Assembly: GCA_965205675.1 (NCBI GenBank)
Contig: OZ242186.1
Location: 800,001-864,000 of the forward strand
From: Nitrosopumilus sp.
GTDB lineage: Archaea; Thermoproteota; Nitrososphaeria; Nitrososphaerales; Nitrosopumilaceae
DNA: 64,000 nt
Direction: 5' to 3'
Positions 1 through 64,000 of this stretch are shown piece after piece. Numbering within the stretch: position 1 is the stretch's first letter; each line of letters opens with the position of its first letter. The notes below the pieces were generated by a model. The model saw only the letters and a program-made list of their open reading frames with translations. It did not search any database and had not been told where the DNA came from. The position numbers were made by a program, and so were the translations under genes.

Positions 1-229
1 AAGTCATTGTTATGAGAGACCTACGTATGCTGATTGGCCTTACAATGTTTTTTCTATGATACATTGCAAAACTCATGATGAGGCATATAAAGTGGCAAAA
101 ACTATTCAAGATCAAATTAATGTCGATGAATACAATATTCTTTTTAGCTCGCGCGAATTCAAAAAAACACGTGTTGAATATTTTGTAGAAAACTCATTTA
201 GCTTGGAAGAAACACTTTCAGTATCTTAG
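1..229 (+). CDS. Siroheme decarboxylase AhbB/NirH-type (AsnC fold), 3' part only
   Basis: Frame 2 reads SHCYERPTYADWPYNVFSMIH...SSREFKK, the AhbB/NirH signature; TAG at 227-229; 5' end outside the window. Confidence 0.8.
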   Translation, partial: SHCYERPTYADWPYNVFSMIHCKTHDEAYKVAKTIQDQINVDEYNILFSSREFKKTRVEYFVENSFSLEETLSVS

Positions 230-558
230 ATCTCATTTTTATCGTGTCCTACAACATGAATTATACAAAAATATTGATCATTCATGTTGCAATAGTATAG
301 CGAATCTTTGCCACATTCTTTACATGGTGGTTTTTTATCCAATTCTGATAATTTCGTATGGTATACTTTACTTCTAGATGTAATTGTAGAATCTTTGTAA
401 ATTCTAGTTATATTTGAATAATATTCTAATTCTTCAGGATTCAATGTTTGGTTATTTCTGATTTTTTTAATCATTGATTCCCATTTTTTATATTTGCCAA
501 TCTTGGCCTTTTTCATTCTTTCAATAACTTCTATAGTTTTTTTTGAATTTATTGACAA
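226..558 (-). CDS. Hypothetical protein with C-terminal Cys/His zinc-binding motif
   Basis: 110-aa ORF with CxxC...C...CxxH...H. Confidence 0.7.
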   Translation of the reverse strand: MSINSKKTIEVIERMKKAKIGKYKKWESMIKKIRNNQTLNPEELEYYSNITRIYKDSTITSRSKVYHTKLSELDKKPPCKECGKDSLYYCNMNDQYFCIIHVVGHDKNEI

Positions 559-567
559 ATCCCTTTA

Positions 568-1566
568 CTAATTTGCTTGAGGTGTTGATTTTAATTCGTA
601 AGGTGGCCATGTGTTATACAATTCTTCTATCTCTTTGATGTCTGATGCTGAAATATATTCTCCTTTTGTCATTTCTACATAATTTACAATCTCTTCTTCA
701 CTTACTACTGTTGGAAACACTGATGCAAATCCTTTCTTAGACATGATAAACTTTATTGCTAATTCTGTTATGGTTAATCCATTTCTATCTGCAATTGGTC
801 TGAGCATTTCTACTTTTTTTAATGATGCTTTAATCCATTCGCCTTTTCTAACAGATCTATGGTCTTTTTCATCTATTTTTGTTTCAGCATTTATTTTTCC
901 CGTTAGTATTCCTGAAGCTTCTGGGACTCTAGCTAAAATCCCAACGCTTTTTTCTTCAGCTTTTTTCATTAATTCATTACCTGGGGTTTGTTCTAAAATA
1001 TTGTAAACTGTTTGAACTGCACTGACATTTGGTCTATCCATGGCCTCCATTCCTTCTTGTGTCCATCCTATTGCTGGACCCAAAGCTACTTGATATGTCT
1101 TGATAGATTCATCTGCAACGAAACTATCTAAGACAGCAAAAATTGAATTATCTCTGATGTGTTCTAATTTTGGATTATGCAAACCATACATGTCTAAATG
1201 ATCTGTCTGTAATCTCTCTAAACTATTCCTTAATGCATTTCGTGTAAAATCCTCATCAAATTTTTGTGGTAATTCACTGTGACCTATTTGTTCTACTTTT
1301 GAAAAATCATAACCATATTTTGTAGATATGACTACCTCCTTTCTCATATCTTTGAAAACTTCTCCGATGAGTTTTTCGCTTTTCCCCTTACCGTACATAT
1401 CCCCTGTTTCAAAAAAGTTAATTCCTAAATCATATGCCTTTTTGAGCATTCTTTTAGCCTCATCCTCTTCAATTTTTTTGCCCCACCAATCTAGAGCAAT
1501 TGACCAAGCACCAAACCCTAACTCTGATACTCTGATGTCTGTTTTACCCAGTTTATTATAGTTCAA
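568..1566 (-). CDS. Aldo/keto reductase
   Basis: LGKTDIRVSELGFG, GxSE, SLERLQTDHLD, YNIL motifs. Confidence 0.93.
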   Translation of the reverse strand: MNYNKLGKTDIRVSELGFGAWSIALDWWGKKIEEDEAKRMLKKAYDLGINFFETGDMYGKGKSEKLIGEVFKDMRKEVVISTKYGYDFSKVEQIGHSELPQKFDEDFTRNALRNSLERLQTDHLDMYGLHNPKLEHIRDNSIFAVLDSFVADESIKTYQVALGPAIGWTQEGMEAMDRPNVSAVQTVYNILEQTPGNELMKKAEEKSVGILARVPEASGILTGKINAETKIDEKDHRSVRKGEWIKASLKKVEMLRPIADRNGLTITELAIKFIMSKKGFASVFPTVVSEEEIVNYVEMTKGEYISASDIKEIEELYNTWPPYELKSTPQAN

Positions 1567-1649
1567 AACTTGTTTTTAAATTCAAAATTTCATCATTTAT
1601 GTTTATCCGAGATTTGCATCTCTGGTATTTGAATTAAATTCACTCGATT

Positions 1650-2324
1650 TTATCCTAAACTAGAAATCATTGGAACAATGTCTTTTTTTACACACACAAT
1701 CATTGGTATGTCGTTTTTAACATATGTTGAGACTTGGGTTTCTCTTAAATCCATGATCAAATCTTGAAAATCTCTGATATCATCTACTTCAAATGCCAGC
1801 ATGAAATCTTCATCATGAATTCCAAAAGAATATGTGGTGTTGAGTACTATTTGTGGATATTTTTTACTTACTTCTATATGCTCATCCATTATTTCTTGAC
1901 GTTTTTCTTTTGGTAGTAGATACCACTCTCTAGTTTTTGTAAATGGATAAACTATGACATGTTTTTTAGGATTGTTTCCTGTGAGAAAACCATGTGCTTT
2001 TTGTTCTTGTACATAAAGTGATGGCCTTGTACATGACAAATATGTCATTGATGGCATGATATATTTCCCAAACACTGTTTTGTAAATTTTTTCTATTACC
2101 ACTTGAATTTCTTCTACTGTTTTTGCTGCAAACCAGAATAAGAAATCTGCATCATCTCTTAATCCTAAATTTGAATATGATCTAAACATAATTTTTGAAT
2201 TGTTGATTACGTTTTCAACTTCTTTTGCAGATTCTTCTTTTGCTAAATCTGCCATCCATCTCCATTTTGGATCTACTTTGAAAAATGAGAAATTAAAGTA
2301 ATATTGTTGATTCTCTTCTGACAT
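1650..2324 (-). CDS. Chlorite dismutase-like / coproheme decarboxylase (ChdC/HemQ) family protein
   Basis: YPFTKTREWYLLP..R..IM.EH and YSFGI.D..F..AFE motifs. Confidence 0.85.
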   Translation of the reverse strand: MSEENQQYYFNFSFFKVDPKWRWMADLAKEESAKEVENVINNSKIMFRSYSNLGLRDDADFLFWFAAKTVEEIQVVIEKIYKTVFGKYIMPSMTYLSCTRPSLYVQEQKAHGFLTGNNPKKHVIVYPFTKTREWYLLPKEKRQEIMDEHIEVSKKYPQIVLNTTYSFGIHDEDFMLAFEVDDIRDFQDLIMDLRETQVSTYVKNDIPMIVCVKKDIVPMISSLG

Positions 2325-2615
2325 GTTATTTTCAATTTCAAAACCCTATTTAAACAAAAACTAGATTTTCTATTGCAGAACTTTGATAATTTTTTCTGGC
2401 GTTATGTGGCCTGAGTTAATCTTCACTAATGATGTTGACATGTTGAAATATTTTGCAATTTTTTAATAATCTTTTTACTTATTTCTCCTTTGCTTGGTCC
2501 TGTTTTTATTCCTATATTGATTTGCTTATTTTTTATTTCAAAAAAACTTTTTGGAAAATTCTATATGAATTTTACAAATCAATATTATTTGAAAAGACAA
2601 GAAAGTTATCTTTGA

Positions 2616-3386
2616 TCAGGCTGATTGCTCTAAAGCCCATTCGTAACCTTCTGCTTCTAATTTATCTGCAAGTGTTGCATCTCCTGTTTTCAATACTTGA
2701 CCTCTTGCAAATACATGTACAAAATCTAATTTATCCAAGAACTTTAAAATTCTTGCATAGTGTGTAATGATGATAACTGTTGCATCTTTACCTGAAACCT
2801 TGCTAATTGCTTGTGCTACTGCTTGAACTGCGTCTATATCTAAACCTGAATCTGGTTCATCTAAAATTGAAATTTTTGGTTTAAGTACTGCCATTTGCAA
2901 AACTTCTGCACGTTTTTTCTCACCTCCTGAAAATCCTTCATTAAGATATCTTGAAAGAAATTCTTCTTTCAATCCTACTTTCTCTAAATTCTCTTTAAGA
3001 TATTTCTGAAATTCTCGTACTGTGATGAATACTTCTCTATCATCGCCTTCAAGTGCTTTACTTAGAGAATTATATGCGGTTCTTAAAAAGTGAGAAAATC
3101 CTACTCCAGAAACTTCGGTTGGATATTGAAATCCTAAGAATAGTCCTTTCTTTGCTCTCTCATCTGCTGTTAAATCTAAAATGCTCTCCCCATCTAACAA
3201 AATATCTCCCTTTGTAACTTCATATTTTGGATGTGCAAGTAATGTGTATGCTAGTGTGCTTTTCCCTGAACCATTTGGTCCCATAATGGCATGTACCTCT
3301 CCCGGACCTGTTTTCAAATTGACTCCTTTGAGAATCTCTTTGCCTTCTCTTGATACGTGAAGATCTCTGATTTCCAATACTGCCAT
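2616..3386 (-). CDS. sufC: Fe-S cluster assembly ATPase SufC
   Basis: GPNGSGKST, FQYP, LNEGFSGGEKKR, LDEPDSGLDIDA. Confidence 0.96.
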   Translation of the reverse strand: MAVLEIRDLHVSREGKEILKGVNLKTGPGEVHAIMGPNGSGKSTLAYTLLAHPKYEVTKGDILLDGESILDLTADERAKKGLFLGFQYPTEVSGVGFSHFLRTAYNSLSKALEGDDREVFITVREFQKYLKENLEKVGLKEEFLSRYLNEGFSGGEKKRAEVLQMAVLKPKISILDEPDSGLDIDAVQAVAQAISKVSGKDATVIIITHYARILKFLDKLDFVHVFARGQVLKTGDATLADKLEAEGYEWALEQSA

Positions 3387-3482
3387 ATTGCGATTTGTTC
3401 TGGTTCTCTATATAATACCGACGAAATTTAGCTGATCCTAATCGTAGCATTTGATAATAAAATGAAAAGGGGGGGGGATTAA

Positions 3483-4436
3483 TTAGTTGGTCAGAGATGG
3501 TCTCAAAGTAATTTTGAGTTTGTAACATGTCAGAATTTCTTTACATCTGTTTCTGATGGTAACTTCTGTAACTCCTGCAATACTTGAAACGTCTCTTTGT
3601 AGAACGCTTTGCCCAAGTAAGACTGATGCTACATACAGATACGCTGCGGCAATTCCGTTTGGAGCCTTTCCGTCTGCGATATTGCTGTCTTTAGTTTTTT
3701 CAGCAATTTCTAAGGCTAGTCTTTCAACTCTTACCTCAGTATGTGTCATGTTTGCTATCTTTGAGATGTATTTGTCCATGGTTACAACTGGGGCATGTAA
3801 TTGCCCCATTTCCATTACCATGATTCTGTAGTATCTAGCTGCAAGTTTTGTTTTTGACTTAACATTTTTTGTTGAACAAATTCCTTGGCAAATTTCTTCT
3901 AATGATCTTACTACGTCACATTGTTTGCATGCCATGTAAATTGTAGATGCAGTAATGCATACTACTGATCTTCCCTTCACATCAACATGTCCATCCAAGT
4001 TTCTGTATATCATAGATGCAGTCTCTAACACATTCTTTGAAAGATTTAGACTGTCACATGCTTCACCCATTTTTGCTAAAACATTTGCCAGTCTCCTCTC
4101 TCTTGGTGTGGTGATTCTTACTCTTTGTTGCCATTTTCTGAGATTGTGCATTTTTTTTGCAACGTCGTGGTTGATTGTTTTTCCACTAAAGTCTTTTGCA
4201 CTGATTGAAATCTCAGTTGCTATTCCCAAATCATGTTGGGAATAAGTTGTTTGTCCTGTTGCCCTTGCAAGCTTCATTTTGTCTTCAAAGTTTGAGCTTA
4301 TTGTTTCTGGACCAAAATCTGCAATCTGATCATCGACTACTACGCCGCAACCAGAACAGATTATTTCACCATTCTGCATGTCATCTACTAATGTAGATTT
4401 ACATTCAGGACAGTTTTGTTTTTCTAGTATGTTCAT
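3483..4436 (-). CDS. tfb: Transcription initiation factor IIB (TFB)
   Basis: N-terminal CPEC..CSGC zinc ribbon, GKAPNGIAAA, GVTEVTIRNR. Confidence 0.95.
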   Translation of the reverse strand: MNILEKQNCPECKSTLVDDMQNGEIICSGCGVVVDDQIADFGPETISSNFEDKMKLARATGQTTYSQHDLGIATEISISAKDFSGKTINHDVAKKMHNLRKWQQRVRITTPRERRLANVLAKMGEACDSLNLSKNVLETASMIYRNLDGHVDVKGRSVVCITASTIYMACKQCDVVRSLEEICQGICSTKNVKSKTKLAARYYRIMVMEMGQLHAPVVTMDKYISKIANMTHTEVRVERLALEIAEKTKDSNIADGKAPNGIAAAYLYVASVLLGQSVLQRDVSSIAGVTEVTIRNRCKEILTCYKLKITLRPSLTN

Positions 4437-4702
4437 TATTTTCTTCTCCTAAATTTTTCTGGTTTGTTTGCAGGATATTCTTGAGATGCGAAAACATTTC
4501 TGCCAATGTATTTTTTAATATTGTTTGTTAATGGCGTTGCTGATGCAAACGGTCTACTTATTGGACCTATCAGTTCGTTTATTTTTGCAATTCTAGTTCC
4601 CCTTTCGTCACAGAGTATCTGTCCTTCAACTAATTCTTTTGATAGTTGAACGATTACCCTGCCACTACCGGCTAGGTGCATTATTTCGCCTACCTCCTGC
4701 AA
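4436..4702 (-). CDS. gar1: H/ACA RNP protein Gar1
   Basis: Short ORF with I..LIGPISRPF motif, in the usual position upstream of tfb. Confidence 0.8.
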   Translation of the reverse strand: MQEVGEIMHLAGSGRVIVQLSKELVEGQILCDERGTRIAKINELIGPISRPFASATPLTNNIKKYIGRNVFASQEYPANKPEKFRRRK

Positions 4703-4776
4703 TTAGAATTATTAATCACTGTGTCCCTTTCATAGACTTCTGTCAACTTTACTTTAGCTAAGAGCTAGATTTCATT

Positions 4777-5076
4777 TTATTTTGATTGTTTTGTTCTTTT
4801 TGCTACTAACTTTTCAGAAATTTTGTTAAGAATTTTTGTCTTGGAGGATCTTTTTGGTACAACCACGTAGCCTGACCTGACAAATGGTTTTTTGGGAAAT
4901 CTAACTTTGTCGTCTGATTCTGCTATTTCTATTCCGCTGGCTTTTGTTGCATTCATTAATTCTTTTAATGAGGGGTCAAAAACACATTTTTCCAATCTTA
5001 TTCTTCTTCCTTCGGATTTTTTTAAATTTTTATTAAAATAATCCAGCCAGACTACGACATGTTCGTAATCTTTCAT
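4777..5076 (-). CDS. srp19: Signal recognition particle protein SRP19
   Basis: VVWLDYFN..L..SEGRR...PSL.EL; follows rps8e. Confidence 0.9.
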   Translation of the reverse strand: MKDYEHVVVWLDYFNKNLKKSEGRRIRLEKCVFDPSLKELMNATKASGIEIAESDDKVRFPKKPFVRSGYVVVPKRSSKTKILNKISEKLVAKRTKQSK

Positions 5077-5077
5077 T

Positions 5078-5461
5078 TTATTTCTTTAGTAAAATTGCGT
5101 TAACGATTCCGTTTTGACCTGGTTTTGAAACAACTCTGCATTTGCCTTCTGCTGTTTCAAGAATTGCACCTTTTGTAATTATGCCTCGTCTTTTGTAATC
5201 ATTGTTTGTAGCATTTTCTAAAACTTTGATAATTTTTGATTTTTTTACTTTAGCTTCACCTGTTGCTAAATTAACAAAGTCAATTGATTTCAAAGCCGTT
5301 TTTCTATTATTGCCCCGAATTCTTCTTGTTACTGTAACTTGAGCTCCGTTAACTGGTTCATTTGGATATCTATCAGTTTCATACTTTCTTCTAATTCTAA
5401 GTGGAATTCTTCTTCCCCCAGTAATTTTACTTGTTGCTAAATTTTCTACTGATTTTCTCAC
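5078..5461 (-). CDS. rps8e: 30S ribosomal protein S8e
   Basis: KITGG, RIRGNN.K, IITKGA...T..G...V.SKPGQNG. Confidence 0.95.
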   Translation of the reverse strand: MRKSVENLATSKITGGRRIPLRIRRKYETDRYPNEPVNGAQVTVTRRIRGNNRKTALKSIDFVNLATGEAKVKKSKIIKVLENATNNDYKRRGIITKGAILETAEGKCRVVSKPGQNGIVNAILLKK

Positions 5462-5542
5462 GAATAGTCTTTGGATTACTCTAATTTATACAAAACGCAA
5501 AAAGTTAGCCGTGAGTCAAAAAAATCTGGTTTACTTTTGATG

Positions 5543-6100
5543 TTATTGGTGGTGAAGGATTGTCTGTCTATTTGCTGTTTTTCTTACTTTGTTGAATAGT
5601 CTTTGTTTGAGATCTTCTGCGTCTCCTTGAATGCCAAAATATTTTTGGAATTTTTCAGTTGTCGTGTAAATTTTTAATCGTCCTACATTTTGATGACTGA
5701 TGTAATCTAATTGTCTTAGTTCTTTGAGATGTGCATATACTCCAGATCCTCTTGTCTCAACAAGTTGTTTTGATGATATCGGTTGCATGTATGCAATGTA
5801 TGATAATGTCTTTAATGTTGCATTTGGAAGAACTGGTTTTGATGCATATCTTTTGACTGTTGCACTGTATTCTGGTTTTAATTGCATTACATATGAGCCA
5901 TCTGGAAGAATTACTACTTCTAATGCTTTGAATGCTATTTTTGTCTTTTTCATAATGTTGTTTAGTAATTCTTGTGTTTTTGTTCTAGATTCTGTGCCTG
6001 AAGCTCTGACAATATCTTCAATTTTTAACGGTCTTCCTGCTGAATACAATGCCGCCTCAATCCTTGCTGTTGCCTCATTTAAATTCTCAATTCTTGCCAA
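5543..6100 (-). CDS. scpB: Segregation and condensation protein ScpB
   Basis: IEAALY, LKTLSYIAYMQPI, TTEKF..YFG. Confidence 0.92.
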   Translation of the reverse strand: MARIENLNEATARIEAALYSAGRPLKIEDIVRASGTESRTKTQELLNNIMKKTKIAFKALEVVILPDGSYVMQLKPEYSATVKRYASKPVLPNATLKTLSYIAYMQPISSKQLVETRGSGVYAHLKELRQLDYISHQNVGRLKIYTTTEKFQKYFGIQGDAEDLKQRLFNKVRKTANRQTILHHQ

Positions 6101-6115
6101 TTATTCTCTCTCTTC

Positions 6116-6793
6116 TTAATTTTTTAACTCTTCTTTCATTATGATGATTTTAATGTCATCTTCAACTTGCTCCAAGTCTACTTTCTGGTCTCTTGCCAAA
6201 AATAATGCTGCAAAGAAACATCTGATTGAATCAACTTGGTCCAATTCTTTTATAATATCTTGTAGTAGTCCAAATCCTGCACTGCTAATTTTTTTCATTA
6301 TGAGGTCTTCATATTTTCCAATAATACTCTCAAGTGAGATAAAACATTCTTGAAAATCTGGTGGTGAACTTGGCTCTATGTCTATTTGTCCCCTCTGTCT
6401 TGATCGAGGGTTTGCTATTGTACTGATAAGATTCTGCAATAATCCCAACAAATCATCTAATGATACTGGATATGTTGATTCATGTCTGTATGGGATATCT
6501 ATTAATTCAATATCTACATCGGTTCTTTGATGCATTGGTTTTTTCTCCATTGCAGCTTTCTGCAAAGCAAAAATACTCTCAACTTTCATTCTATAGATTA
6601 ATGATGATGATAATGCAGCCATTCCTGCAACTTTGAGATCTTTCTTATCTGTTTTTTCAAGAATTTTTACTAATAAATTCAAAATCTGAATTAGATCAAT
6701 TTCCCAAACGTTTTTTTTAACAACTGATGCGGGACTAAACAGAATGTTTACTGGTTCCTGAGAAATACTATTGGGAGTTTGTGTCTCATTCAC
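6116..6793 (-). CDS. scpA: Segregation and condensation protein ScpA
   Basis: W.IDL N-terminus and FFAALFLA..Q..DLEQ C-terminus; adjacent to scpB. Confidence 0.85.
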   Translation of the reverse strand: MNETQTPNSISQEPVNILFSPASVVKKNVWEIDLIQILNLLVKILEKTDKKDLKVAGMAALSSSLIYRMKVESIFALQKAAMEKKPMHQRTDVDIELIDIPYRHESTYPVSLDDLLGLLQNLISTIANPRSRQRGQIDIEPSSPPDFQECFISLESIIGKYEDLIMKKISSAGFGLLQDIIKELDQVDSIRCFFAALFLARDQKVDLEQVEDDIKIIIMKEELKN

Positions 6794-6887
6794 ATTATTT
6801 CTCTTTGATTATTCAATAATATCTAAGGGCTCTATTTTTTTCTCACATCCAGTCAACTCTTATATTGTTAACCTGAAAAATTCAACT

Positions 6888-7940
6888 ATGAAATCTGCTA
6901 GAATCACTGGTCCTAACGAGCCCCTCACAATATCTGAAAGCGAGACCCCTAAACCTCAAGGTACTCAGGTTTTAGTTAAAGTAAATTCTGTAGGCGTCTG
7001 CCACAGTGACTTGCACTTGTGGGAAGGTGGATATGATCTCGGTGACGGCCAATTCATGAAAGTCACTGATAGAGGTGTAAAATACCCTGTAACTCCTGGA
7101 CATGAAATTGTAGGTTCTGTTGAAGATGTTGGCGATGATGTTTCTGGTATTTCGAAAGGAGATCAAGTTTTAGTTTTTCCATGGATTGGCTGTGGAGGGT
7201 GTCCTGCTTGTAAAGTTGGAAATGAAAATCTGTGTGATACCCCAAAATCCATGGGTGTTTTTCAAGATGGTGGTTATTCTGACTATGCCCTAATTCCAAA
7301 TTTTAAATATCTGGCAAAACTTGATGGTGTTGATCCCGACGCTGCCACTTCTCTTGCTTGTTCTGGACTCACTGCATACACTGCAATCAAAAAGTCAAAT
7401 CAAAACTCTCCTGAATTTATTGTAATTGTTGGAGCAGGTGGCTTGGGATTGATGGGAGTTCAAATTGCAAAAGCCATAACTAATGCTAAAATTATCTGTG
7501 TTGATTTAGATGATCAAAAATTAGAAACAGCTAAAAAAATGGGTGCTGATTATACAATAAACTCTAAAGATCCTGAAACTGCCCAAAAAATAATGACTAT
7601 TTGCAATGACAAGGGAGCTGACAGTGTTGTAGACTTTGTAAATGCGCCACTCACTGCAAAACTAGACTTTGCAATTCTCCGAAAACGTGGTAACTTGGTA
7701 CTTGTTGGTCTATTTGGAGGCTCTATCGAATTATCCCTTGTAACAATTCCACTCAAAGCTATTGTCATTCAAGGTGCGTACACTGGAAATTATAGTGATA
7801 TGATAGAATTACTTGAACTTGCCAGAACAGGTACAATCAACCCTGTAATCTCAAAAAGATATTCCTTAGATGACGCACATATTGCACTTGATGATCTTAA
7901 GGCGCGAAAAATTATTGGGCGTGCCGTAATCAATCCCTAG
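6888..7940 (+). CDS. Zn-dependent alcohol dehydrogenase (MDR family)
   Basis: GVCHSD, GHE, CxxCxxC...C, GAGGLG; start placed at the MKSARI ATG (6888). Confidence 0.93.
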   Translation: MKSARITGPNEPLTISESETPKPQGTQVLVKVNSVGVCHSDLHLWEGGYDLGDGQFMKVTDRGVKYPVTPGHEIVGSVEDVGDDVSGISKGDQVLVFPWIGCGGCPACKVGNENLCDTPKSMGVFQDGGYSDYALIPNFKYLAKLDGVDPDAATSLACSGLTAYTAIKKSNQNSPEFIVIVGAGGLGLMGVQIAKAITNAKIICVDLDDQKLETAKKMGADYTINSKDPETAQKIMTICNDKGADSVVDFVNAPLTAKLDFAILRKRGNLVLVGLFGGSIELSLVTIPLKAIVIQGAYTGNYSDMIELLELARTGTINPVISKRYSLDDAHIALDDLKARKIIGRAVINP

Positions 7941-8095
7941 TTCATTTCATCACTGCAAAATTTTATAAAAAACATTGTGTACTCTTGTTAAACACAAACA
8001 AATCATAAAATATGTGCGAGTTTGCATCTTTACTCATATTCATTCAAGAATCTAATGCCTTTTTGAATTTCTTAGAATTTTTAACTTTGAGGTTT

Positions 8096-8659
8096 CTAGT
8101 CTTCTGGAATCCATCCTGATTCTAATATTTCTTGATCCTCTGTTTCTCCTACATTTGTTGCATATCTCCAAATTTTTTCTTTATCTGGAATCATTTTTTC
8201 TTTAATTTTTATCAATGCCTCGATTTCTGAATTTAAATTTTTATCGGCATTTCCATGTTCTTTACAGAATTTACATTTTTGATCTAGTGTTATTGGCTCT
8301 GATTCAATTAATGGGTATGCTGTACAAGCAAGCGGTCTTTTATTGTATATTCTACACGGGAATCCTCCATGTGGTGATTTATCCCCACTGTTTGTATCCA
8401 AAAATGGACATGTATTTCCATTTTCATCTGATCCCATTAACTGATACGCTAAAATTTTTGCAGGATGTGAATCTAATTTTTCAGAAATCCCAATCCTTGG
8501 CAAGATTTTAATTTTTATTCTATTTTTATCTGCAAGTTTTTCTATTCGTTCTTTTTCTTCTGGAAGAATTAAGACTCCTATTTTACCAAATCTTTTACTT
8601 GGATAATATTCTCTTTCAACACAGCATTGAGAGCATTCATCCACACATCTAAATTCCAT
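8096..8659 (-). CDS. YkgJ-family cysteine-cluster protein
   Basis: C..CSQCC, CPFL, C.IY..RP..C..YP; start placed at MEFRC. Confidence 0.85.
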   Translation of the reverse strand: MEFRCVDECSQCCVEREYYPSKRFGKIGVLILPEEKERIEKLADKNRIKIKILPRIGISEKLDSHPAKILAYQLMGSDENGNTCPFLDTNSGDKSPHGGFPCRIYNKRPLACTAYPLIESEPITLDQKCKFCKEHGNADKNLNSEIEALIKIKEKMIPDKEKIWRYATNVGETEDQEILESGWIPED

Positions 8660-8764
8660 ATCTTTTCTAATTCTATTTGATAAAAATCTCTTATGCTTAA
8701 TCGCTGCCAATTTTATTTCTATGCTGACCCTACCAGTTATATGCTCATAATGAAAACAAACAAC

Positions 8765-9076
8765 ATGGGTAAGCGTCAAGTAAAAAATGAGAGTGCATTA
8801 AAAGAAATTAGATTGCCTGAAGAGGGTGAACTCTTTGGCCGTGTTTTGAAAATGCTTGGAGGTGAAAATGTTATGATAAAATGTGATGATAACGTTACCC
8901 GTAGAGGAAGAATTAGGGGCAAACTAAAGAGACGAGTATGGATTCGAGACAATGATATTGTTATAATTGCTCCTTGGGATTTCAAAGAATCTGAACGTGG
9001 GGATATTGTTTGGAGATTCACACTTCCACAAGTTGAATGGCTTAAAGCAAATAATCACATTCCAAAAGATTTCTAA
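8765..9076 (+). CDS. eif1a: Translation initiation factor aIF-1A
   Basis: LGG, R.GRIRGKLKRRVWIR..D.VII.PWDF; start at MGKRQ. Confidence 0.95.
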   Translation: MGKRQVKNESALKEIRLPEEGELFGRVLKMLGGENVMIKCDDNVTRRGRIRGKLKRRVWIRDNDIVIIAPWDFKESERGDIVWRFTLPQVEWLKANNHIPKDF

Positions 9077-9146
9077 TCTTTTATCTTTGAGTTAATTTTT
9101 TGCTGATGCTTTAGTTAATATAGTGAGTTAATTGTTTGAGAATCAA

Positions 9147-9338
9147 ATGGAACAAGGCACCGTAAAATGGTTTAACCGTACTAAGGGCTTTGGTTTTATC
9201 GAAAGAGAAGGTGGAGACGATCTATTTGTTCACAAATCAGATGTTGACGGATTCATTAACGAAGGCGATAAAGTCGAGTTCGAAATTGGTGAGGGTCAAA
9301 AAGGACCAGCAGCCCAAAAAGTCAAAAAATCAGCATAG
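9147..9338 (+). CDS. Cold-shock domain protein
   Basis: GTVKWFN..KGFGFI, DLFVH, GQKGP.A. Confidence 0.93.
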
Positions 9339-9428
9339 GCAACAAGTTTTTTAAATTTAAGATTTCATCTTTGTTTTCTTAAACTAGTCTATCTTTTTAT
9401 TATTTTTAAATTCATTTTCAAAAATTTG

Positions 9429-9555
9429 TGGTCCCGCGGGGCGGAATTGAACCACCGACAACCCGGTTTCTGTATGCCTGATATGCTGTTTTTCGATCAG
9501 CCATCTAAAGCCAACAACTACAGCCGGAAGCTCTACCAGGCTGAGCTACCACGGG
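9429..9555 (-). tRNA. tRNA-Tyr(GTA) with a 50-nt canonical 37/38 intron (9468-9517)
   Basis: Reverse complement: acceptor CCCGTGG/CCGCGGG, encoded CCA, anticodon arm TCCGG-CTGTAG|intron|A-CCGGG, bulge-helix-bulge with CTGT/ACAG helix. Confidence 0.93.
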
Positions 9556-9652
9556 ACAAAAAAACGAAGATCTCTACTATTAAAAAACTATCGTAGATGA
9601 TTTTTTCTAAATGATCTCTAAAAGATAAATAGCCTAAAAAATTGATGTCCTC

Positions 9653-10264
9653 GTGTCTCAACTAACACTGTCTTATTCTGGATATGTCTGTGCGCCTTAC
9701 TTACACAATCATGAATCCGTCGAATTAAAAGAAACTTGGATTCGTTCAAAAAATATTGAGAAATTATACTTTGTTACAGGAACCTTCTCTAGTGAAAGTA
9801 AACCGTACTTTTCTGATTCCACCAATCATTATATTTTAGCTAAATTCAAAAATAGTGAACAAATTTCAAAAGATCTCACCTTTCACAATCAAGAAAAAAC
9901 CTCTTTTGTCTTTAACATTAAAGATGATCTCTTCCAAAGAGAAGTTCAAGGAGATACGAATTTTGTCTCTGTTTACTATTTAGAATATAGTGACGATGGC
10001 GATGATCTACAAGAAATTGCAAATCTTTTACTAAAAAAAGACAAAATTGAGATAGCTGGACTAGGAAATATGAACACTGTTTGCTTGCATTCTTCAAAAT
10101 TTACATTTCCATACTCTGAAAATATTGTAGTCATTGAAGTTGCAAGTGAAAAGAGCCATCAGAGTGTAAAAAAGTATTGTGACCAAACCCGGCGAGATAT
10201 TAATCGAAAAGGAATGACAATGACTAATTTGATGAATCTTTCAATTCTTGATACACTAAAGTAG
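9653..10264 (+). CDS. Hypothetical protein
   Basis: 203-aa ORF with GTG start; no family recognised. Confidence 0.7.
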   Translation: MSQLTLSYSGYVCAPYLHNHESVELKETWIRSKNIEKLYFVTGTFSSESKPYFSDSTNHYILAKFKNSEQISKDLTFHNQEKTSFVFNIKDDLFQREVQGDTNFVSVYYLEYSDDGDDLQEIANLLLKKDKIEIAGLGNMNTVCLHSSKFTFPYSENIVVIEVASEKSHQSVKKYCDQTRRDINRKGMTMTNLMNLSILDTLK

Positions 10265-10349
10265 AAAAGTTAAAACTTTTACTTGTGAGCCAAATATGGT
10301 GATATTTTTACTTTATAAAAAATCATGAAACAACATTTACTTTTATTAT

Positions 10350-10850
10350 TTGTACATGGCATTAAATCTAAATCTAGAAAGTAGAATATCTTAAAAATCT
10401 TGACTGCTTCAAAGATTTTTACAAATTAAAAGACTATGATCCTATTTTATCCATCCAGAGAAAAAAACTTCAAGAAATGATTGAAGATTGCACTATCAGT
10501 ACTTGGGAAAGTAACTCAATTTAGATCACAAACTAACCATTATTTCATCAGTTAAACAACAAATTTGGATAGAAAAAGCTTGAAGTAGGTGTTGCTGCTC
10601 CATCAAATGAATCATAACTATAGCGAGAAGCAGAAGTTTGTGAGTTATTTTTTAGGTGTTTCAATTTGTTTGTTCGTATTTACCTATAGGTAAGATCAAC
10701 TGATTTCTAGTTTTTTGAAATTTGGTTCACGAACTTTGTCTTTTCGCTATAATATTGTTCCTACAAGGATTACTACAAACCTTCTTTGAAATTAATGATG
10801 TGGAAATCAAATGGAAAAAACTAGACGTTTGTTTCCTGCAAAGGGTGAGA
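10350..10850 (+). pseudogene. Decayed N-terminal fragment of a thaumarchaeal tyrosine integrase
   Basis: Fragments YLKNLDCFKDFYKLKDYDPILSIQRKKLQEMIED and FFEINDVEIKWKKL/RRLFPAK resemble Nitrosopumilus integrase N-termini from memory; interrupted at 10497 by an IS end; no catalytic domain seen; limits approximate. Confidence 0.5.
10497..10514 (+). repeat. Orphan ISH3-type terminal inverted repeat
   Basis: CAGTACTTGGGAAAGTAA is the exact reverse complement of 16503-16520, which closes the ISH3 transposase remnant. Confidence 0.75.
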
Positions 10851-11908
10851 CACTGATCAAAATCTTCATCTTGTTCTTCTAGCACTTTAGAAAGTAAAAT
10901 AAAAAAATATGTAACTGTCTAGAGTTTTGAAGTACTTTCTTTAATATTTTTTATCTATATCTTTTCTGATCAGTGACAAATTACAATATACAATTGTCAG
11001 TATATGATGAGCTGGAATATTATCGTAACAGATGTCACTCGTTGGAGCAAGAAAACCGTCAGTTACACAGAGAAATTGCAGAACTAAAACAAACAGTGTC
11101 TACACTTGTTGCAAGAAATATCAAAGCAAAACCAAACAAGACTGAAACTGCAAAAAAGAAGAAAACATCAAGACATCCTAGAAAAAGCAGAAGCAGACGG
11201 GCACACATTGATGATGCCATTACAGTTGACCAAAAAGAGTGCAACACATGTGGCAAATCACTCTCAGAACCAACTGATTCATACACCAGAATAGTAGAAG
11301 ACATCATTCCTGCAAAAGCAGTTGTGACAAAATATACGATAGTTAGACGATACTGCACAAACTGCAAAAAACAAATCTCGGGTAACATTCACACTGCGCT
11401 ACCCAATGAGAGATTTGGGATTAGGCTCATGGTGCTAATCATATCACTGAAAACTATCGGATTATCGTATGGTAAAATATCTCATCTTTTGCAGATGCTC
11501 TTCTCACTGCACATTACAGAATCTGCAATTAATCATGCAGTATCAATAGTATCAAAAGCATTTGGGAGCAGATATGATACAATGATTGTAGAGTTAAAAG
11601 AAGATCTAAACATACATGGTGATGAGACAAGTTGGAGGGTAGATGGCCAGAACCACTGGTTGTGGGCATTTGTGAGTAAATGGACTGTAATTTACGAGAT
11701 TGACAAATCACGTTCAATGGATGTTCCCAAGAGAATTCTCAAGGGATATGATGGCAACATTACAAGTGATTCGTACCCTGCATGGAACCATGTTGGAAGC
11801 ACTCACCAGAAATGTCACATCCATTATCTCAGAGAGGTTAATGATACTGGAGTGGACCCCTGTTTTTAGTACCACTTTTTGCATAATCTTACATACAGTC
11901 TGATTCAT

Positions 11909-12730
11909 TTATGTTTTCATCTCCCATAACTCCATGAATTCATCAGGAGTAAGGTATCCTAACGCTGAATGAATCCTGGAACCATTGTAATCGATTCGTG
12001 CTTTCTCTAGAGCAACTTCGGCTTCCTGATAGTTTGCAAACTCGTACCTCCACAAGTATTCCTTCTTGAGTGTCTTGTGGAATGATTCGACATGTCCGTT
12101 TTGTTCTGGCGTGTGGTGCCAGATGAATTCGTGTCTTATTCCAAGTAGAACAACTGCTTTTCTGAAATCTCGGCTGTTGTATTGCGAACCGTTGTCAGTT
12201 CTGAGAATCAGTTTTGTGCAATCAGGCTTTGCAGTAGCTACTGCATTAATGATGCTGTCAATTGCAGTGCTCTTTGGAGCTGCCACATCAAATGAATGCC
12301 AAATCCATTTCCTGCTAAATGCATCAATCACGTTAAAGCAGTAGCACCATCTGTCAACCCCACACCAGACATATGTGATGTCTGTCTGCCACAACTGGTT
12401 TGGTGCATCAGGCTTGAATAATGTTCTGGCAGATTTGATGATGTCATTTTTGGTCTTTTTAGGCCCAATCCAGCCCAATTTGTGAAATATTCTTCTGATT
12501 TGTTTTCTGTTTACAGGCTTGTTCAGTTCCCTTGAGACTTGGGATGCCATGCGTCTGGTTCCATAAGTTGGCCTTTGTTTTCCAATCTTTTGAACTACAT
12601 CAGTTACTGCAGGATCTGTCTGAATCCTTCTTGGTGACTTTGAGTAATACCATTTGGATTTTGAGACTCCAATTAATAACAATGACTTGTTCAAACTGAT
12701 GTGTTTGTTCAGTTGATTCACTGCAGTCAT
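11909..12730 (-). CDS. IS3 transposase OrfB (DDE integrase core)
   Basis: YGTRR, PNQLWQTDITY, TDNGSQY, NGHVESFHKTLKKE, YN..R.HSALGY.TP. Confidence 0.95.
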   Translation of the reverse strand: MTAVNQLNKHISLNKSLLLIGVSKSKWYYSKSPRRIQTDPAVTDVVQKIGKQRPTYGTRRMASQVSRELNKPVNRKQIRRIFHKLGWIGPKKTKNDIIKSARTLFKPDAPNQLWQTDITYVWCGVDRWCYCFNVIDAFSRKWIWHSFDVAAPKSTAIDSIINAVATAKPDCTKLILRTDNGSQYNSRDFRKAVVLLGIRHEFIWHHTPEQNGHVESFHKTLKKEYLWRYEFANYQEAEVALEKARIDYNGSRIHSALGYLTPDEFMELWEMKT

Positions 12731-13017
12731 CTTTTCTGGTTCTCCAACGTTTTTTTTAAAATGTCATTGGCAATTGTGATCTCGCCGATTAGTTTTTTGA
12801 GGGAATCATTTTCCTTTTGCAGATTCTTGCAGACATCTCCGTTTGGTGTGCCATTTAATGATGCCTTGCCACCTTCTACAAATCGTTCCCTCCATTGGTA
12901 GAATGTCTGTGGATGAATATTGTACTTTCTGCACAACTCTGCAGTTGCAATGTTTGTGTTTAGTGACTCTAAAACCACTCTTGACTTTTCTGCTGATGTG
13001 AATTTGCTCTTTACCAT
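12727..13017 (-). CDS. IS3 transposase OrfA (HTH), joined to OrfB by a probable -1 frameshift
   Basis: HTH then coiled coil; A8C slippery run at 12750-12757 whose -1 frame reads KKNVGEPEK-MTAV into OrfB. Confidence 0.9.
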   Translation of the reverse strand: MVKSKFTSAEKSRVVLESLNTNIATAELCRKYNIHPQTFYQWRERFVEGGKASLNGTPNGDVCKNLQKENDSLKKLIGEITIANDILKKTLENQKR

Positions 13018-13565
13018 GAGGGTAAGCCTCCCAAGTTATCTGAAAAGTGTATGTATGCTACCGGTCCTACTCTAGAGGGGACCAGACCAATACCATTAAT
13101 CACAAGAATCCCGGACCAGAATTTGCACCATTTGCCAAGAATCTCAAGAAAATAATTTATGACTCTCATGGTGTGGCAAAAATAAAATCAGAATCAGAAA
13201 GAATCCATGCAAAAAAGAATCTTGAAAGGAGAATTAATCACATCATATCAAAAAAATACACAGAGAAAAACTGTATCAGGTTTGTAAAAAGATTGAAACG
13301 TGAGAGAAAAATGCTTTTTACATTCCTAATTACTGGAACTGATTCACACAATAACACAGCAGAGAGGGCAATCAGACCAAATGTGATAATTCGTAAAATT
13401 ACAAACGGTCATAGAACCATTCATGGTGCTGATTCTCATAAGATACTGATGAGTATAAAGGAGACATGCAGATTACGAGGATTAAACTTTCATGATTATT
13501 CTTTAGAATATCTTGGAGATTTTACTTCAAAACTCTAGACAGTTACAATTTTTTTAGTATTTAAT

Positions 13566-14351
13566 TCATCTTAAAATCCTCCAATACATCAAAATTGATG
13601 CAAGGTAAACAAATCCCAGATAATTCTCACAGTTCTTTTCATATCTGATTGCAGTTCTATGAAAACCCCACTTGAGCCATGCAAATCTCTCTACAACAAA
13701 TCTTGTTTTGTTGTAATTTTTCAGATATGGTGTATTTGGAATTACTCCTGTATGTGATACAACAACTCATTCCATTCCATAACATCTCAAATAATTTCTG
13801 ATGTATTTTGCATCGTATCCCTTGCCTGCATATGCTGAGATAATCTGCGGCATCAAACCATCATTTAAAAAATCTGAAATGTTTTCTAACACATCAATGA
13901 ATCTTGTACTATCATGTTCATTTGCAGAAACTCATTATCATTGAAATTGGCAGACCATTTGATTCAACTGCAAATGTACTTTTGTTCCTAGAATCTTCTT
14001 AAATCCATCATATCCTATTTCATCTCCCCTTTTTTGACAGCAATAGATGAAGAATCAATTGAAATCTTTTGCAAGTTGATTTTTCCTTGTCTGTGTGCCA
14101 ATTTAATCAGATTTGACAGAATTTTTTTTCCATATTCCTTTTTGCTGCAGTTCTGAAAATCTGAGACGTGCAGTAGATTTTGAACCGTATTGTATAGGCA
14201 TGTCTGCCCATCTGCAACCCGTAGTCAAGACAAACAATATTCCGTTAATTGTGCTTCTGTCATCACATCTTGGACGTCCTGTTCTTGCCGGTTTTGGTAA
14301 ATGCTTTACAATGGTCTTCTATTGAATATCTGAAATTTCTTTATGAATCAT
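13566..14351 (-). pseudogene. IS5 family (IS427/IS1031-like, DUF4096 + DDE) transposase pseudogene
   Basis: MIHKEISDIQ*KTIVKHLPKPARTGRPRCDDRSTINGILFVLTTGCRWADMP...IDSSSI; in-frame stop and frameshifts; probable end GTTTTAGGATGAGTTGC near 14415-14431. Confidence 0.85.
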
Positions 14352-14577
14352 GTAAAAGATTTGAGGGTATTATTGTTAGATCTATATTACCATCAAATGT
14401 TTACAAAATGATCTGTTTTAGGATGAGTTGCTAATCCATCACCTCCAACTTTGTTTATCGTTATTAACGTATGTGATGATGTTTTCATCGCATCAAATAT
14501 TATTATAAAAATGAATTATTTTTGAATAAAAATATTCTTGGTGTCAAGCTTAAATTGGGCAATTTTCTGGTTTTACT

Positions 14578-14654
14578 GGGATCGTGGTCTAGCTTGGTAT
14601 GATTCTGCGTTTGGGACGCAGAGGTCGCGAATTCAAATTTCGCCGATCCCACCA
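14578..14654 (+). tRNA. tRNA-Pro(TGG)
   Basis: GGGATCG/CGATCCC acceptor, CTGCG-TTTGGGA-CGCAG anticodon arm, GCGAA-TTCAAAT-TTCGC T arm, CCA. Confidence 0.95.
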
Positions 14655-15089
14655 CTCAAATATAAAAAAGCTATTGTATAACACAACTAGATAATTTTTC
14701 TTACAGTTCACACTAGTGAAATATTGAATTAATCCTCATGTGATGACCTACAAATATTCCATGTTGAATCATTTAATCTAGTTATCTTGCCAAATCCCAA
14801 ACCTGTCAAACCAAATATTATAGATCAATATCTGAGTTTTGCAACAAATATCAAAAGCGCAGAGATATCAAAAAACATTTGGCAAATCCAGGACCAGTAT
14901 CGCAGAAGGTGGGAATAGAGACAGGTTATGCATGTGTTGGTAAATTCAGACCAAGGACATGCAGTGTTAATCCGACTGTCCTGTTTTTGTATTTTTTCTA
15001 TCTTTTGATTTTGTTTAACACATGGATTATTGCAAATTGTACGTTGGGAAATATTTGTTCCATCAATCACACAAATCCAATAACTATAT

Positions 15090-16203
15090 GTGAATAAGAA
15101 AGCAAGGAAATCAGATAGCATAAAAAATGAATCTAGTTCCAAGGTTCGTAAATACTCGGCTCCAAAAAAGATTACAAACAAACAGATTAGGAAGAAACCA
15201 AAGAAAGGCATGTTTGTGGGCATTGACCTGCACAAGAAGTTTCTTCAAGTAATAAATGGATGATGCAGGCAAAGTATTACAAAATGACAAAGTGGATAAC
15301 ACTCATGAATCTATCAGGAAGCATTTTGCAAAAATACCAATTTCTGCAAATATTGTAATGGAATCCTCATCAGTCTGGTATGACACGTATCGATTTCTCA
15401 CAGATACTTTGGGATACAAAAACGTCACACTCTCAAACCCATATTTGACAAAGGCAATTGCTACATCAAAAAAGAAAACAGACAAGATTGATGCCAAGAT
15501 ATTGGCAGATCTTTTACGAGGAGGATACATTGCCACATGTTATGTTCCAGACAAAAAGATTGTACAACAAAGACAGCTTGTAAGATATAGGAAAAAACTA
15601 ATCCAATGGAGAACATCTGTCAAGAATTCAGTTCATGGAATATTGTTACAGGAAGGAATCAGGATTCCAGGAGTTACATTCACTGAAACATACAACAGAA
15701 GACTCAAGGCACTAGGAGATTACAGAATAGACGGATTCTTGCAACAAATCAGCCACCTTAATTTACAGATTGCAGAGATTAATTCCAAAGTGTATGCTGC
15801 TGTAAAAGTTAATCCTGATGCAATTTTGATAAACTCGATTCCGGGAATTGGGCATTATTCTTCGCTTGTCATTGCATCAGAGATTGCAGATATTGAGAGA
15901 TTCAATGATTCTCACAAACTGTGTGCATATGCAGGAGTTGTACCATCAGTTAGAAACTCTGCAGATACAATACACCATGGCAGAATAACAAAAAGGGGAA
16001 GCATGACATTGAGATGGGTTCTAACAGAATGCATACACACTCATGCAATTCATGCCAAGGATAGTGACATTACAAAATTTTACAATCGCATTAAAAAGAA
16101 AAGAGGATCATCCAAAGCTGCAGTAGCTGGTGCATCAAAGATCCTGAGGGTGATTTATTGGATGTTAAAGGAGAGGAGAGAATTTGTACAAAATTATAGT
16201 TAG
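15090..16203 (+). pseudogene. IS110 DEDD recombinase/transposase with one frameshift near 15250
   Basis: MFVGIDLHK (ATG 15210; same frame open from GTG 15090) lies in a different frame from VMESS, KTDKIDA, SIPGIG and AYAGVVPSVRNSA..ITKRG (ORF 15256-16203). Confidence 0.88.
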
Positions 16204-16360
16204 GACTGCAAGTCGCGTTGTAATTATTGAGGGACAAGGCCTCGTCTAATAACTGCGAACAATCCTAACTAGGATGAAGATAGCATTGAGAGAATAGTCT
16301 CGTATGGATACATGTCCGCATCTTTTGATTGAAACCATTCTCTAGCGAAAGCCATGCCCT
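16197..16360 (+). ncRNA. Candidate IS110 bridge/seek RNA
   Basis: 9-bp stem TAGTTAGGA/TCCTAACTA; two parallel stem-internal loop-hairpin modules whose loop strands match the rebuilt target and partly the donor junction; RNA ends are inferred. Confidence 0.7.
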
Positions 16361-16910
16361 GATGTATAGAAAGAGAGGAAATGTATAAAAACAATTCACA
16401 TGGATAATTACAATTGAGATCCTCAAGTGTATCTTTGAAATTACTATTGTTGATTTCTTTAGGAGAATAAAATCAGAATAATATTTGGAAGATGCCGGGT
16501 AATTACTTTCCCAAGTACTGGTATACGAATCAAGTAAAAATGATTGGCAATGATGAAGCCGTAACAATCATACCTGTGGGAAGCAGAGATGGTGTATTAT
16601 TACTTTCTAGCTATCTGAGCCAATCATTTTCTTTCTTACTTGGTTCTATTTTAATTTTCAAGAGGTTTCATATACGAATCAAAGGAAATTTGAAGAAAAA
16701 CAAATCATAGAAAGACAGTTCTATTTTTGTGGCTCTGGCATTCATTTTAGATAGATGAATGTCTTTACATCAGATACAATGATATCTTGGTTTGTAGAAG
16801 ATCTGCATTTCTGCTTTCTGTAGCCTGTACAGAACGATTGATATTATTACTTATTTGAGACTTGGGCATAATGATTTACAAAAATAAAATCTAATTTCAT
16901 TCTAAATTCT

Positions 16911-17855
16911 CTAACAGCAAAGCATTCTCTTTACAGTTCTTGGATTTTCTGCTCCAATTATACAGTTGTAATATACTGTCAACTGATACACCAACACACA
17001 AACCAACACAAATGATTTCACGTTGTCAAATCCTTTCACATGTACAGTTCTAATGTTGAACGTATCTTTGAATATTTCAAATAAAGGTTCAATTGAAACT
17101 TTTCTTTGTAAGTATAACTCTTGACCTTGTACAGAATTATAAAAATCTGCAAGTTTGATTCGCTCTGGTGGTGTTGATGGATATATTTTGATAGGACAAA
17201 TCAATCTCAAATGTCTCTCATCACTAAACTGATATAATGATTTATCATCATATGCTGGATCACATAAAATATTCTCAACCAGTCCTGAAAGCGGTTCAAC
17301 TATTGTATAATACATTTTACCATCAGAAACATTTGCAGTTGAGACATCAGCAGATAGTGGAACAACCAGTTTGCCAGTACTGCAACTCATATGCAGTTTG
17401 TACCCAAATACCCAACCCTTTGATTTTGAAAAACCCCATTTTGCATCTGTGTCAATTCCTGAGATTGGAATTCTATTCTTTTTCATATCTGACTTGTGCC
17501 ATACTGGACCATCTGCTTTTAGCATGGAACTATCCACTGATGCAGATATGTCATCGACTAGTTTCTCTGATACAAACAGACTTCCCATATTACTGATTAT
17601 ATCACCAATTGGCAGAACTTGGAATCTCCTGTCAATGGTTCTTCTGTTTGGAATTTGAGCTAGTCTGCAAACCTTGAGCAATTTATCATTGGTACCTCTA
17701 GTCGAAAGGAAATAATGTAATGTATTGTTGCTTGGAATTCTCATCCATGACTTTATGATGAACAGCTGTACCATCAGAATTGTAGAGTATACGTACGGTC
17801 TACCAGGTTTCAGTATCTCCTCATACAAAGACAACATTCCCACCAAATGTAACAT
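16911..17855 (-). CDS. DDE transposase (DDE_Tnp_1-like)
   Basis: VDSSML, DTDAKWG..KGWVFGYKLH, CDPAYD, R.SIEPLF; 5' end cut off from its upstream region by the nested IS. Confidence 0.88.
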   Translation of the reverse strand: MLHLVGMLSLYEEILKPGRPYVYSTILMVQLFIIKSWMRIPSNNTLHYFLSTRGTNDKLLKVCRLAQIPNRRTIDRRFQVLPIGDIISNMGSLFVSEKLVDDISASVDSSMLKADGPVWHKSDMKKNRIPISGIDTDAKWGFSKSKGWVFGYKLHMSCSTGKLVVPLSADVSTANVSDGKMYYTIVEPLSGLVENILCDPAYDDKSLYQFSDERHLRLICPIKIYPSTPPERIKLADFYNSVQGQELYLQRKVSIEPLFEIFKDTFNIRTVHVKGFDNVKSFVLVCVLVYQLTVYYNCIIGAENPRTVKRMLCC

Positions 17856-17902
17856 ACCAATAAGAAATGATTCTGATAGAATCTTGCCTAGGGATTTTCA
17901 TT

Positions 17903-18973
17903 AGACCTCTTGCGTAATTAGACATATTTTACCATATTACACAAATTCCTTCACAGCAAGATCCAAAGCTAAGAACAACTTAACACATTTCATGTTAACA
18001 TACAAGCAACTCTCAAAAAAGCCAAAATCCCTTCTCTCTTTTACTGGAGTGACTAGGCAACAGTTTGATGTGATTCTAAAGGATGTCAGAAAGAATCACC
18101 GTATAGAAGAAAAGAAGAGACTATCCAAAGCAAAGAGAAAAAGAAGTATCGGAGCTGGGCGAAAGTTTGATTTGAGTCTTGAAGACCAGCTTGTAATGTT
18201 GTTTGTTTACTATCGGATGTACCTGACATGTGAATTGACAGGATATCTGTTTGGATTAGACCAGAGCAACGTCTACAGAAACATCAGATATTTAGAGCCT
18301 GCAGTAAGAAAAACAGTTCCTATTCCTGCAAAACTATACTCTGATTCTAAAAAAATAAATGTTGTACAGCAACTCCAACTGTTCTTTCCTGAATTAATTG
18401 CAATGACTGATGGTACTGAACAACCAATCCCAAGACCCCAGAACAAAAAGAAAAGAAAGACTCACTATTCAGGCAAAAAAACACACAATAAAAAACCAAA
18501 CACCGTAAACCAGAAAGGTGAGATAATCCACAAACCCCCACATTCTTCAGGTAACATGATTATGCCATACTGAAAATCAGACATCCAGAACTGCCCGAAG
18601 ATGTGATGATATTTTATGACATTGGGTATTTGGGAGTGGAAAAAGATTTCCCAGAACAGACAAGCATTCTACCATACAAGAAAAAGAAAGGAAAAAAACT
18701 GACCATACATCAAAAGGAATGGAACAAGATACAGTCAAGAATCCGAATAAAAGTAGAACATATTATCTCTCAAATCAAAAAGTTTAGGATTAATTTTGAG
18801 ACATTTAGGAACAGATTGTGCAGGTATGATGCAATAAGTGATATCGTATGTGGAATTGTGAATTTCAAGACAAGATGGAAGCAAGAGTTTGCTGTGATTC
18901 CATAAGATTAGAAATTATTTGAAATTAAATTCAATGAAAGATAAGATTTTGTTTGTAATTACGCAAGAGGTCT
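17903..18973 (+). mobile_element. IS5 family ISL2-group (DDE_Tnp_4) element, copy A
   Basis: 18-bp TIRs AGACCTCTTGCGTAATTA; 3-bp TSD ATT (17900-02, 18974-76). Confidence 0.9.
17992..18905 (+). pseudogene. ISL2-group transposase, frameshifted
   Basis: LSLEDQL...YYR.Y.T..L.GYLFG, DGTEQPI.RP, HYSGKK, DIGYLG, R..VEH.I..IK.F spread over different frames. Confidence 0.88.
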
Positions 18974-19114
18974 ATTTGTTTTGACATTACAATGAACAAA
19001 ACATGATAAGATCCTTAGCTTTTTCTATTTGAATAATTTGAGAATTGACTCAAAAATCAGAATTAGTTATGCCCATGTCTCACTTATTTAGGAAATGATG
19101 CTCATTAATACAGA

Positions 19115-19450
19115 ATGAGGATTATTGATTTACATCAACCTGATAGGGTTAATCGAGTTCCTGATGCTGTGAATGTTTTACTTTCAAATGGAAACTTTAC
19201 TCAAAATGATTTTAAAATTTCTAGAGTTGAATTACGCCTCTATCATGAAAAAACAGATGAAAAATTAGGCCCCTTTTCTTTGATAACTTCCTTTGTTGAA
19301 ACTGACCGTGGTTCTGTTGAAATGATTTATGATGAGGGGTTTCGTGGTGAGCACTCTCTTTTGAGGGCAACTCAATTCCTAACATCAAATTTGGGGATTT
19401 CTGGCTTGATTTTACGTTCTGTGATTACTCTTCAAGAAAAATCAAAATAA
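19115..19450 (+). CDS. Hypothetical protein
   Basis: 111-aa ORF with host-like composition. Confidence 0.7.
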   Translation: MRIIDLHQPDRVNRVPDAVNVLLSNGNFTQNDFKISRVELRLYHEKTDEKLGPFSLITSFVETDRGSVEMIYDEGFRGEHSLLRATQFLTSNLGISGLILRSVITLQEKSK

Positions 19451-19460
19451 TTTTTGGTAA

Positions 19461-20345
19461 TTGTAACCCTACTACCACCAACTAATTTTAGATAATTATT
19501 GAGAAAAATAATCAATCTAATTGAGTTATCTAAAATAATCTGTAACAAATCAATAACACTAGAATTCTTGTGTAAAGAGTTTCAAAAAAACACAATTTAT
19601 TGTACATCGTGGGATTCCAAAAATTACTATATCATCTCAAGAGAAAAACTAAGATGTAAAGATTCTAAAACAGATTACAGGCCATTTAGTAGAATATGGC
19701 TTGATATCATAAACACTGATTTTACAAAATGACTGGCTCTAGTCAAACTGTTTGATCTTGGGATTAGTACAAGACGTGCAGCTAGACAAGCAGATGTTAG
19801 TTACTGCACTAAATGCTCTTGATTGCATTAGATATGCCATACTGTATTCATCTAGCAAAATTAGACAAGAAACTAAAAGACAAAATTGAGGCTAACAAGG
19901 TGTATTTTGGAGGAAAAAGAAAGGGAAATCGTGGTAGAGGTGCAAAAAACAAGACAATAGTATTTGGCATACTGGAAAGAAATGGCACGGTCCATGTAGA
20001 GATTGTCACTAATGTCAAAGCCAAGACACTTTTGAAAAGTACGATTAGAAAAGTCAAGAAAGAAAGCATCGGGTATACAGACAAGTGGAAAGGATATGAC
20101 TCTCTAATCTTCAATGGTTACAAGCATCTCTTAATAGACCGCAACACGATGTTTGGAAAAGATGATGTGTACATTAATGAAATAGAAGGCTTTTGGAGTT
20201 TTGCAAAAGAGAAGATGGCAGAGCATCACGGTGTCAGTCCAGGAAAATTCTTGTTGTACATCAAAGAAATGGAGATACAACAACAGAGATGGTGGATACT
20301 TTCTCATTATTGATTGATTATGTCTTGGTGGTGAATAATTGACAA
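19461..20345 (+). mobile_element. IS1595 family element, transposase pseudogene
   Basis: IEA(N)KVYFGGKRKGNRGRGA.NKT.VFGILER, YTDKW..Y, N.IEGFWS; first catalytic D mutated, stops and frameshifts; degenerate ends sharing ACCACCAA. Confidence 0.85.
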
Positions 20346-20373
20346 TCTCCTATTTTTTAAAATCCCTATAATT

Positions 20374-20871
20374 CTACCACAGCTTGCCTTGTCTTTGCAA
20401 TTCTGTTTTTGTGTTATCTGAAATTGTATTTAGAGTACTTGAATCATAATTGGCCCCTTCAAAGCTTGTATCTTCTAATATGGCCCCTTCAAAGTTTGTA
20501 TTTCTGATATTTGCTCTACTAATATTTGCCTGACTCAAATCCACACTTCGTAAATCTGTATAAAACAAATCTGCCCCTCGTAAATCTGCCCCTCGTAAAT
20601 CTGCCCCATACAACTCAGCATCCCATAGCTTTGCATTTGATAAATTTGTATTTTGCATTTCTGCCCCTCGCATTTTAACGTAAAATAATATGGCTCCGCT
20701 CATGTCTGCCTCATTAAGATTTGTGCAACTCATATTTGCATGATGAATATCTCTATTTTTCAAATTCACTCCCTGCATGTTTGAATCTGATAAATCCCGC
20801 CCAATCAATTCCTCATACTCAAAATTGATTTTTGAAAGATTTCTTTTTCTAAACACGTCTGATTGATTCAT
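20374..20871 (-). CDS. Pentapeptide repeat protein
   Basis: A(D/N)Lxx repeats, e.g. ADLRGADLRGADL. Confidence 0.9.
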   Translation of the reverse strand: MNQSDVFRKRNLSKINFEYEELIGRDLSDSNMQGVNLKNRDIHHANMSCTNLNEADMSGAILFYVKMRGAEMQNTNLSNAKLWDAELYGADLRGADLRGADLFYTDLRSVDLSQANISRANIRNTNFEGAILEDTSFEGANYDSSTLNTISDNTKTELQRQGKLW

Positions 20872-20929
20872 TTTACATTACTCTACGATCTACTACATTT
20901 GAATTTAATTTTTAATTTTGTACTGGTAC

Positions 20930-21115
20930 TTATTTGTTGTATAGTTCTAATTCTTGTAAAATTTTACCCATGGTGTGTTTCCATCGCCTCATTTCCTCGA
21001 TATCGTGAGGTCTGCTCTCATCTAATTCTTTTTTTCTTTTGATTAATTCCTGATATCTATCTTTATTTTTTTTATTCTGCACGCGTGATTTATGTCCATT
21101 CTGAATAAATTTCAA
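20930..21115 (-). CDS. Small hypothetical protein
   Basis: Charged helical 61-aa ORF; start uncertain. Confidence 0.55.
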   Translation of the reverse strand: MKFIQNGHKSRVQNKKNKDRYQELIKRKKELDESRPHDIEEMRRWKHTMGKILQELELYNK

Positions 21116-21222
21116 TAGCAGCTATCGTATTTGGCTTGAAAATCCCCTCTAACTGATGCCCTAGGGCAAATTGTACCTTTTTTGAGAATCGTATATTTAT
21201 GCCTGTTTTAACATTTCTAAAC

Positions 21223-23091
21223 ATGCGTATATTGCAACTGCATTGTGATCACATTGAATATACTCCTATAAAAAAAGAAATAAAATCTGCTGAAGATATT
21301 GAAAATCCCCAAACCCAAAGATTAGAAGAACTTGTAGTGGCATTTGTTGCAATTGAAGACGATGATGACTCGTCAGTGGCACAAAATGCAATATCTCAAA
21401 TAAAAACATCCATGGAAAAAATCAAATGCAAAAAATTATTGTTATATCCTTATGCTCATCTTAGCTCAAATCTTGCAAAACCTTCTACAGCTATGATATT
21501 GCTAAAAGAAATGGAAGATGGTGCATCTGAACTTAAAGTATCTCATTCACCATTTGGTTGGACTAAATCATATAAAATTCAAGTCAAGGGACATCCTCTC
21601 GCAGAAAGTTCTAAAGTTGTTACAAAGGATTCTGCAAGTACAAAACCTGATGAAGAAATTACCTCTGATGCTCTAAAAGACGAATCTAAAATTCGTTCAT
21701 TTTGGAAGATACTTTCCCCGGATGGAACAATGACTGCCATTGGAGATTTTGATTTCTCAAAACACAAAAAACTAGAAATTTTAGCAAAATATGAATCTGC
21801 CAAAAGTCGTAAAGTAGACCAGCCTCCTCCTCATGTCGCATTGATGAGAAAAATGGGCATCTCTGACTATGAACCTGCATCAGATTCTGGAAATATACGA
21901 TTTTATCCTAATGGACGCTTGATCAAATCCTTGATTGAGCAATATGTTACTAATCGAGTTAAAAAATATGGCGGATATGAAGTTGAAACTCCAATCATGT
22001 ATGATTCTGAACACCCTAGTATGGTTAGTTACTTTAATCGATTCCCTGCAAGACAATACAATATTGACTCTGAAGGCAAAAAGCTCTTTTTGAGATTTGC
22101 TGCATGCTTTGGCCAATTCCTTATGGCCAACCAATATCAGCTATCCTACAAGAATCTGCCCTACAAACTCTACGAGTTAACTCGCTATAGCTTTAGACGT
22201 GAACAATCTGGAGAACTAGTTGGTTTAAGAAGATTAAGAGCATTTACCATGCCTGACTGTCATGCCTTTTGTAAAGACATGCCTCAAGCAGTTGATGAGC
22301 TCAAGACTCGATTTGATCTCTCCCAAAGTGTTCTCAGAGAATTGGGAATCAATGAGACCGATTATGATATGGCAATTAGATTTACTGAGGATTTTTACAA
22401 TGAGAATAAATCATCCATTGAGGAATTAGTCAAAAAGCATGCTAGGCCTGTATTAGTTGAAATGTGGAAAGAGAAATTTTTCTATTTTGTCCTAAAATGG
22501 GAATTTAATTTTGTTGATGCGCTTGGAAAAGCTTCTGCTTTGTCAACTGATCAAATTGATGTAGAAAATGGAAATAGATATGGAATTGATTTTGTTGATG
22601 AAAACAACACAAAACAAAATCCGATAATTTTACATAATTCCCCCAGTGGTGCCATTGAAAGAATCATCTATGCTTTATTGGAAAAAGCAGCTAAAGATTC
22701 CTATGAGGGACGAAAACCCCAATTTCCTCTTTGGTTGTCTCCAACTCAGGTAAGAATTATTCCCCTAACTGAAGAATTTAACAAATTTACAGAAACTCTG
22801 ACTGATAAAATTTCAGCAAGGGATATTCGTGTTGATATTGATGATAGAAATGAAAGTGTTCGAAAAAGAATTCGTGAAGCTGAAAAAGAATGGATTCGAT
22901 ATATCCTAGTTATTGGTGAAAAAGAGGCAAACTCACAAAATCTTAGCGTTCGTGACCGACAGACAGGAAATGTGCGAGAATTATCTTTTGATGCTTTTAT
23001 TGCTGAAATCAGCAAGCAAACTAAAGGAAAACCTATCTCTGGTTTGAATTTACCAAAATATCTTTCAAAGAGACCAAACTTGATGGTGTGA
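21223..23091 (+). CDS. thrS: Threonine--tRNA ligase, archaeal type
   Basis: MRILQLH, YPYAHLS editing domain, LRFAACFG, FRREQSGE, GAIER. Confidence 0.97.
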   Translation: MRILQLHCDHIEYTPIKKEIKSAEDIENPQTQRLEELVVAFVAIEDDDDSSVAQNAISQIKTSMEKIKCKKLLLYPYAHLSSNLAKPSTAMILLKEMEDGASELKVSHSPFGWTKSYKIQVKGHPLAESSKVVTKDSASTKPDEEITSDALKDESKIRSFWKILSPDGTMTAIGDFDFSKHKKLEILAKYESAKSRKVDQPPPHVALMRKMGISDYEPASDSGNIRFYPNGRLIKSLIEQYVTNRVKKYGGYEVETPIMYDSEHPSMVSYFNRFPARQYNIDSEGKKLFLRFAACFGQFLMANQYQLSYKNLPYKLYELTRYSFRREQSGELVGLRRLRAFTMPDCHAFCKDMPQAVDELKTRFDLSQSVLRELGINETDYDMAIRFTEDFYNENKSSIEELVKKHARPVLVEMWKEKFFYFVLKWEFNFVDALGKASALSTDQIDVENGNRYGIDFVDENNTKQNPIILHNSPSGAIERIIYALLEKAAKDSYEGRKPQFPLWLSPTQVRIIPLTEEFNKFTETLTDKISARDIRVDIDDRNESVRKRIREAEKEWIRYILVIGEKEANSQNLSVRDRQTGNVRELSFDAFIAEISKQTKGKPISGLNLPKYLSKRPNLMV

Positions 23092-23094
23092 GAA

Positions 23095-23970
23095 ATGAGT
23101 TTCCTTGATTTATACATGAATAACAATCCTTTGATCACTGCCTCTGATGATGATTCAGAGCCTGTTGCAACCATATTTGGAGTTCCTTTTGATGCTACCC
23201 ATTCTTACAAGCCTGGTTGTAGATTCGGACCTGATGCTATTCGTGATTCTTTTAACAATATTGAGATTTTTCATCCTGAACTTGGCATTGATTTAGAAAC
23301 TGTCAACATTGAAGATCTGGGCAATACCCGTCACACTGTAGTTGCATCTGAGATGATTGATATGGTAAAAAAAATTATAACCGAACTCATTTCAAAACAA
23401 AGACAATTGTTCATTTTGGGTGGGGAACATTCTATCACATATGGTACGTATACTAGTTTTCCAAAAGAAACTGGATATGTTGTTTTTGATGCCCATTATG
23501 ATTTACGTGATGAATTTGCCGACATAAAGTTTAGTCATGCATCTTACTTGAGACGAATTGTTGAGGAAAGAGGTGCTGAAAATATCTTACATGTTGGGGC
23601 AAGAGCCTTTGTTAAAGAAGAGCTAGAGTTTCTTACAGAAAATAAAATTAAAACAATTACTGATAAACAAATTCGTGATGGTGAGGGGCATGGTCTTCTC
23701 AAAGATCATGTGTCTACTTTTGATACTGTTTATTCTAGTTTTGATCTTGATGTTTTAGATCCTGCTTTTGCCCCCGGTGTTGGCAATCCAGAAGCTGTGG
23801 GAATAACTTCTAGAGAGTTATTTGATATGATTAACACTTTTCAAGAAACCAAAATCACTGGAGTTGACATTGTGGAGCTGAATCCTTATCATGATAATGG
23901 TTCTACAGCCTCGTTGGCTGCAAAAATAATTTCTACTTTAATTGCAATGAATTTATCTAAAAATAACTAA
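23095..23970 (+). CDS. speB: Agmatinase
   Basis: GGEHS, DAHYD, DLDVLDPAFAPG, DIVELNP. Confidence 0.93.
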   Translation: MSFLDLYMNNNPLITASDDDSEPVATIFGVPFDATHSYKPGCRFGPDAIRDSFNNIEIFHPELGIDLETVNIEDLGNTRHTVVASEMIDMVKKIITELISKQRQLFILGGEHSITYGTYTSFPKETGYVVFDAHYDLRDEFADIKFSHASYLRRIVEERGAENILHVGARAFVKEELEFLTENKIKTITDKQIRDGEGHGLLKDHVSTFDTVYSSFDLDVLDPAFAPGVGNPEAVGITSRELFDMINTFQETKITGVDIVELNPYHDNGSTASLAAKIISTLIAMNLSKNN

Positions 23971-23974
23971 TATC

Positions 23975-25380
23975 GTAACTGTCTAGAGTTTTGAAGTACT
24001 TTCTTTAATATTTTTTATCTATATCTTTTCTGATCAGTGACAAATTACAATATACAATTGTCAGTATATGATGAGCTGGAATATTATCGTAACAGATGTC
24101 ACTCGCTGGAGCAAGAAAACCGTCAGTTACACAGAGAAATTGCAGAACTAAAACAAACAGTGTCTACACTTGTTGCAAGAAATATCAAAGCAAAACCAAA
24201 CAAGACTGAAACTGCAAAAAAGAAGAAAACATCAAGACATCCTAGAAAAAGCAGAAGCAGACGGGCACACATTGATGATGCCATTACAGTTGACCAAAAA
24301 GAGTGCAACACATGTGGCAAATCACTCTCAGAACCAACTGATTCATACACCAGAATAGTAGAAGACATCATTCCTGCAAAAGCAGTTGTGACAAAATATA
24401 CGATAGTTAGACGATACTGCACAAACTGCAAAAAACAAATCTCGGGTAACATTCACACTGTACTGTCAAATGAAAGGTTTGGAATTAGGCTCATGGTGCT
24501 AATCACATCACTAAAAACTATCGGATTATCGTATGGTAAAATATCTCATCTTTTGCAGATGCTCTTCTCACTGCACATTACAGAATCTGCAATTAATCAT
24601 GCAGTATCAATAGTATCAAAAGCATTTGGGAGCAGATATGATACAATGATTGTGGAGTTAAAAGAAGATCTAAACATACATGGTGATGAGACAAGTTGGA
24701 GGGTAGATGGCCAGAACCACTGGTTGTGGGCATTTGTGAGTAAATGGACTGTAATTTACGAGATTGACAAATCACGTTCAATGGATGTTCCCAAGAGAAT
24801 TCTCAAGGGATATGATGGCAACATTACAAGTGATTCGTACCCTGCATGGAACCATGTTGGAACAACTCACCAGAAATGTCACATCCATTATCTCAGAGAG
24901 GTTAATGATACCATTAATCACAAGAATCCCGGACCAGAATTTGCACCATTTGCCAAGAATCTCAAGAAAATAATTTATGACTCTCATGGTGTGGCAAAAA
25001 TAAAATCAGAATCAGAAAGAATCCATGCAAAAAAGAATCTTGAAAGGAGAGTTAATCACATCATATCAAAAAAATACACAGAGAAAAACTGTATCAGGTT
25101 TGTAAAAAGATTGAAACGTGAGAGAAAAATGCTTTTTACATTCCTAATTACTGGAACTGATTCACACAATAACACAGCAGAGAGGGCAATCAGACCAAAT
25201 GTGATAATTCGTAAAATTACAAACGGTCATAGAACCATTCATGGTGCTGATTCTCATAAGATACTGATGAGTATAAAGGAGACATGCAGATTACGAGGAT
25301 TAAACTTTCATGATTATTCTTTAGAATATCTTGGAGATTTTACTTCAAAACAAGAGTTTGTTGTGATTCTAGACAGTTAC
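23975..25380 (+). mobile_element. IS66 copy 2, right TIR interrupted by a 16-bp insert
   Basis: Same TIR; 8-bp TSD CTAATATC (23967-74, 25381-88). Confidence 0.95.
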
Positions 25381-25575
25381 CTAATATCTTCAAAATATTT
25401 TATTTCCGTATCTGTTAATCTGTTAATCTGTTCTGGCATAGTTTTCATACTTGTACTAGTGATGCTATCTGATTCTAAGGATTTTGCTTGGATTCTGGGA
25501 TCTTTGGGTTATTTTACCTTGATTTTATTCCTATTCACTTTATTAGATAGTATTTTGGGGGGTATCTCATGTTAA
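24037..25575 (+). CDS. IS66 transposase, C-terminally extended by loss of the normal stop
   Basis: Near-identical to copy 3 up to ..GDFTSK, then reads through the TIR into flanking DNA. Confidence 0.88.
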   Translation: MTNYNIQLSVYDELEYYRNRCHSLEQENRQLHREIAELKQTVSTLVARNIKAKPNKTETAKKKKTSRHPRKSRSRRAHIDDAITVDQKECNTCGKSLSEPTDSYTRIVEDIIPAKAVVTKYTIVRRYCTNCKKQISGNIHTVLSNERFGIRLMVLITSLKTIGLSYGKISHLLQMLFSLHITESAINHAVSIVSKAFGSRYDTMIVELKEDLNIHGDETSWRVDGQNHWLWAFVSKWTVIYEIDKSRSMDVPKRILKGYDGNITSDSYPAWNHVGTTHQKCHIHYLREVNDTINHKNPGPEFAPFAKNLKKIIYDSHGVAKIKSESERIHAKKNLERRVNHIISKKYTEKNCIRFVKRLKRERKMLFTFLITGTDSHNNTAERAIRPNVIIRKITNGHRTIHGADSHKILMSIKETCRLRGLNFHDYSLEYLGDFTSKQEFVVILDSYLISSKYFISVSVNLLICSGIVFILVLVMLSDSKDFAWILGSLGYFTLILFLFTLLDSILGGISC

Positions 25576-26141
25576 ACAAACTACGAGATACTCTAAAACC
25601 GACTTTGGAGAAAGTTGGTAAAGGATTTGCATCCACAGGACTGTCTGCAAATTTCTGGACTTTTGTTGGATTGGGATTTGCACTATCCTCTGCTGTAGTT
25701 TATGGAATGGGAGTTGAATTTGGGTTAATCCTTGGTGGCATCTTATTACTTGTTTCAGGATTCTTTGACATGGTTGATGGCCAGGTTGCAAGAGTTACTG
25801 GAAAGACTTCCAAAAAAGGCGAATATCTTGATTCAATGTTTGATAAAATTGCAGAAGTTGCAATATTTTTAGGAATCCTTGTTGGGGGGTATGCTGAATC
25901 ATATATTGTATTACTTGCAATTACACTGTCTTTGTTGGTAAGTTATGCTAGATCAAAATCTGATATTATTAACATAAAACTTCAAGGAATTGGAATTGGT
26001 GAACGAGCTGAAAGACTTTTGGTCATTGCAATTATTGGAATTGTTGGTTTTATGGATTATGCTGTTATTATTGTAGTAATTATTGCTAGTATTACTCTTA
26101 TACAAAGAATGATTTACACTGTAAAAAACATTAAAGAATAG
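25569..26141 (+). CDS. CDP-alcohol phosphatidyltransferase (archaetidylinositol phosphate synthase-like)
   Basis: D..DG.VAR...S..G..LD...D motif, SYAR, ERAERL. Confidence 0.92.
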   Translation: MLNKLRDTLKPTLEKVGKGFASTGLSANFWTFVGLGFALSSAVVYGMGVEFGLILGGILLLVSGFFDMVDGQVARVTGKTSKKGEYLDSMFDKIAEVAIFLGILVGGYAESYIVLLAITLSLLVSYARSKSDIINIKLQGIGIGERAERLLVIAIIGIVGFMDYAVIIVVIIASITLIQRMIYTVKNIKE

Positions 26142-26143
26142 TA

Positions 26144-26431
26144 TTAACGAAGTTTTCCGCGTTTTCTTCTATTGTCAGCGGATCTGATTTTTAGAATCTT
26201 GAAATGTATTGCACATGAAATACAGTAATGTTTCAAAACTGTTGGTGATGCAATATATGCTCCTTGTGCACGTAGTTCTTTTGCTAATGTGTGTTCTACC
26301 AGATTTAATCTGGATGTGACCTTTTTTGCCTTGTCTTTTGGCACTGTTTGTCCACAGTTTGTACATTGTACAACTCCTGAGGATCCTTTTCCTCCCTTAG
26401 TACGACCTCTACTTGCACGTTTAAGTGGCAT
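26144..26431 (-). CDS. rps26e: 30S ribosomal protein S26e
   Basis: MPLKR, CTNCG..VPKDKA, YCISCAIH. Confidence 0.96.
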   Translation of the reverse strand: MPLKRASRGRTKGGKGSSGVVQCTNCGQTVPKDKAKKVTSRLNLVEHTLAKELRAQGAYIASPTVLKHYCISCAIHFKILKIRSADNRRKRGKLR

Positions 26432-26694
26432 GAACATGAGCACATTTGCTTACTTATATTCTTGTAGAATTTTCATAAAATTTTATTATTTTGTGCCTAA
26501 ATCGTCGATAAAAAACATGCATGTTTTAATCTTAGATCGACGAAATACAATTGATACATCATGCGTGGTCTCTGTCATACTTGCTTTCGTTCTGGAGTTA
26601 AAGTGGTTGTAATACATGGGGATATCATTTGTCAGGACTGCATAAACCAAGAAAATGCAAAAAACTAAATCATGACTGGGCAAACCCAAATAAA

Positions 26695-27564
26695 ATGAAG
26701 TTATCTATTTTCTCTCACTGTGCAATTGATACCATAACTGTTGGTGGAAATAATTATGAACAAATTGGAGGATCTGCGTGTTATTCTAGTATTACTGCCA
26801 AACAATTCAAATTTGATGTAGATGTGTTTACAAAGTTTGGTCCTGATTTTCCAAAACAATATCTCAATGAGCATAAAATCAACCTTGTAAATCCTGAATC
26901 ACAAAAAAATACCACAAAATTTGATATTTCTATTAATGGTTCAGACCGGACTCTGAAACTTAAAAATGAGTGTGAAGAAATTGACTATTCTCAAAGTAAT
27001 GCTGATGGTCATATTGTTAGTCCAATTTATCATGAAATATCTGATAATACTTTTAAAAAAATCAAAAATGACTCAAATTTTCTTTTTGTTGATCCTCAGG
27101 GATTCTTGAGACAAAAGGATTCTCAAAATAATATTTTTTTAAAAAATGCTGAAATTGATCTGTCAAATGTCAATGCAATCAAAGTGAATCCTGAAGAATC
27201 TAGAAAAATAGTTGATGGCACTTTTGATGAAATGATGCTTGCGTTGCAGAAGAAAGGTATCAAATATGTGCTGTTGACTGATAAAACCAATGTCTCTTTA
27301 CTAGTTAAAGATAAAATTTATTCCATAGTTTTACCGAATCAACAAATTTATGATACCACTGGCATTGGCGATATTTTTTGCTCTACATTTACTTGTACTA
27401 TGCTCAAAGAAAAAGATTTTTTGTGGGCACTTTGTTTTGCAGGAGGTGCTGCCCAAGCTGCACTAGAATCCAGAAATGTGGGACTGCAAAAAATCCCTAA
27501 AAAAGGAACAATTCAAACAAATGCCTCTTATTTTTACAATTTGGTAAAATTCAGAGATTTGTGA
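26695..27564 (+). CDS. PfkB/ribokinase-family carbohydrate kinase
   Basis: GG..Y N-terminal motif, DPQG.LR, DTTGIGDIF. Confidence 0.85.
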   Translation: MKLSIFSHCAIDTITVGGNNYEQIGGSACYSSITAKQFKFDVDVFTKFGPDFPKQYLNEHKINLVNPESQKNTTKFDISINGSDRTLKLKNECEEIDYSQSNADGHIVSPIYHEISDNTFKKIKNDSNFLFVDPQGFLRQKDSQNNIFLKNAEIDLSNVNAIKVNPEESRKIVDGTFDEMMLALQKKGIKYVLLTDKTNVSLLVKDKIYSIVLPNQQIYDTTGIGDIFCSTFTCTMLKEKDFLWALCFAGGAAQAALESRNVGLQKIPKKGTIQTNASYFYNLVKFRDL

Positions 27565-27967
27565 TGCATTATTTTCTGTGTGCCAAATTGCCTGATTCTT
27601 TTAGGCCTATGGAGATTTGCCCAATATTTTTTTAGATTCTGATTTAACAAAGAGTTTTACAAGTATTGCAATCCTCCAACAAACTCCTATTTGTTTATGT
27701 TCAGAATTTATTATCAGTTGAAAATCTGTCTAGTTCTGATCACTAAAATTTTTGGATATATTTAGCAGAAATCTCTTGATTTTTCCTAAAAGTCGGCAAA
27801 AAATCATAATTCTTGGCAGTATGTGCATTCTGTACGAATTGATACCTTGCCAACCGCACCTCTCTTTTTATCAACTTTGCCAAAATCCACACTAATTTCT
27901 GTTGCACTGGGTTATTTTTGATTCTTTGTTAGAATATATGTCGAATTTACAGAGTAAAAAGTAAATT

Positions 27968-29278
27968 ATGATAGAAACTGAATTAGGTACTTTACGTCGA
28001 TCTCATTATTCTAATGAAATCAACTCTTCTATGGATGGGAAAACAGTCACTGTAATGGGTTGGGTCTTGACAATTAGAGGTCATGGAAATATCAGTTTTG
28101 GAACAATTAGAGACAAAAATGGTGATCTCTCAATTATTGCAAAAAAAAATGATTGTTCTGATGAAATCCGTGAGAAAATATCTTCACTTAAAGCACATTC
28201 TTCTATTGCAGTTACTGGCACTGTAAAATCTTCTGAAAAAGCACCTAGTGGATTTGAAATAATACCTCAAGAATTAAGAGTATTCTCAGAGGTTGAGAAA
28301 ATCCCGCCCTTTGAGCCTACTGTTAAAACTGTAAAAAATATTGATACCCGACTTGAGGTAAGACCTATTGATTTAAGACGTAATGTCTTACAACATATCT
28401 TCAAAACTCGAAGTTTAGTTTTAAAATCTATTAGAGACTATTTTGGAAATCAGGATTTTGTTGAAATCAACACTCCTAAAATGATTGCAACAGCTACAGA
28501 AGGTGGCGCAGCATTATTTCCAATATTTTACTATAACAAAGAAGCATTCTTAGCTCAGAGTCCGCAATTGTACAAGGAACAACTCACAATGAGTTTTGAA
28601 AAAATATTTGAGATTGCACCTATTTTTAGAGCAGAATCATCTAGAACAAATAGACATTTAGCTGAGGCAGTATCTATTGATCTAGAAGAAGCATTTGTAG
28701 ATTACAATGATGTAATGAATAGAATTGAAGAAATCATCAAAATTTCAATTCAAACTGTTCATGATTATGTAAAAGAGAACCCTTCCTCAGAATTCCCTGC
28801 TTTGATCATCCCTGAACATATTCCACGATACACTTATGATGAATTAGTTGAGAAGATGCAAAAAGCTGGAGCAAACACTGAATGGGGTGATGATTTGTAT
28901 CCTTCAAATTTGAAAAAAATCGGCTTGGATGGATTTTATTTTATTATTAATTGGCCTATGGCGCCAAAACCATTCTACGTTAAAGGTAGCAAATCCAATC
29001 CAAAAATCTCCGAATCCTTTGATTTAATGTATGGTGATCTAGAATTATCTTCAGGAAGTACTAGAATTGAAAAAAGAGATGAGTTATCTCAAAGAATGAA
29101 AAATAAAGGGCTCAAAACTGATGCTTTTGAATATCACCTGAATGCTTTTGATTACGGTGTTCCGCCTCACGCTGGATGTGGAATTGGTTTAGAGCGATTA
29201 ATTATGGTTCTTACAGGTACAGAAAACATCCGTGATACGACGTTTTATCCACGAGATGTGGATAGGTTAACTCCATAG
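27968..29278 (+). CDS. aspS: Aspartate--tRNA ligase, probably non-discriminating
   Basis: LAQSPQLYK, FRAE...RH, GxGLERL; co-oriented with gatCAB. Confidence 0.96.
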   Translation: MIETELGTLRRSHYSNEINSSMDGKTVTVMGWVLTIRGHGNISFGTIRDKNGDLSIIAKKNDCSDEIREKISSLKAHSSIAVTGTVKSSEKAPSGFEIIPQELRVFSEVEKIPPFEPTVKTVKNIDTRLEVRPIDLRRNVLQHIFKTRSLVLKSIRDYFGNQDFVEINTPKMIATATEGGAALFPIFYYNKEAFLAQSPQLYKEQLTMSFEKIFEIAPIFRAESSRTNRHLAEAVSIDLEEAFVDYNDVMNRIEEIIKISIQTVHDYVKENPSSEFPALIIPEHIPRYTYDELVEKMQKAGANTEWGDDLYPSNLKKIGLDGFYFIINWPMAPKPFYVKGSKSNPKISESFDLMYGDLELSSGSTRIEKRDELSQRMKNKGLKTDAFEYHLNAFDYGVPPHAGCGIGLERLIMVLTGTENIRDTTFYPRDVDRLTP

Positions 29279-29287
29279 GTGCATTGA

Positions 29288-29557
29288 ATGGTATCTGAAG
29301 AAGAAATAGCACATGTTGCAAAATTAATGAGAATTGATGTTGATGATCATCAAGAGTATCTAGATAAAGTTCATACTATGATTAATTATTTTGATCTTTT
29401 AGATTCTGCAGGGGTCGAATCTGAAGAAATTTCAATGCCTGAAATCTCTATTTCTAATTTACGTGAAGATAAACATATTCCCTTTGATGACAAACTAATT
29501 GAGAAACTTAATCACTATAAAGGAACATACGTTCGTGCACCAAAGATGTCTTCATGA
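29288..29557 (+). CDS. gatC: Amidotransferase subunit C
   Basis: HVAKLMRI, LRED, V..PK; between aspS and gatA. Confidence 0.9.
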   Translation: MVSEEEIAHVAKLMRIDVDDHQEYLDKVHTMINYFDLLDSAGVESEEISMPEISISNLREDKHIPFDDKLIEKLNHYKGTYVRAPKMSS

Positions 29558-30999
29558 ATTTAAAAATCTCTGCCCTTGATTACATCCAAGAAGTAAAATC
29601 TGGAAATATTTCTGCTGAAGATTTTGTTGCAAGAACTATGGAACAAATTCAAAATGTTGATGACAAACTTCATGCATTTTTATCTGTAAATGATGATGCA
29701 ATCAATCAAGCTCGTAAAATTGATAAAAAAATAAAAACTGGAGATGGTGTTGGCGATTGTTTTGGCATGCCTATTTCCATTAAAGACAACATGTGCATCA
29801 AAGATTCAAAGACAACATGTGCATCAAAAATGCTTGAAAATTTTGTAGCGCCATATGATGCAACAGTAATTACAAAACTAAAACAACAAGATGCAATTTT
29901 TGTCGGTAAGGCAAACATGGATGAATTTGCAATGGGACTGACTACCGAATTTAGCGCATTTGGTCCTAGCAAAAATCCTTGGAATGTTGAATGTGTTCCG
30001 GGTGGCTCTTCTGGTGGCAGTGCAGTCTCTGTTAGTGCTTTTGAATGTGTTGCATCCCTTGGTTCTGACACTGGGGGTTCTGTAAGAAACCCTGCCAGTT
30101 TTTGTTCAACTGTAGGCTACAAACCAACATATGGTTTGATTAGTAGATATGGACTGATCTCGTATGCAAATAGCATTGAACAAATTGGCCCTCTTACTAG
30201 AACTGTAAAAGATGCTGCCTTTATGTTAAATATGATTGCAGGACTTGATTCTAATGACAACACAACTGTGGATAACCACAATGAGGATTATCTCTCAGGT
30301 ATAGATTTGGGCATAGAAGGCAAGAGAATTGGCATAATCCGGGAGATGATTGGCGATGGCATAGATTCTAAAGTTTTATCTGCAACAAAGACTGCTATTT
30401 CAAAATTAGAAGGGTTGGGGGCAATGTGCGAAGAAGTTTCCTTGGATATGGTCCGATATTCTGTTGCTGCCTACTATACAATCACTGCCACTGAAGCCGG
30501 CAGCAATCTTGCAAGATATGACAATTTGAGATATGGTTATGATTTTCCAGTTGAAGGCTATGAGTTTAATTCTTACATTGCAAAGGCTAGACGTAATTTT
30601 GGTCCAGAAGTAACAAGAAGAATGATTATTGGCGGATTTGTTCCTTCTGCAGGTCATGCAGGGAAATATTTCTTAAAGGCACTAAAAGTAAAAAGTAAAC
30701 TCACTAAAGAAATCAATGAAGCATTCACAAAATTTGATCTACTTGTAGCACCTACGGTTCCAATTTTACCTTTCAAGTTGGGTGAAAAAATTAACGATCC
30801 TATCTCTTTATTTTTAGTTGATATTAACACAGTTACTGCAAATCTTACGGGAAAACCTGCTATCTCCATTCCTTTTTCTATTTCAAATGGACTTCCTATT
30901 GGAATCCAATTAATGGCAGATTCAATGAATGACAAATTACTTTTGCAAGCAGCACATGCTTTGGAACAAACTGTTTCTTTACCGGAGATTCCATTATGA
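29554..30999 (+). CDS. gatA: Amidotransferase subunit A
   Basis: KANMDEFAMG, PGGSSGGSA, GSDTGGSVR.PA, SNLARYD. Confidence 0.97.
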   Translation: MNLKISALDYIQEVKSGNISAEDFVARTMEQIQNVDDKLHAFLSVNDDAINQARKIDKKIKTGDGVGDCFGMPISIKDNMCIKDSKTTCASKMLENFVAPYDATVITKLKQQDAIFVGKANMDEFAMGLTTEFSAFGPSKNPWNVECVPGGSSGGSAVSVSAFECVASLGSDTGGSVRNPASFCSTVGYKPTYGLISRYGLISYANSIEQIGPLTRTVKDAAFMLNMIAGLDSNDNTTVDNHNEDYLSGIDLGIEGKRIGIIREMIGDGIDSKVLSATKTAISKLEGLGAMCEEVSLDMVRYSVAAYYTITATEAGSNLARYDNLRYGYDFPVEGYEFNSYIAKARRNFGPEVTRRMIIGGFVPSAGHAGKYFLKALKVKSKLTKEINEAFTKFDLLVAPTVPILPFKLGEKINDPISLFLVDINTVTANLTGKPAISIPFSISNGLPIGIQLMADSMNDKLLLQAAHALEQTVSLPEIPL

Positions 31000-32402
31000 C
31001 TATGATAGGCTTAGAAATTCACTGTCAGCTAACTAATTTGAATAGTAAGTTATTTTGTTCATGTAAGGCAAACTATAGGAAGTTTGAGATTAATGAAAAC
31101 ATATGCCCTGTTTGTATGGGATTGCCTGGAAGCCTGCCTCGTCTAAATCAAGAAGCTGTAAAGAAAGCAACAATTATTGCCATGGCATTGAATTGTTCAA
31201 CCCCAAAACAAATTGCATTTTTTAGAAAAAATTATTTTTATCCAGACTCTCCAAAAAATTTTCAAATTACACAACTAAACATTTATGGTAATACCAGTGT
31301 TGGAGGTTCTGGCTCAATCATGGTAGGTGATAAAAAAATTAGAATTACTAGAATTCAGCTTGAAGAGGATCCTGGCAGATTAATTTACGAAGGGAGTTCT
31401 TCTAAAAACCAAATAACTTTGGTAGATTACAATCGTGCAGGCACGCCTTTAGTTGAAATTGTAACTGAGCCTGACTTTGAATCTCCTAAAGAAGTAAGGG
31501 ATTTTCTTAATATTCTGTCAGATATTCTTGCAAATCTTGGAGTTGCAGATCCTAGTCTGGAGGGGGCAATGAGAGCTGATGCCAACGTTTCAATTCAAGG
31601 TGGTAAAAAAGTTGAAATAAAAAACATTGGCTCGTTTCATGATTTAGAAAAAGCAGTTCATTTTGAAATTACAAGACAAGAAAGCTTGAATTCTCGTGAA
31701 ATAAAAATAATCCGAGAGACACGTCATTGGGATGATAGACGAAAAATTACAGTGTCTTCTCGCTCTAAAGAAGAAGAACTTGATTATCGCTATCTCTTAG
31801 AAGCTGACATACCATGGATTACAATTGATCCCCAGATTCAAAAGAAACTTGAATTAGCAATGCCTGAAAGTATTAGTTCTAAAAAAGAACGCTATACTAT
31901 AAAATATAATATTCCTCAACAAGTTGCAGATGTATTATCTTCTGATAAATATTATTCTGATCTATTTGAAGCAGCACACACTGAATCTAATGCAAAAGAA
32001 ATTGCAAATATTATTACAACTGATTTGATGGGCCTAGTTGATACTAGAGAAAAACGTGAATTATCAAAATTAACATCTACACATCTAAAAGAATTAGCTG
32101 ATTCCATACAATCTGATAAAATATCTAGAAATTCTTCAAAAAAGGCTTTACATGAGATTTTAAAAACTGGAAAAGACTTATCCACTGTAATATCCGAATT
32201 AGATCTGGGTAATGTCTCTGATGAATCACAACTATCTGAAATTATCTCTCAAGTCATTTCTGAGCAACCCCAAGCAGTAGAGCAGGCAAAAGTAAATCCA
32301 CAAACAATTAACTATCTGGTCGGAAAAGTAATGCAAAAAACACGAGGCAAAGCTGATCCTACATTAACGTTAGATTTATTGAAAAAACAAATTGGTATCT
32401 GA
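30996..32402 (+). CDS. gatB: Amidotransferase subunit B
   Basis: IGLEIH, RKNYFYPD, DYNRAG.PL.EIVTEPD, R.KE...DYRY. Confidence 0.97.
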   Translation: MTMIGLEIHCQLTNLNSKLFCSCKANYRKFEINENICPVCMGLPGSLPRLNQEAVKKATIIAMALNCSTPKQIAFFRKNYFYPDSPKNFQITQLNIYGNTSVGGSGSIMVGDKKIRITRIQLEEDPGRLIYEGSSSKNQITLVDYNRAGTPLVEIVTEPDFESPKEVRDFLNILSDILANLGVADPSLEGAMRADANVSIQGGKKVEIKNIGSFHDLEKAVHFEITRQESLNSREIKIIRETRHWDDRRKITVSSRSKEEELDYRYLLEADIPWITIDPQIQKKLELAMPESISSKKERYTIKYNIPQQVADVLSSDKYYSDLFEAAHTESNAKEIANIITTDLMGLVDTREKRELSKLTSTHLKELADSIQSDKISRNSSKKALHEILKTGKDLSTVISELDLGNVSDESQLSEIISQVISEQPQAVEQAKVNPQTINYLVGKVMQKTRGKADPTLTLDLLKKQIGI

Positions 32403-32665
32403 TGTCTGATATTTCATTAGAGGCTGTAGAATTTATCAAAATTTTGGCAAATACTGATTCAACAATACTTGAGGCAGGGATGAATGATGCAACTAAACAT
32501 AGATTAGATGGTGAAATAGGCGTGATTTTGAGGGAATATTATCGTGAAAATACATTAAATCTTGGAACTAAATGGACTGAGAAACTACTTGAATTTGGAA
32601 TTGATGAAGATACAGGCAAAGCTGCCATTGCGTGTGCAAGACGTCTTGGCATCGATATTTTATAA
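32402..32665 (+). CDS. Hypothetical protein
   Basis: 87-aa ORF translationally coupled to gatB. Confidence 0.75.
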   Translation: MSDISLEAVEFIKILANTDSTILEAGMNDATKHRLDGEIGVILREYYRENTLNLGTKWTEKLLEFGIDEDTGKAAIACARRLGIDIL

Positions 32666-32706
32666 CCAAAAATCTTTTACCTTTCTAAAATTTAAAAAAT
32701 TAAAGA

Positions 32707-34632
32707 TTGTCTGATTTTGAATTTATTCCTAATGATGCTCAAATTACAGAATCTAACATTTACAAATTTATGCAAAAATGTAATGTTTCATCTTTGCATG
32801 AATTGTCTAAAAAAGCAAATGAAAATTTGGAATGGTTTTGGGAATCTGTCGAAAAAGATATTGGCATAGTTTGGAATGAACCTTATGCAAAAACTTTGGA
32901 TGTTTCAGAGGGCATACCTTGGTCTAAATGGTTCGTAGGTGGCAAAACAAACATCTACACTTCCTCTGTTCAAAGATTTTCTAAATCCACACCAAATAAA
33001 ATAGCATATCATTTTGTATCTGAGGATGGACATACTTCTAAGATTTCATACGGTGAATTAAATGACAAAGTTTGCAAGTTTGCAAATGGACTAAAATCAC
33101 TTGGAATTACTAAAGGTGACGTCGTTGCAATCTACTCCCCCATGATTGAAGAAGCAATTTTATTAATACTTGCAGCTGCAAAAATTGGTGCAATTCAAAC
33201 TGTAATTTTTTCTGGATATGGCACAGCAGCATTACATGTTAGATTAAAAGATTGTAATGCAAAATTACTTTTAATCACTGACGGATTTTATCGTAAAGGC
33301 AAACCTGTATCTCAGAAAATCTCTGTTGAAACTGCAATTAAAAATACGTCCATTGAAAAGATTGTTGTTGTATCATACAAAGGAGTTGATAAATATGTAG
33401 AATCTGATAAGATTATTTTTTATGATTCTTTGATTTCATTGCAGAATGATTCTTGTGATACAGAAATTCTTGATTCCGAAGATCCCTTGTTTATTTTGTA
33501 TACTTCAGGTACTACGGGTACCCCAAAGGGTATAGTTCACGCCCATGGTGGTTTTTCAGTATTTGCTGGTCATCAATCGGCATATCTTGTTGATATTCAG
33601 GCACAGGATACTCTCTTTTGGCCTGCAGATATTGGGTGGATTACTGGTTTAGTATGGAATGTTTATGGTTTATTGATGCTGGGGGCGACTGCTGTAATTT
33701 ATGACGGTGCATTAGATTTTCCAACATCTAAACGAATATGGGAGATACTGTCGCACTATAAAGCAACTATCTTTGGGATCTCTCCAACAGCTGTAAGATT
33801 ATTTAAAAAAAATAATGTAGAGCCTCTAAAATTATTTGCACTTGATCACATTAAGAACATTCCTACTACTGGGGAACCTCTTGATGAAGATTCTTGGTGG
33901 TGGCTGTTTGAAAAAGTTGGAAATAAAAAAATACCTATCATGAATTTATCTGGTGGGACTGAAATTGGTGGTGCAATGCTGTCTGTATTTCCTGGCATGA
34001 AACTAAAACCAACCACTGTTGGCATTCCAGTGCCGGGTATGAATCTGGATGTATTTGATGATGATCAAAACTCTGTTAAAGAAAAAAATGGTTACTTGGT
34101 AATAAAATCCCCTTGGCCTGCTATGACTAGAGGGCTATTAAATGATAAAACAAAGTACATTGAAACTTATTGGTCCCAATTTGATAATATCTGGCTTCAT
34201 GGAGATTATGTCTATGTCGACAATGATAATTTATGGTATATGCGTGGCAGAACAGATGATGTGATCAATGTATCTGGACATAGAATGAGTACTGCTGAAA
34301 TAGAACAGACTGTAATTTCTCATAAAAATATATCTGATGCAGCATCAATTGCAATACCTGATGATATAACTGGTGAGGCAGTTGTAATCTTTTTTGTATC
34401 TGATGATAAAAATGAGATGATTTCAGATTCTATAATTTCTGATTATGTGTCTAAAACTATTGGAAAGGTTGCAAAGCCTAAATTTATTTTTCAACTATCT
34501 GATCTTCCTAAAACTAGAACAGGAAAAATTATGCGTAGGTTGTTAAAATCAAAATTACTTGGAACCGAATTGGGGGATTTATCTTCACTTGAAAATCCTC
34601 ATATCTTAGATGAAATCCAAAAATTAGGTTGA
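32707..34632 (+). CDS. AMP-forming acyl-CoA synthetase (acetyl-CoA synthetase-like)
   Basis: YTSGTTGTPKG, ADIGWITG, GRTDDVINVSGHR, PKTRTGKIMRR. Confidence 0.93.
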   Translation: MSDFEFIPNDAQITESNIYKFMQKCNVSSLHELSKKANENLEWFWESVEKDIGIVWNEPYAKTLDVSEGIPWSKWFVGGKTNIYTSSVQRFSKSTPNKIAYHFVSEDGHTSKISYGELNDKVCKFANGLKSLGITKGDVVAIYSPMIEEAILLILAAAKIGAIQTVIFSGYGTAALHVRLKDCNAKLLLITDGFYRKGKPVSQKISVETAIKNTSIEKIVVVSYKGVDKYVESDKIIFYDSLISLQNDSCDTEILDSEDPLFILYTSGTTGTPKGIVHAHGGFSVFAGHQSAYLVDIQAQDTLFWPADIGWITGLVWNVYGLLMLGATAVIYDGALDFPTSKRIWEILSHYKATIFGISPTAVRLFKKNNVEPLKLFALDHIKNIPTTGEPLDEDSWWWLFEKVGNKKIPIMNLSGGTEIGGAMLSVFPGMKLKPTTVGIPVPGMNLDVFDDDQNSVKEKNGYLVIKSPWPAMTRGLLNDKTKYIETYWSQFDNIWLHGDYVYVDNDNLWYMRGRTDDVINVSGHRMSTAEIEQTVISHKNISDAASIAIPDDITGEAVVIFFVSDDKNEMISDSIISDYVSKTIGKVAKPKFIFQLSDLPKTRTGKIMRRLLKSKLLGTELGDLSSLENPHILDEIQKLG

Positions 34633-34702
34633 ATAAATCTCACTCTTTGATATTTTCTATTTCACGTTTTATCTATAATCTCATTTGAAATAAGATAACT
34701 CA

Positions 34703-36055
34703 TTGAAATTTATAGTTGATCAGCAAGTAGAAGATATTGAGATGCCTGAGAATCTCAAATTAAACACGTTTTTGCAAGAATTTCACTCTGATTGTCTTCA
34801 CACTGAATGTAATTTTGGATTTTATGGATTTGCATTTGGCCAATCGCCATTTCCAGTACCTAAAATGATCCAAAATGCACTGATAAAAAATGCGGACAAG
34901 GGCGAATATGCTGCTGTTCCTGGCATTCCAGAGTTACGTGATGCCATTTCAAGATACAACAAATATTATTTTAAAATAGACATAGCTCCTCAAAGAATCT
35001 ATGTTGGTCCGGGAACCAAAGAATTAATTTTTAATCTTTTAGAGATCTTACACGGTACTGTAATTTTACCTACACCTGCATGGTTAGGCTATCTTCCACA
35101 AATTAGATTCTTGAAAAAAAATTATCATATGTTGCCTACTCGCGCAAATAAAAAAATTTCTCCACAAGATCTACGAAAGTTAGCATTAAGATTACAAGAC
35201 AGGCAGAAAATTTTAATACTAAATAACCCTCACAACCCCACTGGTCTATTATACGATAAACTAGAATTAGAAGAAATTGCTGATGTGTGCAGAGAGCAAG
35301 ACATTACTGTAATTTCTGATGAAATCTATGCCTTGACAACATATGATTTTTCTAAATTTGTCAGTATGGGAAAAATTTACCCTGAAGGAACTTTTGTTAC
35401 TAACGGACTATCAAAATCACACGCATCTGGCGGTTATAGACTGGGCTATGTTATTTTTCCACAACATGCTGTAGATCTTAAATTACAGTTTAAAAAAATT
35501 CTTGCAACTGAATATACAGCAGTGTCTACTCCAATCCAACATGCTGCAATTGCAGGATTTGAAATAAGCAAAGACATGGATGAGTATTTCAATACAACTC
35601 GTAATATTCATCAGATGATGGGAGAATACACATATCATACATTAACTGCAATAGAAGGTGTCAAAACTACCAAACCTGAAGCAACTTTCTACTTGCTAGC
35701 TGATTTTAACGCATTTGCAAGTGATTTACAAGATGCAAAAATTACCACATCGCAAAAATTATCTGAATCTCTCATAGTTCATCCATACCATATTGCAATT
35801 GTAGGTGGGGATAGTCTGGTTTTAGAGCGAACTGATTTTAGTGCCAGAATTGCTTATATTGATTATGATGGATCTCAAGTATATCAAAAATATCTTCAAG
35901 AACGACCCAAATCATCTTCTGAAAAAACTGAATTTGTAAAAAATTATGCCCCCAAAGTGGTAGCCGGTTTAGATATGCTTGCAGAATTTTTTAGCAATCT
36001 GCAAAAGAATAATCTTTCTGAATTACAATCTAAGCGTTTTATGGCTACTAATTAA
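34703..36055 (+). CDS. PLP-dependent aminotransferase class I/II
   Basis: NNPHNPTG, SDEIY, GLSK....GYRLG. Confidence 0.92.
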   Translation: MKFIVDQQVEDIEMPENLKLNTFLQEFHSDCLHTECNFGFYGFAFGQSPFPVPKMIQNALIKNADKGEYAAVPGIPELRDAISRYNKYYFKIDIAPQRIYVGPGTKELIFNLLEILHGTVILPTPAWLGYLPQIRFLKKNYHMLPTRANKKISPQDLRKLALRLQDRQKILILNNPHNPTGLLYDKLELEEIADVCREQDITVISDEIYALTTYDFSKFVSMGKIYPEGTFVTNGLSKSHASGGYRLGYVIFPQHAVDLKLQFKKILATEYTAVSTPIQHAAIAGFEISKDMDEYFNTTRNIHQMMGEYTYHTLTAIEGVKTTKPEATFYLLADFNAFASDLQDAKITTSQKLSESLIVHPYHIAIVGGDSLVLERTDFSARIAYIDYDGSQVYQKYLQERPKSSSEKTEFVKNYAPKVVAGLDMLAEFFSNLQKNNLSELQSKRFMATN

Positions 36056-36902
36056 GCTAATTTTGATTTTAATAGTCAGTACTCTTCTAAACTAATTTCT
36101 CCTTTGGCTGGCAGTGTTTGAAGAATTTCTTTTCGATTTGAACTTGTTACTGGTTTGATGATTTCTATATGTGGGATTGTCCAGATTGTTGTAAGCTAGG
36201 GATATGATAAAATTAATTAAATTTTGTGAATGCTTAATTGCAGATCTCAAAAAAACTTGTTTTATTCTACAAAATGTAAATGCTGTTCAGTTTATGAACT
36301 GCTTATTATTTCAGAGATAAGACTTTCCATCGTTGTCTATTGGGAATTTATACAAAACCCTCCAAGAACAAGATATTATTAATACTCTAATATTTTTTAT
36401 CCATCCAACACATGTAGAAAAGATGATTGTATGATTTTTTTCTTTCAGCAATCTTGACATATTTTATTAACTTGCCAAGATTTACAGATGTGTGAGACCT
36501 TGAGCATGGTCAGTTTTTATTTTTGACTAGTCTTTCAAATTATCCAACTTGCAAGACTAGTTGAGAATATCTTATATCTCCCAACATATGATGATAAATC
36601 CCTCTAACATTTTAGCAATAAGAAACATTTGAGATTAATTACTCTGATAAAGCAAATCTCCATACTCCGCTGCCAGACCAACTAGCATGCAATGTCTGAA
36701 TATTTTATAGTAACCTGATTCAAGCCTGATGTTGTAAATTATACATTTAGAAATTCTGCAAAAATATTCATAAACTTTTGATCATCAGGCACACTGTAAA
36801 GTCAATTCAAAAAGGGGAAATTCTTGCCATCTTTGATAGTTTCTTAGAGAATTCTGGACTATTTCCCATTCTTTAAATCACTATTTCAGTTTTCTTTAGT
36901 TT

Positions 36903-37859
36903 ATGCTTGTACAACAATCCTCTGAACTTAAAGAAGAGATCATGCGACTCAAAAAAGAAAAAGATGTGGTAATTCTAGCACATAATTATCAAATTCCTGA
37001 TGTACAAGATGTAGCTGATTTTACAGGTGATTCTCTTGGATTGTCTAGAAAAGCCGCAACAGTTCCTCAAAAAACAATTCTATTTTGTGGCGTAAATTTT
37101 ATGGCAGAAACTGCAGCAATCATCAGCCCTCAAAAAAAAGTCCTACTTCCAGATTTAGAAGCTGGATGTTCATTATCGGATTCCATCACTGTGGATGAAT
37201 TAAGAAATTGGAAAAAACAACATCCAAATGCAATTACAGTTGGATATGTAAACACTACTGCAGAAATTAAAGCAGAGCTTGATTATTGTTGTACTTCATC
37301 TAATGCTATAAACGTTGTAAAGGCAATTTCTGATGAGAAAGAAATTTTATTTTTACCTGACATGTTTTTGGGATCGTATGTAGCAAAAATGACTGGAAGA
37401 AAAAATATGTATATCTGGGCAGGTGAATGCCATGTACATGCAGGAATTACTCCTGAAGATGTAACAAAAAAATTAGAATCTATGCAAGATACAGAATTTG
37501 TAATTCATCCTGAATGTAGCTGTACTACTCCAATGATGTATGATGTTGCAGATGGATGTTATGATGATAAAAAAGTTTCAATACTTTCTACTGAAGGAAT
37601 GCTAAATCATGTGAATGAATCAAAATCAAAAAATTTTGTTGTTGCCACCGAAACTGGAATACTTTATCGTATGAGACAACAAAACCCTGAAAAAACATTC
37701 ATTCCTGCATCTGAAAAGGCAGAATGTCAATATATGAAAATGATCACACTTGAAAAAGTATATGATACATTGATAAATGAAAAAAATGTTGTCAAAGTCC
37801 CTAAAGACATTGCAGATAAAGCTCGTTTAGCAATTGATAGAATGCTTGCAATCAGCTAA
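36903..37859 (+). CDS. nadA: Quinolinate synthase
   Basis: LAHNYQ, GDSL, FCGV.FMAE, C.VH, HPEC. Confidence 0.96.
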   Translation: MLVQQSSELKEEIMRLKKEKDVVILAHNYQIPDVQDVADFTGDSLGLSRKAATVPQKTILFCGVNFMAETAAIISPQKKVLLPDLEAGCSLSDSITVDELRNWKKQHPNAITVGYVNTTAEIKAELDYCCTSSNAINVVKAISDEKEILFLPDMFLGSYVAKMTGRKNMYIWAGECHVHAGITPEDVTKKLESMQDTEFVIHPECSCTTPMMYDVADGCYDDKKVSILSTEGMLNHVNESKSKNFVVATETGILYRMRQQNPEKTFIPASEKAECQYMKMITLEKVYDTLINEKNVVKVPKDIADKARLAIDRMLAIS

Positions 37860-37870
37860 CCTATCTAATT

Positions 37871-38263
37871 ATGACTGGATTATTTTCACGAGGATCTAAA
37901 GACCCTCAATTAAAACAAAATACTCAAAAATTAAAAGAAATCAAAAAACTTGTTAAAGAAAAAAAATACACTGAGGCTTTAAAATCTGGCACAGATTATC
38001 TGCGAAAAGTTCCCCACAATCATGATGTTTTATTCACTGTCGGAGGAATTTACTATCTGAAAAATAAACATAGGATAGCTATCTCATATTTTGAAAAAGC
38101 ACTTCAGATTGGCACTTATGATATTGACGTGTTATTCTTGAAAGCTTACTCTCACCAAAAATTAGGAGAAAATAAACGAGCTATACAGTGTTGTGAAAAA
38201 ATTAAAGAAATAGATCCTAAAAATAAGGCATTGTCTAATTTGCTAGATGAGTTAAATTCTTAA
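37871..38263 (+). CDS. Tetratricopeptide repeat protein
   Basis: TPR-like helices (G.IYY....A..YFEKAL). Confidence 0.8.
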   Translation: MTGLFSRGSKDPQLKQNTQKLKEIKKLVKEKKYTEALKSGTDYLRKVPHNHDVLFTVGGIYYLKNKHRIAISYFEKALQIGTYDIDVLFLKAYSHQKLGENKRAIQCCEKIKEIDPKNKALSNLLDELNS

Positions 38264-39075
38264 ATCTCTAAACTCATATCGATACCTTTAACCGCATTTG
38301 TAATGCTTCCTACAGAAATAATGTCTACTCCTGTTTGAGCATATTTTGAAATATTTTCAGAGTTAATTCCACCTGATGCTTCAAGCATGACCTTGTCTCT
38401 TAGTCTTTGATTTTTCAAAACTTGGATTGTTTTTTTGATCTGTGTTGGGGTAAAGTTATCTAGCATAATTATTGCTGCCCCTTCTTTTGCAGATAATACG
38501 GCATCTGTTGTGTTTTCAACTTCAACTTCAAATTTTTTATGTTTTTTCCTTGTTTTTTTAATTAAAGATAATAATGAATTTTCGATTGCGATATGATTAT
38601 CTTTGATCATAACCATTTCGTCTAGTCTGAGTCGATGTTTTTTACCTCCTCCAATTTCTACTGCTTCTTTATCAAAATATCTTAGTCCTGGAGCTGTTTT
38701 TCTTGTAGCATACAATTTTGTTTTCTTTGGAATTTTTTTCACAAGAGTATCTGTTTGGGTTGCTATTCCGCTCATTCTTGTTAATAGATTGAGCGCTGTT
38801 CTCTCACAAGTTAAGATATTCCCTGCATTTCCTGTAATTGTCATTATGATTTGATTTGCTTTTACTTTTGAACCATCCTTTTTCAATATTCTGGAATTGC
38901 TTCCTTTGATTTTAAAAATCATTTTTGCATGTGATGTTCCTGCAACAATGGCATTTTCTCTGGAGATAATTTTCACTGAAATTTTTTTCTTAGTTAAAAG
39001 ATTACTTGTAATGTCTCCTTTCCCAATATCCTCTGCAAGGAATTGTGATAACTGTTTTTTTAAATTAAATATCAA
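38260..39075 (-). CDS. nadC: Quinolinate phosphoribosyltransferase
   Basis: TRKTAPGLR, HR..L...VMIKDNH, MLDN, EASGGI. Confidence 0.96.
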   Translation of the reverse strand: MIFNLKKQLSQFLAEDIGKGDITSNLLTKKKISVKIISRENAIVAGTSHAKMIFKIKGSNSRILKKDGSKVKANQIIMTITGNAGNILTCERTALNLLTRMSGIATQTDTLVKKIPKKTKLYATRKTAPGLRYFDKEAVEIGGGKKHRLRLDEMVMIKDNHIAIENSLLSLIKKTRKKHKKFEVEVENTTDAVLSAKEGAAIIMLDNFTPTQIKKTIQVLKNQRLRDKVMLEASGGINSENISKYAQTGVDIISVGSITNAVKGIDMSLEI

Positions 39076-39110
39076 TATAATGATGAAATGTTAATGTAAT
39101 TTTAAATATT

Positions 39111-39299
39111 TTATGTCACTTTAATTGCATATTTGCCCTTTTGAGTAATGCCTAATGTTTTTGAGATCTCTGAGTTTGTTGGATCAACTACTAACACAAT
39201 CCCATTCCAATCTGGTGTCAAGTCTGATGATTTGCAATTTGGACATACCTTTAGTGTTGTAACATGTTTACATTTACGGCATGCCATTTCTCGTGCCAT
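39111..39299 (-). CDS. spt4: Transcription elongation factor Spt4 (RpoE2)
   Basis: AC..C....CP.C...W.G; follows rpoE1. Confidence 0.92.
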   Translation of the reverse strand: MAREMACRKCKHVTTLKVCPNCKSSDLTPDWNGIVLVVDPTNSEISKTLGITQKGKYAIKVT

Positions 39300-39301
39300 T
39301 T

Positions 39302-39886
39302 CTAACTTGCCTCTATTACGGACTCGTCTTTGCCGCCATCAGCTTTCTTTATCTCTTCTACAATCCAATCGTCTGCACCAAGGAATGGTTGCCTGCATGT
39401 AATTCCAATTTTGCCCATTGCAGCGGCTTTACCTAATGACACTGCAGTGATTCTTGCACGAAGTGTGGAGCCAACTTTAAGTGTCCTGCCACTCTGATTT
39501 GCTAAAATCATTCCGGATTTAACATCACTCTTGAGATAATCATCCATAACTTGTGATAAGTGAAGTAATGCATCAGTTGGACCGATTCTTACAAATGCTC
39601 CAAAGTCTGTAATGTCTACAATTTCCCCTTGAACAATTTCTTGTAATTTTGGATAAAATGTTAAAGCTTCAAATTCAACTTTGTGAAATGTTCCACCGTC
39701 TCCTGCAATCATCTTTCCCATTTCGTCAACTTTGGCATCTAAAATCATGATGATATATCCTAAATCTGCATTAATCATACTTTCATATTTTTCTTTGAGA
39801 ATATTCAATGCCGCCTTTTTGAGGGTAGTTCCAAACAAGCTTGGAGGAATCCTAACAACATCAACTAGGGTGGATATAGAAAACAA
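39302..39886 (-). CDS. rpoE1: RNA polymerase subunit Rpo7 (E')
   Basis: VRIPP..FG, S1 domain FGAFVRIGP.DALLH.SQ. Confidence 0.95.
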   Translation of the reverse strand: MFSISTLVDVVRIPPSLFGTTLKKAALNILKEKYESMINADLGYIIMILDAKVDEMGKMIAGDGGTFHKVEFEALTFYPKLQEIVQGEIVDITDFGAFVRIGPTDALLHLSQVMDDYLKSDVKSGMILANQSGRTLKVGSTLRARITAVSLGKAAAMGKIGITCRQPFLGADDWIVEEIKKADGGKDESVIEAS

Positions 39887-40035
39887 ATGTACAGTTTTTC
39901 TCGAATTTCAATTTATGAATGTTTAGGTATTTTTAGGCTTGAAAACCTAAAGATTTCTCTTATTTTTTTAAGTAAATGCCAATTTCTTTTGATCTCAACT
40001 TATGTTTAAATAAAGCAGACTGACTTTTTGACGCA

Positions 40036-41148
40036 ATGGTTGGAATCGATCAAGTTCTTGAAAAACTTAGTACTGTAATTGATCCTGATTTGAAAAAAGA
40101 TATCGTATCTATGGGTATGATTAAAGATTTAGAACTTGATGATGGCAATCTCAAATTTACTTTAGAATTAACAACTCCTGCATGTCCTTTCAATGTCGAA
40201 ATTGAAGATGATGTCCGAAAAGCAATTGCTGAAATTTCTGACTTGAAGAATTTTGATTTGAATGTAACTGCCAAGGTAATGGAAGGGCGTTCTCTTGAGG
40301 ATGATACTGGAATGGCAACTGTCAAAAATATCATTGGTGTTGCAAGTGGAAAAGGTGGTGTTGGAAAATCTACCGTTTCTTTAAACTTGGCTCTTGCACT
40401 ATCTCAATCAGGGGCCAAAGTTGGTTTACTTGATGCAGATATTTACGGTCCCAGCATTCCATTGATGCTTGGAATGAAAGATGGATTTATGGAAGTTGAA
40501 GATAATAAACTACAACCTGCTAATTCAAATGGATTAAAAGTTGTTTCATTTGGTTTCTTTGCTGACCAATCAAACCAAGCTGCAATCTATCGGGGTCCTA
40601 TTATTTCTGGTATATTGAAACAATTTCTAGTTGACACTAATTGGTCTGAGCTAGATTATCTTATTGTAGATCTTCCTCCTGGAACTGGGGATATTCCATT
40701 AACTCTTGCACAAACGATTCCCATCACTGGAATCCTTGTAGTAACAACCCCTCAAGATGTTGCAAGTGATGTTGCAGTCAAAGCAGTTTCAATGTTTGAA
40801 AAATTAAACGTTCCAATTATTGGTGTTGTTGAAAACATGAGCCATTTTATTTGCCCTAATTGTAATGACAAACATTACGTATTTGGTGAAGGTGGTGCAA
40901 AGAAAATTAGTGAAAGATTCCACATGCCTTTCTTAGGTGAGATTCCACTAAATTCTGGAATTATGTCTGGTTCTGATTTAGGTAAACCAATTATGATTAC
41001 AAATCCTGATTCCCCAAGTGCAGATGCTTTTAGAGTGAGTGCAAAAAATATTGCAGCACAGTGTAGCATACTTGCAGCCAAACTTCAAGATGAAATTGCA
41101 TCTGAAGATTCTGGTGAAGAATCTACACCTGAGCCAAGTGTTAATTAA
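40036..41148 (+). CDS. Mrp/NBP35 (ApbC) Fe-S carrier ATPase with N-terminal DUF59
   Basis: V.DPDL..DIV, LTTPACP, SGKGGVGKST, DLPPGTGD, ENMS...CP.C. Confidence 0.95.
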   Translation: MVGIDQVLEKLSTVIDPDLKKDIVSMGMIKDLELDDGNLKFTLELTTPACPFNVEIEDDVRKAIAEISDLKNFDLNVTAKVMEGRSLEDDTGMATVKNIIGVASGKGGVGKSTVSLNLALALSQSGAKVGLLDADIYGPSIPLMLGMKDGFMEVEDNKLQPANSNGLKVVSFGFFADQSNQAAIYRGPIISGILKQFLVDTNWSELDYLIVDLPPGTGDIPLTLAQTIPITGILVVTTPQDVASDVAVKAVSMFEKLNVPIIGVVENMSHFICPNCNDKHYVFGEGGAKKISERFHMPFLGEIPLNSGIMSGSDLGKPIMITNPDSPSADAFRVSAKNIAAQCSILAAKLQDEIASEDSGEESTPEPSVN

Positions 41149-41159
41149 TTTAGATTTCT

Positions 41160-41654
41160 GTGAAATTACCTGATTCTTTAAGAAATCAATTGAAAATACC
41201 TCTGGGGGTATTGCTACCTAACAGACAAATTAACAAAAACAATATTGAGAAGTACCTATCAAAAGACTCGTACATAATCACTGTTGGTGATAGAACCACA
41301 GAAAAAATGATTAATTTTGGTTTGATTCCCTCATTACAAATTATTGATGGTCAAGAAAAACGAGAAAAACGAGAACCGCCAACATTAGAAAATGCCACAG
41401 AGTTAACTGTAGATAATCCTGCTGCAGAAATTACCTCTCAAAGCATCACTGTTATCAAAAAAGCATTTACATTGGAATCTCCAGTACGCCTTTTTGTAAA
41501 TGGCGAGGAGGATCTCTTGGTCCTTCCTGTATGTATTCATGCCCCTGATAATTCTATAGTTTTGTATGGTCAGCCACATGAAGGTTTGATAATAGTCAAC
41601 ATCACTACCGAAATTAGAAATAAAGTACAAACACTACTTGATTTAATGAATTAA
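41160..41654 (+). CDS. GTP-dependent dephospho-CoA kinase (DUF359)
   Basis: VGD, IIDG..KR, NP...I, GEEDL, YGQP.EG. Confidence 0.88.
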   Translation: MKLPDSLRNQLKIPLGVLLPNRQINKNNIEKYLSKDSYIITVGDRTTEKMINFGLIPSLQIIDGQEKREKREPPTLENATELTVDNPAAEITSQSITVIKKAFTLESPVRLFVNGEEDLLVLPVCIHAPDNSIVLYGQPHEGLIIVNITTEIRNKVQTLLDLMN

Positions 41655-41806
41655 CTGGGGTGTGATGAGACGGTGGCTGTATGATTGATGATTACCTCAC
41701 TAAAACCTCTGACCCTATTAATTCATAATCTGCCAAATCAAAATACACCCAATCTAATACAACAATTGACATTTCAAGATAAACATAGATTTGAAGATGT
41801 ATTATT

Positions 41807-42184
41807 GTGAAACTTGATCCTGATCTTGCATTACAAATTTTAGAAAAAGTTGGCATTTACTCAAATCGTTTTTCTATTTCTGAACCTCAAACTCTATTAA
41901 CTACTAGAGATGTCTTAGATGCCCCAAAAGAAATGACTGAGGGCAGACGCACTTCTGCTTACAAGTATTATGGTGTATCTTATCTTCAACATAATCTCGT
42001 CTTCATTAATGTACGAAAAATACCTGACGAGAAAACTCTAGAAAATACAATCGTTCATGAATTGATCCATATGAGATTCCCGTACCTTGCACATGGAAAA
42101 CGATTCAACAAATTAGTTCGACAAGGACTTGGGGGAGGTATATTTCCTCCATATCGAAAAAGAAGTAAGATCACTACTATTTGA
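41807..42184 (+). CDS. Putative zinc metallopeptidase-like protein
   Basis: IVHELIH...H...F (HExxH); start uncertain. Confidence 0.65.
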   Translation: MKLDPDLALQILEKVGIYSNRFSISEPQTLLTTRDVLDAPKEMTEGRRTSAYKYYGVSYLQHNLVFINVRKIPDEKTLENTIVHELIHMRFPYLAHGKRFNKLVRQGLGGGIFPPYRKRSKITTI

Positions 42185-42216
42185 TTTATATTTACTAGGC
42201 TTTGGCAAGCGAGTAT

Positions 42217-44262
42217 ATGCTGGAAATAGAAGCTGAGATTCTGCCTTTTATCGCAGGTATTGCATCATTTCTAGTAGCTGGTGGCTTGGTTGCATGGATT
42301 GCAAAACAATCTGCAGGAACAAAAGAGATGATGGATATTTCCAACGCCGTCAAAGAAGGTGCTTCTGCATTCTTGAAAAGAGAAATGAAAATTATTGTTC
42401 CAGTTGCTATCGCATTATCTTTGATTATTGGTATTTTCTTAACTCCTTCAAATGGAATTGCATTTGCAGTTGGTGCTACATTATCTGCAGTAGCCGGAAT
42501 CATTTCATTAAAAATTACAGTAAAAGCAGCAGTAAGGGCTGCAAATCTTAGTGGCAGTGGACTTGGACAGACATTTGCTATGGCCTTTAGAGGTGGTGCG
42601 ACTGTAGGTTTAGCTGTTCCTGCAATGGCTTTATTGGCAATAACTGGACTTTATTTGATTTATCCTGACCCAATTACAATTGCAGGCGTAGGAATTGGAG
42701 CAAGTCTAATTGCGTTATTTATTCGAATTGGCGGCGGTATCTTTACAAAAGCAGCAGATATGGGTGCTGATTTGGTAGGAAAAGTTGAAGCAAACATTCC
42801 TGAAGACGATCCTAGAAATCCTGCAACTATTGCAGACAATGTTGGTGACAACGTAGGTGATGCAGCAGGAATGGGCTCTGACGTTTATGAGTCTTATATT
42901 GTAACTATACTTGCAGCCTTGCTAATTGCAGCATTAATTGGTGCATCAAACTTTTTCCTTTATCCTATCTTAATTGGTTCATCTGGAATGATTGCATCAA
43001 TTATTGGCGTTGTCATTATTGGCTCTAAGAATATCACTGATGTTATGAAACCTCTTAACCGTTCATTTTATGTTTCAGCTGCAATTGCAATTGGACTGAA
43101 TTATGTATTCATCACTCAGTTTATTGGAGATAATGTAACATCTTATGCTCTCTTTGGTTCTACCGTTATTGGTGTTATTCTTGTTCCAGTGATTCAAAAA
43201 ATTACAGACTACTATACTAGCTACAAACAAAAACCAGTCAATGAAATTGCAGACTCTGCAAAATGGGGATATGCATCATTAACTTTGATGGGAATCATCA
43301 AGGGAATGCAATCAACTGGACCATTTATGATTGCTTTAGTAGTTGCAATTATCGTATCTTATAGTCTCGCATCTGCTGCAGCTCCTGAAGGTGCAGACTC
43401 GGTACTTTACGGAATCTTTGGCACTGCTTTGACTGCTATGGCAATGCTGAGTCTTGCAGGAATTGTTCTTAGTATTGACGCATTTGGTCCAATTGCAGAT
43501 AATGCAGGTGGAATTGTTGAGATGACTGGAATGGGCGAAGAAAATCGTAAAGTTACAGATGAAATTGATGCTGTAGGAAATACTACCAAGGCTGTTACCA
43601 AGGGCTTTGCAATTGCTAGTGCTGCATTAGCTGCATTAGCGATGATTCAGGCATTCCAATTCGAAGCAGCACATGTCTTTGACGGTGTTTTGGATTTAGA
43701 TTATAGTTTGACTAATCCTGCAATTATTGTTGGGTTGCTAATTGGCGGTTTGATTCCATTTATCATTACAGGACAACTCATCAACGGTGTCTCAAGAGCT
43801 GCTGGGAAAATGGTTGATGAGGTCAGACGTCAGTTTAAAGCCGATGCCGAAATCCTTACTGGAAAATCAAAACCAGATTATGCTAAATGTGTAGATATTG
43901 CTACTGTAGCTTCACTTAAAGAACTATGGAAACCATCTATTGTTGCAATTATTGCTCCAATTATTTTAGGAATTTTACTAGGTCCTACAGCAGTAGCTGG
44001 ACTGCTGATGGGTTCAGTTGTTACTGGAATTTTACTTGCATATCACTTGGCAAATACTGGTGGTGCATGGGATAATGCAAAGAAGCTAGTTGAAATGAAA
44101 GGCAAGAAAGGCTCTGAAATTCACAAAGTTGCAGTAGTTGGTGACATCATTGGTGATCCTTACAAAGATACTGCCGGTCCTGCATTAAACACTGTCATCA
44201 AATTACTAAACACAATTGCAATTGTTTTTGTATCTGCTTTTGTTGCAGTTATTACTATCTAA
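42217..44262 (+). CDS. hppA: Membrane-bound H+-translocating pyrophosphatase, K+-independent signature
   Basis: DMGADLVGKVE, IADNVGDNVGD, GNTTKA (Lys at the K+ determinant), GDPYKDTAGP. Confidence 0.96.
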   Translation: MLEIEAEILPFIAGIASFLVAGGLVAWIAKQSAGTKEMMDISNAVKEGASAFLKREMKIIVPVAIALSLIIGIFLTPSNGIAFAVGATLSAVAGIISLKITVKAAVRAANLSGSGLGQTFAMAFRGGATVGLAVPAMALLAITGLYLIYPDPITIAGVGIGASLIALFIRIGGGIFTKAADMGADLVGKVEANIPEDDPRNPATIADNVGDNVGDAAGMGSDVYESYIVTILAALLIAALIGASNFFLYPILIGSSGMIASIIGVVIIGSKNITDVMKPLNRSFYVSAAIAIGLNYVFITQFIGDNVTSYALFGSTVIGVILVPVIQKITDYYTSYKQKPVNEIADSAKWGYASLTLMGIIKGMQSTGPFMIALVVAIIVSYSLASAAAPEGADSVLYGIFGTALTAMAMLSLAGIVLSIDAFGPIADNAGGIVEMTGMGEENRKVTDEIDAVGNTTKAVTKGFAIASAALAALAMIQAFQFEAAHVFDGVLDLDYSLTNPAIIVGLLIGGLIPFIITGQLINGVSRAAGKMVDEVRRQFKADAEILTGKSKPDYAKCVDIATVASLKELWKPSIVAIIAPIILGILLGPTAVAGLLMGSVVTGILLAYHLANTGGAWDNAKKLVEMKGKKGSEIHKVAVVGDIIGDPYKDTAGPALNTVIKLLNTIAIVFVSAFVAVITI

Positions 44263-44441
44263 CTTTCCACAGTTATTGTCATATCTAATTCATCAATTTG
44301 TTCTTGGATTGCTCTTTGTAAAGTAGTATTGTGCATGTCACAAAATTTGAAATAATTGTCAGCTGTTTGAAAACATCCACAAATCCACTTTGTTTTCTTT
44401 TCTCCTTCAACTGTCCACTTTGAATATTTGGTATCAGGCAT
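44259..44441 (-). CDS. Small hypothetical protein with Cys/His residues
   Basis: 60-aa ORF, W.CGC....FC..H. Confidence 0.6.
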   Translation of the reverse strand: MPDTKYSKWTVEGEKKTKWICGCFQTADNYFKFCDMHNTTLQRAIQEQIDELDMTITVES

Positions 44442-44498
44442 GTTTTATTTTATTATCCTTGATCTAAAAATATGTTTTTGAATAAAAAGTAAAAATGA

Positions 44499-44756
44499 TT
44501 AAGGACAGCCTTCCATCTTTTGGATAAAGTAGCCTTTCTCCTTAATTGCCTGCTCAACAGGTTCTGGTGCTCCTTGTGAATGACAGAATTGACATTCGTT
44601 AGTAGTCATCTCTGTATTTCCTTCACCAATGGATTGTAACCATTCTTTACCATATGTAATGGCTTTATCGTGATCTTTTTCACCAGTAATTACATCAAAA
44701 TGCATGGTGTGACCATCTGCTGCTTTGACATAAGTGTCGTATACGTGAATTTCCAT
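44499..44756 (-). CDS. DUF2024 family protein
   Basis: VYDTYV...DG..MHFDV, ECQFCH, GY.I.KMEGC. Confidence 0.85.
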   Translation of the reverse strand: MEIHVYDTYVKAADGHTMHFDVITGEKDHDKAITYGKEWLQSIGEGNTEMTTNECQFCHSQGAPEPVEQAIKEKGYFIQKMEGCP

Positions 44757-44814
44757 GATTGTAATCAAAAAGAGGGATATTTAATAATATAGACCTCTTG
44801 CGCAATTAGACATA

Positions 44815-45868
44815 AGACCTCTTGCGTAATTAGAACCAAAATCTCACCTTCTGTCTCATTTAACATTCAATCATTCTAAGACATTACGGGATCACAACAA
44901 ACTCTTGTTTCTGTCTTGTTCAAGTTGACAATTCCACACATGATCACTTATTCCATCATATACAATCTATTCCTGAATGTCTCTGAATTAATTCTGAAAT
45001 TTTAATTTGAGAGATGATGTGTTCCACTTTTATGATTTTTGACTGTATTTTGTTCCATTTCTTTTGTGATATGGTCAGATTTCTTTCTTTTTCTTGTATG
45101 GTGGAATGCTTGTCTGCTTTGGAAAGTCTTTTTCCACTCCCAGATACCCAAGGTCATAAAATATCATTACATCTTCGTGCAGTTTCAGATGTCTGATTTT
45201 CAGTATCACACAATCATGTTACCTGGAGAATGGGGAGATTTGGATTATCTCACCTTTCTGGTTTACGGCGATTTGGTTTTTTATTGTGTGTTTTTTCTTT
45301 TTGCCTGAATAGTGAATCTTTTCTTTTTGTTCTGGAGTCTTGGGATTGACTGTTCAGTACCATCAGTCATTGTAATCAATCCTGGAAAGAACAGTTGCAG
45401 TTGCTGTACATCATTTATTTTTTTAGAATCCGAGTATAGTTTTGAAGGAATAGGAATTGATTTTCTTACTGCAGGCTCTAAATTTGATGTTTCTGTAGAC
45501 GTTGCTCTGGTCCAATCCAAACAAATACCCTGTCAATTCACATGTCAGGTACGTCCGATAGTAAACAAACAACATTACAAGCTGGTCTTCAAGACTCAAA
45601 CCAAACTTTCGCCCAGCTCCGATACTTCTTTTTCTCTTTGCTTTGGATAGTCTCTTCTTTTCTTCTATACGGTGATTCTTTCTGACATCCTTTAGAATCG
45701 CATCAAACTGTTGCCTAGTCACTCCAGTAAAAGAGAGAAATGATTTTGGCTTTTTTGAGAGTTGCTTGTATGTTAACATGAAATGTGTTAGGTTGTTCTT
45801 AGCTTTGGATCTTGCTGTGAAGGAATTTGTGTAATATGGTAAAATATGTCTAATTGCGCAAGAGGTCT
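44815..45868 (-). mobile_element. ISL2-group IS5 element copy B, transposase pseudogene
   Basis: Same TIR family as copy A; MLTYKQLSKKP start at 45779; several frameshifts; extra TIR at 44791-44814. Confidence 0.9.
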
Positions 45869-46041
45869 ATTGAGTTGGGGAAATATTGATGATTTCTAGG
45901 AAAGATGCCGTATGTGCCACAAATCAGGAGACAAATGTGATCTAGCAAATTTCACATGTAGAGAGGAGCGTCTAGATTAAAGAATTAGGAAACAAAGTTG
46001 TGTTAGTTACAGATATAATGAAACAAACTTTTTCATAAAAT

Positions 46042-46446
46042 ATGTCAGCAGGACCGCAAATGCCCCCATGGATTCAAGAGCAATTAATGAAGATGCAACA
46101 GTCTCAACAAAGCCTTCAATCCCTAATGACTCAAAAACAACATCTTGAAATTGAAAAAGCCGAAACTGAGAAAGCTCTTGAAGAATTAAAAAAAGTCACT
46201 GATGGGGATACTGTCTTTAAACAGGCTGGTACTGTTTTAATTAAATCAAAAAAACAGGAATTAATTGATGAATTAGAAGAACGAATTGAACTCACAAAAA
46301 CACGTGTTGTTGTTCTTGATAAACAAGAAATACGTCTCACAGAAACTCTCAAAGAGCAAGAAGCTAAAATCACTGAATTGATGAAAAGCAGCTCTAGTGG
46401 CCGTGCTCCTGATTCCTCCCCTTCAGAAGACAATCCTAGAAAATAG
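46042..46446 (+). CDS. pfdB: Prefoldin beta subunit
   Basis: Coiled coils with AL.EL...VFK.AG.VLI hairpin. Confidence 0.92.
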   Translation: MSAGPQMPPWIQEQLMKMQQSQQSLQSLMTQKQHLEIEKAETEKALEELKKVTDGDTVFKQAGTVLIKSKKQELIDELEERIELTKTRVVVLDKQEIRLTETLKEQEAKITELMKSSSSGRAPDSSPSEDNPRK

Positions 46447-46497
46447 TTTTCCAACTAATTTCATACAAAATATTAACAATTCTTTCTTAGATGTACT

Positions 46498-47184
46498 GTG
46501 AATTTAGGAGATCTTCGTATTGTTGTCGATGAGAGAGAAAAAAAAAGTGGCATTCCTGATTTACTAAAATCTGTTGGATTGAACCTTGAGATGAAAACCT
46601 TGCCTATCGGAGATTATATTGTTGCGCCTGAAACCATTGTTGAACGAAAAAGCATTCGTGATCTAATGGCTTCTGTTTTTGATGGTAGGCTCTTTGATCA
46701 ATGTTCTAGATTAAAAGAACATTTTGAACATCCTATAGTTCTAATGGAAGGAAACGTTGATGAAATTGAAGAGATCACTGAAAATCCTATGACTTTTTAT
46801 GGTGCTATTTCCACGGTAGTACTTGATTTTAAAATTCCTGTAATTCCTACTCCTAGTGCAGCACATACTGCTAAATTATTAATCTCTCTGTGTTCTAAAA
46901 AAGACTCTTCAAAAGGCCCATATCTCAAAAAAATTAAAAAATCTTCCAATTTAGAAAAACAACAGCTTTCTATTCTTTGTAGTTTGCCTGGAGTTGGAGA
47001 GAAATTTGCAATTAGAATGCTAACAAAATTTGGTACTCCACTGAAAGTTTTTAGTGCAACTATTGCTGAACTATCTAAAGTTGAAGGTTTGGGTGAAACT
47101 CGCGCCAAAAAAATCAAAAAAGTTTTAGATTCTAAAAATAAATTTCTAAAGACATCTAATCAAAAAACTTTACATGATTCTTGA
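46498..47184 (+). CDS. xpf: XPF/ERCC4 endonuclease with HhH domain
   Basis: VDERE, GDY, ERKS..DL..S..DGRL..Q, LPGVG. Confidence 0.93.
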   Translation: MNLGDLRIVVDEREKKSGIPDLLKSVGLNLEMKTLPIGDYIVAPETIVERKSIRDLMASVFDGRLFDQCSRLKEHFEHPIVLMEGNVDEIEEITENPMTFYGAISTVVLDFKIPVIPTPSAAHTAKLLISLCSKKDSSKGPYLKKIKKSSNLEKQQLSILCSLPGVGEKFAIRMLTKFGTPLKVFSATIAELSKVEGLGETRAKKIKKVLDSKNKFLKTSNQKTLHDS

Positions 47185-47236
47185 ATCTATTTTTTAAACT
47201 TGATTGTTATTCGTATGATTTATGTACTGATCGTAT

Positions 47237-47443
47237 TTGGACACTCGTATGAATTGTTGTAAAAATTCCTGTATGGATTTTCAAAAAGGGGATAATTCTA
47301 GAGTTTATACCGACAATGGGTGCTTTTGCAGAAATTGTGACTATTATTTTAAAGAGTTATTCATACGATGTCCTTGTTGCAATACTTTGACCAGACATAA
47401 TACTAGAAACAATAAAGAACAAAAAACATTTTGTAGAATCTGA
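47237..47443 (+). CDS. Small Cys-rich zinc-ribbon protein
   Basis: FCRNC....RCPCC pattern; start uncertain. Confidence 0.6.
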   Translation: MDTRMNCCKNSCMDFQKGDNSRVYTDNGCFCRNCDYYFKELFIRCPCCNTLTRHNTRNNKEQKTFCRI

Positions 47444-47458
47444 GTCTCTACAGTTTTT

Positions 47459-47944
47459 CTAAGCATTTGTTTTTAATAATTTCCTTCTCAGTGATGTTCC
47501 ACACATTGGACATTCTTTCCCGACTGTATAATTTGTTCTACATCCTGGACAATAATGAATCCATTTTCCAACATCTTTTATCCCCTTTGTCATAATGGGT
47601 AAAATATCCAAACTTAAATTTTTAGCCACATTTGAGACTGCAAAATCATCACTAATTATTTGTCCTTTCATCTCAATACATAATGCGATAATTGAGATAT
47701 CCTGTTTTGATAATTGTGGAAAATCCCCTGTATTTTTTGATGCTTTAATCGCATTTTTTATTGATTCTGAGTCTGGCTCTCTTATTTTTAGTCTGTTTGT
47801 TTCAAGTAAGATTCCTATTGCATCATGATTTTTTTTAATGTGTTTTATTTCATCATAAACTAATGATGTTGTATAGCAATCTTCAGATGTTCTAAATGGA
47901 ACTCCTGCATAAAATGCACTTGCATCTAAAATTTTAAAATCCAA
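47459..47944 (-). CDS. nob1: Nob1 PIN endoribonuclease
   Basis: LDASAF, LS..D, SDDFAV.NVA, C..C...C..CG. Confidence 0.92.
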   Translation of the reverse strand: MDFKILDASAFYAGVPFRTSEDCYTTSLVYDEIKHIKKNHDAIGILLETNRLKIREPDSESIKNAIKASKNTGDFPQLSKQDISIIALCIEMKGQIISDDFAVSNVAKNLSLDILPIMTKGIKDVGKWIHYCPGCRTNYTVGKECPMCGTSLRRKLLKTNA

Positions 47945-48749
47945 GTTTGCCCATCTGTCTTAATCCTCTTTTCTTCAATCTTAAAAAGACTGCATGTTTC
48001 TTGTATTTTTTAATGGTTATTGCTTCTTCATATCCTGCTGTTTTTACAACTTGTGCATCCATTGTAATGTTACAATCATGTGAACACACAATTTCAATTT
48101 GTTCATCTGGAACAATTAATGATGCCAATCTGTATACTGGTGCAACCGGTGTTATGATCAAAACATCTAAACTTTCATGTAGAATTGGACCTCCTAATGA
48201 AAATGAATGTCCTGTAGAACCACTTGGCGTTGCAATTATTACTCCGTCCATCTTTTGTTTTACTGTATCATCTTGAAATTTTATCTTAATTTCTGCTGTT
48301 TTAGTCAAGTTTGTTCTACTGATGTAAATTTCATTTAATGCTGGTGGAAATTCTTTTCCTCCACAAGATGCTATCACGCGTGTTCTTTTATCTAAAAAGA
48401 AATTATCTTTTAAAATTTGGTTTATTGCTTCATCTATTTCCTCAATAGTAATCTCTGCTAAAATTCCTCTGTTTCCTCCTACATTGATGGTAAGAATCGG
48501 TGTTTCATTTTCTAAATTCCTAAATACACGAAGAGTGGTTCCATCTCCTCCAAGTGTAATTACCAAATCAAGTTTTTCTTTTCTCAATTCCTCTAACGTC
48601 TCCATTTGTTTGGCTCCTTCAACTTCTACTGGAGAAATTGTGTATACTGTTGATTTTTTTGTTAACAGCTTCTTTGTAACTTCTTTTGCAGCTTGTTCTG
48701 AATCCTTTGATCCCACCTTGCTAACCACTGCTACTTTTTGTAATTTCAA
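47934..48749 (-). CDS. nadK: NAD kinase
   Basis: GGDGT, LNE, DG.IIATP.GST.HS.SLGGP. Confidence 0.95.
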   Translation of the reverse strand: MKLQKVAVVSKVGSKDSEQAAKEVTKKLLTKKSTVYTISPVEVEGAKQMETLEELRKEKLDLVITLGGDGTTLRVFRNLENETPILTINVGGNRGILAEITIEEIDEAINQILKDNFFLDKRTRVIASCGGKEFPPALNEIYISRTNLTKTAEIKIKFQDDTVKQKMDGVIIATPSGSTGHSFSLGGPILHESLDVLIITPVAPVYRLASLIVPDEQIEIVCSHDCNITMDAQVVKTAGYEEAITIKKYKKHAVFLRLKKRGLRQMGKLGF

Positions 48750-48793
48750 GCCCGTTCTTCTAAAGTCTGTTTACATAAATACTCTCACCTGAA

Positions 48794-49445
48794 AGGGTGT
48801 GTCCTAAAACTATCCTCTAACATGTTTTGTAACCTCCATCAAATTAACAACTCGTATGTTGTAACAAATTACACGCAACGCCAACTCTTTTCTTTGAACC
48901 AGCTTGTTTTTTGATGACAAGCTATTTCCAAAGATTCCTTTGAGTACTGCAAATCCTGATTCAACAAGTGACCTCTTGTGACAATGTCTGTCAAATTCAT
49001 CTTGATTGTCCTGGAATAATGTTATCATTTTTTTCCATGATGCAGAGCCTTTGGGATTTCTAACTGTGTTCTTCTTTGGTTTGATGTATGGTATCTTTTG
49101 CAGAGTAGCTACCATATTGCAAATGTCTCGTGACAAATATGCAGGATCTGCACAAAAATCATCAATTCCCTTTGGAATGTCTTTGATTAGTTTTTTGAGA
49201 ATTGGTGCATCGCCACGAGTTCCTTTGGCAATGTCAAAAGATACTATTGCCATGGACTGTATTGCAATTAGGATGTGCAGTTTTAGATATAATTTCTTGG
49301 ATTTGTGCGTGTTTGTCTTGATATCAAACCAAGCCTCACATCTTTTGGTACCAAATCCTGAACTGTCAGGAACTATGTCTTTTTTTTGATTGGTTCTGTG
49401 AGTTTTGCGTTTACCTTTTTCAAATAAGGCATTGGAATTCTTTTT
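48794..49445 (-). pseudogene. IS5-family transposase, 3' half of a truncated element
   Basis: PDSSGF..W......KLH, ADPAY, RSLVES.F; A8 frameshift run at 49380-87; probable end AGGGTGTGTCCTAAAAC at 48794; 5' part missing. Confidence 0.8.
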
Positions 49446-49467
49446 AGACTGTCATTAATGACAGTCT
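49446..49467. repeat. 22-bp perfect palindrome
   Basis: AGACTGTCATTAATGACAGTCT is its own reverse complement. Confidence 0.9.
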
Positions 49468-49473
49468 TGCTTG

Positions 49474-50884
49474 GTAACTGTCTAGAGTTTTGAAGTTGTT
49501 TATCTGATATTTTTCATCAATATCTTTTCTGATCAGTGATAAATTACAATATACAATTGTCAGTATATGATGAGCTGGAATATTATCGCAACAGATGTCA
49601 CTGGTTGGAGCAAGAAAACCGTCAGTTACGCAAAGATATTGAATCACTACACAGAGAAATTGCAGAACTAAAACAAACAGTGTCTACACTTGTTGCAAGA
49701 AATATCAAAGCAAAACCAAACAAGACTGAAACTGCAAAAAAGAAGAAAACATCAAGACATCCTAGAAAAAGCAGAAGCAGACGGGCACACATTGATGATG
49801 CCATTACAGTTGACCAAAAAGAGTGCAACACATGTGGCAAATCACTCTCAGAACCAACTGATTCATACACCAGAATAGTAGAAGACATCATTCCTGCAAA
49901 AGCAGTTGTGACAAAATATACGATAGTTAGACGATACTGCACAAACTGCAAAAAACAAATCTCGGGTAACATTCACACTGTACTGTCAAATGAAAGGTTT
50001 GGAATTAGGCTCATGGTGCTAATCATATCACTGAAAACTATCGGATTATCGTATGGTAAAATATCTCATCTTTTGCAGATGCTCTTCTCACTGCACATTA
50101 CAGAATCTGCAATTAATCATGCAGTATCAACAGTATCAAAAGCATTTGGGAGCAGATATGATACAATGATTGTGGAGTTAAAAGAAGATCTAAACATACA
50201 TGGTGATGAGACAAGTTGGAGGGTAGATGGCCAGAACCACTGGTTGTGGGCATTTGTGAGTAAATGGACTGTAATTTACGAGATTGACAAATCACGTTCA
50301 ATGGATGTTCCCAAGAGAATTCTCAAGGGATATGATGGCAACATTACAAGTGATTCGTACCCTGCATGGAACCATGTTGGAAACACTCACCAGAAATGTC
50401 ACATCCATTATCTCAGAGAGGTTAATGATACCATTAATCACAAGAATCCCGGACCAGAATTTGCACCATTTGCCAAGAATCTCAAGAAAATAATTTATGA
50501 CTCTCATGGTGTGGCAAAAATAAAATCAGAATCAGAAAGAATTCATGCAAAAAAGAATCTTGAAAGGAGAATTAATCACATCATATCAAAAAAATACACA
50601 GAGAAAAACTGTATCAGGTTTGTAAAAAGATTGAAACGTGAGAGAAAAATGCTTTTTACATTCCTAATTACTGGAACTGACTCGCATAACAACACAGCAG
50701 AGAGGGCAATCAGACCAAATGTGATAATTCGTAAAATTACAAACGGTCATAGAACCATTCATGGTGCTGATTCTCATAAGATACTGATGAGTATAAAGGA
50801 GACATGCAGATTACGAGGATTAAACTTTCATGATTATTCTTTAGAATATCTTGGAGATTTTACTTCAAAACTCTAGACAGTTAC
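49474..50884 (+). mobile_element. IS66 copy 3 (1411 bp)
   Basis: TIRs GTAACTGTCTAGAGTTTTGAAGT at both ends; no matching 8-bp TSD. Confidence 0.95.
49536..50876 (+). CDS. IS66 transposase, intact
   Basis: 446 aa: zipper, zinc ribbon, DET/SD/AER catalytic motifs. Confidence 0.95.
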   Translation: MINYNIQLSVYDELEYYRNRCHWLEQENRQLRKDIESLHREIAELKQTVSTLVARNIKAKPNKTETAKKKKTSRHPRKSRSRRAHIDDAITVDQKECNTCGKSLSEPTDSYTRIVEDIIPAKAVVTKYTIVRRYCTNCKKQISGNIHTVLSNERFGIRLMVLIISLKTIGLSYGKISHLLQMLFSLHITESAINHAVSTVSKAFGSRYDTMIVELKEDLNIHGDETSWRVDGQNHWLWAFVSKWTVIYEIDKSRSMDVPKRILKGYDGNITSDSYPAWNHVGNTHQKCHIHYLREVNDTINHKNPGPEFAPFAKNLKKIIYDSHGVAKIKSESERIHAKKNLERRINHIISKKYTEKNCIRFVKRLKRERKMLFTFLITGTDSHNNTAERAIRPNVIIRKITNGHRTIHGADSHKILMSIKETCRLRGLNFHDYSLEYLGDFTSKL

Positions 50885-50948
50885 CTTTTCATCTAATATC
50901 GACATAAAAATAATATCTTTTCATCTAATATCGACATAAAAATGATAT
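50885..50948. repeat. Tandem duplication, 2 x 32 bp
   Basis: CTTTTCATCTAATATCGACATAAAAAT(A/G)ATAT twice, starting at the first base after the IS66 TIR. Confidence 0.9.
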
Positions 50949-51001
50949 TTCTGTCATTTTTTGGAAAAACAAATAAGTATGAAAACAAATCCGTACAAAT
51001 T

Positions 51002-51847
51002 ATGAGTTATGCACATCCTGAAGTTCTCGTTGATACAGAATGGGTATCACAAAACCTTCCAAGTGAAAATAGAAAATTAATTGAAGTTGATTATGATCCC
51101 GTAAACGGATATCAAAAAGGCCACATTAATGGTGCCAGTTTAATCTGGTGGAAACGAGACATCAATGATCCTGTTAGAAGAGATATCATTAGCAAAAAAG
51201 AATTTGAAGCATTAATGTCAAAAAATGGAATTACAGCAGATACTGAAGTTATTCTTTATGGTGATTTTAACAATTGGTTTGCAGCATTTGTCTTTTGGGT
51301 CTTCAAAATCTATGGACATGAAAATCTAAAGATTATGAATGGTGGAAGGAAAAAATGGGAATTAGAAAACAAACACTATACTACTGATGAACCGCAAATA
51401 AATGCAACGAATTATGTTGCACAACCTCCAGATGAGGGATTACGTGCATATCTATTTGATGTTAATAGGGCATTAGGAAAAGAAGACACTGTCATGGTTG
51501 ATGTAAGATCTCCTGCAGAATTTACTGGTCAAATCACTGCCCCTCCTGAATATCCAATGGAGCATGCACAACGTGGAGGCCATATTCCTGACGCAAACAA
51601 TATCCCGTGGATAACTGCAGTTAATGATGCAGATGGAACATTTAAGACAGTTGAAGAGTTAAAACAAAACTATGAATCAAAAGGCGTTACTCCTGACAAA
51701 GACGTAATTTGTTATTGTAGGATTGGAGAGCGTTCATCACATAGTTGGTTTGTATTGAAATATCTACTTGGTTATTCCAAAGTCCGAAACTATGATGGCT
51801 CTTGGACTGAGTGGGGAAACATGATAGGCAGCCCCGTGGAAAAATAA
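51002..51847 (+). CDS. Thiosulfate sulfurtransferase (two-domain rhodanese)
   Basis: GHI.GA, DVRSP.EF.G, YCRIGERS, YDGSW.EW; start at MSYAHP. Confidence 0.95.
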   Translation: MSYAHPEVLVDTEWVSQNLPSENRKLIEVDYDPVNGYQKGHINGASLIWWKRDINDPVRRDIISKKEFEALMSKNGITADTEVILYGDFNNWFAAFVFWVFKIYGHENLKIMNGGRKKWELENKHYTTDEPQINATNYVAQPPDEGLRAYLFDVNRALGKEDTVMVDVRSPAEFTGQITAPPEYPMEHAQRGGHIPDANNIPWITAVNDADGTFKTVEELKQNYESKGVTPDKDVICYCRIGERSSHSWFVLKYLLGYSKVRNYDGSWTEWGNMIGSPVEK

Positions 51848-51848
51848 A

Positions 51849-52154
51849 TTGCTTTTAGATCTTCCTATACTTGAAAACGGTTCTTTCTATTTTATCAAAG
51901 ATGGTGAGTCTGATATTATTATGGAGGATAAAACAAAACGTGGTCTTGAAATTAAAGAAACTTCTATTGATGAAAAAATTAATGTCAAAGCCGACAAAGG
52001 AATGATTTACGATATGGATGGAATTGGCCATTGGGTTCCTATTCGCTGGTATTTCTCAAAAGATCTCTATAATCTACCTCAAGTACTCATTCATGCAAAA
52101 GCAATGGAAAAAAAATACATAAAACTACGAGAACTTACCTGCCCTGATGACTGA
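51849..52154 (+). CDS. Hypothetical protein
   Basis: 101-aa ORF directly after the rhodanese gene. Confidence 0.7.
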   Translation: MLLDLPILENGSFYFIKDGESDIIMEDKTKRGLEIKETSIDEKINVKADKGMIYDMDGIGHWVPIRWYFSKDLYNLPQVLIHAKAMEKKYIKLRELTCPDD

Positions 52155-52190
52155 TAACCTTTTTAACTAAAATAAAATTAAGAGCATTAG

Positions 52191-53141
52191 ATGTCTTTAC
52201 TTTTAAAAGATCGAGTATGGTCCATGGAAGCGCCAACTGCAAAACGTGGCGTATATCCTTTACATGGATTCAAACTTGGATTATACAGATTACCGATTAA
52301 ACTAGAAGAGCAGATAGAACTCAAATCCGTTTACGATGGCCTCAAAAAAGCATTCGAAATGGACATGTATGCTGATAGAATTTTTGCAACATATCGTTGG
52401 AAAGAACAAAACATGGATGATCCTGATATGAAAGGATACGAAGAAGTTGACTTGTCAGTTACTGTGGAAATTGTAACTGGCGAAGTCGTAGATATTATTT
52501 ATCAAATTTTCCCAATTGAAAAATTTGGTGATCCTAACTGGGTTAAAGATTATAGAAAGAAAGCAGATCATTTTGCTAAAATGGTAATTGATACTATTTT
52601 ACGAAATACTATCTTAGCTGACAAAATGATTTCATATTATGCAAAAACTGAAAAAATTTCTGAAGTTGCAGCTATTCAAAAATTAGAAGAATTAACTCCT
52701 CTTGCAAAAATTGTTTTGGGCGCTAAAGTAAAACCGGTAGAAGCAACTGAGGGTGATGATGAGGAAGAAGATGACAGTGTAATTGAAATTCCTGACGGTG
52801 CAAAACCTGGACCAATTGATGTTGAATACAAATCAAAGATGAAACCTTCTACAGCATATGATGCACCAGAACATACTATCAAAACTTGGGGTAGGAGAGG
52901 TACAGGTAATGGCATAATGGGTGTTTGGGGTGAATTTGTTTCGGTGGATTATGATATTTGTGTTGCAGATGGTGGATGTCTTGAAGCATGCCCTGTTGGT
53001 GTATACGAATGGTTTGACACTCCTGGAAATCCTGCATCTGAAAAGAAACCATTAATGTCAAAAGAACCTGATTGTATTTTTTGTCTTGCATGTGAGGGTG
53101 TTTGTCCTCCCCAAGCAATCAAAATCTATGAGCAAAAATGA
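52191..53141 (+). CDS. Ferredoxin-domain protein with a long N-terminal extension
   Basis: C-terminal CVADGGC..ACP and CIFCLAC..VCP after an acidic linker. Confidence 0.9.
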   Translation: MSLLLKDRVWSMEAPTAKRGVYPLHGFKLGLYRLPIKLEEQIELKSVYDGLKKAFEMDMYADRIFATYRWKEQNMDDPDMKGYEEVDLSVTVEIVTGEVVDIIYQIFPIEKFGDPNWVKDYRKKADHFAKMVIDTILRNTILADKMISYYAKTEKISEVAAIQKLEELTPLAKIVLGAKVKPVEATEGDDEEEDDSVIEIPDGAKPGPIDVEYKSKMKPSTAYDAPEHTIKTWGRRGTGNGIMGVWGEFVSVDYDICVADGGCLEACPVGVYEWFDTPGNPASEKKPLMSKEPDCIFCLACEGVCPPQAIKIYEQK

Positions 53142-53194
53142 TTTTATTTTTTGCAACTATAAATAGCGACTAATAATTCTGTAAAACTAGGGAT

Positions 53195-55255
53195 ATGTCT
53201 GTTAATCCTTTTACTCAGTTTGTATTTGATTTGTTTATCTTATCTGCCATCATAATCACTGCATATACTGTTAATTTCTACTATCTTGCATTTATTTCTA
53301 GAACTCGAAAAGAATCACATCCTACGATTGATTGGGGGACTCCTTCTGTAACCATTCAATTACCCATTTACAATGAAAAATATGTTGCAAAAAGATTAAT
53401 TGATGCAGTTTGCAATTTGGATTATCCTCAAGACAAAATGAAGATAATGGTCTGTGATGATTCTGATGATGACACTGTGGAATTACTGCGCAATGTAGTT
53501 GATGATTATAAAAAACAAGGATTCAAAATTGAACATATTAGACGTGGAACAAGAAATGGATACAAGGCCGGAGCGTTAAAACATGCCATGCAAACAACTG
53601 ATACTGATCTCGTTGCTATCTTTGATGCTGATTTTATTCCTCCCGTCTGGTTTCTTAAACGGGCAATACCGCACTTTTCAAGATCTAACATAGGACTAGT
53701 TCAATGCAGATGGGGACATGTAAATGAAGATTATTCTGCACTTACACAAGTACAGGCACTTAGCATCGATTTTCATTTTCTTATAGAACAAAAAGCAAAA
53801 AGCAATTCTCACCTATTTATGAATTTTAATGGTACTGCTGGAATCTGGAGACGTGATTGTATTGAGGATGCTGGAGGATGGCATACTGCAACTCTTGTTG
53901 AAGATCTTGATCTTAGCTTTAGGGCACAAATGAAAGGTTGGAAGTGTTTATTTTTACCGGACATAGTCGTTGATGCTGAATTACCTGCACAAATGAATGG
54001 TGCAAAACGACAACAGTTTCGTTGGGCAAAAGGATCTATTCAATGTGCAATAAAACTACTTTCTGATATCGGGTTAAAACGTCATGTTGCAGTTGAAGCA
54101 AAAATTCAGGCTTTTATCCAACTTACTCGTCATATTGTCTATCCCTTAATCTTAATACAATTTTTGACTCTCCCTATATTGCTTGCAGCTCAGGTTAATC
54201 TTTATGTTGTTAGCGTTCTACCTGTCCTTACCATTGTAACATATCTGGCGATGGGACCTGGCGCATATGTTCTAGTTATACGTGGCATGTATCATACATA
54301 TTGGAAATCAAAAATAAAATTACTTCCTGCTTTACTTGTCTATAATGCTGGCATGTCTGTCAATAACACTGTTGCAGTTTTTGATGCCATATTGGGAAAG
54401 AAAAATGAATTTCATAGAACGCCAAAGTATGGAATTGTAACAAAAAAAGATGATTGGCGAGGCAAGGCATACAATTTGCCTTTCACTCAGACAACATTGT
54501 TGGAAATATTTTTTGGTGTTTATGGAATTATCGCAATTTTTATTTCAGTTTTTTCTAATAATCCTGTTTTTGTACCGATAATTGCCATTCAGACACTGGG
54601 TTTTTTCTATATATCTTACATGAGTTTGTCTCATACCAAATTTAAAAGAAATAAATCAAGGGATAATCGCCCAAAAACTAAGAACGAAAAAATGGCAATT
54701 ACTGTTTACAAACTTTCGATGATTGGTATTCTTGGAATAATTATTTTTGGCGTATCTATGGCATTTTCTGGCTACAATTCTGATATTTATCCTCTTGATA
54801 GGATGAGAGGAAATCTTGATGGAGTTGTATCTTCATCAGATCCTGTTATGATGCGTGAGCATCTTGTAGCCATTCAATCTGATTTGGATATTATAATGCA
54901 CAATATTCCTGAAACCATTGATTCAGATGGCAAAGTAATCTCTAAAAACCCTGTATGGATATTTGCTACTGAATCAACTAATTTCCTTAGAATTCAGAAT
55001 AATATTGCTTCTATGATTGGTGATATTGATCGTTCGACATCTCTTCCAAAACCCACTGATGATTATAGTACTGGAATGCTGGATATCAATGATAGAGCGT
55101 TATTGTTAAGAACTAACATTATGGATGCCACTCCATACATGTATGTCAGTCCTGCAAATATGCTGTTTAGTGTTTTTTGGTTTGCAGCAATTATAGGAAT
55201 CTTTGCCATATTGAAAAGAAAGAAAGAACAACTCAATAAATCAGATGAAGAATAA
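53195..55255 (+). CDS. GT2 membrane glycosyltransferase (cellulose-synthase-like)
   Basis: QLPIYNE, YKAGAL, DADF, VED, QQFRW; several TM helices. Confidence 0.92.
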   Translation: MSVNPFTQFVFDLFILSAIIITAYTVNFYYLAFISRTRKESHPTIDWGTPSVTIQLPIYNEKYVAKRLIDAVCNLDYPQDKMKIMVCDDSDDDTVELLRNVVDDYKKQGFKIEHIRRGTRNGYKAGALKHAMQTTDTDLVAIFDADFIPPVWFLKRAIPHFSRSNIGLVQCRWGHVNEDYSALTQVQALSIDFHFLIEQKAKSNSHLFMNFNGTAGIWRRDCIEDAGGWHTATLVEDLDLSFRAQMKGWKCLFLPDIVVDAELPAQMNGAKRQQFRWAKGSIQCAIKLLSDIGLKRHVAVEAKIQAFIQLTRHIVYPLILIQFLTLPILLAAQVNLYVVSVLPVLTIVTYLAMGPGAYVLVIRGMYHTYWKSKIKLLPALLVYNAGMSVNNTVAVFDAILGKKNEFHRTPKYGIVTKKDDWRGKAYNLPFTQTTLLEIFFGVYGIIAIFISVFSNNPVFVPIIAIQTLGFFYISYMSLSHTKFKRNKSRDNRPKTKNEKMAITVYKLSMIGILGIIIFGVSMAFSGYNSDIYPLDRMRGNLDGVVSSSDPVMMREHLVAIQSDLDIIMHNIPETIDSDGKVISKNPVWIFATESTNFLRIQNNIASMIGDIDRSTSLPKPTDDYSTGMLDINDRALLLRTNIMDATPYMYVSPANMLFSVFWFAAIIGIFAILKRKKEQLNKSDEE

Positions 55256-56770
55256 TCAAGAAATATTCAAGTCTTTTCTAATCTCATCTACTGCTCTAAT
55301 TCCATAAATATCTCGTACTTGTTGAATTCTGATTGATTCTTTTAACATGTCTCTGCCTATTGAATTAGTTAAAATGGAATATACATCGCTGAATCTAACT
55401 TCCCATTTGTCAGCACAGTCTAACATTTTACTAATTGCCCATTGTCTAACTTCATGAGGTAGTGGTATTTTCTCCCCCGCTTCAATTGAAACTCTATCAA
55501 ATAAATTGACAATATCTGCAGTTTGTTTTGCCATATTTTCAATATCTTTTGCTACTCCATATTTTGATTCTGTGTTCATTCTGATAGACGATTGATATTC
55601 TGAAAGTTTTAGTAATGCCATTACTTCTTTTGATGAATCATCTGATGCCTTGTTTGTTGTCTCTTTTATTGATTGTAATTCTTGGAATAATTTTTCTGAT
55701 TTTTTATGGAATTCCATTGCAGATTCATCTTGTCTCTTGAGTGTATCTGAAACTGAAGATATTTTTTGCTCTATGCTGTTTGTTTTATCAAACACATTCT
55801 GCTTGAAACTGGACATTTCTTCTTGTACTGATTTGAGTCCTTCTCCAACAAATGCTGTTGAATCTGCTCTTTGTGATAGTGAACTAATTTCGGTTTCAAT
55901 TTTATCAATTTTACCTCCTAGATCTTTGATAGATTCTAGGTTCAAATTATCTACTGAATTTGCTTTAGATGAGATTGTGTCAAACTGTTGCTTGAGACCG
56001 TCAATTATTCCTCCCAATGAATCAATTTTTGATGCTTTAGATGATATGGCATCAATTGTTATTTTGATTGCATCTAATTCTGTATCAAGATTTAAAGTAG
56101 AGGAAATCCCTTCTGTTATTTTTCCTAATTCTTGTTTTAAGCTTTCAATTATTTGAGAATCTGTATCTAGTTTTGCAGTTTTTCCTGAAATTTCATTTAT
56201 AGTATTTTTGAGATTATTCATTTCTGCTCCAGTTTCCAAAAATAAATCTGTTTTTCCAGAAACTTTTCTTAAATCATCTCTTACTTCATCAATCCTTTGT
56301 GCAATCTTGATGATCATCTGAGAGTTGTTCTTAATTGAATTCATGCTGTCTTTTACTTGTTGAGATAATTCTTGAGATTTTGATGCCTTTTGTAATTCTG
56401 AAATTCTAGTAATTTCTTTTTCTAATTTAGATGTCTGATCGTTTATCTTATTTACAAGACTTGATTGAGTTCTAACTTGATTTAATCCTGCGTATAGTTT
56501 TTGAGTATCGTCTTCTATAATATTGATCTGTTTTGATTGTTTTTGAATATGTTCTAGTGTTAACGTTAATGTGTCAATCATTCCTTTCATTGAAACTAGT
56601 ACTTTTTGATTTTCTCCAAATATTTTTGACATTACTTTGATCTCTTTTTGTAATGCCTTGTTTGAATCTGAAACTAATGCCACTTTCTTTAATACTGCTG
56701 ATGGTGTTGGTTCCTTCTTTACTGTCTTTTTTATTTTACTCTTTATTTTCTTTGCAGTTTTGATAGCCAT
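55256..56770 (-). CDS. Long coiled-coil protein
   Basis: 504 aa of heptad-rich sequence; no specific motif. Confidence 0.8.
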   Translation of the reverse strand: MAIKTAKKIKSKIKKTVKKEPTPSAVLKKVALVSDSNKALQKEIKVMSKIFGENQKVLVSMKGMIDTLTLTLEHIQKQSKQINIIEDDTQKLYAGLNQVRTQSSLVNKINDQTSKLEKEITRISELQKASKSQELSQQVKDSMNSIKNNSQMIIKIAQRIDEVRDDLRKVSGKTDLFLETGAEMNNLKNTINEISGKTAKLDTDSQIIESLKQELGKITEGISSTLNLDTELDAIKITIDAISSKASKIDSLGGIIDGLKQQFDTISSKANSVDNLNLESIKDLGGKIDKIETEISSLSQRADSTAFVGEGLKSVQEEMSSFKQNVFDKTNSIEQKISSVSDTLKRQDESAMEFHKKSEKLFQELQSIKETTNKASDDSSKEVMALLKLSEYQSSIRMNTESKYGVAKDIENMAKQTADIVNLFDRVSIEAGEKIPLPHEVRQWAISKMLDCADKWEVRFSDVYSILTNSIGRDMLKESIRIQQVRDIYGIRAVDEIRKDLNIS

Positions 56771-56831
56771 GTAATTCCAATTAAAAATTTAGAAATAAAA
56801 AAGTTGGGTATAAAATAAAAAATGTAAAGAG

Positions 56832-56939
56832 CTACTTGTTTACAACTCTTGGTTCATGAAGTAATTCATGAAATGTCTTTTCAACTAAACCATTTGCTGT
56901 TTCAATAAACCCTTTTGGACAATATTCGCATTGAATCAT
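56832..56939 (-). CDS. 35-aa C2H2-like zinc-finger microprotein (not in the ORF track)
   Basis: MIQCEYCPKGFIETANGLVEKTFHELLHEPRVVNK*; TATTAATA about 23-30 nt upstream of the ATG. Confidence 0.6.
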   Translation of the reverse strand: MIQCEYCPKGFIETANGLVEKTFHELLHEPRVVNK

Positions 56940-56964
56940 ATAGTACGGTATGGTACCGTACTAT
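56940..56964. promoter_or_regulatory. Operator-like inverted repeat
   Basis: ATAGTACGGTA-TGG-TACCGTACTAT, perfect 11-bp arms, between the TATA-like box and the ATG. Confidence 0.6.
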
Positions 56965-57174
56965 TAATATCGAGGTGATTACAAAGTAACCAATTATACA
57001 GTCAGATACCCCAAGGTCATATCTCTTCATATTCCTCAGTAGACCTAATCATCATTCTGTATATCGATTATAATTTTTGAGCATAAAGAGGTTAAAGATT
57101 TTTAAAATTATTGAGCCTAGTGTTTTCTGATAGCTGTTCCCAAATTTGCAATGCGTAATGATTTTTAAACAAAT

Positions 57175-58518
57175 TTGCTAACTGATATCATGCAAAACAT
57201 TTCATTTCAGTTAGATTCTAGTGGAATCCAAAATTCATTTAACAATACTTTTACCAGTCTGATTGATCAAATAACTCCAGAATTACCTCACACCAGCTTT
57301 GTTACTGATTTAGCATTCATTATGATCATTGGAGCTGTTGTAACTCTTGCTTTCTTTAAAATTAAACAACCTCTTATCATAGGCTATCTTTTTGCTGGAA
57401 TGTTGATTGGCCCTTTCTCTTTTTTATGGGCTTGGATTTTACCTAAAGGTAGTTCTTCTTCTGATGTTTTAGAAAGTGTTGGAATTTTATCTGATATTTC
57501 TGCATTGAATCTATTTGCAGAAATTGGTGTCATCTTACTTCTTTTTGTAATTGGCATTGAATTCCCTTATGCAAAAATCCGAAGCATTGGCCGTGTAGCT
57601 ATTGGTGTTGGCACTGTAGGACTATTTTCAACATTAGGTGCTTTATTTTACACTGCAAGTGCTCTTGGTTTAGAATTTATGGATGCATTATTCATTGCTG
57701 CTGCATTGTCTATTTCTAGTACTGCAATCATTGTTAAACTGTTAGAGGAGATGGGCAAAATCAAAAAAGAATCATCTATTTTGGTTCTTGGTATTTTAAT
57801 TGTAGAGGACGTTATAGCAGTTATTCTAATTTCATCTTTACAGTCTGTTGCTTTAGTTGGAACTGTATCAATAGAATCTATCTTAGTTGTTGTATTGGTT
57901 GCAACTAGTCTAATTGTTGGTACATTTACTATTGGAACTCGTGTAATTCCACCTCTGATTGATAGAGTTGCAGCAGCAGAAAATCGTGAAATCTTACTTC
58001 TTAGTGTACTTGGTGTTTGTTTTGGTTATGCTTTATTTGCAAATCTTGTAGGATTGTCTGTAGCAATTGGAGCTTTTTTAGCAGGAGTCTTAGTCGCTGA
58101 ATCTAAATCTGCTGAAGTTGCAAAACTGCTTTCTAGTCCGATTAAAGATATGTTTGTGGCCATATTTTTCATTTCAGTTGGTGCTTTGATGGATGTCTCA
58201 CAACTCGAAAATTACATTTTCGTAGCCATAGCTCTGATTGCTGTTGCAACTGGAATGAAGTTTGGTGGCAACATGCTTGGAAATCTGATTTTCAGACAAA
58301 AACGTGGCAAGGCGTTACGTTCTGCATTTACTCTTGGAGCTCCTAGGGGTGAATTCTCTATTGTCATTGTCAAAGTAGGTGTTGATATTGGTGCCGTTAG
58401 TGCATTCTTATTTCCTTTGGTTGGCATTATCTCAATTATTACTGCATTCATTTCTCCATTTCTGATGAAGGCAGGCGATAAAATAATACCTGCTTTGGAG
58501 GATAAAGAAAATGTCTGA
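57175..58518 (+). CDS. Cation:proton antiporter (CPA2/Kef type)
   Basis: IIGY..AG..IGP, LLFVIGIE, SSTAI..K.L, GILIVED, GAFLAG, RGEFS. Confidence 0.93.
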   Translation: MLTDIMQNISFQLDSSGIQNSFNNTFTSLIDQITPELPHTSFVTDLAFIMIIGAVVTLAFFKIKQPLIIGYLFAGMLIGPFSFLWAWILPKGSSSSDVLESVGILSDISALNLFAEIGVILLLFVIGIEFPYAKIRSIGRVAIGVGTVGLFSTLGALFYTASALGLEFMDALFIAAALSISSTAIIVKLLEEMGKIKKESSILVLGILIVEDVIAVILISSLQSVALVGTVSIESILVVVLVATSLIVGTFTIGTRVIPPLIDRVAAAENREILLLSVLGVCFGYALFANLVGLSVAIGAFLAGVLVAESKSAEVAKLLSSPIKDMFVAIFFISVGALMDVSQLENYIFVAIALIAVATGMKFGGNMLGNLIFRQKRGKALRSAFTLGAPRGEFSIVIVKVGVDIGAVSAFLFPLVGIISIITAFISPFLMKAGDKIIPALEDKENV

Positions 58519-58939
58519 TGAATTAGAAAAACTTTTAGATCAGGTACATCCTGGAATAACTACTTTTGATTTTGATGGCAATGAGACTCCTTGTATTGAA
58601 TTGGATGGTAAAAAATATGATGAGATATTGTCTAAAGTTAGGGGACAATCTTTGTCTATTAATACTGATTTGAATATTTTACAAGATGGGTTGGGTAATG
58701 TGTTTGTTGAATTTACATTAACTTTCTCAAAAGGCAATATCGTTGAAATTTTTCTTGTAAATGCAAAAACTGATCTTGCTTTTTTTCAAGCTCTTACAAA
58801 GACTTCGATGCTTGCTTTGTCTTCCCCAAAATCTAATTATGGAAAAGATAACGTGTTTATGATTCAATTGCCTTGTCCCAAGAAAGCTCAGGATGCTCTT
58901 GAGATTATTCAAAGTGCATTAATTCCAAAGAATAAGTAA
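58511..58939 (+). CDS. Hypothetical protein
   Basis: 142-aa ORF overlapping the antiporter stop. Confidence 0.7.
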   Translation: MSDELEKLLDQVHPGITTFDFDGNETPCIELDGKKYDEILSKVRGQSLSINTDLNILQDGLGNVFVEFTLTFSKGNIVEIFLVNAKTDLAFFQALTKTSMLALSSPKSNYGKDNVFMIQLPCPKKAQDALEIIQSALIPKNK

Positions 58940-58943
58940 AAAG

Positions 58944-59020
58944 TGGTGCAGTTACCGGGATTTGAACCCGGGTCACGTACTTGGCAAGCACGAGTACTAA
59001 CCAGACTGTACTATAACTGC
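58944..59020 (-). tRNA. tRNA-Gly(GCC)
   Basis: Reverse complement: GCAGTTA/TAACTGC acceptor, CGTGC-TTGCCAA-GTACG, CCGGG-TTCAAAT-CCCGG, CCA. Confidence 0.95.
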
Positions 59021-59076
59021 AACAACCCTCAGGACTGAATTTGTATATTAAATGTTTTTTAATCAACATTTTTCAT

Positions 59077-60118
59077 TGTACTATATGGAAATTATGTCGC
59101 TTATCCATTTGTATCCTCTTCAGCCCAATTGGGGTTATCATCTCTGATCGTTTTTGTGGCAATTCTTGCTTTAAATGCATCTAGTGGTCGTTCACCTGCA
59201 TCAATATCTAGTGAAAAGTGTAGTCTGCGTTCATTGTAATATTTGACATATTCAGACAGACTATCATAGTGAAATATCTCTTCTTCAATACTTCTGTGGA
59301 ATCGTTCTAGCTTGCCATTTGTCTGTGGATGATATGGTCTGGAGTTTATCAACTCAATTCCCATGTCTAGCAATGCTTCTTCAAAAGGTGTTGGACTCCA
59401 TGAACCTTTTGGTTTTTTTTGATGTCTTCCAACAAAGCATAATCCGTTATCTGAAAGTATTGTAGCAGGGACACCAAACTTTTTGACTGCTTTATACAAG
59501 ACTCGTACTGCATTTTCTGATGTAGCTTGAGTGAATATTTGTGCTGCCATGATACACCTTGAAGAATCATCAAGATATGTGACTAGATTCAGCCCTCTAA
59601 AGCGTGGGTCCTTCATCATATGCCAATCCACATGCCACATTGCATTGGAATACTTGCGTTCAAATCTTACCCATTTGCGTTTACGTGATTTTGCAGGGGA
59701 TGGAATTGATAGATGATTCGCCTTCATTATCTGGTATACTTTATGGTAACTTATAATGTGACCTTTTTCTTTGAGTTCTTTTGTAAGACGTACTGCACCT
59801 ATTGGTTGTTCTTTGTGTTTTTGTAATACTAGATTGGTTTGGGTCTCTGATGGTGCTGATGAATGTCTTCCAGGAGTTTTTTGTACATGTGGTACCACCT
59901 GTTTTACGAAATTCTGCCCAAATACGTTGAATATGTCTCTGTGTTACATTCGTTTCATATGCAATTGTAGCTGTTCTACGACCTTGTTTACACTGTGCAA
60001 TGATGTAACGTATTGATTTCTCAGTAAGATATTTCCTCATAATTTTAGATCGATATAGTCTATAGTATTCCTTTACACAATGTCTAATCTTAGGACGACC
60101 TAATTTTCGTACAATAGA
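59077..60118 (-). mobile_element. IS481 family element, transposase (59101-60040) frameshifted
   Basis: TGT end with degenerate 24-bp TIRs; HTH MRKYLTEK..QRIW out of frame with WHVDW, LDDSSR, SDNG, PQTNGKLERF, YN..R.H.SL. Confidence 0.88.
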
Positions 60119-60173
60119 AAGATAAAGTTCACACAACAAATCTTTTATATGTAGAGTTTTATTTTCCAATTAA

Positions 60174-63100
60174 ATGACTTTGCCATATAGGCTCTTAATC
60201 TCACAACTATCTGTTCCCTTTTACATGCTTTTTGTCGTTTTACCCTGTTCTTTATACTATCTGGCAGCGCCTAAACATACAAACGAGGCATTTCTCAGAA
60301 AATCTCTTGCCGTATTCGTATCTGCCGTGTTTGTCTCTGGCAGTATACTTGGTCCTATTGGATTAACCTTTTCTCCCCAATATGCTTTTGCAGATGATAT
60401 ATTTGCAGAGATGAATTCTTTTGAAAATATTTTACCAAATACTGTATTACCTGATCATGAATTTTTGAAAAAGAAGCTGCATAGTTCTGAGGCAAACTCA
60501 GATATTGCTGATTCACTGTACAATAATAATGATAATAATGAGAATCCCCTCAGTGAATCTGAGAAAAAGACAGTGCACGAATTTCTCTTGGCGTTGCATG
60601 GCGATATCGATGTATTAAATGAACAGTCATATCCTACTGTGGGAGGATACTGGACTGTAGAGTTTGTTACAAAGGGAACACATGACCTGATAGTCTCTGC
60701 AATTAATGCAACAAGCTTTGGAGCTGGATTGCCTGATGATGTAGAGTTTATCTCACTTTATGATTCTGATGGAAGTGAAATTGCACCTGAATTTATTTAT
60801 GATGACTCTGGTTCTAAAGGAGAAATTACCTCTGTTGTATTTCCGGATTATTCAAACGATGATGTTGGTTCATTTAAGATGCTCGTACACACTCCTGGCA
60901 AACACCATCTAAAATTTGAGTTTGGTAATGGTGTTGCATATGCAAACAACAATGCGTATCCGAATTCTACTATAGAAATAAACAGCTCAACTACAAATGG
61001 CCCAGACCTATCTAGTCATGACTCCTTTGGTACCTCTATTGCAAACATTGGTGACCTTAACGGTGATGGTACATCTGATATTGCAGTAGGTGCAACAGGT
61101 GATGGACATGGAGGATCTAACAGTGGCGCCGTACACATCCTGTTTATGAATGATGATGGCTCTGTAAACCAAACCATAGAAATAAACAGCTCTACTGCAA
61201 ATGGCCCAGACCTAAATATTCTTGACTTCTTTGGCTCCTCCATTGCAAACATTGGTGACCTTAACGGTGATGGTACATCTGATATTGCAGTAGGTGCAGC
61301 AGGTGATGATAATGGAGGAGATGACAGTGGCGCCGTACACATCCTGTTTATGAATGATGATGGCTCTGTAAATAATACCATAGAAATAAACAGCTCTACT
61401 GCAAATGGCCCAGACCTATCTCAAACTGACATCTTTGGCTCCTCCATTGCAAACATTGGTGACCTTAACGGTGATGGTACATCTGATATTGCAGTAGGTG
61501 CAACAGGTGATGACCATGGAGGAGATGACAGTGGCGCCGTACACATCTTGTTTATGAATGATGATGGCTCTGTAGAGCAAACTGTAGAAATCAATGATTC
61601 CACTGCAAACGGCCCAGAACTATCTGATGACGATTTCTTTGGTAGTTCCATTGCAAACATTGGCGACCTCAACGGTGATGGTACATCTGATATTGTAGTA
61701 GGTGCAACAGGTGATGATGATGGAGGAGATAACCGAGGCGCCATACACATCTTGCTTATGAATGATGACGGCTCTGTAGACCAAACTGTAGAAATCAATG
61801 ATTCCACTGCAAACGGCCCAGAACTATCTGATGGCGATTTCTTTGGTAGTTCCATTGCAAACATTGGCGACCTTGACAATAACGGTACATCTGATATTGC
61901 AGTAGATGCGCAAGGTAATGATGATGGAGGAGATAACCGAGGCGCCATACACATCTTGTTTATGAATGATGATGGCTCTGTAGAGCAAACCATAGAAATA
62001 AACGATTCTACTGAACCAGGCCCAGTACTATCTGATAATGACATCTTTGGCTCCTCCATTGCAAACATTGGCGACCTTGACAATAACGGTACATCTGATA
62101 TTGCAGTAGGTGCGATAGATGATGACCATGGAGGACCTAGCAGTGGCGCCATACACATCATTTATCTAAGTACTGCCGTTTCTCATAGTGGCGCTATAGA
62201 GCAAACCATAGAAATAAACAGCTCTACTGCAAATGGCCCAGACCTATCTCAAAATGACATCTTTGGCTCCTCCATTGCAAACATTGGCGACCTTGACAAT
62301 AACGGTACATCTGATATTGCAGTAGGTGCGCCAAGTGATGATAATGGAGGAAATAACAAAGGCGCCATACACATCTTGCTTATGAATGATGATGGCTCTG
62401 TAAATAATACAATAGAAATAAACGATTCTACTCCAAATGGCCCAAGCCTAGATGCTGGTGACAACTTTGGTACCTCCATTGCAAACATTGGTGACCTCAA
62501 CGGTGATGGTACATCTGATATTGCAGTAGGTGCGCCAAATGATAATGATGGAGGAGATGACAGTGGCGCCGTACACATCTTGTTTATCAATGATGATGGC
62601 TCTGTAAATAATACAATAGAAATAAACGATTCTACTGCAAATGGCCCAGACCTAAATATTGCTGACTTGTTTGGCTCCTCCATTGCAAACATTGGTGACC
62701 TCAACGGCGATGGTACATCTGATATTGCAGTAGGTGCAACAGGTGATGATAGTGGATCATTTGGCAGCTCAGGCGCCGTACACATCTTGCTTATGAATGA
62801 TGATGGCTCTGTAGAGCGAACCATAGAAATAGACAGCACTACTGCAAATGGCCCAGACCTATCTAGTAGTGACTCCTTTGGCTCCTCTATTGCAAACATT
62901 GGTGACCTCAACGGTGATGGTACATCTGATATTGCAGTAGGTGCAATAGGTGATGATGATGGAGGAGATGACAGTGGCGCCGTACACATCTTGTTTATCA
63001 ATGATGATGGCTCTGTAGAGCAAACCATAGAAATAAACAGCTCTACTCCAAATGGCCCAAGCCTAGATGCTGGTGACAACTTTGGTACCTCCATTGCAGG

Positions 63101-64000
63101 CATTGCTGATCTTGACAGTGACTCCGTATCACATATTGCAGTAGGTGCAAAATTTGGAGATGATGCGGGAAGAGGCAACATGCACATCTTGTTTATCAAT
63201 GATGATGGCTCTGTAAGCCAAACTAGAGAAATTAACAATTCAAACACTCCTAGCCTAGATGTCACCGGCCCTACCCTCTTTGGCCGCTCCATTACAACCA
63301 TTGGTGACCTCAATGGCGATGGCACATCTGATATTGCAGTAGGTGAACCAAACCATTTCTCCCCACACAATGGCGGCGTCATACACATTATTTATTTGGA
63401 TAAAAGCGTGGTTGTAAATACGGTATCCTCTACTACTGCCGATGGCGAATATGATACTGGAGCTCTAGTCGACATTACCATAGTATTTTCTGAACCTGTC
63501 ACTGTTACTGGAACTCCACAAATCACACTAGAAACTGGTGATAATGACCGAACAGCTGACTATACATCTGGTAGCGGTACTGATACCTTAACATTCCAAT
63601 ATATCGTACAGTCCGGTGACGTATCGCCAGATCTTAATTATGTTGATGTAAATTCTCTAATGCTAAATGGCGGCAGTATTATCTCAGTTGACTCTCAAAG
63701 TAACAGGGCAGTTTTAACGTTGCCTCCCCCAGATCTTGTTTTGACAGTTACCCCTTCAGATGCATTTGGTTCTTTGGGAAATTTCAAGGACCTTGCCATT
63801 ATCAGTGGTGCACCTCCAACCTTTGAATCAGCTACGCTGCAAGAGGACATAGGTTTACTCTCTGTAACTTTCTCAAAGGCGCTAGACCAAGACTCCGATA
63901 CTGTTGCAGTGGACGGATTTACAATAACTGATGATTTGCCTGAAGGTATTGAGGCACGCCTGTCCGTATCCCTTGATGGTGCAACGCACGCCCTTGACTC
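60174..64000 (+). CDS. Giant secreted/surface protein with FG-GAP repeats and Ig-like domains, 3' end beyond the window
   Basis: Frame open from ATG 60174 to the window end (true start may lie slightly downstream); signal-peptide-like RKSLAVFVSAVFVSGSILG...YAFA; 12 FG-GAP repeats; VTGTPQITLETG..Y.SGSGTDTLTF.Y Ig-like domain. Confidence 0.88.
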   Translation, partial: MTLPYRLLISQLSVPFYMLFVVLPCSLYYLAAPKHTNEAFLRKSLAVFVSAVFVSGSILGPIGLTFSPQYAFADDIFAEMNSFENILPNTVLPDHEFLKKKLHSSEANSDIADSLYNNNDNNENPLSESEKKTVHEFLLALHGDIDVLNEQSYPTVGGYWTVEFVTKGTHDLIVSAINATSFGAGLPDDVEFISLYDSDGSEIAPEFIYDDSGSKGEITSVVFPDYSNDDVGSFKMLVHTPGKHHLKFEFGNGVAYANNNAYPNSTIEINSSTTNGPDLSSHDSFGTSIANIGDLNGDGTSDIAVGATGDGHGGSNSGAVHILFMNDDGSVNQTIEINSSTANGPDLNILDFFGSSIANIGDLNGDGTSDIAVGAAGDDNGGDDSGAVHILFMNDDGSVNNTIEINSSTANGPDLSQTDIFGSSIANIGDLNGDGTSDIAVGATGDDHGGDDSGAVHILFMNDDGSVEQTVEINDSTANGPELSDDDFFGSSIANIGDLNGDGTSDIVVGATGDDDGGDNRGAIHILLMNDDGSVDQTVEINDSTANGPELSDGDFFGSSIANIGDLDNNGTSDIAVDAQGNDDGGDNRGAIHILFMNDDGSVEQTIEINDSTEPGPVLSDNDIFGSSIANIGDLDNNGTSDIAVGAIDDDHGGPSSGAIHIIYLSTAVSHSGAIEQTIEINSSTANGPDLSQNDIFGSSIANIGDLDNNGTSDIAVGAPSDDNGGNNKGAIHILLMNDDGSVNNTIEINDSTPNGPSLDAGDNFGTSIANIGDLNGDGTSDIAVGAPNDNDGGDDSGAVHILFINDDGSVNNTIEINDSTANGPDLNIADLFGSSIANIGDLNGDGTSDIAVGATGDDSGSFGSSGAVHILLMNDDGSVERTIEIDSTTANGPDLSSSDSFGSSIANIGDLNGDGTSDIAVGAIGDDDGGDDSGAVHILFINDDGSVEQTIEINSSTPNGPSLDAGDNFGTSIAGIADLDSDSVSHIAVGAKFGDDAGRGNMHILFINDDGSVSQTREINNSNTPSLDVTGPTLFGRSITTIGDLNGDGTSDIAVGEPNHFSPHNGGVIHIIYLDKSVVVNTVSSTTADGEYDTGALVDITIVFSEPVTVTGTPQITLETGDNDRTADYTSGSGTDTLTFQYIVQSGDVSPDLNYVDVNSLMLNGGSIISVDSQSNRAVLTLPPPDLVLTVTPSDAFGSLGNFKDLAIISGAPPTFESATLQEDIGLLSVTFSKALDQDSDTVAVDGFTITDDLPEGIEARLSVSLDGATHALD
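60972..63400 (+). repeat. 12 tandem ~204-bp coding repeats (FG-GAP / integrin alpha-like)
   Basis: Units start at 60972, 61176, 61380, 61584, 61788, 61992, 62208, 62412, 62616, 62823, 63027, 63225; consensus FGSSIANIGDLNGDGTSDIAVGA...GAVHILFMN. Confidence 0.95.

Follow-up and report, generated by a model that had tools for sequence, protein, structure and literature searches.

A frameshifted IS1111-type element in a Nitrosopumilaceae-type genome and the two-loop bridge RNA (seekRNA) that its non-coding tail probably encodes

DEDD recombinases of the IS110 family act on double-stranded substrates in solved complexes. Guide RNAs of this family have been demonstrated both in vitro and in cells (PMC11208160, PMC11187229). 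The RNA of IS621, as described in PMC11208160 and PDB entry 8wt6, contains a target loop and a donor loop, both internal, and each of them devotes one strand to each DNA strand; both loops cover a short core, and the second donor strand pairs over a short, discontiguous stretch. Elements of the IS1111 group have their non-coding region downstream of the gene and carry sub-terminal inverted repeats (PMC11187229, section 6; PMC11208160), for which PMC11208160 gives a range of 7-17 bp. In their seekRNAs, the segment matching the top strand lies on the 5' side of the one matching the bottom strand, and their matches overlap in the target (PMC11187229, section 9). Archaeal IS110 recombinases have already been catalogued (662 homologues; bioRxiv 10.1101/2024.06.21.599552). 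The experiments found in our literature search concern bacterial IS110 and IS1111 elements only, in agreement with the original prediction, which knew of bacterial examples alone; the search found no paper in which an archaeal bridge RNA is described or tested, and the supplementary tables of PMC11208160 and PMC11187229, which cover ISfinder entries with their predicted bridge RNAs and targets, may list archaeal elements.

The window analyzed here, a stretch of 64,000 nucleotides, harbors a 1324-bp element on the + strand at 15084-16407, hereafter ISA. We hold with considerable confidence that ISA is a non-autonomous, frameshifted IS1111-type copy, and that its 204-nt tail most likely encodes a bridge RNA (seekRNA) guided by two loops. 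Membership of the IS1111 type within the IS110 family follows from the ends and the non-coding layout, the recombinase having been compared with those of the IS110-group elements IS621 and ISCro4 only. Like IS1111 elements, ISA has a DEDD recombinase of about 330 amino acids, sub-terminal repeats with short terminal extensions, the longer of its non-coding regions downstream of the gene and a separate target for each subgroup. The order of its guides and their overlap in the target are those described for the IS1111 seekRNAs of ISEc11, ISPa11, ISKpn4 and ISPst6 (PMC11187229, PMC11208160). Unlike the bacterial IS1111 elements, ISA resides in an archaeal (Nitrosopumilaceae-type) host and its non-coding stretch lacks an Rfam match. 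ISA resembles IS621 in its two internal loops, both of which cover a short core, and in its short, discontiguous second donor pairing, but IS621, as described in the same sources, encodes its RNA ahead of the gene, within the left end, arranges its guides in the reverse order and uses CT as its core, where ISA probably uses TA. IS110-group sub-terminal repeats are likewise reported to measure 2-3 bp, compared with 8 bp in ISA.

The ends of ISA were set by comparison of ten copies (98-100% identity). The left junction reads AAATCCA-ATAA|CTATATGTG, the target ATAA being kept at 15080-15083 (+) according to direct reading, copy comparison and empty paralogous sites, and the right junction reads CACATGG-ATAA|TTACAATT, its ATAA occupying 16404-16407. 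Elsewhere in the genome (G000, 1159230^1159231 and about 1629545), the host sequence has two paralogues that no element interrupts; they preserve the empty site, both as ...cacacaaatccaataa^ttacaattga..., which is the very sequence that excision of 15084-16407 had been predicted to rebuild. Contigs from two public runs jump exactly 1324 bases, from 15079 to 16404, with four letters ambiguous; as they differ from the window at 8-18 positions, they derive from paralogues or relatives, and they are not independent of the paralogue evidence from the genome itself. The interrupted frame encodes the C-terminal end of an ISH3-family transposase, as had been proposed for the rebuilt site. It matches NF033541 over profile positions 233-296 of 298 with 54 bits, a score below the full-length cut-off because the host ORF is a fragment.

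ATAA occurs at both junctions of ISA and once in the empty site, a pattern of a short shared core with no classical target-site duplication. Across three element classes, the letters common to products and donor are ATAA, ATA and TA, the intersection of which is TA. Crossover in ISA probably falls inside ATAA, and this three-class comparison points to TA as the core; its position is provisional, since the 5' guides of different classes are then out of register by 0-2 nt. Within the junctions, direct reading reveals 8-bp sub-terminal inverted repeats with short extensions, a trait of the IS1111 group. On the left, ATGTGAAT (15088-15095, +) is preceded by CTAT (15084-15087), and on the right, ATTCACAT (16394-16401, +) is followed by GGATAA (16402-16407).

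The transposase gene occupies 15210-16203 (+) and matches the Pfam families DEDD_Tnp_IS110 and Transposase_20. It is broken in the window by a 2-nt deletion near 15251-15255 that is common to eight of the ten copies. Translation from the ATG at 15210 (MFVGIDLHKK...) meets a stop at 15261-15263, leaving an ORF at 15256-16203, and this copy is unable to produce a recombinase of its own. The first D of the catalytic set is encoded ahead of the frameshift. The remaining ORF scores 70 bits against PF01548 (N-terminal, DEDD RuvC-like) and 75.8 bits against PF02371 (C-terminal), compared with 89.3 and 75.7 bits for the intact paralogue. Two copies (G000 615805-617131 and 1108050-1109376) retain an intact 331-residue ORF, which passes the NCBI model already named 'IS110 family RNA-guided transposase' (NF033542) at 229 bits, the cut-off being 140, with an alignment that spans positions 1-342 of the 343 in the profile. 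The recombinase is distantly related to the enzymes of IS621 and ISCro4, whose structures are solved (PDB 8wt6 and 9t56); by sequence alignment alone, its GIDLHK, VMESSS and KTDKIDA segments correspond to FIGIDVSK, CMEATS and KTDAVDA of ISCro4. The serine of GVVPSVRNSA is also present, and this G-x-x-P-x-x-x-x-S motif is followed by A, where section 6 of PMC11187229 gives G or T-G for IS1111.

The 204 nt downstream of the gene (16204-16407) exceed the 126 nt upstream of the ATG. This tail could be a mere 3' untranslated region or terminator if the recombinase found its target and its ends by protein-DNA contacts alone, a view to which we assign very little credence. Folded as a single sequence, 16190-16407 does no better than shuffles (z = -0.97; 40 of 200 shuffles as good), a result that counts for a plain untranslated tail. 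Comparison among relatives speaks for the opposite, as a fold with two internal loops and five helices is maintained, every one of those helices showing compensatory changes. In a plain MAFFT alignment (n = 26), 97.2% of cells are paired, compared with 31-47% when partners are slid, and both-sided changes affect 8 of 25 pairs, compared with 0-3. A model-fitted alignment of 57 distinct sequences, biased towards structure by its construction, gives 97.7% paired cells and both-sided changes in 17 of 25 pairs, compared with 2-5 when slid. The frequent G-U pairs assign the fold to the + strand.

The two modules and the 9-bp outer stem read as originally proposed. The target-binding module (16197-16271, +), with compensatory changes in all three of its helices, consists of the outer stem (16197-16205 with 16263-16271), a closing stem of CGCG (16214-16217) with UGCG (16254-16257) and a hairpin of GAGG (16229-16232) with CCUC (16240-16243). 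The donor-binding module (16272-16317, +), supported by the alignment fold and by compensatory changes, has a closing stem of GGAUG (16272-16276) with UGUCC (16313-16317) and a hairpin of GAGA (16288-16291) with UCUC (16298-16301). Beside this closing stem, the window copy has a 1-nt deletion and a substitution that turns a G-U pair into G-C. A third, small conserved hairpin, TAGC-GAAA-GCCA, lies at 16343-16354 (+; alifold pairs columns 185-186 with 191-192). A K-turn at the start of module 2, considered by eye only on account of the invariant GGAUGAAGAU, was dropped because the opposite strand lacks the required tandem G-A/A-G; a link between IS110 recombinases and Nop5 has been proposed in bioRxiv 10.1101/2024.06.21.599552. 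At a permissive threshold, Rfam 15 returned no match in the non-coding region when searched over 14000-17500, an interval in which it identifies a tRNA at 14578-14651 and otherwise chance-level snoRNA matches. The RNA model built here matched neither the bacterial homologues of 31-34% identity (L100, L102, L107-L110) nor locus L094, and it matched two Thermoplasmatales loci (L090, L092) weakly (E = 0.04-0.1).

The target loop connects this fold to the insertion site. Its 5' guide, TTGTAATTATT (16218-16228, +), is complementary to the top strand of the core and right target, AATAATTACAA, and its 3' guide, GTCTAATAA (16244-16252, +), has the same sense as the left target and core, so that it would pair with the bottom strand. 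As originally claimed, the rebuilt target and the 12-mer TTGTAATTATTG (16218-16229) are exact reverse complements, and direct reading upholds the wobbles assigned between GTCTAATAA and ATCCAATAA; one ISA copy flanked by TCTAATAA matches eight letters of the 3' guide exactly. If the recombinase recognized DNA by contacts alone, such matches would come from chance or from common A/T-rich composition, and the genome is indeed A/T-rich, with TAA common to all targets. The 12-mer, however, occurs once in the entire window, where shuffles lead one to expect 0.05 occurrences.

The same question can be asked of the whole family by taking the longest letter run common to guide and flank and comparing it with class permutations. 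The 5' guide fits the right flank with a mean of 5.98, compared with 3.51 +/- 0.19 when permuted (30 classes, 67 instances), and the 3' guide fits the left flank with 6.25, compared with 3.74 +/- 0.23 (21 classes, 54 instances); none of 20000 permutations reached either value. In a narrower, earlier set, the corresponding values were 7.03 (permuted: 4.03) and 5.99 (permuted: 3.80). With the constant letters removed, the 3' guide still scores 3.76 (permuted: 2.64) and the 5' guide 5.42 (permuted: 3.20), values that no permutation out of 20000 reached for either guide and that speak against shared composition. The covariation of loop strands with target that had been called for across copies and homologues is thus present for either guide. 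The fit is not uniform: a class's own guide is best or joint best for its flanks in 18 of 30 5' classes and 15 of 21 3' classes, leaving 12 and 6 in which it is not, and in four loci (L060, L068, L083, L085) the fit is poor on one side or on both, as recognition by protein alone would allow. Measured from the right end, the 5' guide shifts by 0-2 nt from class to class and by 1 nt inside the L044 class, and the spacing of half-sites is not constant. Among the ISA copies themselves, the right flank is TTA(C/T)A in all ten and the left flank is (C/T/G)AATAA in the five solo copies.

Loop 2 stands in a similar relationship to the ends of the element. In its 5' strand, ATAG (16280-16283, +) is complementary to the left-end CTAT, and its 3' strand, GTATGGATA (16302-16310, +), matches the right-end ATGGAT. 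The left ends CTAT, CCAT, TCAT and CCGT are accompanied by loop letters ATAG, ATGG, ATGA and ACGG, a correspondence that holds for 52 of the 54 distinct instances, the exceptions being L077 and a hybrid in L013. The right-end 6-mer, be it ATGGAT, ATAGAT or ATAGGT, is present in the 3' strand of 64 instances out of 67. Pairing of the 5' strand amounts to 4-5 nt only and is not contiguous with the core, and the weak ATAG match noted at the outset is nonetheless real, as it changes in step with the left end. The wobble between TATGGATA and CATGGATA was also assigned correctly, and the sequence statements of the original prediction all hold where it placed them. With four left-end and three right-end states tracked, loop letters change in step with the element ends, a behavior at odds with an untranslated tail of no guiding function.

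According to the favored reading, the bridge RNA would be transcribed in the same direction as the transposase gene, from the interval that separates the stop codon of that gene from the right end. Loop 1 would direct insertion into (T)TC(C/T)AATAA|TTACA-like sites, the predicted target of an intact recombinase being TCCAATAATTACAA. Loop 2 would pair with the junction formed when the ends of the excised element are joined, ...CACATGGA-TA-ACTATATGTG..., its 3' strand holding the right-end ATGGAT and four letters of its 5' strand complementing the left-end CTAT. The two intact copies among the ten could supply the DEDD recombinase in trans, and strands would be exchanged at the short core, probably TA. 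That the guide works as RNA, that a circle serves as donor and how strand exchange proceeds are inferred by analogy with IS621 and ISEc11. Covariation of the loops with flanks and ends would be equally expected if the guides acted as DNA, the folded single strand of the right end pairing with the target. Sub-terminal guide sequences of IS200/IS605 elements work as folded single-stranded DNA. For ISA such a mode seems very improbable: the guides demonstrated in its own family are the RNAs introduced above, the two-loop architecture and guide order of ISA are those of the published RNAs, and the solved complexes of this family involve double-stranded substrates. The fold, the covariation and the guide order together support the RNA-guided recombination originally put forward, its RNA nature being drawn from that analogy.

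Whether the family still moves is a separate matter. ISA is present as ten full-length copies in a 2.0-Mb Nitrosopumilaceae-type genome. The fit of guides to flanks might merely record past activity of a fossil family in which nothing moves today, which we judge unlikely. The prevalence of the frameshift among ISA copies is what a fossil would show, as are the many element fragments in the genome and the ISB-type copies, each of which, as seen by tblastn, aligns to the transposase query as two overlapping segments (residues 1-90 and 73-312), a pattern suggestive of a frameshift there as well. No right-end-to-left-end joint was found among contigs of four public DNA runs compared with 14300-17200, although contigs lose rare forms. 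Against a fossil family stand the two ISA copies with intact ORFs, three full-length ISC-type copies with intact 333-residue ORFs (a fourth is truncated at its 5' end) and the 98-100% identity of ISA copies over 1324 bp, where the host repeats that carry them have diverged to 85-97%.

Two further features hint at an archaeal adaptation of bridge-RNA recombination in the Nitrosopumilaceae elements, namely an outward TATA promoter and siblings reprogrammed against each other, neither of which has been reported in the bacterial systems, a proposal that we consider possible yet doubtful. The first is an A/T-rich octamer, TATAAAAA (16384-16391, +), 22 nt before the T (16405) of the right-end GGAT. 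An A/T-rich octamer recurs at the same place in 37 of 37 distinct right-end contexts (30 counted by regular expression and 7 by eye), including loci of 58-61% GC, and is a candidate outward-facing archaeal TATA box; it lies at a fixed distance from the right end, where bacterial elements would have their junction promoter. If the proposal is right, a TATA-type promoter 20-22 nt inside the right end would fire across the circle junction into the transposase gene, with transcription reaching the bridge RNA beyond it, and would substitute for the split -35/-10 junction promoter of bacteria.

The second feature is the sister element ISB, whose insertions are found only in the left end of ISA/ISC-type elements. 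Its targets are close relatives, with ends a few letters away from those of ISB itself, and it builds head-to-tail arrays. Under the proposal, the target loop of ISB would be programmed for the sub-terminal repeat at the left of ISA/ISC-type elements, and it would therefore land only inside relatives; each insertion would cut off the four letters read by the relative's donor loop, and arrays would arise head to tail. ISB would then be an insertion sequence that parasitizes or silences its own kin by RNA guidance. It resembles a known IS1111-type element that targets the end of another mobile element, and it differs in that its targets are its own close relatives.

A specialist would expect such RNAs in archaeal members, and understanding of the IS110 family is unchanged. 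The value of the locus lies in 30 target-guide classes with their insertion sites, together with four left-end and three right-end donor states, within one archaeal family. This natural series of guides and donors, along with the compensated helices, makes pairing rules of the IS1111 type readable without experiment; the 30 guide classes are the nearest substitute for loop recoding, and the relatives supply ready test cases, each with cognate guide, target and donor. PMC11897584 portrays ammonia-oxidizing archaea as having no genetic tools yet. A recombinase suited to their transcription machinery and growth temperature would be a sensible starting point, and if active, it would be a programmable recombinase native to these organisms.

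One more likeness concerns ISPpu9 of Pseudomonas putida, an IS110-family element with a small-RNA gene (Ssr9) downstream of its transposase and extra solo copies of the RNA, described in PMC12288879 with REP sequences as its targets in that bacterial host, in both of which it is unlike ISA. Copies of the non-coding region without a complete transposase gene, reminiscent of those solo RNAs, are also found in the genome that harbors ISA.

The non-coding end of ISA, an IS1111-type member of the IS110 family at 15084-16407 of the window, had been predicted to encode a bridge RNA (or seekRNA) with one loop that reads the target and a second that reads the donor, the element's own joined ends. The sequence features on which that original prediction was based are confirmed, and the covariation test proposed with it supports this reading at the level of sequence. 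ISA is a 1324 bp insertion sequence on the + strand, and its ORF (15256-16203) carries PF01548 and PF02371, both domains of IS110-family recombinases. The genome of the window is a single contig of 2.01 Mb that holds ten full-length copies at 98-100% identity. In eight of them, the window copy included, a 2-nt deletion near 15251-15255 cuts the first catalytic aspartate (MFVGIDLHKK...) off the remaining protein, and an intact 331-aa ORF is found in two copies (genome positions 615805-617131 and 1108050-1109376). The window copy is defective and would rely on these two. The intact protein scores 229 bits against the NCBI model NF033542, 'IS110 family RNA-guided transposase' (cut-off 140), and is distantly related to the solved IS621 and ISCro4 recombinases; its nearest homologues in other genomes are from Nitrosopumilus, Cenarchaeum and further Nitrosopumilaceae assemblies.

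The insertion site is well defined. The left junction of ISA reads AAATCCA-ATAA|CTATATGTG and the right junction CACATGG-ATAA|TTACAATT, with 8-bp sub-terminal inverted repeats at 15088-15095 and 16394-16401 (extensions CTAT and GGATAA). The empty site that had been rebuilt on paper is real, since the same genome has two paralogues of the host sequence that lack the insertion, both reading ...aaatccaataa^ttacaattga..., and the interrupted frame indeed encodes the C-terminus of a transposase of the ISH3 family. Exactly the 1324 ISA bases are also missing from contigs of two public runs; these contigs differ at several positions and therefore come from paralogues or relatives, adding nothing independent. 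The 12-mer TTGTAATTATTG (16218-16229) is, as predicted, reverse-complementary to the rebuilt target at every position; by chance, the whole window would contain 0.05 such matches. The right flank is TTA(C/T)A in all ten ISA copies (TTACAA in 3, TTACAT in 3, TTACAG in 2 and TTATAG in 2), and the left flank of the five solo copies is TCCAATAA in three, TCTAATAA in one and ATGAATAA in one, TCTAATAA agreeing exactly with eight letters of the ISA 3' guide. Because several copies lie inside diverged copies of other repeats, these represent at least six distinct contexts rather than ten, as grouped from their flanks.

Guides differ widely among subfamilies, and the predicted reading of targets by loop 1 (module 1, 16197-16271) was examined across the genome of the window and 80 loci from other genomes. 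Guides were read between the closing stem and the hairpin, flanks were taken as the 14 letters outside each element end, and the score was the longest run common to a guide and its own flank, with permuted pairings of guide classes as the control. The 5' guide scored 5.98 against the right flank (permuted 3.51 +/- 0.19; 30 classes, 67 instances) and the 3' guide 6.25 against the left flank (permuted 3.74 +/- 0.23; 21 classes, 54 instances), and none of 20000 permutations was as high in either case. Removal of constant letters left 5.42 versus 3.20 for the 5' guide and 3.76 versus 2.64 for the 3' guide (0/20000 each). For instance, the reverse complements of the 5' guides at loci L043, L058 and L096 are AACAATCATAA, AACATACAAAA and AAGTTGTCTGA, and the corresponding junctions read GGAT-ACAATCATAA, GGAT-ACATACAAAA and AGAT-AGTTGTCTG, while at L042 both the 3' guide and the left flank are GGTTGATAA. 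The covariation of loop 1 with its target is thus positive for both guides and not universal: a class's own guide is not the best for its own flanks in 12 of 30 classes (5' guide) and 6 of 21 (3' guide), and for four loci (L060, L068, L083 and L085) the fit is poor on at least one side.

Loop 2 (module 2, 16272-16317) follows the ends of the element. At a constant distance from the hairpin, its 5' strand carries, across the relatives compared, a 4-mer complementary to the four letters with which the left end begins: ATAG with CTAT (37 distinct instances), ATGG with CCAT (12), ATGA with TCAT (2) and ACGG with CCGT (1). This rule is kept in 52 of 54 distinct instances; L077 breaks it, as does a recombinant within L013. 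The ATAG match, originally noted as weak, is genuine. On the other side, the right-end 6-mer (ATGGAT, ATAGAT or ATAGGT) lies within the 3' strand of loop 2 in 64 of 67 instances; L040 has a 1-nt deletion in the guide, and in L088 and L089 letter six already belongs to the flank. The two common left-end states each occur with both common right-end states, and the two strands therefore follow their ends independently. In the L013 recombinant (genome positions 754379-755529), a 5' part and left end like those of the sister element ISB are fused to a non-coding region resembling that of ISA. The recombinant has TTGAAATTTAT as 5' guide and ATAA|TTTCAGTG as right flank; on the left, the flank GGTCTAATAA agrees with the 3' guide at 9/9 letters.

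The predicted two-loop fold is likewise conserved among homologues. The minimum-energy fold of 16190-16407 contains the outer stem, module 1 and the module 2 hairpin, at an energy no better than that of shuffled sequences (z = -0.97), and the weight of the argument rests on the comparison of relatives. In a plain MAFFT alignment of 26 sequences, 97.2% of cells pair in a structure written by hand, versus 31-47% when partners are slid by 1-3 columns, and both sides have changed in 8 of 25 pairs versus 0-3 when slid. A covariance model then built on this alignment detects the motif directly 3' of the recombinase gene, and does so in homologues with protein identities as low as 44%. The model-fitted alignment (57 distinct sequences) gives 97.7% paired cells and both-side changes in 17 of 25 pairs versus 2-5 when slid; the plain alignment is the cleaner test, because the fitted one is biased towards its structure. 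Frequent G-U pairs place the fold on the strand with the sense of the recombinase gene. A further small hairpin, TAGC-GAAA-GCCA (16343-16354), is conserved 3' of both guide modules and is the third; its loop is GNRA-like.

An archaeal bridge-RNA element would be expected by specialists, and in this archaeal family guides, targets and donor states form an unusually clean natural series. Notable beyond that expectation are an element that targets its kin and a TATA-like box. The former, ISB, is about 60% identical to ISA at the protein level and has nine copies in the same genome, all outside the window (39-40, 62-63, 442, 571, 929, 953-954, 997, 1503 and 1667 kb). In all nine, the 3' neighbour is the left end of a relative, of ISA type in 8 and of ISC type in 1, with the right junction reading CACATGGAT|ATGTGAATAA, and ..TAAC(T/C)ATAA precedes ISB in 8/8 copies with a readable left end. 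These flanks identify the uninterrupted target as the left junction of ISA/ISC-type relatives. The 5' guide of ISB (reverse complement AATGTGAAAA) matches the ISA/ISC-type sub-terminal repeat ATGTGAA and the 3' guide GAAACTATAA matches AACTATA; the corresponding guide of L096, from another genome, is AATGTGAATA, with nine letters matched. The left end of ISB itself, CCATATGTGCC, is unlike the repeat that it targets. These matches indicate that the target loop of ISB is aimed at the left ends of its relatives. Its insertion takes away four letters read by the donor loop of the victim, and five of the ten ISA copies are so affected. The left flank near 62.5 kb, AACTATAACCATAA, is suggestive of three insertions nested in one another.

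The known target of ISB also helps to delimit the core, the short crossover sequence common to donor and target. The letters common to the left product, right product and donor are ATAA for ISA, ATA for ISB and TA for the L043 class, and from the intersection of these three cases we infer that the core is the TA of CACATGGA-TA-AC(T/C)ATATGTG. Relative to the right end, the 5' guide nevertheless differs in register by 0, 1 or 2 nt from class to class. In the L044 class, 15 copies in one Nitrosopumilus assembly (L044-L055, L057, L084 and L101), the right junction is AGA|TTGATTCATA in 7, AGA|TGATTCATA in 6, AGA|TGATACATA in 1 and unrelated in 1; an extra T is present in 7 versus none in 6, and the spacing of half-sites therefore seems to tolerate 1 nt.

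The second feature is an A/T-rich octamer, TATAAAAA and variants (16384-16391 in ISA), 20-22 nt before the right end in 37/37 distinct right-end contexts (loci L004-L097). A regular expression flagged 30 of these, and the other seven read CTTATAAG, TTTATTAA or TTATATAA at the same place. The octamer is present also in loci of 58-61% GC and is a candidate outward-pointing archaeal TATA box. In the circle form, transcription from it would begin near the junction and run into the recombinase gene and the RNA beyond.

The RNA model matches 30 places in the genome of the window, which scores and positions sort into 12 of ISA type, 4 of ISC type, 9 of ISB type and other variants, some without a complete gene. 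Among the other genomes sampled from the same family, it is found in 18 of 150 genomes and 8 of 27 genera, a patchiness expected of a mobile element. The guide order is identical to that of IS1111-type seekRNAs, for which PMC11187229 places a top-strand-complementary segment 5' of a bottom-strand one, the two overlapping in the target. IS1111 elements are described in PMC11208160 as having sub-terminal repeats of 7-17 bp and a longer non-coding end 3' of the gene, with a bridge RNA predicted for 93% of the IS1111 entries in ISfinder; the right donor guide of IS621 is said there to pair discontiguously, and the short 4-5 nt donor match of loop 2 is in keeping with this. The 662 archaeal homologues of IS110 recombinases are thought, according to bioRxiv 10.1101/2024.06.21.599552, to stem from several bacterial transfers, and haloarchaeal entries form part of the ISfinder survey as outlined in PMC11187229. 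A literature search covering the main texts of papers found no description or test of the RNA of an archaeal element. At five more distant loci (L087, L100, L102, L107 and L110; one archaeal, the others bacterial homologues, 31-44% identity), ..GGCCCGAATAGG.. occurs 3' of the recombinase gene; the RNA model has no match at the bacterial ones. GGCCCGAATAGG resembles the 3' strand of the ISA donor loop, CCUCGAAUAGAUA. Bacterial relatives may share this type of RNA.

Other transposase genes and fragments are dense around ISA. A tRNA gene (14578-14651, + strand; Rfam RF00005, 58 bits) lies directly 5' of the ISH3 fragment that holds ISA, and the surroundings include an IS66-family C-terminal piece (13047-13538, + strand), a 314-aa DDE_Tnp_1 transposase (16911-17855, - strand) and an HTH_Tnp_4/DDE_Tnp_4 piece (17992-18573, + strand). 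Beside an empty paralogous site elsewhere in the genome (about 1159350-1159700; L021, 2944-3293), a coiled-coil-like ORF on the minus strand ends in a repeated peptide rich in lysine (AKKKTTSKKSP...), which is encoded by a tandem repeat.
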